This document shows, in pieces, positions 1 through 64,000 of a DNA stretch of 64,000 bases. Positions within the stretch are counted from its first letter, which is position 1. Each line of letters starts with the position of its first letter. Both the position numbers and the translations under genes were made by a program. Source of the stretch: a virus; IMG/VR virus record IMGVR_UViG_3300046514_000687, positions 47,031-111,030 of that record. One strand, 5' to 3'. Below the pieces are notes generated by a model, which was not told the DNA's origin, did not search any database, and was given only the letters and a program-made list of their open reading frames with translations.

Positions 1-35
1 ACGCCTTCCTGGCTCTGCTACGCGGCCAGGACGAG

Positions 36-473
36 ATGCAGCAGGCACTCGCGCGCATCGAGCGCAACCAGGCCACGCTGGGAGCCGCGGTGGCGCGCAT
101 CGAGCTGAAGGAGGGGACGATCATGGCGCTGACCCAGGCGGAGCAGGACGCCATCGCCGCGCTCACGGCGAAGATCACGGAGATCGGCGGTGACGTGGAC
201 GCAGTCGTCGAGGCAGTCAAGGGCAACCTGGTCAACCTCCAGAGCCAGGTGGCGGCACTCACGGAGCTACGCGACCAGCTTCAGGCCAACGATGCGGCCG
301 ACGCGGCGCAGATCGCCTCGCTGAGCACGACGATCACGGCGCTCAACGAGGCCGCGGCATCGTCGGAGTCTGAGGTGCTCGCCGCGCTGCACGGCCTGGG
401 CGGCCACCTCGACGACCTGGACACCCACGTCGAGGGCCTGGCGCCCGCGCCCCCGCCGCCGCCGGCGCCATGA
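36..473 (+). CDS. coiled-coil hypothetical protein (likely start ATG 123)
   Basis: Heptad-rich ORF; GAGG RBS precedes ATG at 123; overlaps next gene (ATGA). Confidence 0.6.
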   Translation: MQQALARIERNQATLGAAVARIELKEGTIMALTQAEQDAIAALTAKITEIGGDVDAVVEAVKGNLVNLQSQVAALTELRDQLQANDAADAAQIASLSTTITALNEAAASSESEVLAALHGLGGHLDDLDTHVEGLAPAPPPPPAP

Positions 474-895
474 AGAACCCCCTGGCGCAGCTTCTCGGCC
501 TGGCTCCGCGGCCCCTGAAGCGCCTGGACCGGCCGGAGTGGACCTGGCGGCAGAGCGGTAAGCATCGCGGGACCGGCGACGGCTGGGCGGCGACGGTTAA
601 GCTCGACCGGTGCCTGACGCTGAACGGCGGCGCGCCCGGGGAAGGCATGGTGATCGAGACCTGGCGGCTGCCGGTCGTATCTTTCGAGGCCCGGCCGCCC
701 GAGGGCCGGATCGCGAACCCGCTCGCGGAGCTGGTGCCGTCGGTCGGCCTCCCGACGCCCAACCTGTTCCGGCCGGTGGGACGCACGGCGTCGGGCGACC
801 CGGTATACCTGGATAGCCGCGGTCGGCGGCGCGTTTACCCGGCCGCGCCGCAGAGCCGGGCTAACCCCGCACTTTCGAATCCGATCCACCGCTAG
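470..895 (+). CDS. hypothetical protein
   Basis: ATGA overlap with upstream gene, GC3-biased codons. Confidence 0.55.
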   Translation: MKNPLAQLLGLAPRPLKRLDRPEWTWRQSGKHRGTGDGWAATVKLDRCLTLNGGAPGEGMVIETWRLPVVSFEARPPEGRIANPLAELVPSVGLPTPNLFRPVGRTASGDPVYLDSRGRRRVYPAAPQSRANPALSNPIHR

Positions 896-958
896 GAGCT
901 GGACGGGGCCGCGAGTTCGGGCAGGCTCGCGGCGCCCGTCGAGCCAGGGGAGGACACC

Positions 959-2092
959 GTGGCAGACCTGGACGAGGCGCGCGGGCGGTTCGAGGCGATC
1001 CAGGCCGAGTGCGACCGCGACGACCTGCGCCACACCGTCATCACGCAGCCCAGCGACAGCATGACAAAGGCCCAGCTCACCCAGCTCTGCCAGGACAACA
1101 ACGCCTTTGCGGCCGACATCCAGGCCGCGCTGGGGATCGTCTGGGAGCACGCCGCGGCGGGGCTAGGCGCGCTGGCCGGCGACCAGCCGGGCCCGCCGCC
1201 CGAGCCGCCGCCCGCCGAGCAGTGGAATGGGCCGGCAGCGGGCTTCTACGGTAGCCAGCACTACGGCTCCGGCGCCCGCGCCTGGGGCAACCTGACGATC
1301 CCCCACGGCATCCCCCGCGGCGCGCTGTTCCAGGTCCACGGCGGGGGCTGGATGATGGGCGATCCCTACCAGGCCGGCCCGCTCGTGGACGCCGTGGTAG
1401 TCGATGACTATGTGCCGCTGCTGGAGGGCCAGTACGGCCTGTCCGAGGGGCACCGCTACGGCCTCCAGGTGATGGCCTCCTACGCGGCGCAGCGCTGGGG
1501 CGTGATCGTCTGGGAGCCGGCCTACAGCTACTCCAGCGGCGATCCGGACGTCTGCCTGCGCGACGTGACGGCGGCGGTCACCTGGCTGCGTCAGCAGCTC
1601 GCCGCGTGGGGCGTGCCGAGCTTGCCGATCGTCTACGCCGGCCACAGCGCCGGGGGGCAGCTTAGCCTGCGCGCCGCGCTGGACCCCGCCCTGCCGGCGC
1701 CCGCCGCCTGGCTCGGCATGGCTGCCGCGGGCCTAACCGTCCACCGCACTGCCGACGTGCAAGACGCGCCTGGCGGTTTCGGCCAGGGCGGCACGGGCTG
1801 GATCTTCCAAACGGCGTGGGGCAACCCGGCCAACTGGCCGAGCTACGCGCCGGACACCCACCTGCACGACCGCGGTGAGCGCTTTCCCCTGTACGTCGAG
1901 CAGGGCAATCAGAACGGCCGGGATGATGGGTCCGTGCTGGTCCGCTGGGCCGCCAACTTCACCCCGCTAGCAGTAGGAGCTGGGTGGCCCACTCAATACC
2001 ACGAGCAAAGTGGCGCTAATCACTTTGCGATCCGGTTTGACCAGTCTCCAACTACCAGAGCGGATATGGACAAGATCTGGTCTGAGGTCTAG
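959..2092 (+). CDS. alpha/beta hydrolase (HSL-like esterase) with N-terminal helical extension
   Basis: HGGGW oxyanion motif, GHSAGG nucleophile elbow, late D and H (DGSV...NH); GGAGG RBS. Confidence 0.85.
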   Translation: MADLDEARGRFEAIQAECDRDDLRHTVITQPSDSMTKAQLTQLCQDNNAFAADIQAALGIVWEHAAAGLGALAGDQPGPPPEPPPAEQWNGPAAGFYGSQHYGSGARAWGNLTIPHGIPRGALFQVHGGGWMMGDPYQAGPLVDAVVVDDYVPLLEGQYGLSEGHRYGLQVMASYAAQRWGVIVWEPAYSYSSGDPDVCLRDVTAAVTWLRQQLAAWGVPSLPIVYAGHSAGGQLSLRAALDPALPAPAAWLGMAAAGLTVHRTADVQDAPGGFGQGGTGWIFQTAWGNPANWPSYAPDTHLHDRGERFPLYVEQGNQNGRDDGSVLVRWAANFTPLAVGAGWPTQYHEQSGANHFAIRFDQSPTTRADMDKIWSEV

Positions 2093-2100
2093 GCGGCACC

Positions 2101-2457
2101 GTGTTCGTAGCCGCTGTCATCGTGGAGAGATTCTCCAATACGCATCACTGCCACCTGGAGACCGTGCCCCCGCGGCGTGGCGAGTGGGGCTGCTTCCTGG
2201 ACCTGAAGTACGAAGTAGAGCGCCACTACGGCACTCAGGTCAGCTTCTACTACCGGGATATCGGCAGTGCGAAGGCCGTGCCGGTGGGCTGGGTCTTCCA
2301 GTGCAACGACGGCGAGGCGGTCATTGAAACCTGGGTCAGCGTCGTCGACGCGGCTACGCTGAAGTACATCGACATCCGCCACCTGGCGGCGCTGATCCCG
2401 GCCGATCCGCCGCATCCGAGCATCCTGCACCCCGCGAGCAGCGGCACGTGGGACTGA
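2101..2457 (+). CDS. hypothetical protein
   Basis: ORF with phage-like codon usage. Confidence 0.55.
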   Translation: MFVAAVIVERFSNTHHCHLETVPPRRGEWGCFLDLKYEVERHYGTQVSFYYRDIGSAKAVPVGWVFQCNDGEAVIETWVSVVDAATLKYIDIRHLAALIPADPPHPSILHPASSGTWD

Positions 2458-2464
2458 CCGCGCC

Positions 2465-2797
2465 ATGGGCGCCGCGTGCCCCCGCTGCGGTGGCTCGCTG
2501 CTGTTCGAGCGCGACGACGCCACGCGCGGCCAGGTGGCGGCCTGCCTGATGTGCGGGGAGCGGCTGTGGCTGAGCGGGATGCCGACCGATTACGCGCCGC
2601 CGATCCGCAGCGGACCGCGCCCGCGGCCGGAGCAGGTACGGGGCCAGATCGACGGGCGGCGGCTGCTGTTCGAGCCGGCGCAGGTGGCCGCCATCCAGGC
2701 GGCGCTCGACGCGGGCGTGCCGGTGCAGCGCGTGGCGCGGCGGTTCGGCTGCGCCTACGAGACGATCCGGCGGATCAAGCGGGGCGAGTACCGCTAG
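2465..2797 (+). CDS. Zn-ribbon plus C-terminal HTH protein
   Basis: CPRC...CLMC; VQRVARRFGCAYETIRRI HTH. Confidence 0.7.
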   Translation: MGAACPRCGGSLLFERDDATRGQVAACLMCGERLWLSGMPTDYAPPIRSGPRPRPEQVRGQIDGRRLLFEPAQVAAIQAALDAGVPVQRVARRFGCAYETIRRIKRGEYR

Positions 2798-2809
2798 GAG
2801 GAGGGGCTC

Positions 2810-3202
2810 GTGGAGTGGCTGATCAGCATCTTCAGCACCGGCTGGGTGAAGGCGGTGGTCGTCCTGATGTTCGCCAACGTCGCCACGGGCATCGCCGTCG
2901 CCCTGTACACGGGCGTATTCGACCTGGGCGACCTGGCGAGCTGGCTGCGCAGCCGGGCCGTGCCGTACCTGCTGGGCGGCGCGGCGGCGAAGCTGGCCGT
3001 CCAGATCGGCGGCGCGGACCTCGGGATCACGCCGGACATGGCCGACGCGGTGTGGGCCTTCGTGATCCTAGCCCTGGTGGGCCACATCATCCAGAACCTC
3101 CGTGAGCTGGGCCTGCCGCTGTCGCAGCAGTTCGGCGCGCCGCGGTCCGACTCGCTGAGCCCGCCCAGCCCGCCGCTCGTCGAGCCACCCCCGCGGCCCT
3201 AG
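2810..3202 (+). CDS. phage holin (holin-4-like)
   Basis: Three hydrophobic segments, NVATGI and IIQNLRELGLPL motifs; AGGAGG RBS. Confidence 0.7.
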   Translation: MEWLISIFSTGWVKAVVVLMFANVATGIAVALYTGVFDLGDLASWLRSRAVPYLLGGAAAKLAVQIGGADLGITPDMADAVWAFVILALVGHIIQNLRELGLPLSQQFGAPRSDSLSPPSPPLVEPPPRP

Positions 3203-3291
3203 TGGTACACTGGGCTCGCCGCTGATCACGGCACGGCAGGCGGCCCGACCCGTCTGCTGCGACGTCTGGGCCACTACGTCAGCCGTCGCCG

Positions 3292-3329
3292 CCGATGCCT
3301 CGTGAGCGCACACACTCGCGAGGCATCGG
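3292..3329. terminator. 15-bp stem-loop between convergent genes
   Basis: CCGATGCCTCGTGAG-8nt-CTCGCGAGGCATCGG; no U-tract. Confidence 0.5.
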
Positions 3330-3334
3330 TGTGT

Positions 3335-3706
3335 CTAGTCGTCGGGCAGCATCAGCGCCCGGCGGAAGATGCCGACGATCTGGGCGTGCTTGGCCGCGGC
3401 CTCCTCCCAGGTGTCCCAGCTCCAGCTCATCTCCGATCCCTTGTCCTCCGGGCCATCCTGCATCTGCAGCAGCGTCTCGAAGAGGGCGACCGGCTGCCCG
3501 GTGAGCAGGCTCTGCGCGCTCTGGCCGAGGAAGACCGTGCTGACGCTGGCGGAGCGCTCGGTGGCCGGGTCTTTCCAGCGCCAGAGGCCGACGCGCCGCG
3601 CCGCGATGTCCTCCACCAGCACTCCCCAGGCGAGCGCGTCCGGCGCCGGCACGGGCGTCTGTCCGTCTAAGACCCAGAGGCCACGGCTGAGCTGCGGGTC
3701 GCTCAC
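3335..3706 (-). CDS. hypothetical phage protein
   Basis: VSTVFLG...LFET...TWEEAAAKH motif typical of small phage proteins; GTGA overlap. Confidence 0.7.
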   Translation of the reverse strand: MSDPQLSRGLWVLDGQTPVPAPDALAWGVLVEDIAARRVGLWRWKDPATERSASVSTVFLGQSAQSLLTGQPVALFETLLQMQDGPEDKGSEMSWSWDTWEEAAAKHAQIVGIFRRALMLPDD

Positions 3707-4356
3707 CAGTGCACGTACTCCCGCGCGGCCAGGAGGTCGGCCGCGAGTCGCCTAATATCCCCACCGCGCTCGCCCTGCAACAGTGCCTGGCCCCCACGGC
3801 GCCAATAAACAGCCAGCATTACAATCTGGCGCCAGATTGCATAGTCGTGCGCCTTCTTAGTCCGTAACGGATAGGCGTCAAAGTGCGGGATAATGGCGCT
3901 GTACAGCACGTCCCGATGGCCGACCTTCCATGTCAGGGTCGGATGTTCGCTAGGAGACACCCGCTTCCCGGCGTAGAGAGCGCCAATGCCGGTAGTCTCC
4001 CGGACTTCCTCAAGAACTGCGCGGTCGTCATCTCGCAACTTGATCTCGAAACAAAGGGTCAGGTGGCCTCTCAGTACCGAGGCCCGAAAGTGTCCCTCGC
4101 CATCGGTCAACCCAGTAAGCCAGGCGCCAAACAAGGGGTCGTAGGCTGGGATCTGCAGTGGCGGCGGCTGAAACTCTGACCTCACCTGATCCGCTCGTTC
4201 TCGTAAAAGCGCCTTCTCACGACGGTAGTAGTAGGTCTTGCGGCTTGCCTTGCGGCAGGTGCGGCAAGCGCGGAATCCATCGGGCGTCCAGTATAGGTTG
4301 CTACCGGAGTACGGATGCCCGGCTGGGCAATGGGTATGCTGCACGGCTCCTACCAC
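3703..4356 (-). CDS. free-standing LAGLIDADG homing endonuclease with N-terminal Cys/His module
   Basis: WLTGLTDGEGHF motif, IPHFDAYPLRTKK; N-terminal THCPAGHPYSGSNL...CRTC; lower GC3. Confidence 0.85.
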   Translation of the reverse strand: MVGAVQHTHCPAGHPYSGSNLYWTPDGFRACRTCRKASRKTYYYRREKALLRERADQVRSEFQPPPLQIPAYDPLFGAWLTGLTDGEGHFRASVLRGHLTLCFEIKLRDDDRAVLEEVRETTGIGALYAGKRVSPSEHPTLTWKVGHRDVLYSAIIPHFDAYPLRTKKAHDYAIWRQIVMLAVYWRRGGQALLQGERGGDIRRLAADLLAAREYVHW

Positions 4357-4643
4357 TGGATGTACTCCAGGGTGGGGTCGCCACCTGGGCGGCGCCTACC
4401 GGTAGCGATGTCTCGATACCATCCGGTAGGCTCTCCCTCTCCACTCCAAAGCTGGAAGGCGACTACAGCCGCCCACAGGTCCGGGTATCAGTAGGTGGCG
4501 TCGTAGGTGATCGCCCGCCGGTCGGCGCTGACCGTCAGCCGCGGCAGCGTGTAGCCGAGGTTCAGGTCGAGCACGCGGCCGTCCGGAAACTCGCGGCTCA
4601 GCCAGCCGCGGTCGGGGGTGCAGGGCGCATAGAGTTCATCCAC
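4350..4643 (-). CDS. 97-aa protein with in-frame TGA at 4488-4490 (candidate selenoprotein or readthrough; otherwise pseudogene)
   Basis: MDELYAPCTPDRGWLSREFPDGRVLDLNLGYTLPRLTVSADRRAITYDATY[TGA]YPDLWAAVVAFQLWSGEGEPTGWYRDIATGRRRPGGDPTLEYIQW; GGAG RBS; hairpin just 3' of the TGA; not in ORF track. Confidence 0.7.
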
Positions 4644-4866
4644 GGTTTCTCCGATCCACGACCGCCTGCGCGATCGCCTCCCGCGTCGCCTCGCAGACCG
4701 GCGCGACAGGCAGCTCGCGCGCGACGGCTAGCGCAATCACGGCACACTTCAGGCAGAAGCGGCCCAGCTCGCCGCCCTGCCCGGCCACGACGGCCAGGAC
4801 CGCGCTGCGCCGGCAGCGGCCCGCGTCGCAGCGGCGCACCAGGGGTGCGAGGTACGGTTCGGGCAT
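4636..4866 (-). CDS. small Cys-containing hypothetical protein
   Basis: GGAGG RBS before ATG 4866; CDAGRC...CLKC. Confidence 0.6.
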   Translation of the reverse strand: MPEPYLAPLVRRCDAGRCRRSAVLAVVAGQGGELGRFCLKCAVIALAVARELPVAPVCEATREAIAQAVVDRRNRG

Positions 4867-4874
4867 GATGCCTC

Positions 4875-5030
4875 CTACGCACAGCGCGAGCAGATGCGAG
4901 CGTTGCCGGGCGCTCGCCACAGCGGACACTGTCGCGCCTCGAACACGGCATAGGAGCAGCGCCAGGCCGCCCCGCAGACCGGGCAGCGGTGAGTATGCGC
5001 CGCGACGTCACGCTTGCTGCGGTGGCCCAT
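4875..5030 (-). CDS. small Zn-finger-like protein
   Basis: GGAGG RBS; HRCPVC...C...C...CSRC. Confidence 0.55.
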   Translation of the reverse strand: MGHRSKRDVAAHTHRCPVCGAAWRCSYAVFEARQCPLWRAPGNARICSRCA

Positions 5031-5448
5031 CGGTGACCTCCTCCTCCGCCGGCGGGGTCCGCCAGTCCGGCACGGCGAGCCCGTAGGACTCGGCGAGGTA
5101 GCGCACCGCCAGAGCCTGCACGTCAGCGGTGCGGAGCCCCAGGTCGGCGGCAAGCTGCTGCTGCGTGCCCAGCTCCTCGTCGTCGGCGGCCCAGGTGCGA
5201 AAGGCCAGGTCGCGCGTCGGCCAGCGCACCATGTAGCGCTGGATCGCCGTCACGTCCGTCTCAGGAATCGCGCGCTGCGCCAGCGCCGCGAGCGCCTGCC
5301 GGATCACGAGGCTGCGGGACCACTGCGCGTCGAGAGCCAGGTGGGCCAGGGGCGCGGTCAGGCGCTCGATGAGCGGCTCTACAAGCGCCATCATCTCGGA
5401 GTCGATCCACCACCGCGCCTTGACGCGGTGGGCTAGTTCGGTTTCCAT
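5008..5448 (-). CDS. putative tandem ribbon-helix-helix DNA-binding protein
   Basis: SRSLVIRQAL and LGLRTADVQALAVRYL resemble RHH helix-B signatures; divergent from promoter element P1. Confidence 0.45.
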   Translation of the reverse strand: METELAHRVKARWWIDSEMMALVEPLIERLTAPLAHLALDAQWSRSLVIRQALAALAQRAIPETDVTAIQRYMVRWPTRDLAFRTWAADDEELGTQQQLAADLGLRTADVQALAVRYLAESYGLAVPDWRTPPAEEEVTDGPPQQA

Positions 5449-5453
5449 GCGTG

Positions 5454-5522
5454 CCTCCTCGCGGGTTGGCTAAACCCGCTACCTCATTATAAACTATCTC
5501 GTTACCCCGCGAGGGTACCTAC
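5454..5522 (-). promoter_or_regulatory. leftward promoter (TATAAT 5486-5491), 19-nt leader hairpin, degenerate GGTACC-N7-GGTAAC box
   Basis: Minus strand reads GTAGGTACC-CTCGCGG-GGTAAC...TATAAT-GAG-GTA-GCGGGTT-TAGCC-AACCCGC-GAGGAGG-5nt-ATG. Confidence 0.65.
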
Positions 5523-5592
5523 TGGCCATATCACGCGGGATGGGTTATAATCTAGCGTAGGTACCCACATGGGGTACCGCAGCCGCAGGAGG
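5523..5592 (+). promoter_or_regulatory. conserved promoter/leader element P1
   Basis: TGGCCA-17-TATAAT-CTAGCGTA-GGTACC-CACATGG-GGTACC-GCAGC..GGAGG. Confidence 0.9.
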
Positions 5593-5600
5593 AACGCCAG

Positions 5601-5771
5601 ATGAACCGCCCAACCCACCGGTGCGCCAGGTGCGGCACCGCGACTAACCACCCGACGTGGGTCGCCCACCGCCCCTACTGCGCTGCCCACTACCGCCTGG
5701 TCGCCGTCCCCTACTGCAACGGGTCCACTCCGTGCAGCCCGCAGTGCCCCACGCCGCGCAGGGAGGCCTAA
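5601..5771 (+). CDS. 56-aa Cys-rich protein (not in ORF track)
   Basis: MNRPTHRCARCG...YCAAH...CSPQC; directly after P1 RBS. Confidence 0.65.
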   Translation: MNRPTHRCARCGTATNHPTWVAHRPYCAAHYRLVAVPYCNGSTPCSPQCPTPRREA

Positions 5772-5773
5772 CC

Positions 5774-6085
5774 GTGGCAAGCAAGGCTCAGCACCGCCGC
5801 TGGCACCGCATGTGGGTCGAGGATGCCCGACAGCGCGAGGACGACGCTTTCGTGATCGTCGCCACGGGCCTGCGCGGGGAGGCCTACACCCCCGACTGGA
5901 TGAGCGGGACCACCTTCGAGGACTACGAGGCCGTCTACGCCCTGCTGGCCAGCCCCTACGGGTACGAGGACCGCAGCGAGTACAGCCGCATCGACGTTTA
6001 CACGGGTTCTCGCGCCCGCGAGTACGAGATCACCACCTGGGTCGATCCCGTCTGGTCGTGGGTGCGCCCCGAGGAGGTGAGCTAG
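5774..6085 (+). CDS. hypothetical protein
   Basis: GGAGG RBS before GTG 5774. Confidence 0.65.
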   Translation: MASKAQHRRWHRMWVEDARQREDDAFVIVATGLRGEAYTPDWMSGTTFEDYEAVYALLASPYGYEDRSEYSRIDVYTGSRAREYEITTWVDPVWSWVRPEEVS

Positions 6086-6358
6086 ATGGCCGCCAAGACT
6101 CCCGCCCGCGGGTACGTCACCGCCGCGCTGGCCCTCCGGGGCCTGCACCCCAACCGGCTGAGCCGGTCGGCCAAGACCGGCCGCTGGACCGCCCGCTGGA
6201 GCTACTACTACCGCCACGGGCGGGACTCCGAGAGCTTCGCCGAGCGGGTCGGCGAGGTCTTGGGCGCCAACGTGGTTGACCACGGGGACCGCTGGGCCCC
6301 CTGGCCCCGCGACAGCTACTGGTGGGTCGAGTTCGAGTTCACGACGGTGGAGGACTAG
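6086..6358 (+). CDS. hypothetical protein
   Basis: Abuts neighbours, GGAGG RBS. Confidence 0.65.
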   Translation: MAAKTPARGYVTAALALRGLHPNRLSRSAKTGRWTARWSYYYRHGRDSESFAERVGEVLGANVVDHGDRWAPWPRDSYWWVEFEFTTVED

Positions 6359-6700
6359 ATGGACCGCGACTACGGGAGCCTGCAAAACCTGCTCGCGGGG
6401 AACGCCCGCAGCGCCGAGCCGGTCGTCGGGGAGGGGGCGACCATCATCTGGTGGAGCGACCGCTTCCCCGCCACGGTCGAGCGCGTCAGCCCGAGCGGCA
6501 AGACCGCCTGGCTGCGCGAGGACCGCAGCATCCGCCTGGACAGCCACGGGATGAGCGACAGCCAGTCCTACCGCTTCGAGCCCGACCCCGCGGGCCGCGA
6601 GTCGGTTGCCAAGCGGAAGCGGGACGGGCGCTGGAAGACCACGGGCGGGCAGGTCGTCCAGTTCGGCAGCCGCAGCCGCTTCCTCGACTACAGCTTCTGA
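6359..6700 (+). CDS. hypothetical phage protein
   Basis: GEGATIIWWSDRFPATV...RKRDGRW...YSF pattern; RBS. Confidence 0.7.
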   Translation: MDRDYGSLQNLLAGNARSAEPVVGEGATIIWWSDRFPATVERVSPSGKTAWLREDRSIRLDSHGMSDSQSYRFEPDPAGRESVAKRKRDGRWKTTGGQVVQFGSRSRFLDYSF

Positions 6701-6740
6701 GTTCGACTCGATTCGATTCTATTCGCGCCGGAGGATAACG

Positions 6741-6923
6741 ATGATCTACACCCAGGACGAGCTGGAGGACGCCGTGGCCGAGCTGGCCGACGAGGACCCG
6801 TCGAGCTGGCCGGTCGCCTGCCGCGGGCGGTGCGCGCGGGCCGGCGGGTGCGACTGCGAGGTCGAGACCGACGGCGAGTGCTCCCACTCCTGCCCCAGCA
6901 TCCTGCTCGCCAGCGGTTTCTAG
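6741..6923 (+). CDS. small Cys-rich protein
   Basis: GGAGG RBS; CEVETDGECSHSCPS. Confidence 0.6.
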   Translation: MIYTQDELEDAVAELADEDPSSWPVACRGRCARAGGCDCEVETDGECSHSCPSILLASGF

Positions 6924-6928
6924 CGGAG

Positions 6929-6999
6929 TGGTCAGGACCGCACGGCATGGGTTATAATCTAGTGTAGGTACCTCACAGGGGTACCGCAGCACAAGGAGG
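6929..6999 (+). promoter_or_regulatory. conserved promoter/leader element P2
   Basis: TGGTCA-18-TATAAT-CTAGTGTA-GGTACC-TCACAGG-GGTACC-GCAGCACAAGGAGG. Confidence 0.9.
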
Positions 7000-7004
7000 A
7001 ACCG

Positions 7005-7163
7005 ATGTCTCAGCAACTCCGATGCACCGCCGCCGTCACCCTGAAGATGCGCGGCTGGCGCCCCTGGGTCCTTCCCTGCGGCCGGCCGGTCCCCGCGGGC
7101 AATCGCTGCCCCGAGCACGCCGCACAGCAGCGGCTCACCGTCAAGCGCGCGCGGCGCGGCTAG
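7005..7163 (+). CDS. 52-aa Cys-containing protein (not in ORF track)
   Basis: MSQQLRCTA...CGRP...RCPEH; after P2 RBS. Confidence 0.6.
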   Translation: MSQQLRCTAAVTLKMRGWRPWVLPCGRPVPAGNRCPEHAAQQRLTVKRARRG

Positions 7164-7172
7164 GAGGAGCCG

Positions 7173-7391
7173 ATGCGCCAGGAAACTCGCTGCCAGTGCG
7201 GGTGGGTCGGCTACCCTCGCCACCTCGACGCGCACATCCGCGTCGAGCACCACGTCGGCGACCCGCCCCCTAAGCGGCCCGGCTTTCGCGCTGCGCTCGA
7301 CCACTGCAAGCGCAGCGCGGGCCACGGGCTCACCTTCAGGACCTGCGACGCGCCGGAGTGCGTCGCTTACTGGGATGCCGCTGGCCGCTAG
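7173..7391 (+). CDS. small Cys/His-rich protein
   Basis: AGGAGG RBS; CQC...H...H. Confidence 0.6.
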   Translation: MRQETRCQCGWVGYPRHLDAHIRVEHHVGDPPPKRPGFRAALDHCKRSAGHGLTFRTCDAPECVAYWDAAGR

Positions 7392-7414
7392 GCCACCTAC
7401 GCGCGTGAGAGGAG

Positions 7415-8191
7415 ATGGACATGGCTGAAGAACGAGGGTGCGGCGAGCGGATCGCTGGCGGGGTGTACCTGGAGACCCGCCTGTCGCCCACGGGTCACCC
7501 ACTAGAGTGTTTCTTCATGGACCCGCCGGGGCCGGTGAACACCGGCGGGCTGGGCATCACGCCCCGCGGCGTGAGCCTGATCACCGGGGAGGGCGGCGTC
7601 ACCCACGTCTGGGACCTCGTCGGCGGCGACAGCTACCCCAACGTCGCGGACATCATCGAGGAGGGCCGGCGCCTGGGGTTCAGCCGCCGCATCGCCAGCA
7701 CGGCCGACTTCAGCCGCCTCACGCGGTCGTCGCGGCTGATCCTGCTCCACCCCCGCGCGATCATCTTCACCGATCACCAGCGGTACCTCGACGCGGAGCA
7801 GACCATCGACGGCCTGCTGCGCTCCTGCTGCCCGCAGGTCGTCGCGGGAGAGCACTGCGGGCGCCGCCTCGGCCCCGCCCACCCCACCGCGCCCGACCGC
7901 CTCTGCGGGCGGTACTGGTACCACGACATCACCGGCGGGGTGGAGCCTGACGCGGCCGACAGCGAGAGCGGCCGGGCCGTCGAGGGCGAGGTCCAGCGGA
8001 CGGTCGGTAGGACTCGCTACTTCGCCTACCCCCGCCCGGAGGGGTGCGTGCCCGAGTACCGGGTGGGGATCATCGGCGCCTTCCCAATCAGCGGCCTGGC
8101 CGTCGTTGCCGATCCCCTGGAGGGAAAGCACGAGGAGGGCTACGCCGCCGCGAAGCACAGCAGCCTGCCCGTCACCATCGAGCGCGACTAG
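7415..8191 (+). CDS. hypothetical protein
   Basis: 258-aa ORF, RBS, GC3 bias. Confidence 0.7.
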   Translation: MDMAEERGCGERIAGGVYLETRLSPTGHPLECFFMDPPGPVNTGGLGITPRGVSLITGEGGVTHVWDLVGGDSYPNVADIIEEGRRLGFSRRIASTADFSRLTRSSRLILLHPRAIIFTDHQRYLDAEQTIDGLLRSCCPQVVAGEHCGRRLGPAHPTAPDRLCGRYWYHDITGGVEPDAADSESGRAVEGEVQRTVGRTRYFAYPRPEGCVPEYRVGIIGAFPISGLAVVADPLEGKHEEGYAAAKHSSLPVTIERD

Positions 8192-8219
8192 GCGCACCAC
8201 CCGCGCAAGGAGGAGAACC

Positions 8220-9035
8220 GTGGACGAGGACACCGAGAACACCCAGCCCGCGCTCCTGCCGGCCGAGCGGCCGGAGGGCCGCCCCGCCACCGTGCCCTGC
8301 CACCAGATCGCCTTCAGCAGCCCGCTGGAGCCCAGCCCCAGCCTCCGCCGGTCGGTAGCGGCGGTGGGGATCCTCCAGCCGCTGCTGATCCGCCGGAACC
8401 CCAACGGAGACAGCCTCTGCCCCTGGGTGGTCACCGACGGCAACCGACGCCTGCGCGCCGCGCTACTGGCCGACCTGACCAGCGTGCCGACGCTGATCAT
8501 CGAGGGCGACGCCAACTGGGGCGCGGTCGCCCAGCTCAGCACGAACGCCACTCGCTCGCAGAACCTGGCGGCCGACCTCAAGAGCGTGGAGCAGCTCGCT
8601 ACGGCGGGCTACACGGCGAAGGAGATCGGCCAGGCCGTCGGGCTCACCCGCGTTCAGGTAGAGCGCCTGCTGGGTATGCAGCGGTTGGACCCGGTACTGC
8701 GGCAAGGGCTCGACGACGGGAAGCTGACGCTGGGCACGGCGACCGAAGCGGCGAAGCTGCCGGTGGTCAGCCAGGAGGCGCTGGCCGAGAAGTTCACCAA
8801 CGAGGGCAAGCTGACGGGCGGGGACATCGCGGAGCAGAAGACCGCCCGCGCCGCGCAGGCGCTCGCGATGACCGACGTGGACGAGTTCCTGGTGGACGCG
8901 CCGACGCTGCCCGAGCACGAGGAGCGAGCGCGGTTCGTCAGCCTCGCTCGCCAGGCCCACGACTACGCGGTGCAGGACAACCGCGCCGCCGCCATCGCCA
9001 CCCTGGAGACCCTGATTAGCGCCCTGGAGAGTTAG
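8220..9035 (+). CDS. ParB/Spo0J-like protein (ParB-N plus HTH)
   Basis: GILQPLLIR...VVTDGNRRLRAA; HTH TAKEIGQAVGLTRVQVERLL. Confidence 0.85.
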   Translation: MDEDTENTQPALLPAERPEGRPATVPCHQIAFSSPLEPSPSLRRSVAAVGILQPLLIRRNPNGDSLCPWVVTDGNRRLRAALLADLTSVPTLIIEGDANWGAVAQLSTNATRSQNLAADLKSVEQLATAGYTAKEIGQAVGLTRVQVERLLGMQRLDPVLRQGLDDGKLTLGTATEAAKLPVVSQEALAEKFTNEGKLTGGDIAEQKTARAAQALAMTDVDEFLVDAPTLPEHEERARFVSLARQAHDYAVQDNRAAAIATLETLISALES

Positions 9036-9056
9036 CGGAAGACCCACCGGGCCGAG

Positions 9057-9133
9057 TGGCCCTCACTGGCCCGGTGGGTTATAATCAAGTGTAGGTACCC
9101 CCGCAAGGTACCGCAGCACAAAGCGCGTGGAGG
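9057..9133 (+). promoter_or_regulatory. conserved promoter/leader element P3 (overlapped by hairpin 9042-9079)
   Basis: TGGCCC-17-TATAAT-CAAGTGTA-GGTACC-CCCGCAA-GGTACC-GCAGCAC. Confidence 0.9.
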
Positions 9134-9138
9134 AACAG

Positions 9139-9996
9139 ATGGACACCAAGCAGACCAAGGAGCCGTCGGTCCGGCAGGCTTGCGCAGAGGCCGCGCGCGG
9201 GCTCCTCGCAGCCCACGGGGAGCTGCGAGCGCTGGACGCCTGGAACGGCAGCCGCGTGCCGGCGGAGGCGAAGCGGTCGCTGAACGCGGTGATCGCAGAC
9301 TGGGTGGCGCGCAACGAGCCGCCGCTGTCGGTCCACGCCCGCCTGGCGGCGCTGATCAACGCGGAGCACCCCGTGGTGGGGGAGGTCCGCTACCAGGTCC
9401 GCCTGGCGATGGTCCACCACCTGCGCGACGGCTGGGCAGGCACCGGCGCGGGTGCGCCGGTCGAGACGATTCCCCCACTCGACGAGCCGACCCCCGACCT
9501 GCCGCCCAGCGGCCTCGACGTGGAGACGCTGGTACGGCAGGCGCTTGCCGAGACCGCGCCGGAGGCAGAGCCGGAAGCTGCACCGGAGCCGCCCGCGCCC
9601 GCTACCCCCGACGCCTGGGAGTGCGGCCTCTGCGGCCTGGTCATCGCTGACCAGGCCGCGCTGGTCACTCACATCGCTGACTGCGAGGGGCCAATCGCGC
9701 CGACGGAGGAGGAACCCCTGCCCCCCGCCGGCCCCGCCCTGGTGTTTAGCTACGGCGGCACCGAGATCCACCGCGAGCCGGCGCCGGAGGAGCCGGCCGG
9801 CTCAGCCTCGCCGGTGGACGACTCCGGCGGGCGCTACGAGTGCGCCCTGTGCGGCATGGTCACGGAGGGCCAGGCGGTGCTGGAGGCCCACCTCGCTCAG
9901 TGCACCGGCACGGGGAGCAGCGGGCGGTCGAGCCGCCGCGGCAGCGCGGTGCCGAAGCCGGCGAGCAAGAAGCGCAGTGCCAAGAGTCGCCGCTAG
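9139..9996 (+). CDS. protein with two C2HC zinc fingers
   Basis: WECGLCG..LVTHIADC and YECALCG..LEAHLAQC; basic C-terminal tail. Confidence 0.7.
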   Translation: MDTKQTKEPSVRQACAEAARGLLAAHGELRALDAWNGSRVPAEAKRSLNAVIADWVARNEPPLSVHARLAALINAEHPVVGEVRYQVRLAMVHHLRDGWAGTGAGAPVETIPPLDEPTPDLPPSGLDVETLVRQALAETAPEAEPEAAPEPPAPATPDAWECGLCGLVIADQAALVTHIADCEGPIAPTEEEPLPPAGPALVFSYGGTEIHREPAPEEPAGSASPVDDSGGRYECALCGMVTEGQAVLEAHLAQCTGTGSSGRSSRRGSAVPKPASKKRSAKSRR

Positions 9997-10011
9997 GCGC
10001 AGTCGGCAGCA

Positions 10012-10041
10012 CGGGCGCGCCCCGCCGGCGGGGCGCGCCCG
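10012..10041. repeat. 30-bp perfect palindrome (core GCCCCGCCGGCGGGGC, 5 copies in window)
   Basis: Core also at 13841, 42545, 62178, 62739. Confidence 0.8.
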
Positions 10042-10060
10042 GTCGCACAGGGAGGCACTC

Positions 10061-10450
10061 GTGAGCTACCTCATCGTCCAGAACGCCGACTCGCGCTTCC
10101 GCCGCCACCTGGCGCTGGCCACCGGGCCGGGCCGGGTGTACGGTCAGCCAAACCCTGCCGTCCGCGCGCTGTGCGGCCAGTGGCCGGGCAAGGGCACTGC
10201 CATCGGGACGCCCGGCGCGGAGTGGGCGCGGTCCTGGGACGCTACCCAGCCGCAGCCCGATCCGTTCAACCAGTGGATCTGCCCGGACTGCGAGGCCAGC
10301 CTGACCGCCGAGCGCGAGGGCTACGACTGGCTGCTGCCGCCCAGCGACCGCCTGGGACACCTGCGGGAGCGAGTGCAGCGCCTAGCCACCGAGGTCGCAG
10401 CCCTGCGCGCGCAATACGTGCCGCCGGAGAGCACGGAGGACGCCGGCTGA
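10061..10450 (+). CDS. hypothetical protein with H..LCG..CxxC motif
   Basis: GGAGG RBS before GTG. Confidence 0.6.
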   Translation: MSYLIVQNADSRFRRHLALATGPGRVYGQPNPAVRALCGQWPGKGTAIGTPGAEWARSWDATQPQPDPFNQWICPDCEASLTAEREGYDWLLPPSDRLGHLRERVQRLATEVAALRAQYVPPESTEDAG

Positions 10451-11214
10451 TGGAGATGGAGACCGAGATCCGCATCGAGCAGCAGAACGACGGGCGCTGG
10501 CTGGTGATCCTGGTGCGGCCGGTGCTGGAGCAGGCCTACGGACCCTACGACCTGCCGGAGGCCCAGCGCCAGGCCGACCGGCTGCGCAACCTGTACCGCA
10601 GCGAGAACGGCGCCGTCTTAGAGCGGGTGGCTCAGGCCGTCCACGACGGGATGCAGGCCGACGGGCTCAAGCCGTCGGCCTGCATCGCCGGAGCCGCCGC
10701 GATCCGCGACCTGCTGAGCAGCGACGCAGCCGACGAGACGGCGGGCATCTTGCCCGTGGAGCTGGTCGCCGTGACGGCTGCCGCCTTCAACGCGCCGGGC
10801 TGGCGGCTCCTGCTGGCGCACAGCGACCCGCACCGCGACCCGGCGCGCTGGGCCGCCGACGGCGCGTGGAGCGTCGGGCTGGGGTTCGGCGCGGACCCGG
10901 AGCCGGGCCGCTGGCCGGGCCACCTGGTCGCGGTGGTCGACCGCCGCTGGCTGGTGGACCCGACGCTGGGCCAGGCCAGCCGCCCGGACCGGGGCCTAAC
11001 CCTCCCGGATATCCTGGTCCTGCCGCTCACCGAGCGGTGGGTGCGGGGGCGCGAGGACACCGTGATCCGCCTGCCCGGCGACACCACCGTGACCGTCGCG
11101 CGGCGGCGCAATGCCCCGTCTTTCCAGCACAGCCCGGACTGGCGGGAGTCCAGGCGCCGCACTCAGCGCGTGGCTGCGGCGCTGGCCCTGCTCCAGGCTG
11201 AGGAGGCGAGGTGA
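10450..11214 (+). CDS. hypothetical protein, possible transglutaminase/papain-like fold
   Basis: ACI...GHLVAVV...LVDPT gives C-H-D order. Confidence 0.45.
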   Translation: MEMETEIRIEQQNDGRWLVILVRPVLEQAYGPYDLPEAQRQADRLRNLYRSENGAVLERVAQAVHDGMQADGLKPSACIAGAAAIRDLLSSDAADETAGILPVELVAVTAAAFNAPGWRLLLAHSDPHRDPARWAADGAWSVGLGFGADPEPGRWPGHLVAVVDRRWLVDPTLGQASRPDRGLTLPDILVLPLTERWVRGREDTVIRLPGDTTVTVARRRNAPSFQHSPDWRESRRRTQRVAAALALLQAEEAR

Positions 11215-11525
11215 TGGCTAAACTGCCGGTCAACCTGGCGCGCTGCCAGGAGTGCCTCCAGACCTTCACGATCACCCCGCTGCGCTGGCAGCCCAAGCCG
11301 CGACACTGTAGCCTGCGTTGCGTCTGGCGCGGCGAGGCGCGGCGGGCACGCGCGGACGCGGGGCTGCCGGCCTGGTTCCCCGCCGTGCCCGTCAGCCGCA
11401 CCTGTCCCGACTGCGGGGAGACGAAGAACGTCGACCTCTTCGGCCGCCGCAGCTCAGTCCAGCCCGAGTATGTGCAGTCCTACTGCATCAGCTGTCGCAG
11501 CCGCTACGACAGCCGGAGGAACTAG
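11211..11525 (+). CDS. Cys-rich Zn-binding protein
   Basis: CQEC, CSLRC, CPDC, CISC. Confidence 0.6.
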   Translation: MMAKLPVNLARCQECLQTFTITPLRWQPKPRHCSLRCVWRGEARRARADAGLPAWFPAVPVSRTCPDCGETKNVDLFGRRSSVQPEYVQSYCISCRSRYDSRRN

Positions 11526-11527
11526 CC

Positions 11528-11953
11528 ATGCCCGACGAGTTCTGCCCCAGCGAGACCGCGCACAGCATCGCGCCCGACGGGACTACCTACCACCCCCACG
11601 GACCCGACGATCCTTGCGACCTGCTGCTGCCGGGCGGGTACGCGCTCAGCGTGATCGGGCCGGGCGAGCTAGTCGACACCTGGTCGCACCGCTGGGGCAC
11701 CGACTGGGCGCCGATGGCCGAGCGGGATATCGACATGGCCAGCGCCCTGGTCGCCCTGATGCGGCACCCCGGTGAGGCACACAGCAGCCGGGACGGAGCG
11801 CGGGGCACCTACCCCGACTACACTATGGTGCCGGGCTCAGCGCACATCTGGTGCGCCGTTTGCGGCGAGCTGGTCGGCGCGCACGCCGAGGTCGTCCAGG
11901 ACGCCATTAGCTGGACGCCGGCCCCCGACGATCCGGGCTGGTGGCAGCGGTGA
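11528..11953 (+). CDS. hypothetical protein
   Basis: GGAGG RBS; ATG 11528. Confidence 0.55.
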   Translation: MPDEFCPSETAHSIAPDGTTYHPHGPDDPCDLLLPGGYALSVIGPGELVDTWSHRWGTDWAPMAERDIDMASALVALMRHPGEAHSSRDGARGTYPDYTMVPGSAHIWCAVCGELVGAHAEVVQDAISWTPAPDDPGWWQR

Positions 11954-12411
11954 GCGCGGTCGCGCGTCCCCGTACCCCCGAGGGCCGGTACCGGACCGCT
12001 GCCGCGCCCGGCATGACCGGCCCGGAGCTGCGCCGATGGCGGCGGTGCTCCGGCCTGACGCAGCGCGAGCTGGCGTACCGCGTCGGCTACCAGCCGCCCA
12101 ACGTCACGGCGATGGAGACCGGCGCGCGGCCGGTCATGCCGGCCGTCGAGGCGTACGTGCGCGCCCACCCGGCGCCGGAGCACACCGGCGACTACACACT
12201 CGACCCAGCAGGCCTGGAGCGCGCGCTACGGACCTTCGGCTCGTACGCCGTGTTCGCTCGCTGGTGGGGGGTGGCGGAACTCACGCTGCGGCGCTGGCGG
12301 TTCGGGGAGCAGTCGCTCCCCATGCCGCTCCGCGCGTGGCTGCGCGCGGGCGCTCCGCACCGCTGGGACGGCTGCACACACTGGCACCGGCGCCGCCGAG
12401 ACCACTGGTAG
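11950..12411 (+). CDS. XRE-family HTH protein (possibly tandem HTH)
   Basis: MTGPELRRWRRCSGLTQRELAYRVG..VTAMETG. Confidence 0.75.
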   Translation: MSAVARPRTPEGRYRTAAAPGMTGPELRRWRRCSGLTQRELAYRVGYQPPNVTAMETGARPVMPAVEAYVRAHPAPEHTGDYTLDPAGLERALRTFGSYAVFARWWGVAELTLRRWRFGEQSLPMPLRAWLRAGAPHRWDGCTHWHRRRRDHW

Positions 12412-12475
12412 ACCCCGCGCGGATAGGTTATAATCTAGCGTAGGTACCCCCGCAAGGTACCGCAGCAACAGGAGG
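12406..12475 (+). promoter_or_regulatory. conserved promoter/leader element P4
   Basis: TGGTAG-17-TATAAT-CTAGCGTA-GGTACC-CCCGCAA-GGTACC-GCAGC..GGAGG. Confidence 0.9.
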
Positions 12476-12481
12476 CGCCAA

Positions 12482-13096
12482 GTGACCTACGAGACCTGCC
12501 CGGTCTGCCAGAACATCGGCGGCGCTGGCAACGCCGACTGCCCCGGCCACGACGACGAGATCCCCGAGGACTTCCGCCCCGCCGGCCTGGACCGCGAGAC
12601 CGCCAGCGCCATCTGGAGCACCAAGCGGTGCGACGGGTGCGGGCGGACCCTCCCCGCCGCTGAGATCGTGGTCGTAGGCCGCGGGTGGGTCAACTGCGGG
12701 GACTGCGCCGCCGCCCCCGCCACGCCCCCGCCGTACTGCCAGGACCCCGAGCGCTGCGGCCAGAACGACCCCATCAGCGAACAGTATGGGTTCACTCACA
12801 TCGCCTACTGCCAGAGCTGCGAGGCCGCTCACGCGCTGGAGGAGCGCGGGATGCCGCTGATCGCGGGCGCCAGCGAGGAGACCCTCAGCCAGCGCATCGA
12901 CCGGGAGCTGGCCGAGGAGGCCGTCCAGGCCGAGGTCGACTTCGCCCAGGGCCGCTGCTGGGTCTGCCAGCGCAAGCTCGCCGACTACCCTAGCCTCATC
13001 AGCCAGCGAGAGTGCTACTTCTGCAGCCAGGAGCTAGCCTGCTTGGTCGCCGAGGCCGAGGCGGAGTTCGGCGTCAAGTTCCAGAAGGAGGTCTAG
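12482..13096 (+). CDS. multi-CxxC hypothetical protein
   Basis: Several CxxC pairs; first gene after P4. Confidence 0.65.
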   Translation: MTYETCPVCQNIGGAGNADCPGHDDEIPEDFRPAGLDRETASAIWSTKRCDGCGRTLPAAEIVVVGRGWVNCGDCAAAPATPPPYCQDPERCGQNDPISEQYGFTHIAYCQSCEAAHALEERGMPLIAGASEETLSQRIDRELAEEAVQAEVDFAQGRCWVCQRKLADYPSLISQRECYFCSQELACLVAEAEAEFGVKFQKEV

Positions 13097-13465
13097 ATGG
13101 ACACCACTGCACCCCGCCTGACCGTCGCCGCCCTGGCCGACCGCCTGCTGGCCCTGCTGCCCGCGCTGGCCGACGACGAGGGCGCCGTAGTGGAGGCTCA
13201 CGCCAGCGTCGTGCTGGCCCGCCGCGACCTCGCCAACGCCGAGATGCACGCCTGGGACCAGGACCTCGTGGAGGGCTCCAACGCCGAGAAGCGCGCCACC
13301 AGCCTGCGGAAGCAGACGCTCCAGGAGATCATCGAGGTCGAGCGCGCGGAGGGGCGCCTGCGCCGCGCGCAGTCCACCCTGCGGGTCCACGAGCAGGAGG
13401 CGCGGAGCCTGCGGGCGATCATCCCCGCGCTGGACACGCGCCTTATCGTCACGGAGCGGGAGTGA
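13097..13465 (+). CDS. helical hypothetical protein
   Basis: GSNAEKR motif; RBS. Confidence 0.6.
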   Translation: MDTTAPRLTVAALADRLLALLPALADDEGAVVEAHASVVLARRDLANAEMHAWDQDLVEGSNAEKRATSLRKQTLQEIIEVERAEGRLRRAQSTLRVHEQEARSLRAIIPALDTRLIVTERE

Positions 13466-13468
13466 GCG

Positions 13469-14898
13469 ATGGACCAGTGCCACTACCACCCGGCGGTCGC
13501 CGGGTGGCGCGTCTGTCCGGGCTGCGCGATCACGCTCTGCGTGATGTGCCCGGCGGAGGTCGCCGGCGGCCAGCTCGCCTGCCGCCGCTGCGGCTACGTC
13601 ATCGGGCAGTTCCGCCAAGCGCCGCAGAGAGAGGAGCCCCCGTGGCCGAGAGTCTAACGATCCCGCTGGTAGGGCCGGCGCGGGCGCCCTGCGCCTGGCC
13701 TGTGCTGCCGGCCTGCCCGCACCTGGCGCGGGTCTACGTGGAGGCGCCGCCCGGCAGCGGCGCGTTCGTCGGGGTCTGCCGCGCCCACCAGCGGCGCTGG
13801 GAGCGTCAGTTCGCCGCGCAGATCGCCGCGCACTACAGGCGCCCCGCCGGCGGGGCGCCTGGCGAAGGGGGGTAAGCGATGCGGTCCAGGGCGAGCAAGT
13901 TCTACGACACGCTAGATTACGAGGTCAGCAACGCCCGCGGGATTGCCTACGCGTTGCGCGAGGAGATCGGCAGCTACTGGCGCCACATGCACCGCTGCCG
14001 CAAAGAGGCTGCCCAGGCAGCGGCCGATCCGCCCGCCGACGCCTACACTCGCACCAGCACGCGGATCAGCGCCGACCGGAGCGAGAGGCAGCTCCGCCTC
14101 CTACTCGGCATCCGGCGCGAGGGCCTGGGCCGGTGAGCGAGCCGTGGCGCGGACCCCACCACAGCGACGACCGCATCTCCTACGAGGCCACAGTCGCCCG
14201 GCAGGGCGCGCGGATCGTGGCTGGACCGCGACACTACTGCCCCGGCTGCGGGCTCGACCTGCCCTGTGCGAACACGGAGCCGGAGGGCTGCTGGGCCTGC
14301 GTCAGCGGGCGGGGGTTCGACATCTGCCCGGCCTGCATGCTCATCGCAGTGGGACAGCGATGAGCGCCCCGAGACTGCGGTTCAGCCTGGTCCACCGGAC
14401 GAGGGACGGCGAGCACGTCGTCCAGCAAGCCGACCACTACGCCGCCATCGCCCAGGCCGCGACGGAGTGGCTTGCGCGCTGGCGCGCGGGGCGCCTGACC
14501 GTGGGGCGGAGCCACTGCCGCGCCTGGGGCGTGAACGCCCACGCCTGGCGGCTGGTCGGCCCGCCGCCAGACTACGACGCGAGCTGGCTAGTCATCGTCG
14601 ATGCGAGGAGGCTCCTGCCATGAGCGAGCGCCAGGCTAGTAACACGGGAGGGCCGGTTTCCGCCGCGCTCCTCGCCTTCGTCCGCGCCTACGCAAACGCC
14701 GACCACCTGGACGCCGACCAGAGCGAGGTAGCGCTCTTCCGCGCCTGGCTTGCCGCCGTCGGCGTACTCGGCGTCCGGGCCGAGGTTCCGCCCCGCGCTC
14801 AGACTGTCATGCGCGAGCATCCCGAGCTGTCCGAACTGCGCTTCGGGCCGGGTGGCGCCGACGACCTGCGGCTGGAGCCGCGCGGGGAGGATGCTTGA
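13469..14898 (+). other. run of six small hypothetical ORFs (13469-13657, 13642-13875, 13879-14136, 14133-14363, 14360-14623, 14620-14898)
   Basis: Tightly coupled starts and stops, several Cys-rich. Confidence 0.55.
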
Positions 14899-16103
14899 GC
14901 CGACGATGGCGTCTGTCTGCCGTGCTGCTGCTCGCCGGCCTGGGGCTCGCTCCGCCGGCCGGTGCGGCGCCGAGTGCGGCCATCACGGTGACCCCGTTCC
15001 TGCCGCCCGACTGCGCGGGCTTCAGCGGCGCGGCCCACGTGGGCACCGGCGTGATCACCGCGCCGGTGGGCCAGGTGATCGTGGCGGTCGCGGTCCACGA
15101 CGGCAACGCCAGCCCGGTACTCGGGCCGAACCAGTGCATCCAGTTCACGACCGACGGCGCTTTCGTCAGCCCGCCCGGCCACGACTGCTACACGGTAAGC
15201 GGACTGGGGACCGCCGCGGTGACGGTGAGCGACGCGCCGCAGATGGACTGCGGGGGGATCAGCTTCGTGCAGGTGCTCACGCAGGCTGCGCTTACGCCCA
15301 CGCAGACACCGACGCCCACGAGCACGCCCAGTTCCACGCCCCCGAGCACGCCCACGGGCACGCCCAGCCCTACGCCGACGGCCACGAGCACCGGCACCTC
15401 GCCCAGCACCGGGACCGCCACGCCATCGCCAACCGGCACGGTCACGGAGACGCCCAGTGCGACGCCCTCACAAACGCCATCTCCCACCAGTGGGATTCCG
15501 GCTACTGCGACTCCAACGGGCCTACCTACTCTACTGCCGACGGTAGAGCCTACCGGGACGCCGAGTCCGAATCCCCCTGGGACTGCGTCGCCCACGGCGA
15601 CCGCTACCACCATGGCTAGCCTGACGCCGACCAGCACCGCGACCGGAGGGCCGAATGCGACGCCGACGCCGACGCCACCTCTCAGCGGAGGGGCTACTCC
15701 TACTGGCACTGCGACGGGCCTACCTACTCTGGTGCCGCCAGCGGAGCCTACCGCTACAGCATCTCCGCTTCCGACCCTACCTCTACCGCCGACCGCGACT
15801 GTGACACCGACTGTCCCAACAATCATTATTGGGACACCGACTGTCCCAATAACCGTTGCTGCGACACCCACGGCGACTGCGCTGGTGATCAGCCTGCCGC
15901 CGGTCCCGCTGCCCCCGCCGGGCGGGATCCAGCGGGGCCTGCCGGCGCCGCTCCTAGCCGAGCGCGGCGGCCCCGCCGGATACCCGTTAGCCGAGGCCGC
16001 CGGGGAAACCGAGGTGCCGGTGGTGCCCGAGGTGCCGACGGTGCTGCTGCTCCTGACCGGCGCCCTGCTCATCTGGCTCGCGCGCCACTGGAGGCGCCGG
16101 TGA
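14895..16103 (+). CDS. secreted Thr/Pro-rich protein with PEP-CTERM-like C-terminal sorting signal
   Basis: Signal peptide MSRRWRLSAVLLLAGLGLAPPAGA; long TP/TA low-complexity region; VPVVPEVPTVLLLLTGALLIWLARHWRRR tail. Confidence 0.75.
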   Translation: MSRRWRLSAVLLLAGLGLAPPAGAAPSAAITVTPFLPPDCAGFSGAAHVGTGVITAPVGQVIVAVAVHDGNASPVLGPNQCIQFTTDGAFVSPPGHDCYTVSGLGTAAVTVSDAPQMDCGGISFVQVLTQAALTPTQTPTPTSTPSSTPPSTPTGTPSPTPTATSTGTSPSTGTATPSPTGTVTETPSATPSQTPSPTSGIPATATPTGLPTLLPTVEPTGTPSPNPPGTASPTATATTMASLTPTSTATGGPNATPTPTPPLSGGATPTGTATGLPTLVPPAEPTATASPLPTLPLPPTATVTPTVPTIIIGTPTVPITVAATPTATALVISLPPVPLPPPGGIQRGLPAPLLAERGGPAGYPLAEAAGETEVPVVPEVPTVLLLLTGALLIWLARHWRRR

Positions 16104-16315
16104 AGAACCGCCGAGTCCTGGTCCGCATCGTCGAGTCGGTCTACTACGACGTAGAGGTAGAGATTCCCGACGGCCGCGCCACGGTCGAATACCTAGATGC
16201 CCTGGCGACCGCCGACTGCCTGGGCGATCTCGTCGACCCGACCCAGGCTAACGTCACCACGCGCACCTGGGAACCCATCGGGGAGCCCCCCTGGCCGGCA
16301 GCCCAGCCGCGCTAG
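16100..16315 (+). CDS. small hypothetical protein
   Basis: GTGA overlap, RBS. Confidence 0.55.
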   Translation: MKNRRVLVRIVESVYYDVEVEIPDGRATVEYLDALATADCLGDLVDPTQANVTTRTWEPIGEPPWPAAQPR

Positions 16316-16336
16316 AAGGGCCATTCCTGCGCCTGA

Positions 16337-16364
16337 GCGGCCCGGAGCGGGTACTCCGGGCCGC
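16337..16364. terminator. 11-bp GC hairpin
   Basis: GCGGCCCGGAG-6nt-CTCCGGGCCGC in intergenic gap. Confidence 0.45.
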
Positions 16365-16413
16365 CGGCGTGTAAACTCACAGCCAGTAAGCAGAAGGGCG
16401 CCTAGGAGCGCGC

Positions 16414-17520
16414 GTGCGCGGGACCAGCCTCGCGGGCACCGTCCGAGCGGCGGCAGTGACGGCCTGGCACGTCAGCGACTACGGGCCGGACCTCTGGCGG
16501 CTAATCTTTCCCGTGCAGGCGCTCCGCGCCTTCGACGGCTACCCCGTCGAGCTGGTCGACGGGCGCGCGCCGAACGCCTGGCAGCGCATCAGCAGCCACG
16601 CCGTCCTGCTCTCCCGCCCATCCGCCGCCACCACCGCCTGGTTCGACGTGGTGCGCGACGCCCAGCTCGTGCTGCTCGCCGACTTCGACGACGACGTGTT
16701 CACCGACGCCTACTACGCCCAGTGGGCGCGGTTCAGCGAGGGCGACACCGGCGAGCAGGCCTTTCAGGAAGCGCAGGCCCGCAACCTCCGCAGCCTCCGC
16801 AATATGCACGGCGCCACGGTCACCAGCCCGGCGCTGGCCGCGCTCATCGACACTGCCGCGCCGCGGCTGCCCGTGGCGGTGGTGCCGAACGCGATTCCCT
16901 GGGCGTACTGGCGGCGCCGCTGCCGGGCCGGCGGGCAGGCTCCGTCGGGCAGTCCGACTATCGGCTGGCTCGGCGGCTCCCGCGAGGACGCGGACATCGC
17001 CCCGATGCTAGGTGGCTGGGCAGCCATCGCGCACCGCCACCCCGCTGTCCGGTTCGTGGTCGCGGCGCCCGTGCCGGCTATCGTCACCGCGGCGCTGCCG
17101 CCCGACCGGCTGGAGCCACGGCCCTGGCAGCCGATCGACCGCTACGAGCCGCTGTACGGGGGCCTGGACATCGGCTGCTGCCCGCTGGCGGACACGGCCT
17201 GGAACCGCCACAAGAGCCCGTGTAAGGCGTTCGAGTATGCCGCGGCCGGCGCCACTGTGGTCGCCAGTACGCCGGTCTACCGCCGGGTGCTGCGGCCCGG
17301 CGTGGATGCGCTGATCGCCGACACGGCTGCCGACTGGGAAAGCGCGCTGGAGCGACTGGTGACGGATCCGGCACTGCGCGCGCGGCTGAGCGGGGAGTGG
17401 GCGCGGCGGGTGCAGGCCGAGCACAGCCTGGAGACACAGCGCCACCGCTGGGCCGAGGCGTGGACGCGGCTGATCACGCGCCAGCGCGGGCGGTTCAAGA
17501 CCACGGGGCCGCGCCTGTGA
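16414..17520 (+). CDS. GT-B (GT4-like) glycosyltransferase
   Basis: DFDDD, TIGWLGG, DIGCCPLADTAWNRHKSPCKAFEYAAAG motifs. Confidence 0.85.
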   Translation: MRGTSLAGTVRAAAVTAWHVSDYGPDLWRLIFPVQALRAFDGYPVELVDGRAPNAWQRISSHAVLLSRPSAATTAWFDVVRDAQLVLLADFDDDVFTDAYYAQWARFSEGDTGEQAFQEAQARNLRSLRNMHGATVTSPALAALIDTAAPRLPVAVVPNAIPWAYWRRRCRAGGQAPSGSPTIGWLGGSREDADIAPMLGGWAAIAHRHPAVRFVVAAPVPAIVTAALPPDRLEPRPWQPIDRYEPLYGGLDIGCCPLADTAWNRHKSPCKAFEYAAAGATVVASTPVYRRVLRPGVDALIADTAADWESALERLVTDPALRARLSGEWARRVQAEHSLETQRHRWAEAWTRLITRQRGRFKTTGPRL

Positions 17521-18110
17521 GCGCGCCGCTACTCAGTGTCGTGGTGCCGACCATCGGCCGGCCGACGCTGGAGCGGACGCTGCGGTCGCTACGCTACCAG
17601 GCGCCGTCGAGCACGCTGGAGATCGTCGTCGTCGGCGACACGCACCAGGCCACCTACGCGCGAGCGCTGGGCACGGTGCCGTACCTGTGCGACCAGTTCG
17701 AGGCCCGCTACCTGGAGCACGACGGGGGGCTGCACTGCGTCGGCCAGCCGCAGCGCCAGCGGGGCCAGGCGGCAGCCCACGGGCTGTGGCTGGCGTGGCT
17801 CCAGGACGACGACGTGTGGGCGGCGAACGCGCTAGCGACCATCCGGCCGTTCCTGGCCTACGTCCGGCCGCTGCTGTTCCGCGCCGAAACACGCCACGGC
17901 GGGACCGTCTGGCGGGAGCCGCGGCTGGAGCACGGCAACGTGGATGCGAACTGCCTGGTGGTGCCGAACGTGCCGGCGCGGCTGGGGCGGTGGCTGAACC
18001 ACTACGACGGCGACTACGCCATGATCGCCCACACGGTGGGGCTCTGGCAGCACGCCTACTGGCCGCCGCCGCTGATCGCGCTGCACGACCGGGAGCCGGT
18101 GGCGACGTGA
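17517..18110 (+). CDS. GT-A (GT2) glycosyltransferase
   Basis: LSVVVPTIGRPTLERTLRSL...WLQDDD. Confidence 0.85.
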   Translation: MSAPLLSVVVPTIGRPTLERTLRSLRYQAPSSTLEIVVVGDTHQATYARALGTVPYLCDQFEARYLEHDGGLHCVGQPQRQRGQAAAHGLWLAWLQDDDVWAANALATIRPFLAYVRPLLFRAETRHGGTVWREPRLEHGNVDANCLVVPNVPARLGRWLNHYDGDYAMIAHTVGLWQHAYWPPPLIALHDREPVAT

Positions 18111-18119
18111 CTGCCGGAG

Positions 18120-18192
18120 TGGCCGTACCGCGCAGGATGGGTTATAATCTACTGTAGGTACCCCGCTAAGGTACCGCAGCCACAGGAGGAGG
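18120..18192 (+). promoter_or_regulatory. conserved promoter/leader element P5
   Basis: TGGCCG-17-TATAAT-CTACTGTA-GGTACC-CCGCTAA-GGTACC-GCAGC..AGGAGG. Confidence 0.9.
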
Positions 18193-18199
18193 ATCAGAG

Positions 18200-18409
18200 A
18201 TGCCAACCCGCCGCGCCGGACAGGTCGGCCAGATCGACTACCAGGGCCGCTCCCACGACGCCGCCGACTGCGGCAGCTACCGCCTGATTCGCAAGGTCGA
18301 GCCGAGTAAGTGGCTGGTCGAGTGGACCGCCGCCTGCGACGCCGCCGACAGCCCCCGTCAGTCGGCTATCCGGTTCATCACCAAGAAGGCGTACGCCCGC
18401 TACTTCTAG
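18200..18409 (+). CDS. hypothetical protein
   Basis: First gene after P5. Confidence 0.6.
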   Translation: MPTRRAGQVGQIDYQGRSHDAADCGSYRLIRKVEPSKWLVEWTAACDAADSPRQSAIRFITKKAYARYF

Positions 18410-18444
18410 CGAGCCGCCGCCGCAGCACGAGGAGGAGGTTACCG

Positions 18445-18720
18445 ATGGCCCGCCCCGCCAAGCCCCAGCCCGCCACCAGGCCGCCGCGCCCGACCCCCAC
18501 CGGCGTGACCTACCTGCTGAAGGACGTCGGCCGCGACAGCAGCTTCACCTTCTCGGTAGGCGTTTTCCCGACTCTGGAGGCCGCCCAGCGCCACGCTGAC
18601 CCCGCGAGCACCCGCGAGTGGAGCAGCCACACCCGCTGGGGCGGGTATGCCTACTGGTTCACCGACGCCCCCGCCACCGACCGCGTCCTGGAGATCGAGA
18701 CCGTCCCGACGTTCAGCTAG
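18445..18720 (+). CDS. hypothetical protein
   Basis: Preceded by CCGCAGCACGAGGAGG leader. Confidence 0.6.
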   Translation: MARPAKPQPATRPPRPTPTGVTYLLKDVGRDSSFTFSVGVFPTLEAAQRHADPASTREWSSHTRWGGYAYWFTDAPATDRVLEIETVPTFS

Positions 18721-18759
18721 CCCGTAGGGCGGGAGGTCCCCGCCCGCAGCACGAGGAGG
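18717..18759 (+). promoter_or_regulatory. promoter-less variant of the leader with a replaced stem
   Basis: CTAGCCCGTA-GGGCGG-GAGGTCC-CCGCCC-GCAGCACGAGGAGG. Confidence 0.7.
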
Positions 18760-18765
18760 AGCGCC

Positions 18766-19428
18766 ATGGCCATCCGCCAGATGACCAGCCGCGAGGCCTA
18801 CGAGGCCGACCCCACGGACATCGAAGTCGTCCGCGACTACCCCGGCGCGGAGGACGGCAAGGTCTACCACGACCACTACTGCCTCCGCTCCGCGTTCCAC
18901 CACCCCGCCTTCCTGCAGGACGGCTGCGGCTTCGGGTGCCACGTCGGCGGGCCGCTCTACATGCACACCACGTTCCGCGGGCGGGTCCTGAAGACCGGCG
19001 AGCACAACTGGTACGACGACTCCGACTTTTACGCCATCGTGTGGCACCCCGGCGCCCAGGGGGACTACCCCGCCGAGGTCGAGTACGGCAGCACGCGCGG
19101 GTGGTCCTACCCCAACCGCGCCACGGTGGACGCCACCCCCGAGGTCCAGGCCGCCTACGCCGCCTGGCTGGCGGTGCGCCAGGCCGAGAGCGCCGCGCGC
19201 CGCAAGCTGGAGCGCGAGGCGCGGGTCGAGCGAGACAAGCTGGTGCGAGTGGTCCGCGGGCGCAAGGTTGCCAAGGGCACGCTGGGCATCGTCTTCTGGA
19301 CGGGGCCCAGCGCTTACGGCGAGCGGGTCGGCCTGACCGACGCCGCAGGCGCCACCCACTGGACCGCCGAGAGCAACGTCGAGGTCGTCGGGCAGGGGGC
19401 CTACGAGGAGGAGGCCCCCGCCTGCTAG
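18766..19428 (+). CDS. hypothetical phage protein with SH3/KOW-like C-terminus
   Basis: YDDSDFYA...ATVDATPEV...VRVVRGRKVAKGTLGIVFW. Confidence 0.7.
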   Translation: MAIRQMTSREAYEADPTDIEVVRDYPGAEDGKVYHDHYCLRSAFHHPAFLQDGCGFGCHVGGPLYMHTTFRGRVLKTGEHNWYDDSDFYAIVWHPGAQGDYPAEVEYGSTRGWSYPNRATVDATPEVQAAYAAWLAVRQAESAARRKLEREARVERDKLVRVVRGRKVAKGTLGIVFWTGPSAYGERVGLTDAAGATHWTAESNVEVVGQGAYEEEAPAC

Positions 19429-19434
19429 CCCCGC

Positions 19435-19505
19435 TGGCTACTAACGGCAACATGGGTTATAATCTAGCGTAGGTACCCCCGTAAGGTACCGCAGCACCAG
19501 GGAGG
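19435..19505 (+). promoter_or_regulatory. conserved promoter/leader element P6
   Basis: TGGCTA-17-TATAAT-CTAGCGTA-GGTACC-CCCGTAA-GGTACC-GCAGCAC..GGAGG. Confidence 0.9.
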
Positions 19506-19511
19506 ACACCG

Positions 19512-20184
19512 ATGGCCAAGACAACCGTCACCCACCACCACCCCGCCTGCACCCGCTGGTTCACCGACGGCCGCTGCCAGACCAGCACCCTCTGGCACCG
19601 ACGGGGGACCGTCCGCGAGATGATGGCCCTGCTCCGCACCCTCCAGCGGAACGCCCGCGGGATGAGCCGGGACTACTTCCTCAGCGACCCCTGCGACGGG
19701 ACGCCCGAGGACTGCGCCGCCTACGCCAAGGTGCGCTAATGGGACTCATCGACCGCCTGCAGGCCCGCGGGCAGTTCACCCCCGCCTTCCCCCTCGCCGC
19801 ACCGCGGTGCGCTCGCTGCGGCGAGCTGATCCACCTGACCGTGCTGGCGGTCGGCTGGCAGGGGCCGTACTACCACGCGAGTTGCGCGCCGTCCGCGCGC
19901 CCCACCACGGAGGACCAGCCGTGAGCCACATCACCACCGGCCCGATCCCGCACCGCCTGACCGACAAGCAGCTCACTAACCTGGCCATGGAACACAGCAG
20001 CTACACTTACCAGGCCTCGCTCGACGCCGCGCCGCTCCAGTGCTGCCGCACCTGCGGCCACTACCCGCGCCGCCCGGTCATCCACACGCCGTATCCCTGC
20101 CCCGTCGCCCAGGCGCTCGGCCACCTGTACGTCGTGCAGGGGATGGCCGAGCAGGAGCCGCCGTGGGAGCGGACCGATAGCTAA
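19512..20184 (+). other. three small ORFs (19512-19739, 19739-19924, 19921-20184)
   Basis: Coupled ORFs after P6, Cys/His-rich. Confidence 0.55.
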
Positions 20185-20220
20185 GATCACGGGCAGCCCG
20201 TCAGCGGGCCGCCCGTACTC

Positions 20221-20296
20221 TGCCCGTGTACCGGCCGGTAGCTGGACGCAACCTATGAAGTTGCGGGAGGAGGTTCGACCCCTCCACGGGCAACCG
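20221..20296 (+). tRNA. non-canonical 8/4 tRNA-like gene, anticodon ATG (would read His CAU)
   Basis: Acceptor TGCCCGTG/CACGGGCA (8 bp), U8A9, D-arm CCGG/CTGG, anticodon arm CGCAAC-CTATGAA-GTTGCG, T-arm GAGG-TTCGACC-CCTC, 3' A-CCG. Confidence 0.7.
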
Positions 20297-20322
20297 GGTC
20301 TAGCGCGTGAAGGAGATGGACG

Positions 20323-20472
20323 ATGACGATCAAGCTGTGGGCCTGCCAGGTCTGCCGGGGCATCACCGCCAACCCCGACCAGTGCCGCGACTGCCAGCGG
20401 CGCCTGTGTGCCGAGTGCTACGCCACTCACCCGCGCCCGTGTGACGGCGCGGCGGAAGGAGCGCCCCAGTGA
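20323..20472 (+). CDS. 49-aa Zn-finger-like protein (not in ORF track)
   Basis: CQVC..CRDC..CAEC; AGGAG RBS. Confidence 0.55.
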   Translation: MTIKLWACQVCRGITANPDQCRDCQRRLCAECYATHPRPCDGAAEGAPQ

Positions 20473-21068
20473 GCCTGGCCAAGATGGTCATGGACCTGCT
20501 CGGGGCGGCCGAGGCCGACGCCGCGCGGGAGGCAGCGCGGGATGCCCGCCTGGATCGCCTGCTGGCTGCCGTCGAGGACCAGGGCGCCATGCTGCTGGAG
20601 CTGGCCGAGACGGTACGCGCCCTGACGGCGCCGAGCCTAGAGCCGCTGCCGGCTAGCGTCGCTGCTGAGATCGACGTGCCCGTTATACGCAAACCGGACG
20701 TACCGCTGGTCGCGGTTTCCGCTCCCCCGTCGGATGCAACGCCGGCCAAGCCGCAGCCCACCACGAGCGACCCCGACGAGTACATGCTGCTGCGGCGGTA
20801 CCTCGACGAGCGCGAGGCCACCTACCAGTCGCTCGCCGCGGACTACGGCCGGTCGCCCAACACCATCACCAAGCTGATCGAGCGCGCGGCCGACCGCCTG
20901 GGGGCGACCACCCGCAACGCGCTGCGGAAGGCCGCCCACGGGAAGAAGGGCTACAAGGCCATCGCTCGCCAGCGTGCCGCCCAGCAGCAGCTCGGGCGCA
21001 CCCAGCCGCCGGGGACGACGGGTGCGCGGTTCAGCACGGTCCCCATCAGCCAGGCGCGAGGGCACTGA
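20469..21068 (+). CDS. HTH-containing protein
   Basis: TYQSLAADYGRSPNTITKLI. Confidence 0.6.
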   Translation: MSLAKMVMDLLGAAEADAAREAARDARLDRLLAAVEDQGAMLLELAETVRALTAPSLEPLPASVAAEIDVPVIRKPDVPLVAVSAPPSDATPAKPQPTTSDPDEYMLLRRYLDEREATYQSLAADYGRSPNTITKLIERAADRLGATTRNALRKAAHGKKGYKAIARQRAAQQQLGRTQPPGTTGARFSTVPISQARGH

Positions 21069-21289
21069 TGGCCGACCACTTCCACGTCTACGAGATCCAG
21101 CGCGACATGCTGGACCGCCGTCAGCTCATCCGGAGCTACAGCGTGACCCACCACGAGCCGGCCGTCAGCCGCCTGCGCGCCATCCTGGGCGCCGGGAAGG
21201 CCGTGCTGGTCGAGCCCTGCGACCGGGAACTACTGGTCGGCCAGCAGCCCCACGACTGCCCGGCGACGATGGACGACCGCGCGTTCTAA
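21068..21289 (+). CDS. hypothetical protein
   Basis: TGATG coupling. Confidence 0.55.
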   Translation: MADHFHVYEIQRDMLDRRQLIRSYSVTHHEPAVSRLRAILGAGKAVLVEPCDRELLVGQQPHDCPATMDDRAF

Positions 21290-21301
21290 GAGGAGGAGCC
21301 C

Positions 21302-22006
21302 GTGAGCCCGCGTACCTACCCCCTGGTGGGGGACCGCTTGCCCGAGGGTACCGAGGGCATCGCCGAGATCCGCCGGGTGGTCTTCGACCGCCTGATCGCG
21401 CGCAACAGCAACCCCGCCCTGTGGGTTACGCCCGGTGCCTACACCAAGCTCGTCATCGACGGCGAGGTGATGATGAGTGACACTCCGCACGAGGACGCCA
21501 CCTGTGCCGAGCTGCTGCTCCACGCGCGGGGCAGCGTGCTGATCGCGGGCCTGGGCATCGGGATGGTCCTGCCGCCCGTGCTCGCCAAGCCGACCGTCAC
21601 GCGCGTGCTGGTGCTGGAGAAGTACGCGGAGGTGATCGCCCTGGTAGCCGCCAGCGTGGCCCACCCGAAGCTGGAGATTCGCCAGGCCGACGTACTGCTC
21701 GACCCGGTGCCGACGGAGGAGTTCGACACCGTCTACCTGGACATATGGCCCACGCTCAGCGACCTGAACCTGCCCGAGATGGCCGCCCTCCGGCGGCGGT
21801 TCGCGCCCTGCTACCGCACTCGCAAGACCTGGGTCGGCTGCTGGGGCGAGATGCAGTGCCGCGAGTTCAAGGCGGTCAACGCGGCATTCGCCGCCGCCAC
21901 GGTAGCCGGCGACGAAAAAGGCAAGCACGCGGCGGCCCAGCGCATGATGGCGCTCGGGTTCGACCTGGGCGGCGCGCTAGCCGACCGCGCGGCTGGCCGT
22001 CTCTAG
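21302..22006 (+). CDS. class I SAM-dependent methyltransferase, spermidine-synthase-like
   Basis: GEVMMSDT, VLIAGLGIG, VLVLEK, FDTVYLDIW. Confidence 0.75.
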   Translation: MSPRTYPLVGDRLPEGTEGIAEIRRVVFDRLIARNSNPALWVTPGAYTKLVIDGEVMMSDTPHEDATCAELLLHARGSVLIAGLGIGMVLPPVLAKPTVTRVLVLEKYAEVIALVAASVAHPKLEIRQADVLLDPVPTEEFDTVYLDIWPTLSDLNLPEMAALRRRFAPCYRTRKTWVGCWGEMQCREFKAVNAAFAAATVAGDEKGKHAAAQRMMALGFDLGGALADRAAGRL

Positions 22007-22063
22007 CCCGATGGGTTATAATCTAGCGTAGGTACCCGCAGCGGGTACCGCAGCACACGGAGG
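21994..22063 (+). promoter_or_regulatory. conserved promoter/leader element P7
   Basis: TGGCCG-17-TATAAT-CTAGCGTA-GGTACC-CGCAGCG-GGTACC-GCAGCACACGGAGG. Confidence 0.9.
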
Positions 22064-22068
22064 CACCG

Positions 22069-22890
22069 ATGGACACCCCCGCCCGCGAGCACCCCGTCTG
22101 GAGCGACCTCTTACGCGGCGCCGTCGAAGACCCCGGCCGCGCATCGGCAGCTTATTCCAACTTCTGGCCTTACAGCTTCCGCAACCAACTGCTCGCGATG
22201 GAGCAGTGCCTGCACCGCGCCCTGCCCATCGGCCCCATCGCCAGCTACCGCGGCTGGCTGGCCCACGGGCGCCAGGTCCGCAAGGGCGAGAAGGCGCTGA
22301 GCCTGTGGATGCCGATTCACCGCCGCGGCGAGCCCAAGCCGTCCGACGAGGCGGCCGAGACCGCCCGCGTCCGCTTCGTGTTCCTGAACCGCTGGTTCGT
22401 CTACGCCCAGACCGACCGCGCCGACGGGGCTACCGAGGACTGGGCGCCGCTGCCCGTGCCGGGCTGGGACCGTGGACAGGCCCTGTCTGCCCTCCAGGTG
22501 CGCGAGGTCGCCTTCGACTCGGTAAACGGGAACGTCCAGGGCTGGAGCGTGCCCGCCGACCGGACGCTGGCGCTGAACCCCGCCGGTACCCACCCCGTCC
22601 AGACCACCTTCCACGAGCTAGGCCACATCGTCCTGGACCACGTGCGTGGGCACGACGACGCGGGCACGGCAGAGGTAGAGGCGGAGTGCGTGGCGCTGCT
22701 GGCGACGGCGACGCTGACCCCGACGGCTACCGAGGCGCTGGCCGCCTCCCGGCACTACGTGCAGTGGTATATCGCCAAAACCCCGGACGGCCTTACCGAA
22801 GAGATGAGCCGTCGCATTATGAGTGCGGCTAACCAGGTACTTGTAGCCGGCAGAGTGCAGGAGAATGCAGGCGATGACCAAGCCGCGTGA
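22069..22890 (+). CDS. ArdC-like ssDNA-binding domain plus zincin-like domain (antirestriction-type)
   Basis: YSFRNQLL, ASYRGW..GRQVRKGEKA, HELGH, EVEAE. Confidence 0.8.
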   Translation: MDTPAREHPVWSDLLRGAVEDPGRASAAYSNFWPYSFRNQLLAMEQCLHRALPIGPIASYRGWLAHGRQVRKGEKALSLWMPIHRRGEPKPSDEAAETARVRFVFLNRWFVYAQTDRADGATEDWAPLPVPGWDRGQALSALQVREVAFDSVNGNVQGWSVPADRTLALNPAGTHPVQTTFHELGHIVLDHVRGHDDAGTAEVEAECVALLATATLTPTATEALAASRHYVQWYIAKTPDGLTEEMSRRIMSAANQVLVAGRVQENAGDDQAA

Positions 22891-23317
22891 CGTCGCAGTG
22901 CGGCTATTCGCAAGACTACCAGCCATTCCAGCCGCTAGCGGCTGCTGGGAATGGCCCGGCAGGAGAGAGCCGAACGGGTACGGCACCATCAGGAGCAACG
23001 CTGGCCCAAAGGTCTACGTGCACCACGTCGCTTACCGCTACCTATTCGGCCCCATTCCGGAGGGCAAGCAAGTGCAGCACGATTGCGATAACAAGATCTG
23101 CTGCTTGCACCTTTACGCGGGAACCCAACAGCAAAACATGGACGACATGGTTCAGAGGCAGCGGCACTCAAACCAGCAAAAGACCCACTGCCCGCAAGGA
23201 CACCCACTCAGCGGCCCTAACCTCGGCACCGGCCCGCGCGGCGCGCGCATGTGTACTGCCTGCCAGCGCGCCGCCGAAGCGCGCTATCGCGCCAAGCGAA
23301 GAGCAGCTAGGAGTTGA
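22874..23317 (+). CDS. HNH homing endonuclease
   Basis: GCWEW...GYG...VHHVAY...HDCDNKICC.HL..GTQQQN; C-terminal THCPQGH module; AT-richer. Confidence 0.85.
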   Translation: MTKPRDVAVRLFARLPAIPAASGCWEWPGRREPNGYGTIRSNAGPKVYVHHVAYRYLFGPIPEGKQVQHDCDNKICCLHLYAGTQQQNMDDMVQRQRHSNQQKTHCPQGHPLSGPNLGTGPRGARMCTACQRAAEARYRAKRRAARS

Positions 23318-23321
23318 AGCG

Positions 23322-26300
23322 ATGACCAGGCAGCCTGACCGCAGCGCAGCGAGCATCCAGGCTGCTAACCGGGCGCTAGAACTCCGCGCCCTGCGGCTCG
23401 GCCGGCACCTGCTGGGCCTGTGTGAGTCCTGCGGCGCAGAGCCCGTGCCGGGCAGTCGGGCTTGCCCGGCCTGCGCCGCCAAGCAGCAAGAGGAGGAGGC
23501 CATGAGCCTGATTCCGACTCCCTTCGCAGACGCGGACTTCGGCGCGCGGTTCCGGGTTGCCTGCCTGACCGTCGCGGCAGCCAACCCCGCCTATACCTTC
23601 GCCGCTACGCTGAGCGCCGCGCTGACAGCGCTACTGCCGCCCGCCGCCTACGCCAGCTTCGAAGCCGAGCGCACCTCGATACGTCAGGCGGCGCTGGCCG
23701 CGCTGACGCCGCCGCCCTTCCAGCGCGTGGCCAGCCCCGGCGGGTTCTACTGCGGCGGCTGCGCCGAGCACCACACCGACGCCGAAGGCGCTTGGCGCTG
23801 CACTTGCGGGAAGATCGTCTGCGAGCCCCACTGCAAGGCCAGCCACCAGTGCCAGCCCAACCAGTTTGTCAGCGAGCGGGAGCGCGAGCGGCTGACCGAG
23901 CAAGCCCGGAAAGACGGCTAGGCGATGGCAGAATACGTGGTCGTGGGCAGCAGCCGGCGGCCCCGCGCGCGGCACCTGTGGGCCCATACCCACACGCTAG
24001 ATGGCCGGGCGCAAGCGCTGTGCGGCGAGGTTGCCCCGCGCGGGGGCTGGCAGATCCTACGCTGGCTGCCGGCTACCGACGCGGGTTGCAAAAGCTGCAA
24101 GACCGCGGCGGGGAGGACCAATGGCGCGACGCAAGCGTAGCCCGGCCCCGCCACCCGCCACCCGCCAGCGCCTCTTCGAGGCCGTTATCGGCAGTGTGGA
24201 TGGCGCGCCCGTACTCTTCGGGCCAGTCCTGTGGGCCGAGCTGTGGACCAGCAGCGCAATCGGCCAGATGGGCGGCGTGCTTGGCATCCCGCCCGGCAAG
24301 GTCCTGCGCGTCGAGGCGTGGGTGGTCGATGAGAGCGAGGAGGCCGCCCGCGTCGCCGTCGCGCGCCGGGGGCCGGGGACGGGCGAGGACTTTGACGTGA
24401 TGCACTTCAATGCCGAGAGGCGACCGAAAGGAGTAGGGCATGCCTGACGAATCCGAGACCATGACCCCCGAAGAGGCCGCGGCGGTGGCCCGCGCCCGCG
24501 TCGCCGTGGAGCAGATTCGCGCGATGGTCGGCACGCTGATCCAGGCGCTAGAGGTCGCCGAGAAGGCACTCTCTGAGGTCTGGCGCGAGGGCGCCGAACC
24601 CCAGAACCACCGCGTCTACCAGGCCCGCGAGGAGATCAGCGCAGCGCTGACCCTGACGCACAGCCGGGAGAACTGATGCCGAACGGTAACGAGGAGCGCA
24701 TGAGCACGGGCAAGCCGTTTCCCGATGACCGGAGGCCAGGTCCCTTCGGACCGCGCGACCCCGTGACCGGACTGTACTCCGAAGGGTCTGGAGAGCCCGT
24801 GCCCGCGCCGGAGTGGGACGCTATCGGAGTCGGAGTGCTGGTCGGCATCCGCGAGGAGCTAGCCACCCTGAACCTCTCGCTGCGGGCGCTGGTCCAGTTC
24901 GCTGCCATCATTGCCCAGGACAGCCCGCAGACGCGGATGCTCACCGCCAAGAGCGCCGTCGCGCGCGCGGCCAAGGAGATCGCCGAGTGGAACGCTGCGA
25001 AGGAGCCGCCCGATGCCGCGCCTAACTGACGACACCGTGGTCTGCCGCGTCACTGCCATCTCGCGCACCCGCGTCGACCTGGACTGCGAGCACGGCGCCG
25101 ACTTCCCCGAGGTCCTGCCCGCCTGGATGGCCGCGCGCCTGGCCCAGCTTACCGTCGGGGAGGAGCAGATCTGCCCCGACTGCGTCGCCCAGGAGATCGC
25201 CGCGGGGCAAAGCTGTGCTCCCGCCGATTGACCCGTGGCGGCTCACCTACGCCTACCTGGCCGGCGTCGTCGTCACGCTCGTGCTGTACTACCTGGCCTG
25301 GCTACGCCAGGAGGCCCCGCCGAGCCGCCGCGAGGGCGTCAGCACTATGCTGCTAGCAGTAGCCTGGCCGGTGCTAGCCGTCTGGGCGCTGTGGGCCGTC
25401 GCACGCTCTGCCATCCGGGGGTATTAATGGCCGAACTGAACGAGCCGACCGCGACCGAAGCTGCCTTCCGCCAGGGCTACCAGGCCGCCGTCGATGAGCT
25501 GCGCGGGGAGAGGCGCCTGCTCGACGAGCCCGCGCCGCCACCTAAGCGCAACCTGACCTACGAGCAGCAGCTCAAGATCCGGGTCGAGAAGCTGGAGCGC
25601 CTGCTGGGCGAGCGCGACGAGACGATCCGCCGGACGCTTACCCAGGTTGGGCTGGCGCGCGCCGACCGCGTCCGCGCGGTGGGGGACAAGCGGCGGCTGG
25701 TGGCCCACATCATCGGGCTCGGCCAGGCACTCAGCCTGGCCGGGCTCGACGTGCCGCCGCTGCCGGAGGAGGAAGACGATGGACTGGAGCGGGGCGATGA
25801 TCGCCCTGATCGACGAGACGACGCGGGTCTACCGGAAGGGGGCGGCGGTCTCCCGTGATGGGCCGGTGCTGACCGTCGACGACTTCCCGCCGCTGCCGAC
25901 GGAGCAGCCCGCCACAGAGGCGCTGGTCGACGTGCACTTCATCTGGGTCAGCGTCCGGCGGGCGGCGGCCGAGCAGCGCACCGTAGAGCTGCAAACACTA
26001 CTGGCGGGCTACCCGGCGCTGGATCGGCTGGCGGCGGGGCCGTCCTACATCGAGCTAGGCGGCGTGCTGGGCGACCAGGGGTACGCGCTGCGGCTGCTGG
26101 CGCTGGGCGAAGTGCTGCGCCTGTGGCGGCTGTTCACGCCGGCCAGCTTCGGCATCACCGGCGCGCGAGCCGACGAGATGGCCGGGTCGGGCTACGTCCT
26201 GTGTAGCGGGTGGCGGCCATGAGCGAGCCGGACGACGACGCCGCCCGTGCCGCCGCGCACACGGCCTACTGCGCCGCGCTGAGTAGCCGCGCCTGGGCGG

Positions 26301-28072
26301 CCTACGTCGCCCGGCAGGCCGCCGCGGTCCTGACGGACATTCACCGCGCCCTCCACGAGATCGGCGACGAGATAGCCGCGCACGAGGCCGAGCTAGCAGA
26401 GCTGGCCGCAGCATCCCACGAGCTAGAACACCGCCAGGCGGAATGGAAGGCCTTTGCCGCGACGCCTGGCGCTATGCCGGCGGCCGCGCGCGGCACCCGC
26501 TTCACGACCCTCTGGGAGGCACTGCCGGACTACTTACGCGAGTGGACGCCGGAAAGCGAGTAGCGCAAGGAGAGAAAAGGGTGATGACCGACAGTACGGC
26601 GGTTCGCCAGTGTGATCTGCTAGTTGCGGATGAGCGGTGCGTCCTGGTCCTGGGCCACCGCGGAGACTGCGTCGAGCCGTGGCCAGGCACGGACATGTCC
26701 GACGTGATCCGCTATCGGGTACTTGCCGACAGGTACGCTGCGGCGCAGGAGGTAGTCGACGACCAGGCGACGCAACTCGCCGCGCAGCAGGCCACGATCG
26801 CTCAGCTCGCCGGCGACCTGGGCTGTGCGGACAGCAGCGCGCGTTGGGTGGGGCGGGGGATGGGCAACGCTCTGATGGCCAACCAGGACCTGCGGACGGC
26901 TCGCGACCGGCTGGCCGCGCGGCTCGCCGCAGTAAGCGACCTGGTTGGCGCCGTCGCGCACGCGCTGGCCCTGCACGACACGATCATGGCGGCCACGCCG
27001 CCGACTTCGGCGATGTACCACGAGAGCCGCCAGCGGTGGGAGGCGATGCGGACGGCACTGGCAGCAGTGCGGGAGGAGCCGGGTGGATAACACTACACGA
27101 GCGCGGCTAGACGAGATAGGGCCATCTCCACAAGGGCGCTATCTCTGGATCGAGGATACCGAGACGCCTGTGGACGAGTTGCGAGCTAGGCTCGCCGCCT
27201 ACGATGCCCTGCTGGCCGAGCGTGATGACTTGCGCCAGATTATGGGCGAGACCACCTATCTGACCGATGCGCTGGCCGCCCTGCGTACAACGAGTGACCA
27301 GCTCGTGGCCGCTGAGGCCGAGCGGGACCGGCTCCAGGCGATCGTCGACGAAGCCCTGCCGCTGGCTGAGCGCCTGGTGCCCGCGGTCGCGGACCTGGAG
27401 GCGCGGCTCGCCGCTGCGGAGGGCCGGAATGGCTGACCTCCCGAACGCCCCCCCGACTTACAACGAGGCCGGCCTGCTCTGCCGCTGCCAGGGCGACTGG
27501 TTCTGCCGCGCCGGCGAGCTCGCCCAGCGCATCGAGGCTTTGGAGACCGTACTAAACACCACGACCAAGCGAGCCGCGACCTACCAGGCGGCGCTCCAGC
27601 GAATCCGCGACGACTATGGCCTGGTCTGCGCGGAGTATGAGCTGTGCACTCACGTCGCCTGCGAGTCCAGCTACGGCGCCTGGGCCACCGCTGACGAGGC
27701 ACTCCGGCCCAGCGCGGAGCCGCCCCCGTGAGGCGCCGCCGGATCGCGCCCCTGCCGACACTAGAAGACCTGGGGCTCACCCCCGCGGTCCGGCGGCTGG
27801 GCGACCAGCTCGTCGAGCGCGGCATCGACCGCGGCGGGCTCGCCGACGAGTACTGCCAGAGCCTGGATTACTTCGCCAAGACGCGGCGGCTCTACTGCCC
27901 GCGCTGCGGCGAGCTGCTGTGCGTGGACCTGATGGCCGACGACGACGAGGAGCACTTCCGGGCGAGCTGCGTCGAGTGCAGCTGGCCCGGTCCCTACGAG
28001 ACCGGCCAGGAGTTCGCGCGGCGGTGGGTTGCCGCCGTGGACGCGCTCCGGCAGCGGCAGCAGACGCAGTAG
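23322..28072 (+). other. tightly packed small hypothetical ORFs (e.g. 23322-23921, 23925-24140, 24121-24447, 24440-24676, 24676-25029, 25215-25427 membrane, 25427-25858, 25779-26222, 26219-26563, 26581-27090, 27083-27436, 27429-27731, 27728-28072)
   Basis: Overlapping starts/stops and RBSs; no family recognised. Confidence 0.55.
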
Positions 28073-28106
28073 CGCGCCGGACGGCCCTCGCGGGATCCGG
28101 CGCGCT
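28071..28106. terminator. 11-bp hairpin after operon end
   Basis: AGCGCGCCGGA...TCCGGCGCGCT. Confidence 0.45.
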
Positions 28107-28224
28107 GCCCGCGCGTGGAGGGTCCGATGGACGCAGACCCGCCGGCCCCAGTATAGCCCCAAAAGGGGGTCGCGCATGCCGCCGGAGAGGAGTACACTGG
28201 AAGTCCGGCCGCGCCCTGACACGC

Positions 28225-28292
28225 TGGCATGGCCTGTCCCAGCGGGTTATAATAGGCTAAGGTACCCCCTGATGGTACCGCTTGCGTGGAGG
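28225..28292 (+). promoter_or_regulatory. promoter/leader element P8 (variant)
   Basis: TGGCAT-17-TATAAT-AGGCTAA-GGTACC-CCCTGAT-GGTACC-GC..GGAGG. Confidence 0.85.
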
Positions 28293-28297
28293 ACTAG

Positions 28298-29146
28298 ATG
28301 GACAGGCCGCCACGGCGTTCTCGCTCCCGCGCCACCGCCCTCGCAGACCCCTTCGAGAAGCTCCACGAACTCCCCGGCAAGACCAAGCGCGACGGCACTC
28401 CCCTCAGCTACCTCAGCGGCGCCCAGGTCGTCCAGCGCCTCAACCGCGTCCTCGGGTTCGACCGCTGGTCCTTCGAGATCATGGAGACGCGCGTCGACCA
28501 GGCTGCCGACGAGATCGTCGTGCGCGGGCGGCTGACCGTCTACTGCGGCCGGCGCACCGTCGTCCGCGAGCAGTTCGGCAGCCAGCGCCACAACCGCCTG
28601 CGGCAGGACCAGAGCATCATCGATTCGGGGTTCGACCACAAGGGCGCTGCCACGGACGCGCTGAAGAAGTGCGCCACGCTGGTCGGCGTCGGCCTATACC
28701 TCTACGGCGCCGAAGCCGACGAGCGCCCGCCGGACTGGGACGCCGCCGAGTGGGAGACGCAAACCACCAGCCACGCCCGCCCCGCCCCGCCCGCACGCCC
28801 CGCCGGCGGGTCGCCCCCACAGCGTCAGCAGCCTGCCAGCAGCCCACCAGCAGCCAGCCAGGCGCCCCCGCCCGGCGAGCCGACCGACCGCGAGCGCGAG
28901 GCCGCCAGGAAGGCCGCCCAGGCAGTGTACATCTGGGCCAGCAAGTACCAGGGGCTCCAGAAGCCGCGCGTGATGGCCATCCTGGACCTGGAGCCCGACG
29001 ACCACCTGCACCTGTTCATGCTCCAGCACGGCTACGGCGCCCAGCACGTCATCGCCGCGCTCCAGCAGCAGGCCGACTTCGGGCGCATCGACTGGCCCGC
29101 CATCGTCGCGGACCTGGGCGCGGGCTACCTGCGCCGCGTGCAGTAG
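28298..29146 (+). CDS. Rad52/Rad22-family single-strand annealing protein (Sak-like)
   Basis: YLSGAQVVQRLNRVLGFDRWSFE...KGAATDALKKCATLVGVGLYLY. Confidence 0.88.
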   Translation: MDRPPRRSRSRATALADPFEKLHELPGKTKRDGTPLSYLSGAQVVQRLNRVLGFDRWSFEIMETRVDQAADEIVVRGRLTVYCGRRTVVREQFGSQRHNRLRQDQSIIDSGFDHKGAATDALKKCATLVGVGLYLYGAEADERPPDWDAAEWETQTTSHARPAPPARPAGGSPPQRQQPASSPPAASQAPPPGEPTDREREAARKAAQAVYIWASKYQGLQKPRVMAILDLEPDDHLHLFMLQHGYGAQHVIAALQQQADFGRIDWPAIVADLGAGYLRRVQ

Positions 29147-29155
29147 GGAGCTGCC

Positions 29156-29383
29156 GTGAAGCAGTGGGAGATCCTCACCGGCGTCGACCGCGAGACTGAG
29201 CAGGGCGTGGTCCAGCTCATCGTCAGCGGGGTGCCGAGTCGCCCGGACTACCTGCGCCTGACGCCGGAGGATGCGTCGGCGCTGGGAATGGAGCTGATGC
29301 GCGCGGCCGCCTACGCGAAAGCCTCCGGGGGCGGGCAACCCCCGGAGGCTGAGCCAGCGGCCGACATGGAGCCGACCGCGTGA
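29156..29383 (+). CDS. hypothetical protein
   Basis: LRLTPEDASALG pattern, RBS. Confidence 0.55.
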   Translation: MKQWEILTGVDRETEQGVVQLIVSGVPSRPDYLRLTPEDASALGMELMRAAAYAKASGGGQPPEAEPAADMEPTA

Positions 29384-29401
29384 TCGCTAGGGATCAGGCC
29401 A

Positions 29402-29420
29402 GGTAACTCCACGAGGTATC
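29402..29420. promoter_or_regulatory. degenerate box GGTAAC-N7-GGTATC upstream of replication gene
   Basis: Same 7-nt spacing as P1-P12, one mismatch per half. Confidence 0.45.
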
Positions 29421-29511
29421 TGACCCTAGCATGGAGTCTCGCAACCCCGCCCTATTCTAGCACGGATGGGCGCGGGGTACACCATTGCCGTGCTAGAAAG
29501 GGGTTGAGATT

Positions 29512-30537
29512 GTGGTGCAACTTCGTGAAGAGCCGACGGCCTACCAGACTCAGTGGTACGCCAAAGCCTACCCCAACGGCCCGATGGCTGACCCTCGTCT
29601 CGGCAGCGCCTACCGCCTCTACATGCGCCTGCTGGTCTACGCAGACGACAAGCTGACCTGCTACCCGAGTCCGGGTCAGCTTGCCGTCGACCTCCACATC
29701 AGCCGCCAGGCCGTTGCCAAGCACCTGGGCGTGCTGGAGCGGTACGGCTACGTAGTGGCCTACCGAACATCCAAGCGCGGCGCGTCCGGCAAGCACGGGC
29801 TGACCCCAACCACCTACCGCCTAAGTCCGCCAGACCGTAACCTTGCCCCGCCCGACGCCGCTGCCGCCGGTGCCCGGACCGGCAACCCAGGGTTGCCGGA
29901 TCAGCCCTCCACCCCAGCAACCCAGGGTTGCAAGGGTAGCAACCCCAGGTTGCCGGATCCGGCAACCCCAGGTTGCGAAACCGGCAACCCAGGGTTACAC
30001 AAACTAACCCAGGTAACTAACCCATCAAAACTAACCCAGTTAACCAACCCACCGGAAGCGGCTGCGCCGCCGGAGTCGGCGCCCGACGCTGTGGCTGAAG
30101 TCTGGGCCCACTTCAAGGCTAAGATCCAGCCGAAGGCGCGGATCTGCCCCACTAAGAAGATCCGTGCTCGCCTAAAGACGTTCTCGGTCGAAGACCTCAA
30201 GATCGGCATCGACCACCTGGCGGCCGACTGGTGGTGGATGAGGCGGGGGCCCCCAAGCGACCCTGGGTGCAGTCACATGGGGAGCGACCTCGTATTCCGA
30301 GACGATGCTCACAGTGAGCGGTGGTTGATTATGGAGCCCCGCGCGCCGTGGAAAACTGCGAACGGTAGCAGCGGCCACGGCTCCCGGCAGGTCTCCAGGC
30401 AAGGCTACGGCCTGGTGGAAGCCGGAGTCCAGGCCATCCTCGCCGGCGAGGCGCTGGGACCAACGGACTTCGCCTTGCCGGCAGATTGGGAGGCGGTGCA
30501 GGCCGAAGTGGTCCGGCGCCGGACCGCCCAGCACTAG
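29512..30537 (+). CDS. phage replication initiator (N-terminal wHTH, internal iterons)
   Basis: CYPSPGQLAVDLHISRQAVAKHLGVLERYGYV; directly upstream of DnaC-like gene. Confidence 0.85.
   Translation: MVQLREEPTAYQTQWYAKAYPNGPMADPRLGSAYRLYMRLLVYADDKLTCYPSPGQLAVDLHISRQAVAKHLGVLERYGYVVAYRTSKRGASGKHGLTPTTYRLSPPDRNLAPPDAAAAGARTGNPGLPDQPSTPATQGCKGSNPRLPDPATPGCETGNPGLHKLTQVTNPSKLTQLTNPPEAAAPPESAPDAVAEVWAHFKAKIQPKARICPTKKIRARLKTFSVEDLKIGIDHLAADWWWMRRGPPSDPGCSHMGSDLVFRDDAHSERWLIMEPRAPWKTANGSSGHGSRQVSRQGYGLVEAGVQAILAGEALGPTDFALPADWEAVQAEVVRRRTAQH
29882..30051. repeat. probable replication origin: five GCAACCC(A/C)(G/A)GGTT(G/A)C iterons plus AT-rich AACTAACCCA repeats
   Basis: Iterons at 29882, 29917, 29939, 29962, 29984; AACTAACCCA-like units 30002-30051. 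Confidence 0.8.
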
Positions 30538-30540
30538 CGC

Positions 30541-31587
30541 GTGGAGGTAGTGATGGACAACTACAACCAGCTTGGTGATACGTGCCAGGACCTGCTGGAC
30601 CACCTGCTGGACACAGCAGAAGACGATACGGAGCGCGCAGAACTCCAGCGGCGTTTCGACGAGGCGGCCGAGGCGCAGCGCCAGCGCAACGTCTGGTGGG
30701 AAACCCACCGCAACCCGCCGACTCTCGACGGGCGCGTCCGGCGCCCGGTGTATCGCACGCCGGGTCCGGTCCCGACGGATGCGCCCGCTTACGGCCCGCC
30801 GCACGACTGGGGCCACGACGGGACTGAGCTGTGGGACCGCTACCCGGACCTCGACGGCAGCGTGCGCTGGGTGCGCCACCCGGCCAACGCCTACCGCTGC
30901 CTGGTCTGCCGCGACACGCGGTACGTGCGCCACGACGCGCCGATGGGCAGCCCCGAGTACGGCCTGGCGTTTCTCTGCCGCTGCCAGACGGAGAACGCTC
31001 CTGCGCCTCCCACACCGGCGCAGACCCGGTTCATCAACGCGGGGCTGCGGCCCGAACTCGCGCGCTGCACGCTGGAAAACTTCCTGCGGCGCGACGGCAC
31101 GAGCCTCGCGCTGAATGCCGTCTATGCGCTCTGCACGGCCCACCGCACCGGCGGAGAGACTCCTCGCTGGCTCATCCTCTACGGCGACACCGGCACCGGC
31201 AAGACTCACCTACTCATCGCGGCACTCCAGGAGATGCTAGCGCGCGAGGAGGGCGCCGCCACAACCGCGACAAAGTTCCTGGAGGCCTGTAAGGCAGACC
31301 AGTTCGCTTACGAGGGGCAGATCACTCAGCAGGTCATCGACGCTCGCATCTTGCTACTCGACGAGGTAGGGACGCAGAGCAGCGGAGACTGGGGGACGGG
31401 AAAGCTCGAGTACGTCCTGAACGAGCGCTACGAGCAGCGAGCCTGGACACTGCTCGGCATGACGATGGCTCGTGACCAGCTGGATGCCTGGTCTGCTCGC
31501 CTGGCCTCCCGCTTCGCAGACCGCCGCCTGGCCGTGTCGGCCACCCTGACCTGCACGGACTACCGCCGAGAACGGGGAGCGTCCTGA
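30541..31587 (+). CDS. DnaC/IstB-like AAA+ helicase loader
   Basis: CLVC..CRC Zn motif, Walker A GDTGTGKT, Walker B LLLDEVG. Confidence 0.88.
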   Translation: MEVVMDNYNQLGDTCQDLLDHLLDTAEDDTERAELQRRFDEAAEAQRQRNVWWETHRNPPTLDGRVRRPVYRTPGPVPTDAPAYGPPHDWGHDGTELWDRYPDLDGSVRWVRHPANAYRCLVCRDTRYVRHDAPMGSPEYGLAFLCRCQTENAPAPPTPAQTRFINAGLRPELARCTLENFLRRDGTSLALNAVYALCTAHRTGGETPRWLILYGDTGTGKTHLLIAALQEMLAREEGAATTATKFLEACKADQFAYEGQITQQVIDARILLLDEVGTQSSGDWGTGKLEYVLNERYEQRAWTLLGMTMARDQLDAWSARLASRFADRRLAVSATLTCTDYRRERGAS

Positions 31588-32596
31588 TGCCACAACTTTC
31601 GTGGCGCGGTGTGAATATCCAGCCCGCCGACGCCGGCCCGCCGTCCTTCCGCGAGCAGCACCTGCCCGAGTACCGCGTGCGCCTGCTGGACGTGTACGCC
31701 GCCTGCGCCGGCTGGCCCCACGCGGCCATCACCCCGCTCTGGCCGCTCGTGACGCTAGCCAGCGAGGCGTTCGAGCACGAGAACCTGGAAGCGTGGCGCG
31801 GCACGCTGACGGAGCTAGAAACCCGTGTGGCGGCAGTACCCGCTAACCCCGCGAGTAATCCCCCCGGAGGGGCAGAGATGGCCGCCCAGGCGCAAGGAGG
31901 GGCATCTGTGGGAGCGCAGCATGAATAATAGGGCATGGACGGCTCCGGCGCCCGGCGGCTCGGCCGCGGGGAGGCACACCGATGCCCAAGCGGCTGAAGT
32001 ACCTGCGGGCCTCCGGGCTCCCCCAGAGCACGAAGCCCCGCGGTCGCTTCGCCCTGTTCTTCCACTACCCCAGCCCCACCGACTGGCTGCCGATCGACCG
32101 CGCTCAGGCCGAGAGCTGGAACATCATGCTGGTCTGGGACACCTGGCAGGCCGAGTGGCGCTGCGACTTCATCAAGCGCGGGCAGATCGTCTCCGCCCGC
32201 GGCGAGACCGTCAGCGAAGCCATCTCCGAGGCCTGGGAGCAGGTGATCGACCTGGTAGAGCACGCCCGTCGCCCCGACTCGCGCTAGGGCGGGCGGTGCT
32301 TCGTGGCTGAGCGGCCGCCCGACGCAGCCGAGACCGCGCGCCTGCACCGCCTGCTCGACGCCACCACCGCTGACGCCGAGAAGCTCGCCGACGCCCTCGC
32401 TGCCGCCTCGATCAGCGCAGTCGCGGCAGCGGCTGATCGGCACCGCCTGGCCCAGCGCGCCTACCACGACGAGCTGCTGGCGACCGCCGTCGCGCTGTGG
32501 GTCAAGCTGCACCCGTCGCTGGGGATCGGTGGCTACTGCGGCGACTGCCTGAACCTGCGCGACGCCTACGTCGCCTGGAGGGAGAACCGCCCATGA
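31587..32596 (+). other. three hypothetical ORFs (31587-31928, 31982-32287, 32303-32596)
   Basis: ORF continuity and RBSs. Confidence 0.55.
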
Positions 32597-33216
32597 TGGA
32601 GCCCTGGCCCGCCGACGCCGTCCCCGACGCCAAGGCGCATGCCGATGCCCTGAAGGTCCACGGCCAGGTGCAGCGGTACAAGCAGGCTCACGACCGCTCG
32701 CTGTTCCTGCTCGGGCGCTGGCTGTCGCTGATGCACGACTACCGCCTGCACGAGCAGCTGGGCTACCCCACCTGGGTCAGCTACCTCGCCGCGCCCGACG
32801 TGGGCATCAGCAAGACCAACGCCCAGCGGTACATGGACGTGTCCAAGACCTACCTGGAGACTACCAAGCGCAACGGAGACCTGGCGGTGCCGGGCGACCA
32901 GGTGGCGCGCATCGGCCTGATGAAGGCGGACATCATCGGCCCGGTGATTCGCGCGGACCCCGAGCGGGCCGACGACTGGGTGGCGCGCGCGGAGACGCTG
33001 ACCGTCACCGACCTGCGGCTGGCCGTGCGGGCGGAGCGCGGCGAGGTCGTAACCGCCCTGCAGGAGGCCCAGGAGGAACTGGCGCGCAAGCTGGTCGCCA
33101 TCTGCTACCACCTGAAGTCCACGCGCGACTGGCGCACCGTCTGCGACGAACTGCTGGCCGCCCTCACGACCGGCCGGGCCTACCTGGCCGAGCTAGACCC
33201 CGACCCGCTACCCTAG
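32593..33216 (+). CDS. hypothetical DNA-binding-type phage protein
   Basis: LHEQLGYPTWVSYL...ISKTNAQRYM; similar motif in 59222-59794. Confidence 0.6.
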   Translation: MMEPWPADAVPDAKAHADALKVHGQVQRYKQAHDRSLFLLGRWLSLMHDYRLHEQLGYPTWVSYLAAPDVGISKTNAQRYMDVSKTYLETTKRNGDLAVPGDQVARIGLMKADIIGPVIRADPERADDWVARAETLTVTDLRLAVRAERGEVVTALQEAQEELARKLVAICYHLKSTRDWRTVCDELLAALTTGRAYLAELDPDPLP

Positions 33217-33223
33217 TGCCAGC

Positions 33224-33282
33224 TGGACAGCGCGGCCTAGATGGGTTATAGTAGGTACCTCACGTGGGTACCTACCGAGGAG
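33224..33282 (+). promoter_or_regulatory. promoter/leader element P9 (7 nt shorter, perfect 9-bp arms)
   Basis: TGGACA-17-TATAGT overlapping GTAGGTACC-TCACGTG-GGTACCTAC. Confidence 0.85.
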
Positions 33283-33288
33283 AACCAC

Positions 33289-33849
33289 GTGGAACTACCG
33301 CCGGGGGTGCAGCCGTGGGAGTACCTCTCCGAGCCGCTCAGCGAGAAGGTCCTGCAGCGGCAGGGCCACGTCGCGCTGACGGCGCTGGGATTCGAGGTCG
33401 ACGAGCTGAGCCAGATCCACCCAGCGCTGATGTCGTTGGGCATCCCCGATACCATCGTCATGCAGCCGCGGTGCCCGATCGGCCTGGCCTTTATCGAGTG
33501 GAAGAAGCCGCGGCTGATGAAGCCGGGCGCCAAGCCCGGTACCTGGGTCGTGGCCCAGTACCAGACCTTCCGCACATACGAGCAGGAGGCGCGCCACCGC
33601 GACTGGACTCGCTGCGGCGTGCGGATCGTCACGGCCGACTCGGTCGACCTGGCGCTCGGCGCGCTGGCCTTCTGGGGTTTCGATATTCCCGCCGAGGCGG
33701 TCCGCCGGCCGTTCGATCCCGCGGACCAGGCGCGCTTCTACGACCCGAAAGCAGTCCCGCGCGCGGCCCTCCGCGCTCAGCGCCGCCAGCAGACTCGCCG
33801 CGCGCGGACCGCTGCGCAGCGCCAGTCGGCAGCCAGGAGAAGCCTATGA
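33289..33849 (+). CDS. VRR-NUC-like PD-(D/E)XK nuclease
   Basis: SEKVLQ...GIPDTIV...AFIEWK. Confidence 0.65.
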   Translation: MELPPGVQPWEYLSEPLSEKVLQRQGHVALTALGFEVDELSQIHPALMSLGIPDTIVMQPRCPIGLAFIEWKKPRLMKPGAKPGTWVVAQYQTFRTYEQEARHRDWTRCGVRIVTADSVDLALGALAFWGFDIPAEAVRRPFDPADQARFYDPKAVPRAALRAQRRQQTRRARTAAQRQSAARRSL

Positions 33850-33850
33850 G

Positions 33851-33934
33851 GTAGTGTGGCGGGGTGCGGCTTGGTGCGCCTTGGTTGGGCGGGCTTAGGT
33901 GCGGCGTGGTCCGCTAGGGCGAGGTAGGGTAGGG
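33851..33934. repeat. degenerate pentamer (NNGGY) tract, about 17 units
   Basis: gtggc ggggt gcggc ttggt ... agggc gaggt agggt. Confidence 0.7.
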
Positions 33935-33964
33935 AGTTCCGCAACCTGCGCGTGGAGGTCACTG

Positions 33965-34183
33965 ATGGCACAGGAACCAGGGACAGCCGTGGAGTATGAG
34001 TACGCCGGCCACGCCGGCTACGAGCCCGAAGTGTGTGTTGCCTTCTACCGCGTCACGGACGGCACCGCAGAGCTGACGTTTCGCTGCGGTCGCCCACGGC
34101 ACCGCTCGCCGTCCGTCCACGAGCACCCGCTGCCGGACGGCGCGCGGCTGGTGTGGCCGAACCCGCCCGCGGAGGCCCGCTGA
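33965..34183 (+). CDS. hypothetical protein
   Basis: GGAGG RBS before ATG 33965. Confidence 0.55.
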   Translation: MAQEPGTAVEYEYAGHAGYEPEVCVAFYRVTDGTAELTFRCGRPRHRSPSVHEHPLPDGARLVWPNPPAEAR

Positions 34184-34596
34184 TGGAGGCGCTCAGCGAG
34201 TTCGCTACCCTGCTGCGGCGCCACCGCGAGCGACGCGGCTGGTCCTGCAACGAGACCGCGCGCGCGGTCGGCGTCGATCCGAGCTACGTTTCGCGCCTGG
34301 AGCGCGCCGAGCGGGAGCCGCCCCGCCGGCGGGTCATCGAGGACCTGGCGCAGGCGCTCCAGCTCACGACGGCAGACCAGGATGCGCTGCTGGTCAGCGC
34401 CGGCTTCACCCCCGCCAGCGTCGCGCTGCTCGGCCGCTGGGACCCCACGCTCCAGGCCGTCGCCACCGTGCTTACCGACCGGGCGATCCCCGACGCCGAC
34501 CAGGCTCGCTTCCGCGTCGTGATCGAGGCGCTGGTGACCGAGTGGCTGGCCCGCCGCCCGGCCGCACTCACCCTGGTCCAGGCGGCGGCGGGCTGA
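34183..34596 (+). CDS. XRE-family transcriptional regulator
   Basis: FATLLRRHRERRGWSCNETARAVGVDPSYVSRLE. Confidence 0.85.
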   Translation: MEALSEFATLLRRHRERRGWSCNETARAVGVDPSYVSRLERAEREPPRRRVIEDLAQALQLTTADQDALLVSAGFTPASVALLGRWDPTLQAVATVLTDRAIPDADQARFRVVIEALVTEWLARRPAALTLVQAAAG

Positions 34597-34615
34597 TGCG
34601 CCGCGAGGAGGGCAC

Positions 34616-35149
34616 ATTAAAGGGTTGACAGTGACGCAGCCCTGGGCGACGCTCATCGCCTCGGGCATTAAAAAGACGGAAACGCGGGACTGGGGCACGG
34701 TCTACCGGGGCCCGCTCCTGATTCACGCCGCGCAGGGGTTCCCGCGTGAGGCGCAGGACCTCAGCCTGGCGGCACCCTTCCGCGGCCTGCTGCGCGCGGC
34801 CGGCTACCCAGTCACGCGCACCAAGCCGCAGCGCCCGCGCGACCTGCTGCCCCGCGGCGCCATCCTGGCCGTCGCCACACTGGCGGACTGCCAGCCGCTC
34901 CCGACGCTGGCGGCCGTGCGCGCGGCCAAGACGCGCTGGGGCCGCCAGGAGGTCGCGCTCAGCCTGCTCGCGCCGGGCCGCGTGCTGTGGATCCTCACCG
35001 ACGTGCACCCGCTGCCCGCGCCGCTGCCCTGGCGCGGGGCGCTGGGGATCTGGCCCGTGAGCCGCGCCGCGCAGGCGCAGATTGCCGAGTGGCTAGAGCA
35101 TACGGAGCTTGCCGATGGCCAACTGCCCGCCCCCGCTGCCGCCGATTAG
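34616..35149 (+). CDS. ASCH domain protein (probable ATT start)
   Basis: KGLTVTQPWATLIASGIKKTETRDW..YRGPLLIHA...GALGIW. Confidence 0.85.
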   Translation: MKGLTVTQPWATLIASGIKKTETRDWGTVYRGPLLIHAAQGFPREAQDLSLAAPFRGLLRAAGYPVTRTKPQRPRDLLPRGAILAVATLADCQPLPTLAAVRAAKTRWGRQEVALSLLAPGRVLWILTDVHPLPAPLPWRGALGIWPVSRAAQAQIAEWLEHTELADGQLPAPAAAD

Positions 35150-35713
35150 GCCCGATACGACGGTGGTCGTGGCCGGCCGCGCCGGCCACCGCGGCACCGG
35201 CGGGCGCTACCACCGCACCGAGCTGTGCTGGACGATCCACAAGGGGGCCAAACGGCGGCTGATGACCGCCTTCTTCGCGGCCGAGGCCGGTTACTACCCG
35301 TGCCCATACTGCGCCGCCGAGCCGCCCCTGTGCTGCCGCACCGGCGACCATGCCCATCACACGCTTGCGCTGCCGGTGCTGGCGCCGCCCGAGGCGCCCG
35401 ACTGGGAGCGCGAGCTAGAGCTAGCAGAGGTGGAGCCCGATGGATAACGAGCCCCTGGACCACCAGATCACGCGCCTGGCCGACTGTATCCTGACCCACT
35501 TTCCCGAGGAGCCCGGCCGCGGCGGCAGCGAGGGCGCCGTCGATGTGGCGATTCGCCTGCTGACTCGCCTGGCCGACTTCCAGGCCGCCATCCGCGGCAT
35601 CGTCGCGGAGATCCCGCCGGTGAGGAGCCGCCCGTGATCGAGGTCGCCGTCGTGGCCGTTCTGATCTTCGCCATCCTGCGGACCGCCTACGTGATCCTGC
35701 GCCGGACCCTCCC

Positions 35714-35935
35714 GTGAGGCGCCAGTTTATCGTGGCCGCCATCCTGGTTACGCTCGTACTCCTCGTCCTGATCCTGCTCCAGCGCTGGACGGACGGCGGC
35801 CAGCCCCCGCCGACGCCGACCACCATCCCGCTCGTGCCGGAGAGCGCGACCGCCGAGCTCCTCGTGCTCGGCCTGATCGCCGGCTGGGCGCTGCTGAACA
35901 TCTATGAGCAGTGGCGGAAGCGAGGCGACTCGTGA
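35714..35935 (+). CDS. tiny membrane protein with VPE-type sorting tail
   Basis: N-terminal TM, PTPT linker, LVPESATAELLVLGLIAGW..WRKR. Confidence 0.55.
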   Translation: MRRQFIVAAILVTLVLLVLILLQRWTDGGQPPPTPTTIPLVPESATAELLVLGLIAGWALLNIYEQWRKRGDS

Positions 35936-36675
35936 CTGTGCGCATCTGCACCACGACGCAGGTCCGCGCGGACCTGAACGCGCCCACGACGGAGGAGTTC
36001 CTGGCCGACCTGGGCCAGCGGACGTCCAGCCGCGAGTGGGCCGTTAGTGCAGTCAACCTGGTTACGCTCGCCGGCTGGTGGAGCATCGGCTGCCAGCACA
36101 TGCGCGACCTGGCCTGCATGCTCGCCTACGCCGACCACTACAGCCACACCGGCCGCAAGCGGAGGACGCCCGTGGACATCGACGCCCTGGTCCCGCGCTA
36201 TGTCGAGGTCATCGTGGACCTCGCTACCGCGCACGAGCACACCCGCCGCTCGGCCGCCGACCACGCGGCCGAGGACCTGCTCGGGCCGCTGCTGACCGCG
36301 CCCGTTGCTCAGATCCGCGAGTTCGCCCAGCAGCTCAGCAAGGCGCTCCGCGAGGACACGCGGGTCCCCTGGATGATCTGGTCGATGTTCGAGCGGGTGC
36401 TGGAGCCGCTGATCGTGAAGGGTGCCGACGGCGAGGTGCTCCAGCTCAAGACGGCGCTGGCCGCCGAGATCGCCGAGCTGGTGGAGGCCGGCCTGGACCG
36501 CGAGGAGCTGATCGTGGCGATGGCGGGTGCTCTGCAATGGCGCTCGCCGGAGCGGCTAGAGGCGGTCAAGAAGGGCCTGCAGAAGGGAGGGAAGGCGCGC
36601 CTCACCGGCCGCGAGTCCTGCCTGTTCCTGACCGTCACCGACGAGGCCGGCGTCGAGGAGGCGGTCGTCCTGTGA
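35932..36675 (+). CDS. hypothetical protein
   Basis: Long ORF with strong GC3 bias. Confidence 0.65.
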   Translation: MTVRICTTTQVRADLNAPTTEEFLADLGQRTSSREWAVSAVNLVTLAGWWSIGCQHMRDLACMLAYADHYSHTGRKRRTPVDIDALVPRYVEVIVDLATAHEHTRRSAADHAAEDLLGPLLTAPVAQIREFAQQLSKALREDTRVPWMIWSMFERVLEPLIVKGADGEVLQLKTALAAEIAELVEAGLDREELIVAMAGALQWRSPERLEAVKKGLQKGGKARLTGRESCLFLTVTDEAGVEEAVVL

Positions 36676-37134
36676 CCCACGAGAAGACCGGCTGGGCGCA
36701 GCCGATGCGGGGCCGCGTGTTCCACTACTTCGCGAACCGGCGCTCGGTCTGCCGCGCCCGGCACTACCACTACGGGCCGTTCCTGACGGCCAAGCCCCCC
36801 AACCGCTGCTGCCACGCCTGCACCGTAACCACGCTGAAGCAGATTCTCGCCGCGCAGGAAAGGAGCTAGCCATGTCCGAATCCGGCCCGCTTATGCCGCC
36901 CTCCGAGGAGGAACTCGCTGCCGCCACGTCGCGCCTCGCCGTCGCCAAGGACCGCCTGGACGTGGAGGAGCAGGCCGCCAAGATCGCCCTCCAGCGCCGC
37001 ACCGACGCCCGCGCCGAGATGAAGAACGCCGTGGCCTCGTGGCGCGAGATGCGCCGCCAGATGAACATCGTCGAGCAGTTCTCCTTGGACCTCGACATCG
37101 CCGCCGCCGAGGCGGACGACTCCGGGGCTGACGA

Positions 37135-37521
37135 ATGAGCGCGCTGCTGGGGCTCCTGCTCCTGCTCGGGCAGGTCGTGCCGGATGCCGACGCGGTGCAG
37201 CAGATGATCATGCAGGCCGCGGTCCGGCACGGGGCGCAGGTCGCGCGCCTGCTCGCCGTGGCCGAGTGCGAGACGGGCCGCTCCTGGGATCCCTACCGCG
37301 TCGGACGCTACGGCGAGCGCGGCGTCGGCCAGTGGCACCCGGCGCGGTCGGCGGCCTGGCGCATGACCAGCTACGCCGAGCGCGACATCTGGATCACTGA
37401 CCTCTACCGCGACGGGGCCAGCAACGCCACCTGGATCGACATCGACGGGCTGGCCGAGGTCTACGCCACCCAGCCGGAGCCCGTGCTCCGCAACGAGTGG
37501 ACCTGCTGGAGACCGCTGTGA
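37135..37521 (+). CDS. putative lytic transglycosylase-like protein with signal peptide
   Basis: LLAVAECET and GERGVGQW resemble SLT/Rpf motifs I and II. Confidence 0.5.
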   Translation: MSALLGLLLLLGQVVPDADAVQQMIMQAAVRHGAQVARLLAVAECETGRSWDPYRVGRYGERGVGQWHPARSAAWRMTSYAERDIWITDLYRDGASNATWIDIDGLAEVYATQPEPVLRNEWTCWRPL

Positions 37522-39621
37522 GCGACTGGCCGATGGCCGCTCTAATCGACTCGCTGACGCCTCGCTACGGCCCGCGCCGCGCCGCCTTCCTGGCCGACCG
37601 GCTGAACCCTGGACAGGATCGCTACAGCCACGCGGAGCTACTGGCCCTGGCCGACAAGATTGCCCTGCTCAACGGCTGGGCGACGGTTGACGGCAACACC
37701 GTCATCCCGCAACGAGTGGACCTGATGGAGACCGCCGTGGGCGAGTCCGACGCGCTAGCGCTGCCGCCGGGGCTGCCGGCGGAACACTACCTGCTCCTCG
37801 GCCGGCTGCTCGCCTACGGAGCGCCCCGCTACGGCTTCGCCGCCGCCTGGGACCTGGCGATGCGCCTGGCGCCCACGCTGCCCGACGCCCAGCACGCCGA
37901 CCTGACGGCGATGATCCAGGAGCCCCACCTACCCCACTGGCTGTACGACGACGTGGACCGCCTGGCAACGGCCCGGCGCGTCTCCCGCATCGACGCGAGT
38001 CCCTGATGGAGGAGCACGATGGCTACGACCAACGGCACAGGCGACCGGAACCAGGTGGGCCGCCCGACCCTGGGGGCGGTGCGCGAGCCCCTGCGCCACA
38101 ACCTCAGCGACCAGCTCTACGTGGCGGGCCAGATGCTGCTGGACATGAGCCGCAAGGTGGAGCGCCAGGAGGTGGGGGACTACCAGAGCCAGGGCGAGGT
38201 GGTCGGCTCGGCCCTGCTGAAGATCGTCCTCTTGCACGGGCAGTTGGGGGCGCTGGACGAGGCCGAGGGCGGCAAGATGCACGGGCGCACCACGCCGACC
38301 TTCCCGGACGCGGACCCCGAGGTGACGGACCAGGTGCAGCGCTTCCGCGAGCGGCGAGACTTAGAGCGGACCCAGCGCCGCCAGCGCCCGCCCGAGTTCG
38401 ACGCCCCGCCCGACTTCAGCGCCGACCCGGAGCCCCCGAGCGACTATCCGTGATCCTGCTCTGGTGGTTCGGCTTCTGGTACCCACCCGGCTATCGCGCG
38501 CTCGGGCGCCTGGAAGCCTGGCTCCAGGCGCACCTGCGCTGAGGAGGATCGATGCGCCTACCGCAGACCGCGCGCAACCTGCTCTGGGTGGTGCCCTTCG
38601 TGGTGCTCATCCTCGGTACCGTATACCTGGCGGCGACGGTGAAGGTGCCGACCGGCGCCCAGGACGTCCAGCGCCCGCTGCGCTACGGCCCGGAGCTGAA
38701 TCCGCCGACAGTGATGGACCTCGGCCACGGCATGTACTGCATGAGCTTCTCGGGCGGCAACATCAGCTGTGTGTACGCCCCGGACTGGGTGCGTTAGAGG
38801 GGGGAACGGTGCCGATTGCCTACCGCTGCACCTGCGGCCACTGGAGCTGGTCGCACCTGTTCCTAGAACACCCTGGCGTTCCGACGACCTGGCCCTGCCG
38901 CGGCGCCGACCGCGCGACCGGCCAGTCCTGCCCCTGCCGCGACCTGGACCCCGCGGAGCGGGTGCTGGTGCCCTGATGGCAGACCGACTCATCAAGCTGC
39001 TCGCCGTGGAGTGGGCCTCGAACGGCCTGCCCGGCGACGGATGGACGCTGAGCACCCCGCCGGACCGCGTTCTGAGCTATGACTGGCTCCGAGGCGACCC
39101 GGCGACCCGGCGGATAGTCGTCGTGATCGAGCGCGACGGCTGCTACGAGACGGCCGTGCTCGTGGCAAGGCAGGTCTAGCATGGGGCTCCGCTTTCGCTC
39201 GGCGCGCGGCTTCACCTGCCCGCGCTGCTGCCGCATCACTCGCCACCCCAAAGACGTAGCCAACGCTTACTGCGGATGTTGCGGCGGGCCTGGTCTGCCG
39301 CGCGACTGCGAGCACACTATTCCGTTCCCGAAGGCTGTCCCGGCCCTGCCGCCCCGCCTGCCGAAGGGAGTCTGACCGATGGGGAAGGACCTCAAGTACG
39401 GGACCGTTACCACGCAGCACAAGGCGATTCCCGACGATGAGCCGGTGATCCTCCTCCGCGGCCAGGACGTATTCTGCGCTCCGACGGCGCGCGCCTACCT
39501 CGCTATCCTGGCCGAGAACGGGATGGCTAATACGCCGCTGGCCGTCGCTATGCGCCGCGCGCTGGTCGCGGTGCAGGTCTGGCAGGCCGAGCACCCGGAC
39601 CGGCTGAAGATTCCTGACTAG
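37518..39621 (+). other. small hypothetical ORFs (37518-38006, 38019-38453, 38552-38797 membrane, 38809-38976, 38976-39179, 39181-39375, 39379-39621)
   Basis: Coupled ORFs, RBSs. Confidence 0.55.
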
Positions 39622-39630
39622 GAGGCGCGT

Positions 39631-40155
39631 ATGGGTAGCCACCTGGGAGCGCTTAAAGTCGCTGCTGCACGGATCGGAGTGAGCATCGAGGACTACGAAA
39701 CTAACCGGGCTGCTGGTCTCAAGTGGTGCCACGGCTGCGGCGGCTGGCAGCAGCGCGAGGAGTTTAAGATCGACCGGTCACGCGGTGATGGGCTAAGCGC
39801 AGTCTGTGCCGTGCTGGTTAACACTACTGCTCGGGCCGGCTACCAGCGTAAGGGTCCTCCGCTCCGAGCCGGGCCGGCTCCGCTGCCGGCCCGCGATGGC
39901 GACAAGCGCCAGGCGCGTAAGCGCGTGAACCAGATGGTTCTGGCCGGCCGCCTTGCGCGCCCGAACGACCTGCCCTGCTTTGACTGCGGCCACCGCCGCA
40001 GTCTCGGCACCTTCGGTGGGCGGCGCCACGAGTACGATCACTACCTAGGCTACGACGCGCTCCACCATCTGGCAGTGCAGGCGGTCTGTAGTCGCTGCCA
40101 CCACCGCCGAGCGCGCGACCGCGGAGAGCTGAAAGGGGGCCGCCGCCATGTCTGA
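39631..40155 (+). CDS. HNH-like Zn-binding endonuclease
   Basis: KWCHGC, PCFDCG...HEYDH...VCSRCH; lower GC3. Confidence 0.65.
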   Translation: MGSHLGALKVAAARIGVSIEDYETNRAAGLKWCHGCGGWQQREEFKIDRSRGDGLSAVCAVLVNTTARAGYQRKGPPLRAGPAPLPARDGDKRQARKRVNQMVLAGRLARPNDLPCFDCGHRRSLGTFGGRRHEYDHYLGYDALHHLAVQAVCSRCHHRRARDRGELKGGRRHV

Positions 40156-41233
40156 TAGATCAGGCATCGAGTGGACGCGCGGGAATGACGGCAGCCCCGG
40201 CGCCACGTGGACCCCGATTCGCCGGCGGTGGAATCCGGATCGTCCCGCCGGGCACGCTTGCCTGCGTATTAGTCCTGGATGTCAGGAGTGTTACGCCGGT
40301 AAGCTCCAACCCCGGTACTATGGCGGGCTCAACTATCCGGTCGCCACTACGGAGTCACTCCAGGCGATGCGCGACCTCGTGACTGACGGCACGCTCTACC
40401 TCGATGAGGCGACGCTCACTAAGCCGCTCCACTGGCGCCGCCCCCGTCGCATCTTCGTCTGCTCGATGACCGACCTGTACGGCGAGTGGGTGCCGGCCGC
40501 CTGGATCGACCGCATCTGGGCGGTGATGGCCCACTGCCCGCAGCACACCTTCCAGGTGCTCACCAAGCGGCCGAACCGCCTGCGCCTGTGGATGGGCGAC
40601 GCGCGGGAGTGCGTCCGGGCTACTGCCAAAGCCGACCCGCGTTTCTGGGCCTGGCCGCTGCCGAACGTCTGGCTGGGCGTCTCCATCGAGTCCGATGCCT
40701 TCGCCTGGCGCGCGAAGGTCCTGGCCGAGATCCCTGCGGTGATCCGCTTCGTCAGTGCCGAGCCGCTGCTCGGGCCGCTGTTCAAGCTGAGCTACCGCTG
40801 GGTGCGCTGCCACGACTGCGACTGGGCGGGGCCGGAGCACGAGATCTACGACTCCCGCCTGGCCTGGACTCCGCACTGCCCCGGCTGCCGCAGCGGCCAA
40901 GAACTACGGGCCGAGCCGACCCCGCGCATCCACTGGGTCATCGCCGGCGGCGAGTCCGGCGGCCCGCCCGCGCGCAGCCTGGTCGAGCCCTGCCACTGCA
41001 CGCTGGCCGCTGGGCGCGGCACGCTCGTGCGCGGTCTCTGCGACCGCTGCCAGGGCACAGGGATGGCCCCGAAGGGCGCTGCTTACGCCTGGGTGCAGAG
41101 TATCCAGCAGCAAGCCCAGCGCCAGGGCGCCAGCTTTTTCCTGAAAAGTTGGGGGGGCAGAACCTTTAAGTCCGGCGGGCGCCTCCTGGCTGGCCGCACC
41201 TGGGATGCCTACCCGGACGCGGTTCCGGTGTGA
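40148..41233 (+). CDS. DUF5131 (phage Gp37/Gp68) family protein
   Basis: SGIEWT, CLRISPGCQECYA, IFVCSMTDL, HTFQVLTKR, NVWLGVSIE, FVSAEPLLG, WVIAGGESG. Confidence 0.92.
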   Translation: MSDRSGIEWTRGNDGSPGATWTPIRRRWNPDRPAGHACLRISPGCQECYAGKLQPRYYGGLNYPVATTESLQAMRDLVTDGTLYLDEATLTKPLHWRRPRRIFVCSMTDLYGEWVPAAWIDRIWAVMAHCPQHTFQVLTKRPNRLRLWMGDARECVRATAKADPRFWAWPLPNVWLGVSIESDAFAWRAKVLAEIPAVIRFVSAEPLLGPLFKLSYRWVRCHDCDWAGPEHEIYDSRLAWTPHCPGCRSGQELRAEPTPRIHWVIAGGESGGPPARSLVEPCHCTLAAGRGTLVRGLCDRCQGTGMAPKGAAYAWVQSIQQQAQRQGASFFLKSWGGRTFKSGGRLLAGRTWDAYPDAVPV

Positions 41234-41775
41234 GGCGGTTCTTCGTGATCGTCCTGGCCTGGCTGCTGTTCGTAGTTCTGATCGTCGGGTGGTGGGTGGC
41301 CTTCCTGCTCTGGCGCGCACATGGAGGGTGATGATGTGACTGAGGCTCCCCAGGGCTCGGTCCAGGCCGAGGGCCAGTACGGTACGGCGGCCGGCGACGA
41401 GACCGCCGAGGCGCCCGCGGACTACGCCGCCATCCTAGACGGTATCGCGCTGCGGACCTGGCGGCGCCTGCTGCTCTTCTTCTTGCGGATGCGCGTGGCT
41501 CAGCTCACCCTGGCCGGGAGGGCCGATGACGAGGCTGCGGACTAAGCCGACCGGGCACTGGGAGTGGCGGCGCCTGCTGGAGTGGCCGAACGGGCAGCTC
41601 TGCGAGAACTTCCCGACGACCGAGCCGGCCGCGCGCGACGACTGCGACCTGGCCTTCGAGCTGGCTTACATCCACGAGCAGCGGGTCACTATCCGCCTCC
41701 AGCGCCGCTGGGTAGCCGACTGGGAGACCGTCGACGAGGTCGTCGCCTCCCCGCTGCCCGAAGAAGGAGCGCCCG

Positions 41776-42297
41776 ATGGTCCTCGTGAACTTTCCGGGCT
41801 TTGACGGACCGCCCGATCCCGCACGCTGGATCGCCCTGGCCTTCTGCTGGCCGCTCCTGGAGGCGGAGGGCAAGGCGCGCGACGCCTACTGGCGGACGGT
41901 GGCCTGGACCAAGAACTGGAGCCCCGACCGGGAGCTGATCGGCCTGGTCGGCGAGGTCGTTTACGCTCTCCAGTTTGGCTGGCCCGGCGCGCTGGTCGAC
42001 CGGCCGCGCGTGCCCGACGGCGGTCGGGACTTCCGCGACGTGGACGTGAAGGGCGACTCGCACTGGCAGGACCCGCTGCTGAAGCGCGACAAGCGGCAGC
42101 CGTTCGGCGCGGGCTGGTACTGCCTGGTGGCGGTCGACCTCGTCGGCCAGCGCGGCTACGTAGTGGGCGAAGCCAGCCGCGCGGCGTTTCGCGCCGCCCC
42201 GCTCCGCGACTTCGGCTACGGCCCCGCCCACGTCCTCACGCCGGCGCAGCTCGCCCCCGCCAGCCACCCCGACACGCACCCCGTGGAGGCGCCCTGA
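41776..42297 (+). CDS. possible PD-(D/E)XK-fold protein
   Basis: GLVGE...DGGRD...VDVK. Confidence 0.45.
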   Translation: MVLVNFPGFDGPPDPARWIALAFCWPLLEAEGKARDAYWRTVAWTKNWSPDRELIGLVGEVVYALQFGWPGALVDRPRVPDGGRDFRDVDVKGDSHWQDPLLKRDKRQPFGAGWYCLVAVDLVGQRGYVVGEASRAAFRAAPLRDFGYGPAHVLTPAQLAPASHPDTHPVEAP

Positions 42298-42589
42298 TGC
42301 CCCCCTCCGAAGAAGCCGCCACTCTGATCCGTGCGCTGGCCGAGCAGCTTGCCTGGTTCTGTCGCAAGCCCAAGGATGGCGACGCCAGCCTGCACCTGGG
42401 TATTGGCTGGTACTCGCTCTGCGACTTCGTAGCCGATCCGCGCCTGCCGCGCCCGTGCAGCCCGCGCTGCCAAGCCGTGCGAACGGTGCTCCAGCTCGCG
42501 GCCGACCGCCTGGGCTGCTCCGTCACTGCCTTTACCCCGCCCGCGCCCCGCCGGCGGGGCGCGCGGTCCTCCGGGGAGGAGGAGTTGCC

Positions 42590-43141
42590 GTGGACGAGCT
42601 GAAGCGCTACTACCTGCACGCTCAGCGCCCGCGCCACCCCTGGTGGAAAGCCGCCCGCGCCGCCGCGGCGACGATCCCGGACTTCGCTCGCGGCCTGGTG
42701 GAGTGGCGCCGCATCGACGACGCGCCGATCATTAACGCCGACCTCCGCGAGACTATGGCCTTCTGGGACTGGGCGCGGGCGCTGCCGGGCTGGACCGACA
42801 ACAGCGGCGGGCCGGTGGGCTACCTGGACCGCCAGGACCCCAACTTTATCCAGGGCACCAGCGCCTTCAACCGCGACAGTTTTGACGCCGCCTACCTCAA
42901 GGCGATGGATTCCCTACTATCCCCCAAGGCTTTGTGGCAGATGGGCGTCGCCCTGCTCGTCTCGCCGGTCCCCGATGGCGGCTGGCTCGCGGAGATCGAC
43001 AACGCGGACCCGGCGCTGCCGACCTCCTGCGCTGCTACTCCAGACGGTGCCGTCCAGGCGCTGATGCTTGCCATCGGCGCGGATGTCCGCCAGCATGGCC
43101 GCCAGTTCGACACTGGCCCCGAGGCGCCAAAGGGGTTATAA
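42590..43141 (+). CDS. hypothetical protein
   Basis: GGAG RBS; stop lies inside TATAAT of P10. Confidence 0.55.
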   Translation: MDELKRYYLHAQRPRHPWWKAARAAAATIPDFARGLVEWRRIDDAPIINADLRETMAFWDWARALPGWTDNSGGPVGYLDRQDPNFIQGTSAFNRDSFDAAYLKAMDSLLSPKALWQMGVALLVSPVPDGGWLAEIDNADPALPTSCAATPDGAVQALMLAIGADVRQHGRQFDTGPEAPKGL

Positions 43142-43183
43142 TCTAGCGTAGGTACCCCCGAGAGGTACCGCAGGAAACGGAGG
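43114..43183 (+). promoter_or_regulatory. conserved promoter/leader element P10
   Basis: TGGCCC-17-TATAAT-CTAGCGTA-GGTACC-CCCGAGA-GGTACC-GCAG..GGAGG. Confidence 0.9.
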
Positions 43184-43391
43184 CTCTGATGGACGAGCAC
43201 CCTGCCCCGCCCCTCCCCTGCGACGCACGGATTCGCGTCGCCAAGTGGTTCCGGCTCCACCGCGCCAGCAAGGTCGCGCGAGTCACCTGCGGGCAGCCCG
43301 GCCGCCGCCAGGTCTACGCGGACGGCGACGGCGCCTTCGACGTGGTGCGGTGCCCCGCGCACGCCCTGTTCATCCCCGACGAGGTGCCGTC

Positions 43392-43853
43392 GTGAGCGAG
43401 ACCGTCGCCTTCACCGGCGCCCGCAAGGTCCCGCTCGCCGGCGTCGACCTGATCACCGACGTAGTGGGGCGCCTCCCCGCTACCGCCCGCGTGCTACACG
43501 GCGGCTGCCTGGGCGTGGACGCCCTGGTCGGCCGCGCCGCCTGGGAGCGCGGCCTGGGAGTCCACACCGTCCTGCCCGGCCTGGACCAGTACACCCACCC
43601 CGACTGGGCGCGCTACTGCCACAGCCACGAGCGCCTGGCCGGCGGCTCCGAGTCCTACCGCGCCCGCAACACGCGCCTGGTTGCCCTGGCTGACCGCCTG
43701 ATCGCCTTCCCCGCCTGGCCCGAGCGGGACGGACGGTCTGTCCGCAGCGGGACGTGGATGTGCGTTCGGATCGCGCGGGCGGCCGGCAAGCCCGTCACCG
43801 TCTATCTGCTGTGTGACGTGGCGGCCGACTCGCCCCTGCCGGAGGTGGGCTGA
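43392..43853 (+). CDS. SLOG/DprA-like (YspA-type) protein
   Basis: VAFTGAR, HGGCLGVD, RARN..VALADRLIAF, SGTW....A...GKPV. Confidence 0.8.
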   Translation: MSETVAFTGARKVPLAGVDLITDVVGRLPATARVLHGGCLGVDALVGRAAWERGLGVHTVLPGLDQYTHPDWARYCHSHERLAGGSESYRARNTRLVALADRLIAFPAWPERDGRSVRSGTWMCVRIARAAGKPVTVYLLCDVAADSPLPEVG

Positions 43854-44165
43854 TGGCGCGCTGCTCGCGCTGCAAGCTGCCGCTAGTGCCGGGCTTCCCG
43901 CTCTGCCCGCACTGCGGCAAGAAGGTGAGTCGCTGATGGACACTCCGCGTACCGATGTCGCGGTTGGCGACGTGATCCAGCTCGACCCCGCGGCGCACGA
44001 GGCGTTCGGCGGCTGTCTGCTGATCGTGGAGGAGGTGCGGACCTGGGGCCTGGTTGCCGCGGCGCTGATTCCGCAGGGCGGCGGCCCCGCCCACGCGCCC
44101 TACCGCGTCGCCTGGGGCGCCTTCGCGCGGATCGGCCCCGCTGCCTGGCCGCTGAAGGGGGACTG

Positions 44166-45230
44166 ATGCCGCTCGTGATCGAGCAGGTCCAGCGCGGCAT
44201 GGTACCGCCGCTAGACGCCATGCTGGAGCAGGCCCAGATCGTCCGCATCCAGAACGTCGCCCAGTGGTACTGGGGCCACGACCAGGACTACTGGGAGCTG
44301 CACCGGCACTTCCCCAACGTGGCGCCGCCGTGGCCCGTCGCCTGGTACGAGTACCACATGCCCCGCGTGGTCCAGCTCCTCACTGGCCCGGCGCGCGCTA
44401 CCCCGCTCGGCGTCGGGGTACTGATCAACGCCATCGAGGACCCTGCGGCCTGGTGGGACGCCGAGCACTGGCTGCCCTCCGCCCTCAAGACGCTGATGAT
44501 GATGACCGCTTACCAGCGCACCGACGACGCGCACCAGGCCATCGACATCGCCGAGCGCGTCTTCCAGGACGACACGGCCACGCTCCGCGCCTGCCCGTCG
44601 GACTGGACGCGGGACATGCGCGCCGCGCTCACCGCCCTGCCGGCCTACTGGCGGCGGGTCCAGGCGCGGTGGGTGCTCCAGCTGATCACCTACGTGGAAG
44701 ACCCCGGCTTTCGCGTGCCGATGCCCTACTACGTGGACTTTATCCCGGTGCGCGCGGACGGCACGATCCCCTACGAGGAGCAGCCGGAAGGCCCGGCCGA
44801 GCCGCCGCGGCTGCTGCGCCTGCTGGTCTGCGCAACGCCCGCCAGCGTGGACCTATTCAACCGCCCCGCGCCCTACTTCCACCCCGCGCTGCTAGCTAAC
44901 TGCTTCGCCCACTGCAAGAATGTCGCGGTTACGGACGGCGCCCCGCCGCCGAAGCTAGCGCGCCGCAACGCGCAGAAGGGCCGGCCGTTCCTGACCTGGA
45001 AGGTGCTGGACATCGACCCGATGATGCGCGTGCTGCGCCGCGAGGGCGGCATGGGCGAGCACGGCGAGCGCGCCGCTGCGGCTATGCACATCGTCCGCGG
45101 CCACTTCAACACCTACGACGAGAAGCCGCTGTTCGGCAAGTGGCGCGGCACCTGGTTCGTGCCGATGCACACTCGCGGCAGCCCGCGGGCGGGCCTGGCC
45201 GCCAAGGACTACGCGGTGAAGGGGAAGTGA
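44166..45230 (+). CDS. hypothetical phage protein with C-terminal HxVRGH motif
   Basis: MHIVRGHF...WFVPMHTRG. Confidence 0.65.
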   Translation: MPLVIEQVQRGMVPPLDAMLEQAQIVRIQNVAQWYWGHDQDYWELHRHFPNVAPPWPVAWYEYHMPRVVQLLTGPARATPLGVGVLINAIEDPAAWWDAEHWLPSALKTLMMMTAYQRTDDAHQAIDIAERVFQDDTATLRACPSDWTRDMRAALTALPAYWRRVQARWVLQLITYVEDPGFRVPMPYYVDFIPVRADGTIPYEEQPEGPAEPPRLLRLLVCATPASVDLFNRPAPYFHPALLANCFAHCKNVAVTDGAPPPKLARRNAQKGRPFLTWKVLDIDPMMRVLRREGGMGEHGERAAAAMHIVRGHFNTYDEKPLFGKWRGTWFVPMHTRGSPRAGLAAKDYAVKGK

Positions 45231-45231
45231 G

Positions 45232-45906
45232 ATGACCCGCAAGCGCACCGCCATCGACGACTACATCGACCGGCTGGACGTGAACGTGGTCCAGGAGGAG
45301 ATCGAGGCTACGCGCAAGCACCTGCGGGCGCTGGCGACGGAGCTGCCGCGCCTGTCCCGCCTGCGCGCGGTGATCGCCTTCGTGGAGCGAGTCAAGGACG
45401 AAAACACGACCCTGTACGGCGAGCGCGCGCAGCTCCGCGGCGAGCTGGCCGACGCCCAGGAGCGCCTGGCTGAGGTGCGCCGCCGCTACGAGGTCCAGCG
45501 CATTGCCCTGGAGGACTACCGCGACCGGCTGGAGCGCGCGACGGTCGAGCTGGCAGCGGCGGCGGCACCAGACTCTCCGCTGGCGCCCACCGTGGTGCTG
45601 GTGAGCCTCCTGCGCGCCGCCCTGGACGACCTCGCGGTGGCTGCCAGCCACGTGCCGCCCGACAACAACCTCGCCGTCGCTCTGCACGTCGCGCGCTCCA
45701 CGCTGGAGGCGACTCCGCTGCCCGAGGGCGCCCCGCATACCTTCGTGGAGGTGGCCGCGGCGCTCCAGCCACACATCTGCGAGCCGTGCCGCGCCGGTCA
45801 CCACGCGGACTGCACCGGCAGCGCCGAGCAGGTCTGCCCGTGCTCCGTGCGCCCCTCCGAGTGGGGGGAGCCGGACGGCCCGCACCACTCCCCGCTCCAC
45901 CCGTAA
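45232..45906 (+). CDS. coiled-coil protein with C-terminal Cys cluster
   Basis: Heptads; CEPC..H..C...CPC. Confidence 0.6.
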   Translation: MTRKRTAIDDYIDRLDVNVVQEEIEATRKHLRALATELPRLSRLRAVIAFVERVKDENTTLYGERAQLRGELADAQERLAEVRRRYEVQRIALEDYRDRLERATVELAAAAAPDSPLAPTVVLVSLLRAALDDLAVAASHVPPDNNLAVALHVARSTLEATPLPEGAPHTFVEVAAALQPHICEPCRAGHHADCTGSAEQVCPCSVRPSEWGEPDGPHHSPLHP

Positions 45907-45929
45907 ACTGCGCTGAGAGGAGGCTAGTC

Positions 45930-46265
45930 ATGAGCTACGACGACGAGATCGCCGCGGCCGCGGCGGCTGAGGCTGCCGCGCTAGAGGCCGCCCGGGCGGA
46001 CTGGCCCCAGCTCTGGACGAATACCCCGGATGCCTATGACGGCTTCGGCACCGAGACCATCGAGACCACCGACCTCTATGTGGACGGCCACGCTGGCGGC
46101 GCCTACGACTTCCCGTTCCGCCGCATCCGCTGCGACCCCGCTCACGTCCAGTGGCAGTGCGAGCGTAACAACAGCGGGGCCTACTGGACGCTGGACACCC
46201 CGCTGTGGGCTACCTGGCTGATCGAGGGCCGCGTCGCGCCGCCGCCGGAGCGCGCTCCCGGATGA
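45930..46265 (+). CDS. hypothetical protein
   Basis: GAGGAGG RBS. Confidence 0.55.
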   Translation: MSYDDEIAAAAAAEAAALEAARADWPQLWTNTPDAYDGFGTETIETTDLYVDGHAGGAYDFPFRRIRCDPAHVQWQCERNNSGAYWTLDTPLWATWLIEGRVAPPPERAPG

Positions 46266-46270
46266 CTCGC

Positions 46271-46340
46271 TGGCATTAGCTGTGCAGATGGGTTATAATC
46301 TACTGTAGGTACCCCGCTAAGGTACCGCAGCACACGGAGG
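46271..46340 (+). promoter_or_regulatory. conserved promoter/leader element P11
   Basis: TGGCAT-17-TATAAT-CTACTGTA-GGTACC-CCGCTAA-GGTACC-GCAGCACACGGAGG. Confidence 0.9.
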
Positions 46341-46346
46341 CGCCAA

Positions 46347-46772
46347 GTGACCAAGTCGAAGGGCAAGCGCTGGCGGGTCATCCCCGGCACGCGGACGCCC
46401 GCTCCCGCGCCGCTCGCGCCGAAGGCCCCGAAGGCTCCGAAGTTCGCCGCCACCCCCGCTCCGCTGGTCGACCCCGACACCGACCGCGCCATCCGCGCCG
46501 CCGAGCAGGAGGCCGACCGCGCCTTCGTTGCCACCATGAAGGGCATCGCCCCGCCGGAGTCGTTCGCCGCCAGCCTGAACTCCCTCTTCGAGGTCGTCGG
46601 CCCCGTGATCGCCGCCGGACGCCGCGAGCGCGCCATCGACCTTACGCGCCAGGTCGCCACCATCCGCGAGCAGGCCCGCGAGTTCGAGCGCGAGGGCCGC
46701 TTCAACCACGCCGACAAGGCGCTCGCCCGCGCCGCCAAGCTGGAGCGAGACGTCACCGCCGGGAGGTTCTAG
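46347..46772 (+). CDS. hypothetical protein
   Basis: First gene after P11. Confidence 0.6.
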   Translation: MTKSKGKRWRVIPGTRTPAPAPLAPKAPKAPKFAATPAPLVDPDTDRAIRAAEQEADRAFVATMKGIAPPESFAASLNSLFEVVGPVIAAGRRERAIDLTRQVATIREQAREFEREGRFNHADKALARAAKLERDVTAGRF

Positions 46773-46877
46773 CCCGTGTGGACCAGCACGCCGCGCCCCG
46801 CGCCCTGCCGCTGGTGCCCCTGCAAGGGGCCGACCGCGCCGCTCCCGTTCTGCTACTGCGCCTGCCACCGCTAGGAG

Positions 46878-46947
46878 TGGCCCCGCCCCGCAGGATGGGC
46901 TATAATCTAGCGTAGGTACCTCGTAAGGGTACCGCAGCACACGGAGG
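46878..46947 (+). promoter_or_regulatory. conserved promoter/leader element P12
   Basis: TGGCCC-17-TATAAT-CTAGCGTA-GGTACC-TCGTAAG-GGTACC-GCAGCACACGGAGG. Confidence 0.9.
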
Positions 46948-46953
46948 ACTATC

Positions 46954-48349
46954 ATGCCAGCACCGCGCACCCCGCTCGCCCTCCTGCCCGAGATGCAGCT
47001 CCGCTACGAGGGCCCGCTGTTCAGCGTGACGCCGAGCGCAGACGGTCGCGAGGTCACCATCGCCGCTCGCCCCGACACCGCCCTCGCCCACGCGCCCGCC
47101 ACCGTCCACGGGTACCTCAAGCCCCACCTGTTCGCGCTCCTGCGGATGGGGTACGCAGCCCGCTCCGAGATCACCGTAGCCGCCGGGCGCCCCTGGATCC
47201 GCGCCCTGGTCGTCCGCGAGGCGGGCCGCTAGCGATGAGGATGGACTACAGCCGCGAGACCCCCGTCGTCCTGGAGTGCCGCAACTGCCACTGCCCGACG
47301 CAGATCGTCCGCGTCGACGGGCTCAACCGCGCCTACCTGTGGTGCCTGACCTGCCTCTGGTGGGACTGGCCCCGCAACGCCCGCCTTCCCGCGCCGAAGG
47401 AGGTCCGTCCGTGACTACCGAGCTGTCCGTCGCCATCTCGCTTACCGAGCGCGAGGCCGCCGCCTTCGCGGGCCTGGACGCGGTCCACCGCGGCTACGCT
47501 CAGCTGGCCGCCCGGCAGGCCCTCCGCGCCTACCTGGCGGGCCTGGGCCTGCTGCCGCCCGACACCGCGCTGGCCGTCGGCGACCACGTCACCCTGACCT
47601 TCCCCGGCGCTAGCGCACCGGTGGAGCTGCCGGCCGTGGTCACCCGCGTCGACCACCCGCTGGACCGCGCCGAGCGCGGCGGGCTGGTTACTCTGCCCGG
47701 CCCGTACACCACTTTCCGCTACACCCTGCCTGACGACCGCAGCAGCGAGATCCCGCTGCTGAACTCCACGCTCAGCACATTCGTCAAGGAGGTCTAGCAT
47801 GGACTTCTCCGCGGGGCGCTGCCTGATCCTGGTGATCCCGCCCGTCGGCGTGGTGCGCCGGGCGGTCGTGGTCCGGGCGAGCCACACGCGGCCCCTCGGC
47901 GACCGCCCCGCCCACCCCGGCCCGTTCACCACCGTCCGCATCACCGCCGGCGCTGGCTGGTCCTACGAGGTGACGCTGCTGGACACTGCGCTCGCGGCGA
48001 TGGCGCTCCGCGAGGAGGCCGCCTGATGGCCCGCTTCCGCTGCCCCCACGGCCATCCGGGGCCCTTCCAGCTCAACGTCGAGGTGGCCTGCGGCTGGGTC
48101 GCCCGCGTGGATACTCTCGGCGAGATCCGCGTCGGCAGCCTGGAGTACGTCGAGCCGAGCGGTGCGGTGTGGGTGCTGTCCTGCCGCGCGCCCGATTGCG
48201 ACTGGGCGACTGAGCCGACCAGCCGGTTCTCCGTAACCCCGTACCCGCTGGCTCTCGCGGAGGGCGTGTGGGACCTCGTGACCGACCTCGTCACCGACCT
48301 GCGGCCTCGCCGCAGGGGCACGCGCCAAGGAGGCACTCGTGAGCGCTGA
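46954..48349 (+). other. small ORFs (46954-47232, 47235-47414, 47411-47797, 47799-48026, 48026-48349)
   Basis: Coupled ORFs after P12. Confidence 0.55.
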
Positions 48350-48566
48350 CAACGTATCCGTCCCCATCGTGGTCCCCGCGCCGGTTCTGGAAGGGCTGGA
48401 GGCGGTGCGCGCGTCCGGCAAAACCAACATGTTCGACCGCCACGCCGTCGCCCGTCTGGCGATGGACGCCGGCTACTACGCCACCGCCTTGTGGGTCACC
48501 GAACACCGCGCCACCTACGCTGCCGGCATCTTTGCCGGCTTTGTCGCAGAAGGAGCCACGCCATGA
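48339..48566 (+). CDS. DUF5049-like protein
   Basis: LEAVRASGKTNMFDRHAV. Confidence 0.7.
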   Translation: MSADNVSVPIVVPAPVLEGLEAVRASGKTNMFDRHAVARLAMDAGYYATALWVTEHRATYAAGIFAGFVAEGATP

Positions 48567-49084
48567 GCAAGCGCCCCGCCATCCCCACCATCGATGAAGT
48601 CGCCGACGTCACCTGCACCATGCTGCGCCAGTGCCACAACTTGGAGCCGATGCTCCACGTTTGCCGCCCCGACCGCGACGAGCTAGTGCTGCTAGCCGAC
48701 CTGCCCGACACCGCCGACGGGCGTGAGGCCGCCGCCGCCGCCGTCGGCGCGACTGTCGGCGTGAGCGGCCCGATCCGGGCGGTCTACCTGATCCTGGAAG
48801 CCTGGGCGGTGGAGAAGACGCAGGAGGAGTACGCCCGTGGCGGCTACGTGCAGCCCCGCCACGACCCCGCACGCCGTGACATCCTGCTGATCTACGGCTG
48901 GTACCCCGACGGCCGCCCCATCGAGCGTCGCCAGTTTGCCGTCGCGAAGGACGGTGACAAGGTGACCGGCCTGACCGAGGAGCGCGCCGCCCGCCGCAGC
49001 CACGAGGCGCACAACACGCTGCTGGACGGCTTCGTCGCCGGCTACCAGGCCGCCCGCGCTGCCAAGCCCGCGCGTGAGAACTGA
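48563..49084 (+). CDS. hypothetical protein
   Basis: LILEAW...PRHDPARRDIL motif. Confidence 0.6.
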   Translation: MSKRPAIPTIDEVADVTCTMLRQCHNLEPMLHVCRPDRDELVLLADLPDTADGREAAAAAVGATVGVSGPIRAVYLILEAWAVEKTQEEYARGGYVQPRHDPARRDILLIYGWYPDGRPIERRQFAVAKDGDKVTGLTEERAARRSHEAHNTLLDGFVAGYQAARAAKPAREN

Positions 49085-49648
49085 GGGAGGCTCCCTGTGG
49101 CCGAGAGCCTGTGGTGCGTCCGCTGCGCGCGGGCTATCATCCCCGAGACGGTCTACCGCGACGCGTCGCAGAACTACCCCTACCACGGCAGCTGCCGCGG
49201 GCGGGTGCTCGACCTGGAGGGCAGCGACGCGCGCCTTCTGCTCGCCACCGTCCACCTGCACGCGCTGGACCGGGCACTAGCCGAGGCGCGCTACCACGCC
49301 GAAGAGCTGCAGGAGCCTGCCATGAACGCTCTGGGGCTGAAGCTGGCGGCCTGTCAGCAGGCTGCCGCGCGCTGGCGCCGCCGCCACGGGCTCGACTGAT
49401 GAGCCGCGGCGTCGCCAACCCGGCGCAGCCCTTCCGCTGGGCGCTCACCGGCCGGCGGCAGACCTGGCACGCGCTGCTGCCTACTACCGCCGGCACCTAT
49501 TATGCCGCGCTCTGCGGCTACCGGCCCGGCACCGGCTGGGGCCCGCTGCTGGCCACGCCCCCGCGCCTGCCCCGCCAGCACGCCTGCCTGACCTGCCGCA
49601 CCTTCGCCCTCCGCCAGGGCAGCCCCGCCTACTGAGAGGAGGCCGCCT

Positions 49649-50707
49649 GTGTCTGCCCGCCTCGCGCTCCGCTGGGTCCAGCCCGCCCACGGGCGCACCC
49701 AGCACCAGGCCTACGCCACCACGACGACCACGCTCTGCGGCCAGCCCATCGCCGCCGACGCCGTCTGGAGCAACCGCGCCCGCGCCCCCTGCGCCGAGTG
49801 TCAGGCCCGCGACCCCGAGCGCGCTAGCTACATCGACTACCTGCTGGAATACATCGAGGGCGCTCGCGCCTGCCGCCCCCGCTACTTCAAGACTCACGAG
49901 CAGGTGGAGACCTCACCGCGCTTCTTCGACCGCGCCGAGCCGCTGCTCGCCGCCGAGCTGACCCACGGCGACATGGAGATCCGCACCGACCTCACGCCCC
50001 GCGACGTGCGCTGGCCGATGGATATGCGCGTGATCACCCGCAGCGACGACGAGGACCTGCCGGACGACGCCCCGCCCGAGGACCACACCGACCTCTGTTT
50101 CCTCCGCTTGCGCGGCCTGGACGCCCGCGCCGCCCGCGGCCGGCTGGGCGTGGCCTTGCCCTACCCCATCGAGTTCACCAGCGCCTTCCCCAAGAGCGGC
50201 GAGTCCTTCCGGATCCTGTTCGGCCTGGCCGCGCCCGGCCACTGGCGCGACGTAGGCCGCCGCGGTGGCGGGATGACCGTCCGTAGCGTCAGTGCCGACG
50301 AGGACCTGATCTACAGCCCGCGCTTCCAGATCTACCTGGGCCTCTGGGCGCTCCGCCCCCGGCAGTGGCGCGTCTACTTCGCCCTCGACGAGCACCCCGG
50401 CATCGAGCTGCCGACGGACCCGGTCGGCGCTCGCGCGGCCTTCCGCCTGCGCGACCTGCCCGCGGGCCAGGGCCGCCGCGCCGCGCTGCGCCACTGGGTC
50501 ACGGAGCACTGGCGCCAGAGCCGCGACGACGCCGCCGAGGAGCGCCTGGTGCGCGAGCACCTGCGCGGCGAGCGCCGCTTCGCCTGGCACGGCCTGCACT
50601 GCGAGATCACCCCGTCGCTCGACGACCAGGCGCGGGCCGCGACCGCCGCGGCCGACCGCGCCACCGCGCGCCGCGACGGCACCGACCGTCGCCCGAGGAG
50701 GCCCTGA
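49649..50707 (+). CDS. hypothetical protein (N-terminal Zn finger, C-terminal HWV..HW/VREHLRG motif)
   Basis: TLCG..CAEC; LRHWVTEHWR..VREHLRG. Confidence 0.6.
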   Translation: MSARLALRWVQPAHGRTQHQAYATTTTTLCGQPIAADAVWSNRARAPCAECQARDPERASYIDYLLEYIEGARACRPRYFKTHEQVETSPRFFDRAEPLLAAELTHGDMEIRTDLTPRDVRWPMDMRVITRSDDEDLPDDAPPEDHTDLCFLRLRGLDARAARGRLGVALPYPIEFTSAFPKSGESFRILFGLAAPGHWRDVGRRGGGMTVRSVSADEDLIYSPRFQIYLGLWALRPRQWRVYFALDEHPGIELPTDPVGARAAFRLRDLPAGQGRRAALRHWVTEHWRQSRDDAAEERLVREHLRGERRFAWHGLHCEITPSLDDQARAATAAADRATARRDGTDRRPRRP

Positions 50708-51378
50708 TGCCCGAGCGCCACAGCAGCCGCGCCCGCCAGGCCGCTCAACACACCATCACCTGCTCGGCCGAGGACGTCGACCCGTCGCACTATTACGTCG
50801 GTCCCGACCTGCCCAGCGACTGGGAGGAGATCTACCAGGCCGCCGAGGACGTGTATGCGTCGGCGATGCGGCACGACCCGCAGCCCCGCCAGCCCGTCAC
50901 GATCTCCTGGGACGCCTTCGCTGCGCTGCGCCGCGCGCTGGGCGAGCTGTGAGTCCCCGCCGGCGCCCCCGCCTGAAGATCCTCGGGTTCCAGCAGACGC
51001 CCGTCTACGGCCCGGCCATCGAGCGCGGCAACGGCACACTCCTGGCAGAGCACGGTCCGCCTACCGGCGAGGTGGTTCTGACCGTCTGGGTCTCGGGCCT
51101 GGCGGTCGACGTGACGGCACTCCAGCACGTGCTCAGCCGCCTCGCCGGCCTGCCCGTCCGATGACTGACGAGGAGCCGCGCCCGCCCCGCCTCTGGCGGC
51201 AGCTCGCTCTGCCGGATGACCCCGCGGACTGGTTCAGCGAGTCGCTGCCGGACTGTTGGCAGTGCGCCGACTGCGGCTATCAGGGTTCCCTGCTGCTCCT
51301 CCAGGCGCACATCGGGTTGATGCCCCGCGGCGCGTGCTACGATAGCGGCTAGCCGCAGCCCGTATCCGGAGGCTCGCG

Positions 51379-51933
51379 ATGGCCGACGCGCCGCCGCTCA
51401 GCGACATCCGCATCGTCGGCTACCGCCTCGTGCCTCCGGACCAGCTTCTGGCTAACCCCGCCAACGCGCGCCGCCACCCGAACGTCCAGCGCGAGTCCGT
51501 GCGCGCCAGCCTGCGCCAGCTCGGCTGGATCGCGCCCGTCCTCCAGTCCGTCCGCAGCGGCGCTCTGCTCGACGGCCACCTGCGCGTGGAGGAGGCCCTC
51601 TCGGCGGCCGTCCCCCTGATCCCCGTCTGCGACGTAGACGTCACGCCGGAGCAGGAGGCGCTCGCCCTCGCCGTCTACGACCCGATCACCAACATGGCCG
51701 CCTACGACGCGGAAGCTACCCAGCACCTGCTGGCCTCGGTCCGCACCGACGAGGCGGCCCTGCAAGATATTCTCCTCGACCTGGCCCAGCGGGCGACACC
51801 GTCCGCGCGCCCGCCCAAGCCGGTTGTCACGCACTGGAGCGTGATCGTGGACTGCGCCGACGAGACCGGCCAGCGGACACTGCTGCGCCGCCTGGCCCAG
51901 GAGGGACTGCGATGTCGAGCCCTGAACAGCTAG
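51379..51933 (+). CDS. ParB-like nuclease domain protein
   Basis: LLANPANARRHP...SLRQLGW...LLDGHLR. Confidence 0.8.
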   Translation: MADAPPLSDIRIVGYRLVPPDQLLANPANARRHPNVQRESVRASLRQLGWIAPVLQSVRSGALLDGHLRVEEALSAAVPLIPVCDVDVTPEQEALALAVYDPITNMAAYDAEATQHLLASVRTDEAALQDILLDLAQRATPSARPPKPVVTHWSVIVDCADETGQRTLLRRLAQEGLRCRALNS

Positions 51934-52658
51934 CTGACGATGTGCTGCGCGGCGAGGACCTGAGCCATACCTGGGTCGCCGACGGAGAAGACGCCACCGA
52001 GGACGCCGCCGCGCTTCCGCTGGAGTGGGTCGCCGTCGCTGCCCTCCAGGACCACCCCCAGAACTACCGCCGCCACCCGCCCGACCAGATCGCCCACATC
52101 AAGGAGTCCCTGCGCCTGCACGGCCTCTACCGGAATATCGTCGTCGCCGAGGACGACACTATTCTGGCCGGCCACGGCGTCGTCCGCGCCATCCGCGAGC
52201 TGGGCTGGGCGCGCGTGCCCGTCGTCCGCCGCGCCCTCCCGCCCGACCACCCCCTCGCCCTCAAGCTGCTCGCCGGCGACAACGAGATCAGCCACCTCGC
52301 CGAGGTCGAGGACCGCAAGCTGACCGAGATGCTTCGCGGTCTCAAGGAGGCCGAGGGCGTGGGCCTGCTGGGCACCGGCTACGACGAGATGATGCTTGCC
52401 AACCTGTTGTTCGTCACTCGCCCGGAGAGCGAGATCGCCGACCGCGACGAGGCCGCCCACTGGGTCGGCATGCCGGAGTACGAGCCGGGCGAGCGCCCGC
52501 CCCAGCTTATGATCAGCTTCGCTACTGAAGCCGAGAAGATCGCCTTCCTCGTGCAGATCGGCGTGACGAACTACCGCGGCCGCGGCGGGCGTGTCTGGAC
52601 CTGCTGGTACCCCGACCGTGCCCAGGACGACACGTCGTCGCTTGAGTTCGTGGGGTGA
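51912..52658 (+). CDS. ParB-like nuclease domain protein
   Basis: HPQNYRRHP...SLRLHG..NIVV..TILAGHG...DN. Confidence 0.8.
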   Translation: MSSPEQLADDVLRGEDLSHTWVADGEDATEDAAALPLEWVAVAALQDHPQNYRRHPPDQIAHIKESLRLHGLYRNIVVAEDDTILAGHGVVRAIRELGWARVPVVRRALPPDHPLALKLLAGDNEISHLAEVEDRKLTEMLRGLKEAEGVGLLGTGYDEMMLANLLFVTRPESEIADRDEAAHWVGMPEYEPGERPPQLMISFATEAEKIAFLVQIGVTNYRGRGGRVWTCWYPDRAQDDTSSLEFVG

Positions 52659-53545
52659 CCGCCGTGGCGCTGCCGGTGCTGCGGCGCGACGTGTCGCGGC
52701 GACCCGCCGCGGAAGCGAGCGTCCTCGACCTCGGGCTCCGCGCTGCCTGGCTGCGCTTCTTGCGGAGCTGCGCGGATCTGGGCACCGTCGACTGCCAGAT
52801 CGTCGCAGCCAGCGCGCGGGAGGCCGTCGCGCGCATCCGCCACCGCGCGCCCTCCGCGTTACTGCCCGGCCCGAGCCGGCAGTTGGAGGCCGTCTGGTAC
52901 GCCAGCATTGCGGCCGGGACGCCCGATTACGGCGTCTATGTCACCGACGCCTACCTGGGCGACCTCTGGGCCTGCTGGGCCTGCGGCTCGCGGGGCTACC
53001 TGCGCGAGCTGGCCGCACCGCGCGGGCTGCCGCCGGCGGGGTTCCGTCACCACCTCGGGCCCGCCCGCGTCATCGTAGACCTCGGGTGCGGCACGGGCCT
53101 GACCACGGCCGCTCTCTACGAGCTGTTTCCCGCTAGCGTCGTCGTCGGGACGAACCTGCCCGGTACCGTCCAGTGGGCGCTCGCTGCGCAGGCCGCCGCG
53201 CAGTACGGGTTTCGGCTGGCGGCCACTCTCGAGACCTGCCCCGCGCCGGCGGACCTGGTGTTCGCTTCCGAGTACTTCGAGCACTGGGAAGCTCCGCTGG
53301 ACCACCTGGCAGACGTGCTCGCGACGTTGCGCCCGCGCGCCCTGCTGACCGCTAACACGTTTCAGAGCCCCGGCATCGGCCACTTTCCCCGCTATCGCGT
53401 GGCCGGCGTCGCGGCATCCGGCCGCGCGACGGCGATCGCCTTCGCCGCGCACCTGCGCGCCGCCGGCTACACGCGCGTGCCGACCCGGTTCTGGAACCAG
53501 CGCCCGACGTACTGGCGCCGCTCTCTCGCGCCCGAGGAGTCTTGA
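52655..53545 (+). CDS. class I SAM-dependent methyltransferase
   Basis: IVDLGCGTG; DLVFASEYFEH. Confidence 0.8.
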   Translation: MTAVALPVLRRDVSRRPAAEASVLDLGLRAAWLRFLRSCADLGTVDCQIVAASAREAVARIRHRAPSALLPGPSRQLEAVWYASIAAGTPDYGVYVTDAYLGDLWACWACGSRGYLRELAAPRGLPPAGFRHHLGPARVIVDLGCGTGLTTAALYELFPASVVVGTNLPGTVQWALAAQAAAQYGFRLAATLETCPAPADLVFASEYFEHWEAPLDHLADVLATLRPRALLTANTFQSPGIGHFPRYRVAGVAASGRATAIAFAAHLRAAGYTRVPTRFWNQRPTYWRRSLAPEES

Positions 53546-55270
53546 GTGGAAGCGCCGACCCTGCCCCGCTACCCCGTCTACATCCCGTCGGTCGGCCGCG
53601 CCGCGGCGGACATGAGCCTCACGGCTAACTGCCTGACCCGCGACAGCATCCCCTTCTTCCTGGTGGTCCATCCGGAGGAGGCTGACGCCTACGCAGCGCG
53701 GTTCGCCCGCGCGCAGATCCTGGAACTGCCCTTCCCCAAGTGCGGCTACGCCGTGCCCGCGCGCAACTGGATCAAGGCCCACTCGCTCGCAAACGGCGAC
53801 GCGCGTCACTGGCAGCTCGATGACAACATGCGAATGTTCCGCCGCCGCTACCGCGGCAAGCGCATCCCCGTCAAGGCGGGCATCGCCCTGCGCGCTACCG
53901 AAGACTTCGTCGACCGCTACACCAACGTCGCCCTGGCCGCCATCCAGTACACGATGTTCGTGATCGCCAAGATGCCGGCCTTCTACGTCAATGCCCACGT
54001 CTACTCCTGCGTCGCCCCCGAGACGCCCGTCCTCTGCGCGGATCTGGTCTGGCGCGCGGCCGGGGAGCTGGCGGTGGGGCAGGAGATCGTGGCCTTCGAC
54101 GCGGAGCCCGCCCCGGCCGGTCGGGGCGTCAACGCGCGCAGCTACCGCACCGCGACGGTCCAGGCGAACCTGCCCGCGACGAAGCCCTCGTATCGCCTGT
54201 GGACCGATGACGGTCCGCCGATCCAGGCTAGCGCCGAACACCCGTGGCTCGTCTGGCGCGCTCCGTTGCGCCAGCGCCACTGGGGCGATGGGATGCCGGG
54301 AGACCCGCACGGGCGCGAGGAGCTGGGCTGGGTGCCGACCGCTGACCTGCGTGTCGGCGACCGCCTTGCCTTCCTCGGTGCGCCCTGGGAGCGGGACGAG
54401 TCTCACGAGGCTGGCTGGATCAGCGGGCTGTACGACGGCGAGGGCTCCTGCACGGTGCGCCAGCCGCCGGACGGGCGCGGCATCCAGCTCGGCATCGCGC
54501 AGGGCGACGGCCCGGTCCTCGACCGCCTGGTGACCGGACTGCGCGCGCGCGGGTATGGCGTCGGCGTCTCTGGCGCGGGCGGGTCGGGCTCGCAGGTCGT
54601 ACGGACCGCGCGAATCGGCGACGGGTTCCGGGGCGCGCTCCGCTTTGCGGGCGAGTTCGGCCCGACTCGCCTGCTGGCCAAGGCTGCCCAGCTCTGGGAG
54701 GGGCGCGGCGTTCGCCAGGGCCAGTCGTACTCGCTGGCGACGATTACCGAGATCGTGCCGCTGGGCGACCAGCTCGTCGCCTCGATCCAGACCTCGACGG
54801 GGACATTCATTACAGCCGGCTACCTCACTCACAACTGCACGCTGGTCAACAACAGCATCCCCCACGCCTGGCGCGGGCGCTATAACGACGACACGGACAT
54901 CACGCTCCAGGTGCTCGCGGACGGCTGGTGCACCGTCGTGCTGAACGCCTTCATGGTCGACAAGATGCGGACGCTGACGATGAAAGGCGGCATGAACGGG
55001 GTCTACCAGGGCGACGGCCGCCTGGAGATGGCGCGCTCTCTGGAGCGCGTCTGGCCGGGGGTGGTGACCACGATCCGCCGCTTCAAGCGCCCGCAGCACT
55101 GGATCCGGAATCAGTGGCAGCACTTCGACACGCCGCTCCAGTACCGCCCGGACTTCGATCCCACCGCGCTGCCGAAGGTCGACGAGCTGGGGATGGAGCT
55201 GCGCGCCGTCCGCGAGGTGCAGAGCGCCCGCCTGCGCGGGCTGCTGGCCGACCGCGAGCCGCCCTCGTGA
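53546..55270 (+). CDS. TET-associated (TAGT/GREB1-like) glycosyltransferase containing an intein
   Basis: YPVYIPSVGR, ARNWI, HWQLDDN, WRGRYNDDTD, MKGG; intein 54008-54835. Confidence 0.8.
   Translation: MEAPTLPRYPVYIPSVGRAAADMSLTANCLTRDSIPFFLVVHPEEADAYAARFARAQILELPFPKCGYAVPARNWIKAHSLANGDARHWQLDDNMRMFRRRYRGKRIPVKAGIALRATEDFVDRYTNVALAAIQYTMFVIAKMPAFYVNAHVYSCVAPETPVLCADLVWRAAGELAVGQEIVAFDAEPAPAGRGVNARSYRTATVQANLPATKPSYRLWTDDGPPIQASAEHPWLVWRAPLRQRHWGDGMPGDPHGREELGWVPTADLRVGDRLAFLGAPWERDESHEAGWISGLYDGEGSCTVRQPPDGRGIQLGIAQGDGPVLDRLVTGLRARGYGVGVSGAGGSGSQVVRTARIGDGFRGALRFAGEFGPTRLLAKAAQLWEGRGVRQGQSYSLATITEIVPLGDQLVASIQTSTGTFITAGYLTHNCTLVNNSIPHAWRGRYNDDTDITLQVLADGWCTVVLNAFMVDKMRTLTMKGGMNGVYQGDGRLEMARSLERVWPGVVTTIRRFKRPQHWIRNQWQHFDTPLQYRPDFDPTALPKVDELGMELRAVREVQSARLRGLLADREPPS
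54008..54835 (+). mobile_element. intein (276 aa) with LAGLIDADG-like core
   Basis: VYS|CVAPETPV...SAEHPWL...WISGLYDGEG...YLTHN|CTLV. Confidence 0.9.
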
Positions 55271-56037
55271 CCGCTGCCCTCCGCTACCCCATCTACATTC
55301 CGAGCAAGGAACGCGCGGGTGTGGCTCCCCTGCCCGACCTGCTCGCTGCCGCCGGCGTGCCCTACCGCCTGGCCGTGGACCCGCCGGACGTCGAGGCTTA
55401 CACGGCCCGCTACGGCGCCGCGGCGGTGTTTCCGCTCCCCCCAGCCGGCGTCGGCTCCATCTTTGCCGCGCGCGACGCGATCCGGGCCGATGCGGCGGCC
55501 GGGCCGGCCACTCGCCACTGGCAGCTCGACGACGATATCCGCCAGTTCCTCGCCTGGACCGACGGCCGGCGGCAGCCCTGCGACCCCATCTACGCGCTCG
55601 GCGCCGTCGAGGCGTTCGCGGACCGCCACACCAATATCGGAGTGGCCGGCCCGGCGTTCAGCCTGTGGGCCTTCCGCCCCCGCCACGCGCTCCGCGTCAA
55701 CGGCCCCGTCGTCTGCGCGCTGTTGATTGACAACGCGCTCCCCTGCCGCTTCCGCGGCCCCTGCTCCGAGGACCTGGACTTCAACCTCCAGGCTCTTGCC
55801 GCCGGCCACTGCACCGTCGTTCTCCAGACTGTCCAGTTCGTCATCGTGGGGACCATGACCCAGCCTGGCGGTATGCGCCCCGTCTACAGCCGGAGCGACG
55901 GCCGCTTGCGCCTCGTGCGGGATCTAGAGCGCCGCTGGCCCGGCGTCGTGACGACGCGCCGCGTCTACGGCGAGCCGCGGCCCCATATCGCCTGGCGGAA
56001 GTTCGACACGCCGCTACGCCCCTGCTCGGACGCCTAG
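55267..56037 (+). CDS. second TAGT/GREB1-like glycosyltransferase (paralog)
   Basis: YPIYIPSKER, HWQLDDD, EDLD, PGG. Confidence 0.8.
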   Translation: MTAALRYPIYIPSKERAGVAPLPDLLAAAGVPYRLAVDPPDVEAYTARYGAAAVFPLPPAGVGSIFAARDAIRADAAAGPATRHWQLDDDIRQFLAWTDGRRQPCDPIYALGAVEAFADRHTNIGVAGPAFSLWAFRPRHALRVNGPVVCALLIDNALPCRFRGPCSEDLDFNLQALAAGHCTVVLQTVQFVIVGTMTQPGGMRPVYSRSDGRLRLVRDLERRWPGVVTTRRVYGEPRPHIAWRKFDTPLRPCSDA

Positions 56038-56115
56038 GCGTCACGCGCCTCGTTGCCAGCGGCGCTATGGTATGATAACCCGCAAGCCCGCGCCTAGCCG
56101 CGCCCCGGAGGCCGC

Positions 56116-56580
56116 GTGAGCGTCGATACTGCTCCCCACTCCCTACACGCAGAAAAAGCGCCCGAGCAGTCGCCTCAGGATCAGTACACCATCCAGCAGT
56201 GCGGTGAGGCCCTCACCGACTCGCTCGGCAACGTCGCCGCCGCCGCCCGCGCCCTCCACTGCGACCGCTCCACCCTCTACGACTACATCCACCGCTACCC
56301 CGCTCTCGCCCGCATCACTACCGACGCCCGCGAGGCCCTCATCGACCACGCCGAGTCCGCCCTGCGCGCCGCCGTCCTGGAGAAGCAGGGCTGGGCCGTG
56401 TGTTTTACGCTGAAGACGCTCGGCCGCGACCGCGGCTACATCGAGCGCGTCGAGCAGGCCCACACCGGCCCCACCGGCAGCGGCCCCGTGGAGTTCACGA
56501 TCAACCTCGCCGGCCCCCGCTCGGCGGCCCTGCGCGCCGCCCACGCGGACGACCCCCGCGAGCTGCCGCCGGAGGCGTAA
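56116..56580 (+). CDS. terminase small subunit (HTH)
   Basis: GNVAAAARALHCDRSTLY...FTLKTLGRDRGYIER; immediately upstream of TerL. Confidence 0.8.
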   Translation: MSVDTAPHSLHAEKAPEQSPQDQYTIQQCGEALTDSLGNVAAAARALHCDRSTLYDYIHRYPALARITTDAREALIDHAESALRAAVLEKQGWAVCFTLKTLGRDRGYIERVEQAHTGPTGSGPVEFTINLAGPRSAALRAAHADDPRELPPEA

Positions 56581-56583
56581 GCC

Positions 56584-58797
56584 GTGGTCCTCACCGCCCC
56601 GCCGTCGGACGACCCGCTCCGCTTCGCCTACCAGCGCCCCTGGGTCTACCCCAAGCAGGAACTAGCGATCTGGAGCGAGGCCCGCTACGCCTGCATCGAG
56701 GCCTCGACTAAAAGCGGCAAGGCCCAGCCCCTCGATGCGGCGGTCTGGACCCCGGACGGCCCGCGTCCGATGGGGACTATGGTGCTAGGCCAGCGTGTCC
56801 TGACCCCTACCGGCCAGGCCACGCTAGTCGGTATCTACCCGCAGGGGGACCGCGCGATCTACCGCGTCAGCTTCTCTAACGGCGCGGCTACCGAGTGCAC
56901 GGACGATCACCTCTGGGAGGTCCACGGCCTGCGCCCCGGCCAGCCCGCCGTGCTGACGACTGCTCAGCTCCGGGCGATTCCCGCGCGCCGGCGTCGGAAG
57001 CTCTGGGTACCCGTAGCAGAGCCGGTGGAGATGACGCCGCGCCCCGTGCCGATGGACCCCTACTTGCTCGGGGTCCTGCTCGGGGACGGTGGCCTGACCA
57101 CCGATACTATCCGGTTTGCTACCACGGACCCCGAGATCGTGGACTCTGTCGCGGCTGCTACGGAGCCCTGGTATGAGGTGCGGCACGACGACCGCTGCAA
57201 CTACCGGGTCGCCACCCGCGTTTCCTACCAGCGCATCCCCCGCGCCGAGCGCCTAGGGGCGGTCCTCCGCGACCTCGACGTGTGGGGCCGCTACGCGCAC
57301 GAGAAGCACGTCCCCGCGCTCTACCGCTACAACAGCACGGACGTGCGCCTCGCAGTTCTGCAGGGGCTCCTCGATACCGATGGCTGGGTCGACGCGCGCG
57401 GCCAGCCCGAGTTCAGCACCAGCTCGCCTACGCTGGCGACCCACGTAGTCGAGCTAGTCGAGAGCCTGGGGGGCCTCGCGCGCATCCGTGAGCAGCCGAC
57501 CCCCGGCCGCTTAGCCCATCGCGTCCGCGTCACCCACCCCGACGCACCGTCCCTCTTCCGCCTGGCCCGGAAGCGCGCGCGCGCGCGCCCGAAGGTCAAG
57601 CACATGCGCCGCACCATCCGGGCGATCACCCTGGTCGCCACGCGCCCGGCGCAGTGCATCCAGCTCGACGATCCCCGCGGCCTCTACCTGACCGACCGCT
57701 TTATCGCTACCCATAACACCGTCGGCTGCCTCCTCTGGTTCGCCGAGCAGGCCATGCAGGGCGGCCCCGGCCGCAACTACTGGTGGGTCGCTCCCATCTT
57801 CGCCCAGTCGAAGATCGCCTACCGCCGCCTGAAGTTCGGCCTGCCCGCCGACCTCTACCACGCCAACGACGGCGAGATGACGCTCACCCTGCCGAACGGC
57901 GCCGTCCTCTGGTTCAAGAGCGGTGAGAAACCAGACTCGCTATATGGCGAGGACGTGTATGCCGCCGTCATAGATGAAGCGTCGCGCGTCCGGGAAGAGT
58001 CCTGGCACGCGGTCCGTTCCACCCTTACCGCTACTCAGGGGCCCATCCGCATCATCGGCAACGTGAAGGGCCGCAAGAACTGGGCGTTTCGCCTCGCCCG
58101 CCGCGCCGAGGCCGGCGAGCAGAACATGTCCTACCAGAAGATCACTGCTCACGACGCCGCCGCGGCTGGCGTGCTGGATCCCGAGGAGGTGGCCGACGCC
58201 GAGCGCCTGCTGCCCCCGGACGTCTACAAGGAGCTGTACCTGGCCGAGGCCAGCGAGGACCAGGGCAACCCCTTCGGCTATGCCGCCATCGCCGCCTGCG
58301 TCGGCCCGCTCAGCAGTGCGCTCCCCGTCGTCTGGGGCTGGGACGTGGCCCGCAGCCACGACTTCACCGTCGGCATCGCGCTCGACGCGGAGGGCGCCGT
58401 CTGCCACTTCGAGCGCTTCCAGATGCCCTGGCCCGAGACGATCGACACCATCGAGCGCGTCACCCAGGACGTGCCCGCCTGGGTCGACGCCACCGGCATC
58501 GGCGATGCCCCGACGCAGGAGCTACAGCGCCGCCGCAGCAACTTCAACGCCTTCCTCTTCACCGGCTCCAGCAAGCAGGCGCTGATGGAGGGGCTCGCTA
58601 TCGCCATCCAGAGTCGTCGCGTCCGCTACCCCGCGGGCCAGATCAAGACCGAGCTGGACGACTTCGAGTACGTCTATACCCGCACCGGAGTCCGCTACTC
58701 CGCGCCAGAGGGCGCGTTCGACGACGCGGTGTGTGCCCTGGCCTTAGCCAACCTTCATCGGCAACAGGCCCTGGAGGGCGGCTGGAGGCTGCTGTGA
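56584..58797 (+). CDS. terminase large subunit containing an intein
   Basis: Walker A STKSGK|T, Walker B VIDEA, GWDVARSHDFT, DATGIGD, DDAVCALAL. Confidence 0.93.
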   Translation: MVLTAPPSDDPLRFAYQRPWVYPKQELAIWSEARYACIEASTKSGKAQPLDAAVWTPDGPRPMGTMVLGQRVLTPTGQATLVGIYPQGDRAIYRVSFSNGAATECTDDHLWEVHGLRPGQPAVLTTAQLRAIPARRRRKLWVPVAEPVEMTPRPVPMDPYLLGVLLGDGGLTTDTIRFATTDPEIVDSVAAATEPWYEVRHDDRCNYRVATRVSYQRIPRAERLGAVLRDLDVWGRYAHEKHVPALYRYNSTDVRLAVLQGLLDTDGWVDARGQPEFSTSSPTLATHVVELVESLGGLARIREQPTPGRLAHRVRVTHPDAPSLFRLARKRARARPKVKHMRRTIRAITLVATRPAQCIQLDDPRGLYLTDRFIATHNTVGCLLWFAEQAMQGGPGRNYWWVAPIFAQSKIAYRRLKFGLPADLYHANDGEMTLTLPNGAVLWFKSGEKPDSLYGEDVYAAVIDEASRVREESWHAVRSTLTATQGPIRIIGNVKGRKNWAFRLARRAEAGEQNMSYQKITAHDAAAAGVLDPEEVADAERLLPPDVYKELYLAEASEDQGNPFGYAAIAACVGPLSSALPVVWGWDVARSHDFTVGIALDAEGAVCHFERFQMPWPETIDTIERVTQDVPAWVDATGIGDAPTQELQRRRSNFNAFLFTGSSKQALMEGLAIAIQSRRVRYPAGQIKTELDDFEYVYTRTGVRYSAPEGAFDDAVCALALANLHRQQALEGGWRLL
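56722..57717 (+). mobile_element. class 3 intein (332 aa, Ala1) with LAGLIDADG endonuclease, inserted in TerL Walker A
   Basis: GK|AQPLDA...HLW...LLGDGG...GLLDTDG...QCI...ATHN|T; W-C-T triad. Confidence 0.9.

Positions 58798-64000: not shown

Follow-up and report, generated by a model that had tools for sequence, protein, structure and literature searches.

A gene on the minus strand of an uncultured phage genome, located at positions 4350 to 4643 of the stretch of DNA analyzed here (64 kb, referred to below as the window), is interrupted in frame by a UGA codon. We propose that this gene encodes a selenoprotein, with selenocysteine (Sec) inserted at residue 52 by means of the SelB of the host. 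We put the probability of this reading at about 0.8; it has strong comparative support, without experimental or expression data. The mechanism invoked is the known bacterial SelB/SECIS pathway; the novelty supported by the evidence is that a large phage-specific family, whose fold and function are unknown, makes use of it. An IMG/VR virus record of 111,030 bp, with a G+C content of 70% and an estimated completeness of 83%, contains the window at its 3′ end.

An earlier sequence-only reading of this DNA had claimed a minus-strand frame with a ribosome-binding site, in which 51 codons are followed by a TGA at 4488-4490 and then by 45 further codons. This frame was confirmed from the sequence (Table 1). 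Read-through of the UGA would give a product of approximately 97 residues, where the post-UGA translation reads YPDLWAAVVAF...TLEYIQW. The gene is tightly packed between its neighbors: the GTG start overlaps the upstream ORF (4636-4929) at its TGA stop (4638-4636), and the TAG stop overlaps the start of the next ORF (4356).

Table 1. Positions in the window of the proposed selenoprotein gene, its elements, and the adjacent endonuclease gene
Feature	Position	Strand	Basis or remarks
Putative ribosome-binding site GGAG	4652-4649	-	precedes GTG 4643-4641
Pre-UGA half	4491..4643	-	51 codons, GTG start 4643-4641
In-frame UGA, proposed selenocysteine codon, residue 52	4488..4490	-	aligned with the cysteine of the family W-C-Y motif
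Post-UGA half	4353..4487	-	45 codons, holds the most conserved family motif (GEPTGW.R...TGRRRPGGDP)
SECIS-like hairpin	4446..4484	-	fold, bSECIS criteria, covariance model R1
TAG stop of the full-length (read-through) protein	4350..4352	-	
Free-standing homing endonuclease gene, HNH-type zinc finger and LAGLIDADG	3703..4356	-	Pfam, PHROGs

Profile searches placed the read-through translation in an unnamed and mostly viral family of proteins of approximately 95 amino acids, with 1,859 representative clusters at an E value of 0.001 or below and many full-length relatives of 83 to 136 amino acids. When a language-model protein atlas was queried with a natural Cys-form member, the clusters retrieved were likewise unnamed, and 71 to 86% viral. 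No family was found for the read-through translation in PHROGs, NCBIfam, or PADLOC, and none above threshold in Pfam. A match to Pfam DUF402 (PF04167) occurred in only 1 of 23 members and, at 18.1 bits, stayed below the cut-off of 23.9; it was treated as chance.

The family alignment displays a W-C-Y motif followed by a nearly invariant tail (GEP.GW.R...TGRRRPGGDP..EY), and the window TGA aligns on the Cys of W-C-Y. The motif that the sequence-only reading had given for similar small phage proteins (..WCY..WDGxGEPxGWxR..GRRR) is therefore real, and the TGA does fall on its cysteine. An alignment of the TGA with a residue other than Cys, which would have counted against the proposal, was not observed: among 171 full-length representatives this column is occupied by Cys in 122 (71%), by E in 13, by D in 10, by Q in 9, and by H in 4, the rest having other residues. 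The approximately 29% of non-Cys residues (E, D, Q, H, or other) are found in Cys-type lineages, and such variability would not normally be expected of a Cys or Sec that is essential for catalysis.

Protein-guided searches for family loci in viral and metagenome contigs gave no confirmed case. Because protein databases hide interrupted genes, DNA was scanned for the conserved C-terminal motif. The scan of viral contigs ignores gene calls and is unbiased for the codon at the column of interest. In the 50 loci that it returned, this codon is TGA in 23, TGC or TGT in 24, TAG in 1, and a codon for Tyr and for Phe in 1 each. The eight family members found on contigs of GTDB genomes are divided equally between TGA and Cys (four each), the four TGA forms being on MAG contigs. 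For metagenome contigs, a TGA-specific scan gave at least 120 loci; among the matches listed, 118 are in frame and 112 are full-span, meaning that their match to the family profile extends from the N-terminal half across the tail. Moreover, two database proteins, P0003 (present on 36 contigs) and P0007, are 80% identical to the N-terminal half of the window gene and end at the same codon.

The TGA is thus not a peculiarity of this assembly, as it recurs in P0003 and P0007, in 23 of the 50 viral loci, in 4 MAG contigs, and in at least 112 metagenome contigs; overall, TGA at the same column was observed in more than 130 related sequences from viral, MAG, and metagenome sources. Each family gene contains a single in-frame TGA, always at the Cys column, with both halves in the same frame and no other disruption. 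With a UGA aligned with Cys and conserved coding sequence on both sides, the criterion of Sec/Cys pairs used in selenoproteome searches is met.

The hairpin that the sequence-only reading had drawn just 3′ of the UGA, with a lower stem CUG/CAG, an upper stem, and a UGUA loop at +21, was found as described. The upper stem GGGCGGC/GUCGCCU pairs 4474-4468 with 4463-4457 over 7 bp, two of which are G-U, and it is capped by the UGUA loop (4467-4464), which begins 20 nt past the UGA and has G-U at loop positions 2 and 3. Below it, the CUG/CAG stem pairs 4478-4476 with 4454-4452, and another stem of 5 bp pairs 4484-4480 with 4450-4446. The 45-nt element folds at −18.2 kcal/mol (z = −2.39), and 5 of 200 shuffled sequences fold equally well. 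Taken alone, the window hairpin is only modestly above chance; what makes it significant is that it is conserved and covaries across more than 100 relatives. A covariance model (R1) built from the viral TGA set recognized one site across the 64-kb window, at 4440-4490, with 36.7 bits, and Rfam gave only chance-level matches at the hairpin site. A second TGA followed by a GGTC hairpin, at approximately position 13463 of the window, proved to be an ordinary gene junction.

The comparison of the TGA members revealed that their post-UGA sequence aligns without gaps and that the loop of the stem starts 20 to 21 nt past the UGA. The loops are mostly GGUC, otherwise AGUU, CGUGN, or UGUA, with G-U always at positions 2 and 3, on stems of 5 to 9 bp; the conservation of columns G25 and T26 is 90% or higher. 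For the 8-bp helix in 23 sequences, 77.7% of cells are paired and the covariation is 0.377, versus 0.130 for shuffles, none of 500 of which reach the observed value. In 74 metagenome sequences, most of them independent, that were aligned with guidance by the model, 82.4% of cells are paired and the covariation is 0.409, versus 0.165 ± 0.013 for shuffles and at most 0.128 for slid controls. The pair formed by columns 21 and 32 is GC in 23 of these metagenome sequences, UA in 20, CG in 10, and AU in 9. As both columns fall on the third position of an Ala codon, where changes are synonymous, selection on the protein cannot explain this covariation.

When the hairpin structure was imposed on 25 Cys-type genes, the outcome was that of shuffled data, with 44.5% of cells paired, and model R1 scored 73 metagenome TGA members at 27 to 59 bits and the homologous Cys-type sites at no more than 19.6 bits. 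The conservation of the hairpin, on which its interpretation had been made to depend, is thus observed, with compensatory changes in the TGA members and absence from the Cys members. Since the Sec forms cluster on the tree, the association of TGA with the hairpin represents few independent origins, and the weight of the evidence lies in the covariation within the clade.

The consensus model of the bacterial element (bSECIS) describes an apical loop of 3 to 9 nt on an upper stem of 4 to 16 bp, a G at loop position 1 or 2 that is usually followed by G or U, a spacing of 16 to 37 nt from the UGA, and a minimum free energy (MFE) of −7.5 kcal/mol or lower (PMC13188914). All four criteria are met by the window element, with its 4-nt loop, 7-bp stem, G-U at loop positions 2 and 3, and spacing of 20 nt; the upper hairpin alone folds at −10.1 kcal/mol, which is within the MFE limit. 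With only contiguous stems counted, 84 of 121 distinct TGA members also meet all four, every one of them with G-U in the loop and at a spacing of 20 nt (80 members) or 21 nt (4 members). Most of the members that do not pass have the same hairpin, marginally short of the MFE cut-off. Among the Cys members, 6 of 25 pass loose criteria at scattered spacings and without G-U, and none of the 25 does so with the family spacing and G-U. A cellular element is available for comparison in a Thermomicrobiales MAG that has a TGA-form member: its FdnG-type formate dehydrogenase gene has a classical Sec site, where a stem of 6 bp is capped, 18 nt past the UGA, by a GGUCU loop.

Selection on the codons was estimated from 39 pairs of moderately diverged TGA members. 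The dN/dS ratio is 0.14 over 35 pre-UGA codons and 0.095 over the nine codons past the RRR motif, which are unconstrained by the search pattern. For the 15 codons of the hairpin, dN/dS is 0.38 and dS is low (0.28, versus 0.52 and 0.71 elsewhere), as expected if RNA structure constrains synonymous sites. As judged from these substitution ratios, purifying selection acts on the post-UGA codons in the relatives of the window gene.

In the proposed mechanism, SelA, SelC, and SelD of the host would make Sec-tRNA(Sec), which would be carried by the host SelB. This factor would bind the hairpin just past the UGA, where the loop offers G-U 22 to 23 nt downstream, and would deliver selenocysteine at the UGA against release factor 2, allowing the ribosome to continue into the conserved C-terminal half. 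One deep lineage of the family would use Sec where the other lineages have Cys. Sec insertion by the host SelABC, which had been put forward as an inference, is supported by the observed alternation of UGA with Cys, by the covarying hairpin, and by the downstream selection; the binding of SelB and the insertion itself are still inferred.

The rival explanation that survives best, and that we nevertheless consider unlikely, is that the UGA is a real stop or a site of regulated SelB-independent read-through, the main product being the N-terminal peptide of 51 residues. The hairpin would then serve for pausing, for mRNA stability, or for near-cognate read-through that inserts Trp or Cys. Such a truncated product is expected regardless, given that Sec insertion is usually inefficient, and this explanation also gains from a host machinery that is unverified and from a column that tolerates non-Cys residues in some lineages. 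It does not account, however, for an alternation of the column with Cys, and not Trp, which is the classical signature of Sec, nor for downstream codons that are as constrained as the upstream ones. The hairpin, moreover, agrees with the bSECIS model on all points that the model defines and is similar to the cellular FdnG SECIS, whereas hairpin-stimulated read-through of UGA is not, to our knowledge, an established bacterial mechanism.

The age of the UGA was assessed on a tree inferred by maximum likelihood from the unbiased viral set, on which the Sec label needs 2 changes, versus a mean of 16.8 when shuffled, and long branches separate the Sec sequences. This shows that the UGA is old and maintained and that the TGA forms are not recent knock-outs. 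Neither this deep TGA clade nor the purifying selection past the UGA leaves room for the alternative offered together with the sequence-only reading, a recent TGC>TGA nonsense mutation. The same holds for the more general explanation that the TGA arose from TGC or TGT in a decaying Cys-type gene, which we regard as very improbable and as effectively refuted for the family. A single step does separate TGA from either Cys codon, and the window copy is chimeric and adjoins a mobile endonuclease. More than 130 divergent sequences, however, have the same TGA in a frame that is otherwise intact, dN/dS is approximately 0.1 past the UGA within a deep Sec clade, and a covarying hairpin specific to the TGA forms is unexpected in a decaying gene.

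The endonuclease ORF next to the gene matches LAGLIDADG_1 (PF00961) with 55.3 bits, against a cut-off of 23.1 (E = 1.3e-14), and its N-terminal HNH-type finger matches PHROGs 1492 and 826. The ORF ends in ...AAREYVHW before its stop, a tail that resembles the C terminus of the selenoprotein family. A dip in GC to 58 to 61% spans the endonuclease. The GC3 of the pre-UGA half is 0.92, in the range of the neighbors (0.85 to 0.94), and that of the post-UGA half is 0.69, equal to that of the adjacent endonuclease gene, which indicates that the 3′ half was probably imported with the endonuclease. The simplest reading is that the endonuclease entered the 3′ end of the gene, co-converting it back to about the UGA. 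The chimeric gene retains the frame, the UGA, and a valid hairpin, with a UGUA loop versus the dominant GGUC. Having this loop and a 3′ half that was probably imported, the window copy might be less well matched to the SelB of its host.

The least credible explanation is that TGA is a sense codon (e.g., code 4 or 25) or is read by an opal suppressor tRNA of the phage: recoded phages exist, but TGA is an ordinary stop in this phage, where it ends the upstream ORF, the endonuclease ORF, and the ORF at 13097-13465, code 11 leaves long ORFs such as that of the terminase open, family genes have one in-frame TGA each, and no UCA-anticodon tRNA or opal suppressor was found in the phage record or in 24 related viral records. 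The tRNAs of the phage record are two, a tRNA-His and an odd Met-type, neither having a UCA anticodon. No tRNA-Sec above the Rfam cut-off was found in the phage record or in any of the 24 further viral records whose copy is interrupted (by TGA in 23 and by TAG in 1), and the sub-threshold tRNA-Sec matches were read by ARAGORN as ordinary tRNAs. With neither a tRNA-Sec nor an opal suppressor found in the phage record, decoding of the UGA as Sec must rely on the host SelABCD.

SelB was detected above the curated cut-off in three of the four MAGs with the TGA form, the fourth sharing a contig with one of the three, and it was not found in an Agromyces genome with the Cys form. This pattern fits the use of Sec but is weak evidence, since phage contigs are easily mis-binned. 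The terminase is at most 28 to 34% identical to those of isolated phages and allowed no inference on the host. A prophage survey of 401 Actinomycetes genomes detected the family in a single one, the seed genome.

The proposed gene resembles the bacterial genes with an in-ORF SECIS, of which Escherichia coli fdhF is the prototype (PMC13188914), in the alignment of the UGA with the Cys of homologues and in a hairpin that lies immediately 3′ of the UGA within the coding sequence, with a small G-then-U loop at 20 nt. The GGUC apical motif is common to the family and the cellular FdnG gene examined. Unlike these bacterial genes, it is phage-borne, with no Sec machinery found in the phages, so that the machinery of the host would be used in trans, and it belongs to a new phage-specific family without recognized fold or function.

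Viral selenoproteins are represented in the literature searched only by the glutathione peroxidases of two poxviruses, molluscum contagiosum virus and fowlpox virus (PMC8310308). These also rely on the Sec machinery of the host, and the SECIS of fowlpox virus is in the coding region, as proposed here. The poxvirus proteins are, however, captured cellular genes of eukaryotic viruses that use a eukaryotic SECIS via SBP2, whereas the phage family has a bacterial-type SECIS, presumed to act via SelB, and no cellular counterpart. Isolated phages contain Cys-form relatives, namely, XYS97833.1 of Sinorhizobium phage Phosso, gp253c of Caulobacter phage C2, and proteins in other Bertelyvirus records. 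These have the same size (approximately 95 to 100 amino acids) and the W/Y-C-Y and GEP.GW.R...T.RRR motifs, but they have Cys instead of the UGA, lack the SECIS hairpin, and are annotated as hypothetical proteins.

No paper on a bacteriophage selenoprotein was found in full-text searches; as most papers in subscription journals were outside their reach, an existing description may have escaped notice. In a 2021 review of viral recoding, the two poxviruses are the only sources given for viral selenoproteins (PMC8310308), and phages and viruses are unmentioned in a 2026 review of prokaryotic selenoproteomes (PMC13188914).

The use of selenocysteine is generally viewed as a cellular property. If the reading of the UGA as Sec is correct, phages exploit the host SelB pathway for a new selenoprotein family with an unknown fold. 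Gene callers would then systematically split or shorten such phage genes, P0003 and P0007 being shortened database entries of this kind. The TGA form would also be a marker for host prediction, as phages that have it should infect Sec-utilizing bacteria. The compact elements of 35 to 40 nt would be natural SECIS variants in an Ala-Ala-Val-Ala-Ala coding context and could aid the engineering of Sec insertion.

The single viral locus with TAG at the column (L010) has an intact GGCCGC-GGUC-GUGGCC hairpin, and no other TAG and no TAA was found at this position in TAG- and TAA-specific scans of the viral contigs. In Geodermatophilaceae, UAG is read as Sec by a tRNA-Sec with a CUA anticodon, according to statements in two papers that both cite Mukai et al. 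2016 for it (PMC5330540; PMC8124441). The TAG and GGUC hairpin of L010 could be decoded as Sec in such a host, which is a lead only, as it is a single case and the host of L010 is unidentified. It is possible, albeit doubtful, that phage selenoprotein genes track the Sec decoding of their hosts, with L010 as a UAG-Sec gene, that the UGA in addition makes full-length synthesis conditional on host SelB and selenium supply and so reports on host and physiological state besides improving catalysis, and that the family is the first virus-specific selenoenzyme, with a new fold.

The AlphaFold2 model of the protein (pLDDT of 88.8) is composed of four β-strands, one helix, and an ordered C-terminal segment, with residue 52 at the end of strand 4, directly before the only helix. 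No relative of this fold was found with Foldseek against the PDB or by exhaustive structural comparison with VIA-align (best Z of 4.7), and the best match of a Foldseek search of BFVD was an uncharacterized phage protein (E = 0.013). If the model is correct, this strand-to-helix position would be one in which a reactive or redox cysteine is typically located. The chemistry of residue 52 can only be inferred, from this predicted position and the Sec/Cys alternation, which suggest that the protein may be a small enzyme or a binding protein in which this residue serves as nucleophile, redox center, or metal ligand. The substitutions by E, D, Q, and H would be no less compatible with a ligand or acid-base function than with redox chemistry, again by inference only. 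No conserved neighbor of the gene was found, the largest neighbor cluster occurring in 10 of about 170 loci; the recurrent neighbors are a serine recombinase, ParB-like proteins, and HTH proteins.

The half of the gene downstream of the UGA and the neighbouring endonuclease gene, which encodes an HNH-type finger and LAGLIDADG, have the same GC3 (0.69), unlike the resident genes, where it lies between 0.85 and 0.94. The endonuclease ORF ends in ...AAREYVHW*, which resembles the C-terminus of the family. This match in GC3 and the family-like tail suggest that the homing endonuclease was inserted into the 3' end of the gene, with co-conversion of the flank.

Scans of viral contigs specific for TAG and for TAA at the Sec column returned a single TAG case (L010) and no TAA. 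The TAG of L010, the host of which is unidentified, could be decoded as Sec given a host with a tRNA-Sec of CUA anticodon, of the Geodermatophilaceae type.

Two MAG contigs with a TGA-form family gene, L056 (CADEFQ010000013.1) and L059 (CADEFN010000011.1), give an identical reading around it and sit in separate MAGs, one labelled Proteobacteria and the other Gemmatimonadetes. This shows that host assignment based on binning is unreliable for these TGA-form loci, since matching loci fall under different phylum labels. A useful host-side comparator is provided by the cellular FdnG-type gene of a Thermomicrobiales MAG together with its SECIS, GUGCCC-GGUCU-GGGCGC.

Features discussed in the text, with their coordinates
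Feature	Location	Description
TAG-form family member	L010:1475-1575 (IMGVR_UViG_3300031939_000001)	TAG replaces TGA at Sec column; GGUC hairpin intact
FdnG-type formate dehydrogenase gene, cellular	L203:958-1020 (G027:C410, Thermomicrobiales MAG)	In-frame UGA, context ENQARI-U-HSSTV
Post-UGA half and endonuclease gene	window 3703-4487	
Second TGA with GGTC-loop hairpin	window 13463-13510 (+)	
ORF upstream of this hairpin	window 13097-13465 (+)	TGA stop
Cys-rich product gene	window 13469-13657	Zinc-ribbon-like product
tRNA-like gene	G000:C1:11200-11290	91 nt; same phage, outside window
tRNA-His	window 20221-20295 (+)	Anticodon ATG; ARAGORN call
574-aa ORF	window 53546-55270 (+)	
754-aa ORF	window 52859-55123 (-)	Opposite strand, overlaps 574-aa ORF

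Elsewhere in the window, 29 nt downstream of a second TGA, lies a hairpin with GGTC as its loop and a perfect stem of 9 bp. The site is read, from the sequence, as an ordinary gene junction; the next gene begins one codon past the ORF and has its own GGGAG ribosome-binding site.

In the odd tRNA-like gene of the phage the anticodon stem-loop is of Met type (CAU), and a segment of about 14 nt is duplicated in the D-arm region. The gene is not a tRNA-Sec, though it scores 34.8 bits on the tRNA-Sec model. The anticodon of the tRNA-His is unusual, GUG being the normal one.

For the 574-aa ORF there is a PHROG match at E = 4e-32, to an entry with the annotation beta-glucosyl-HMC-alpha-glucosyltransferase, which hints at sugar modification of its own DNA by the phage; the 754-aa ORF is probably spurious.
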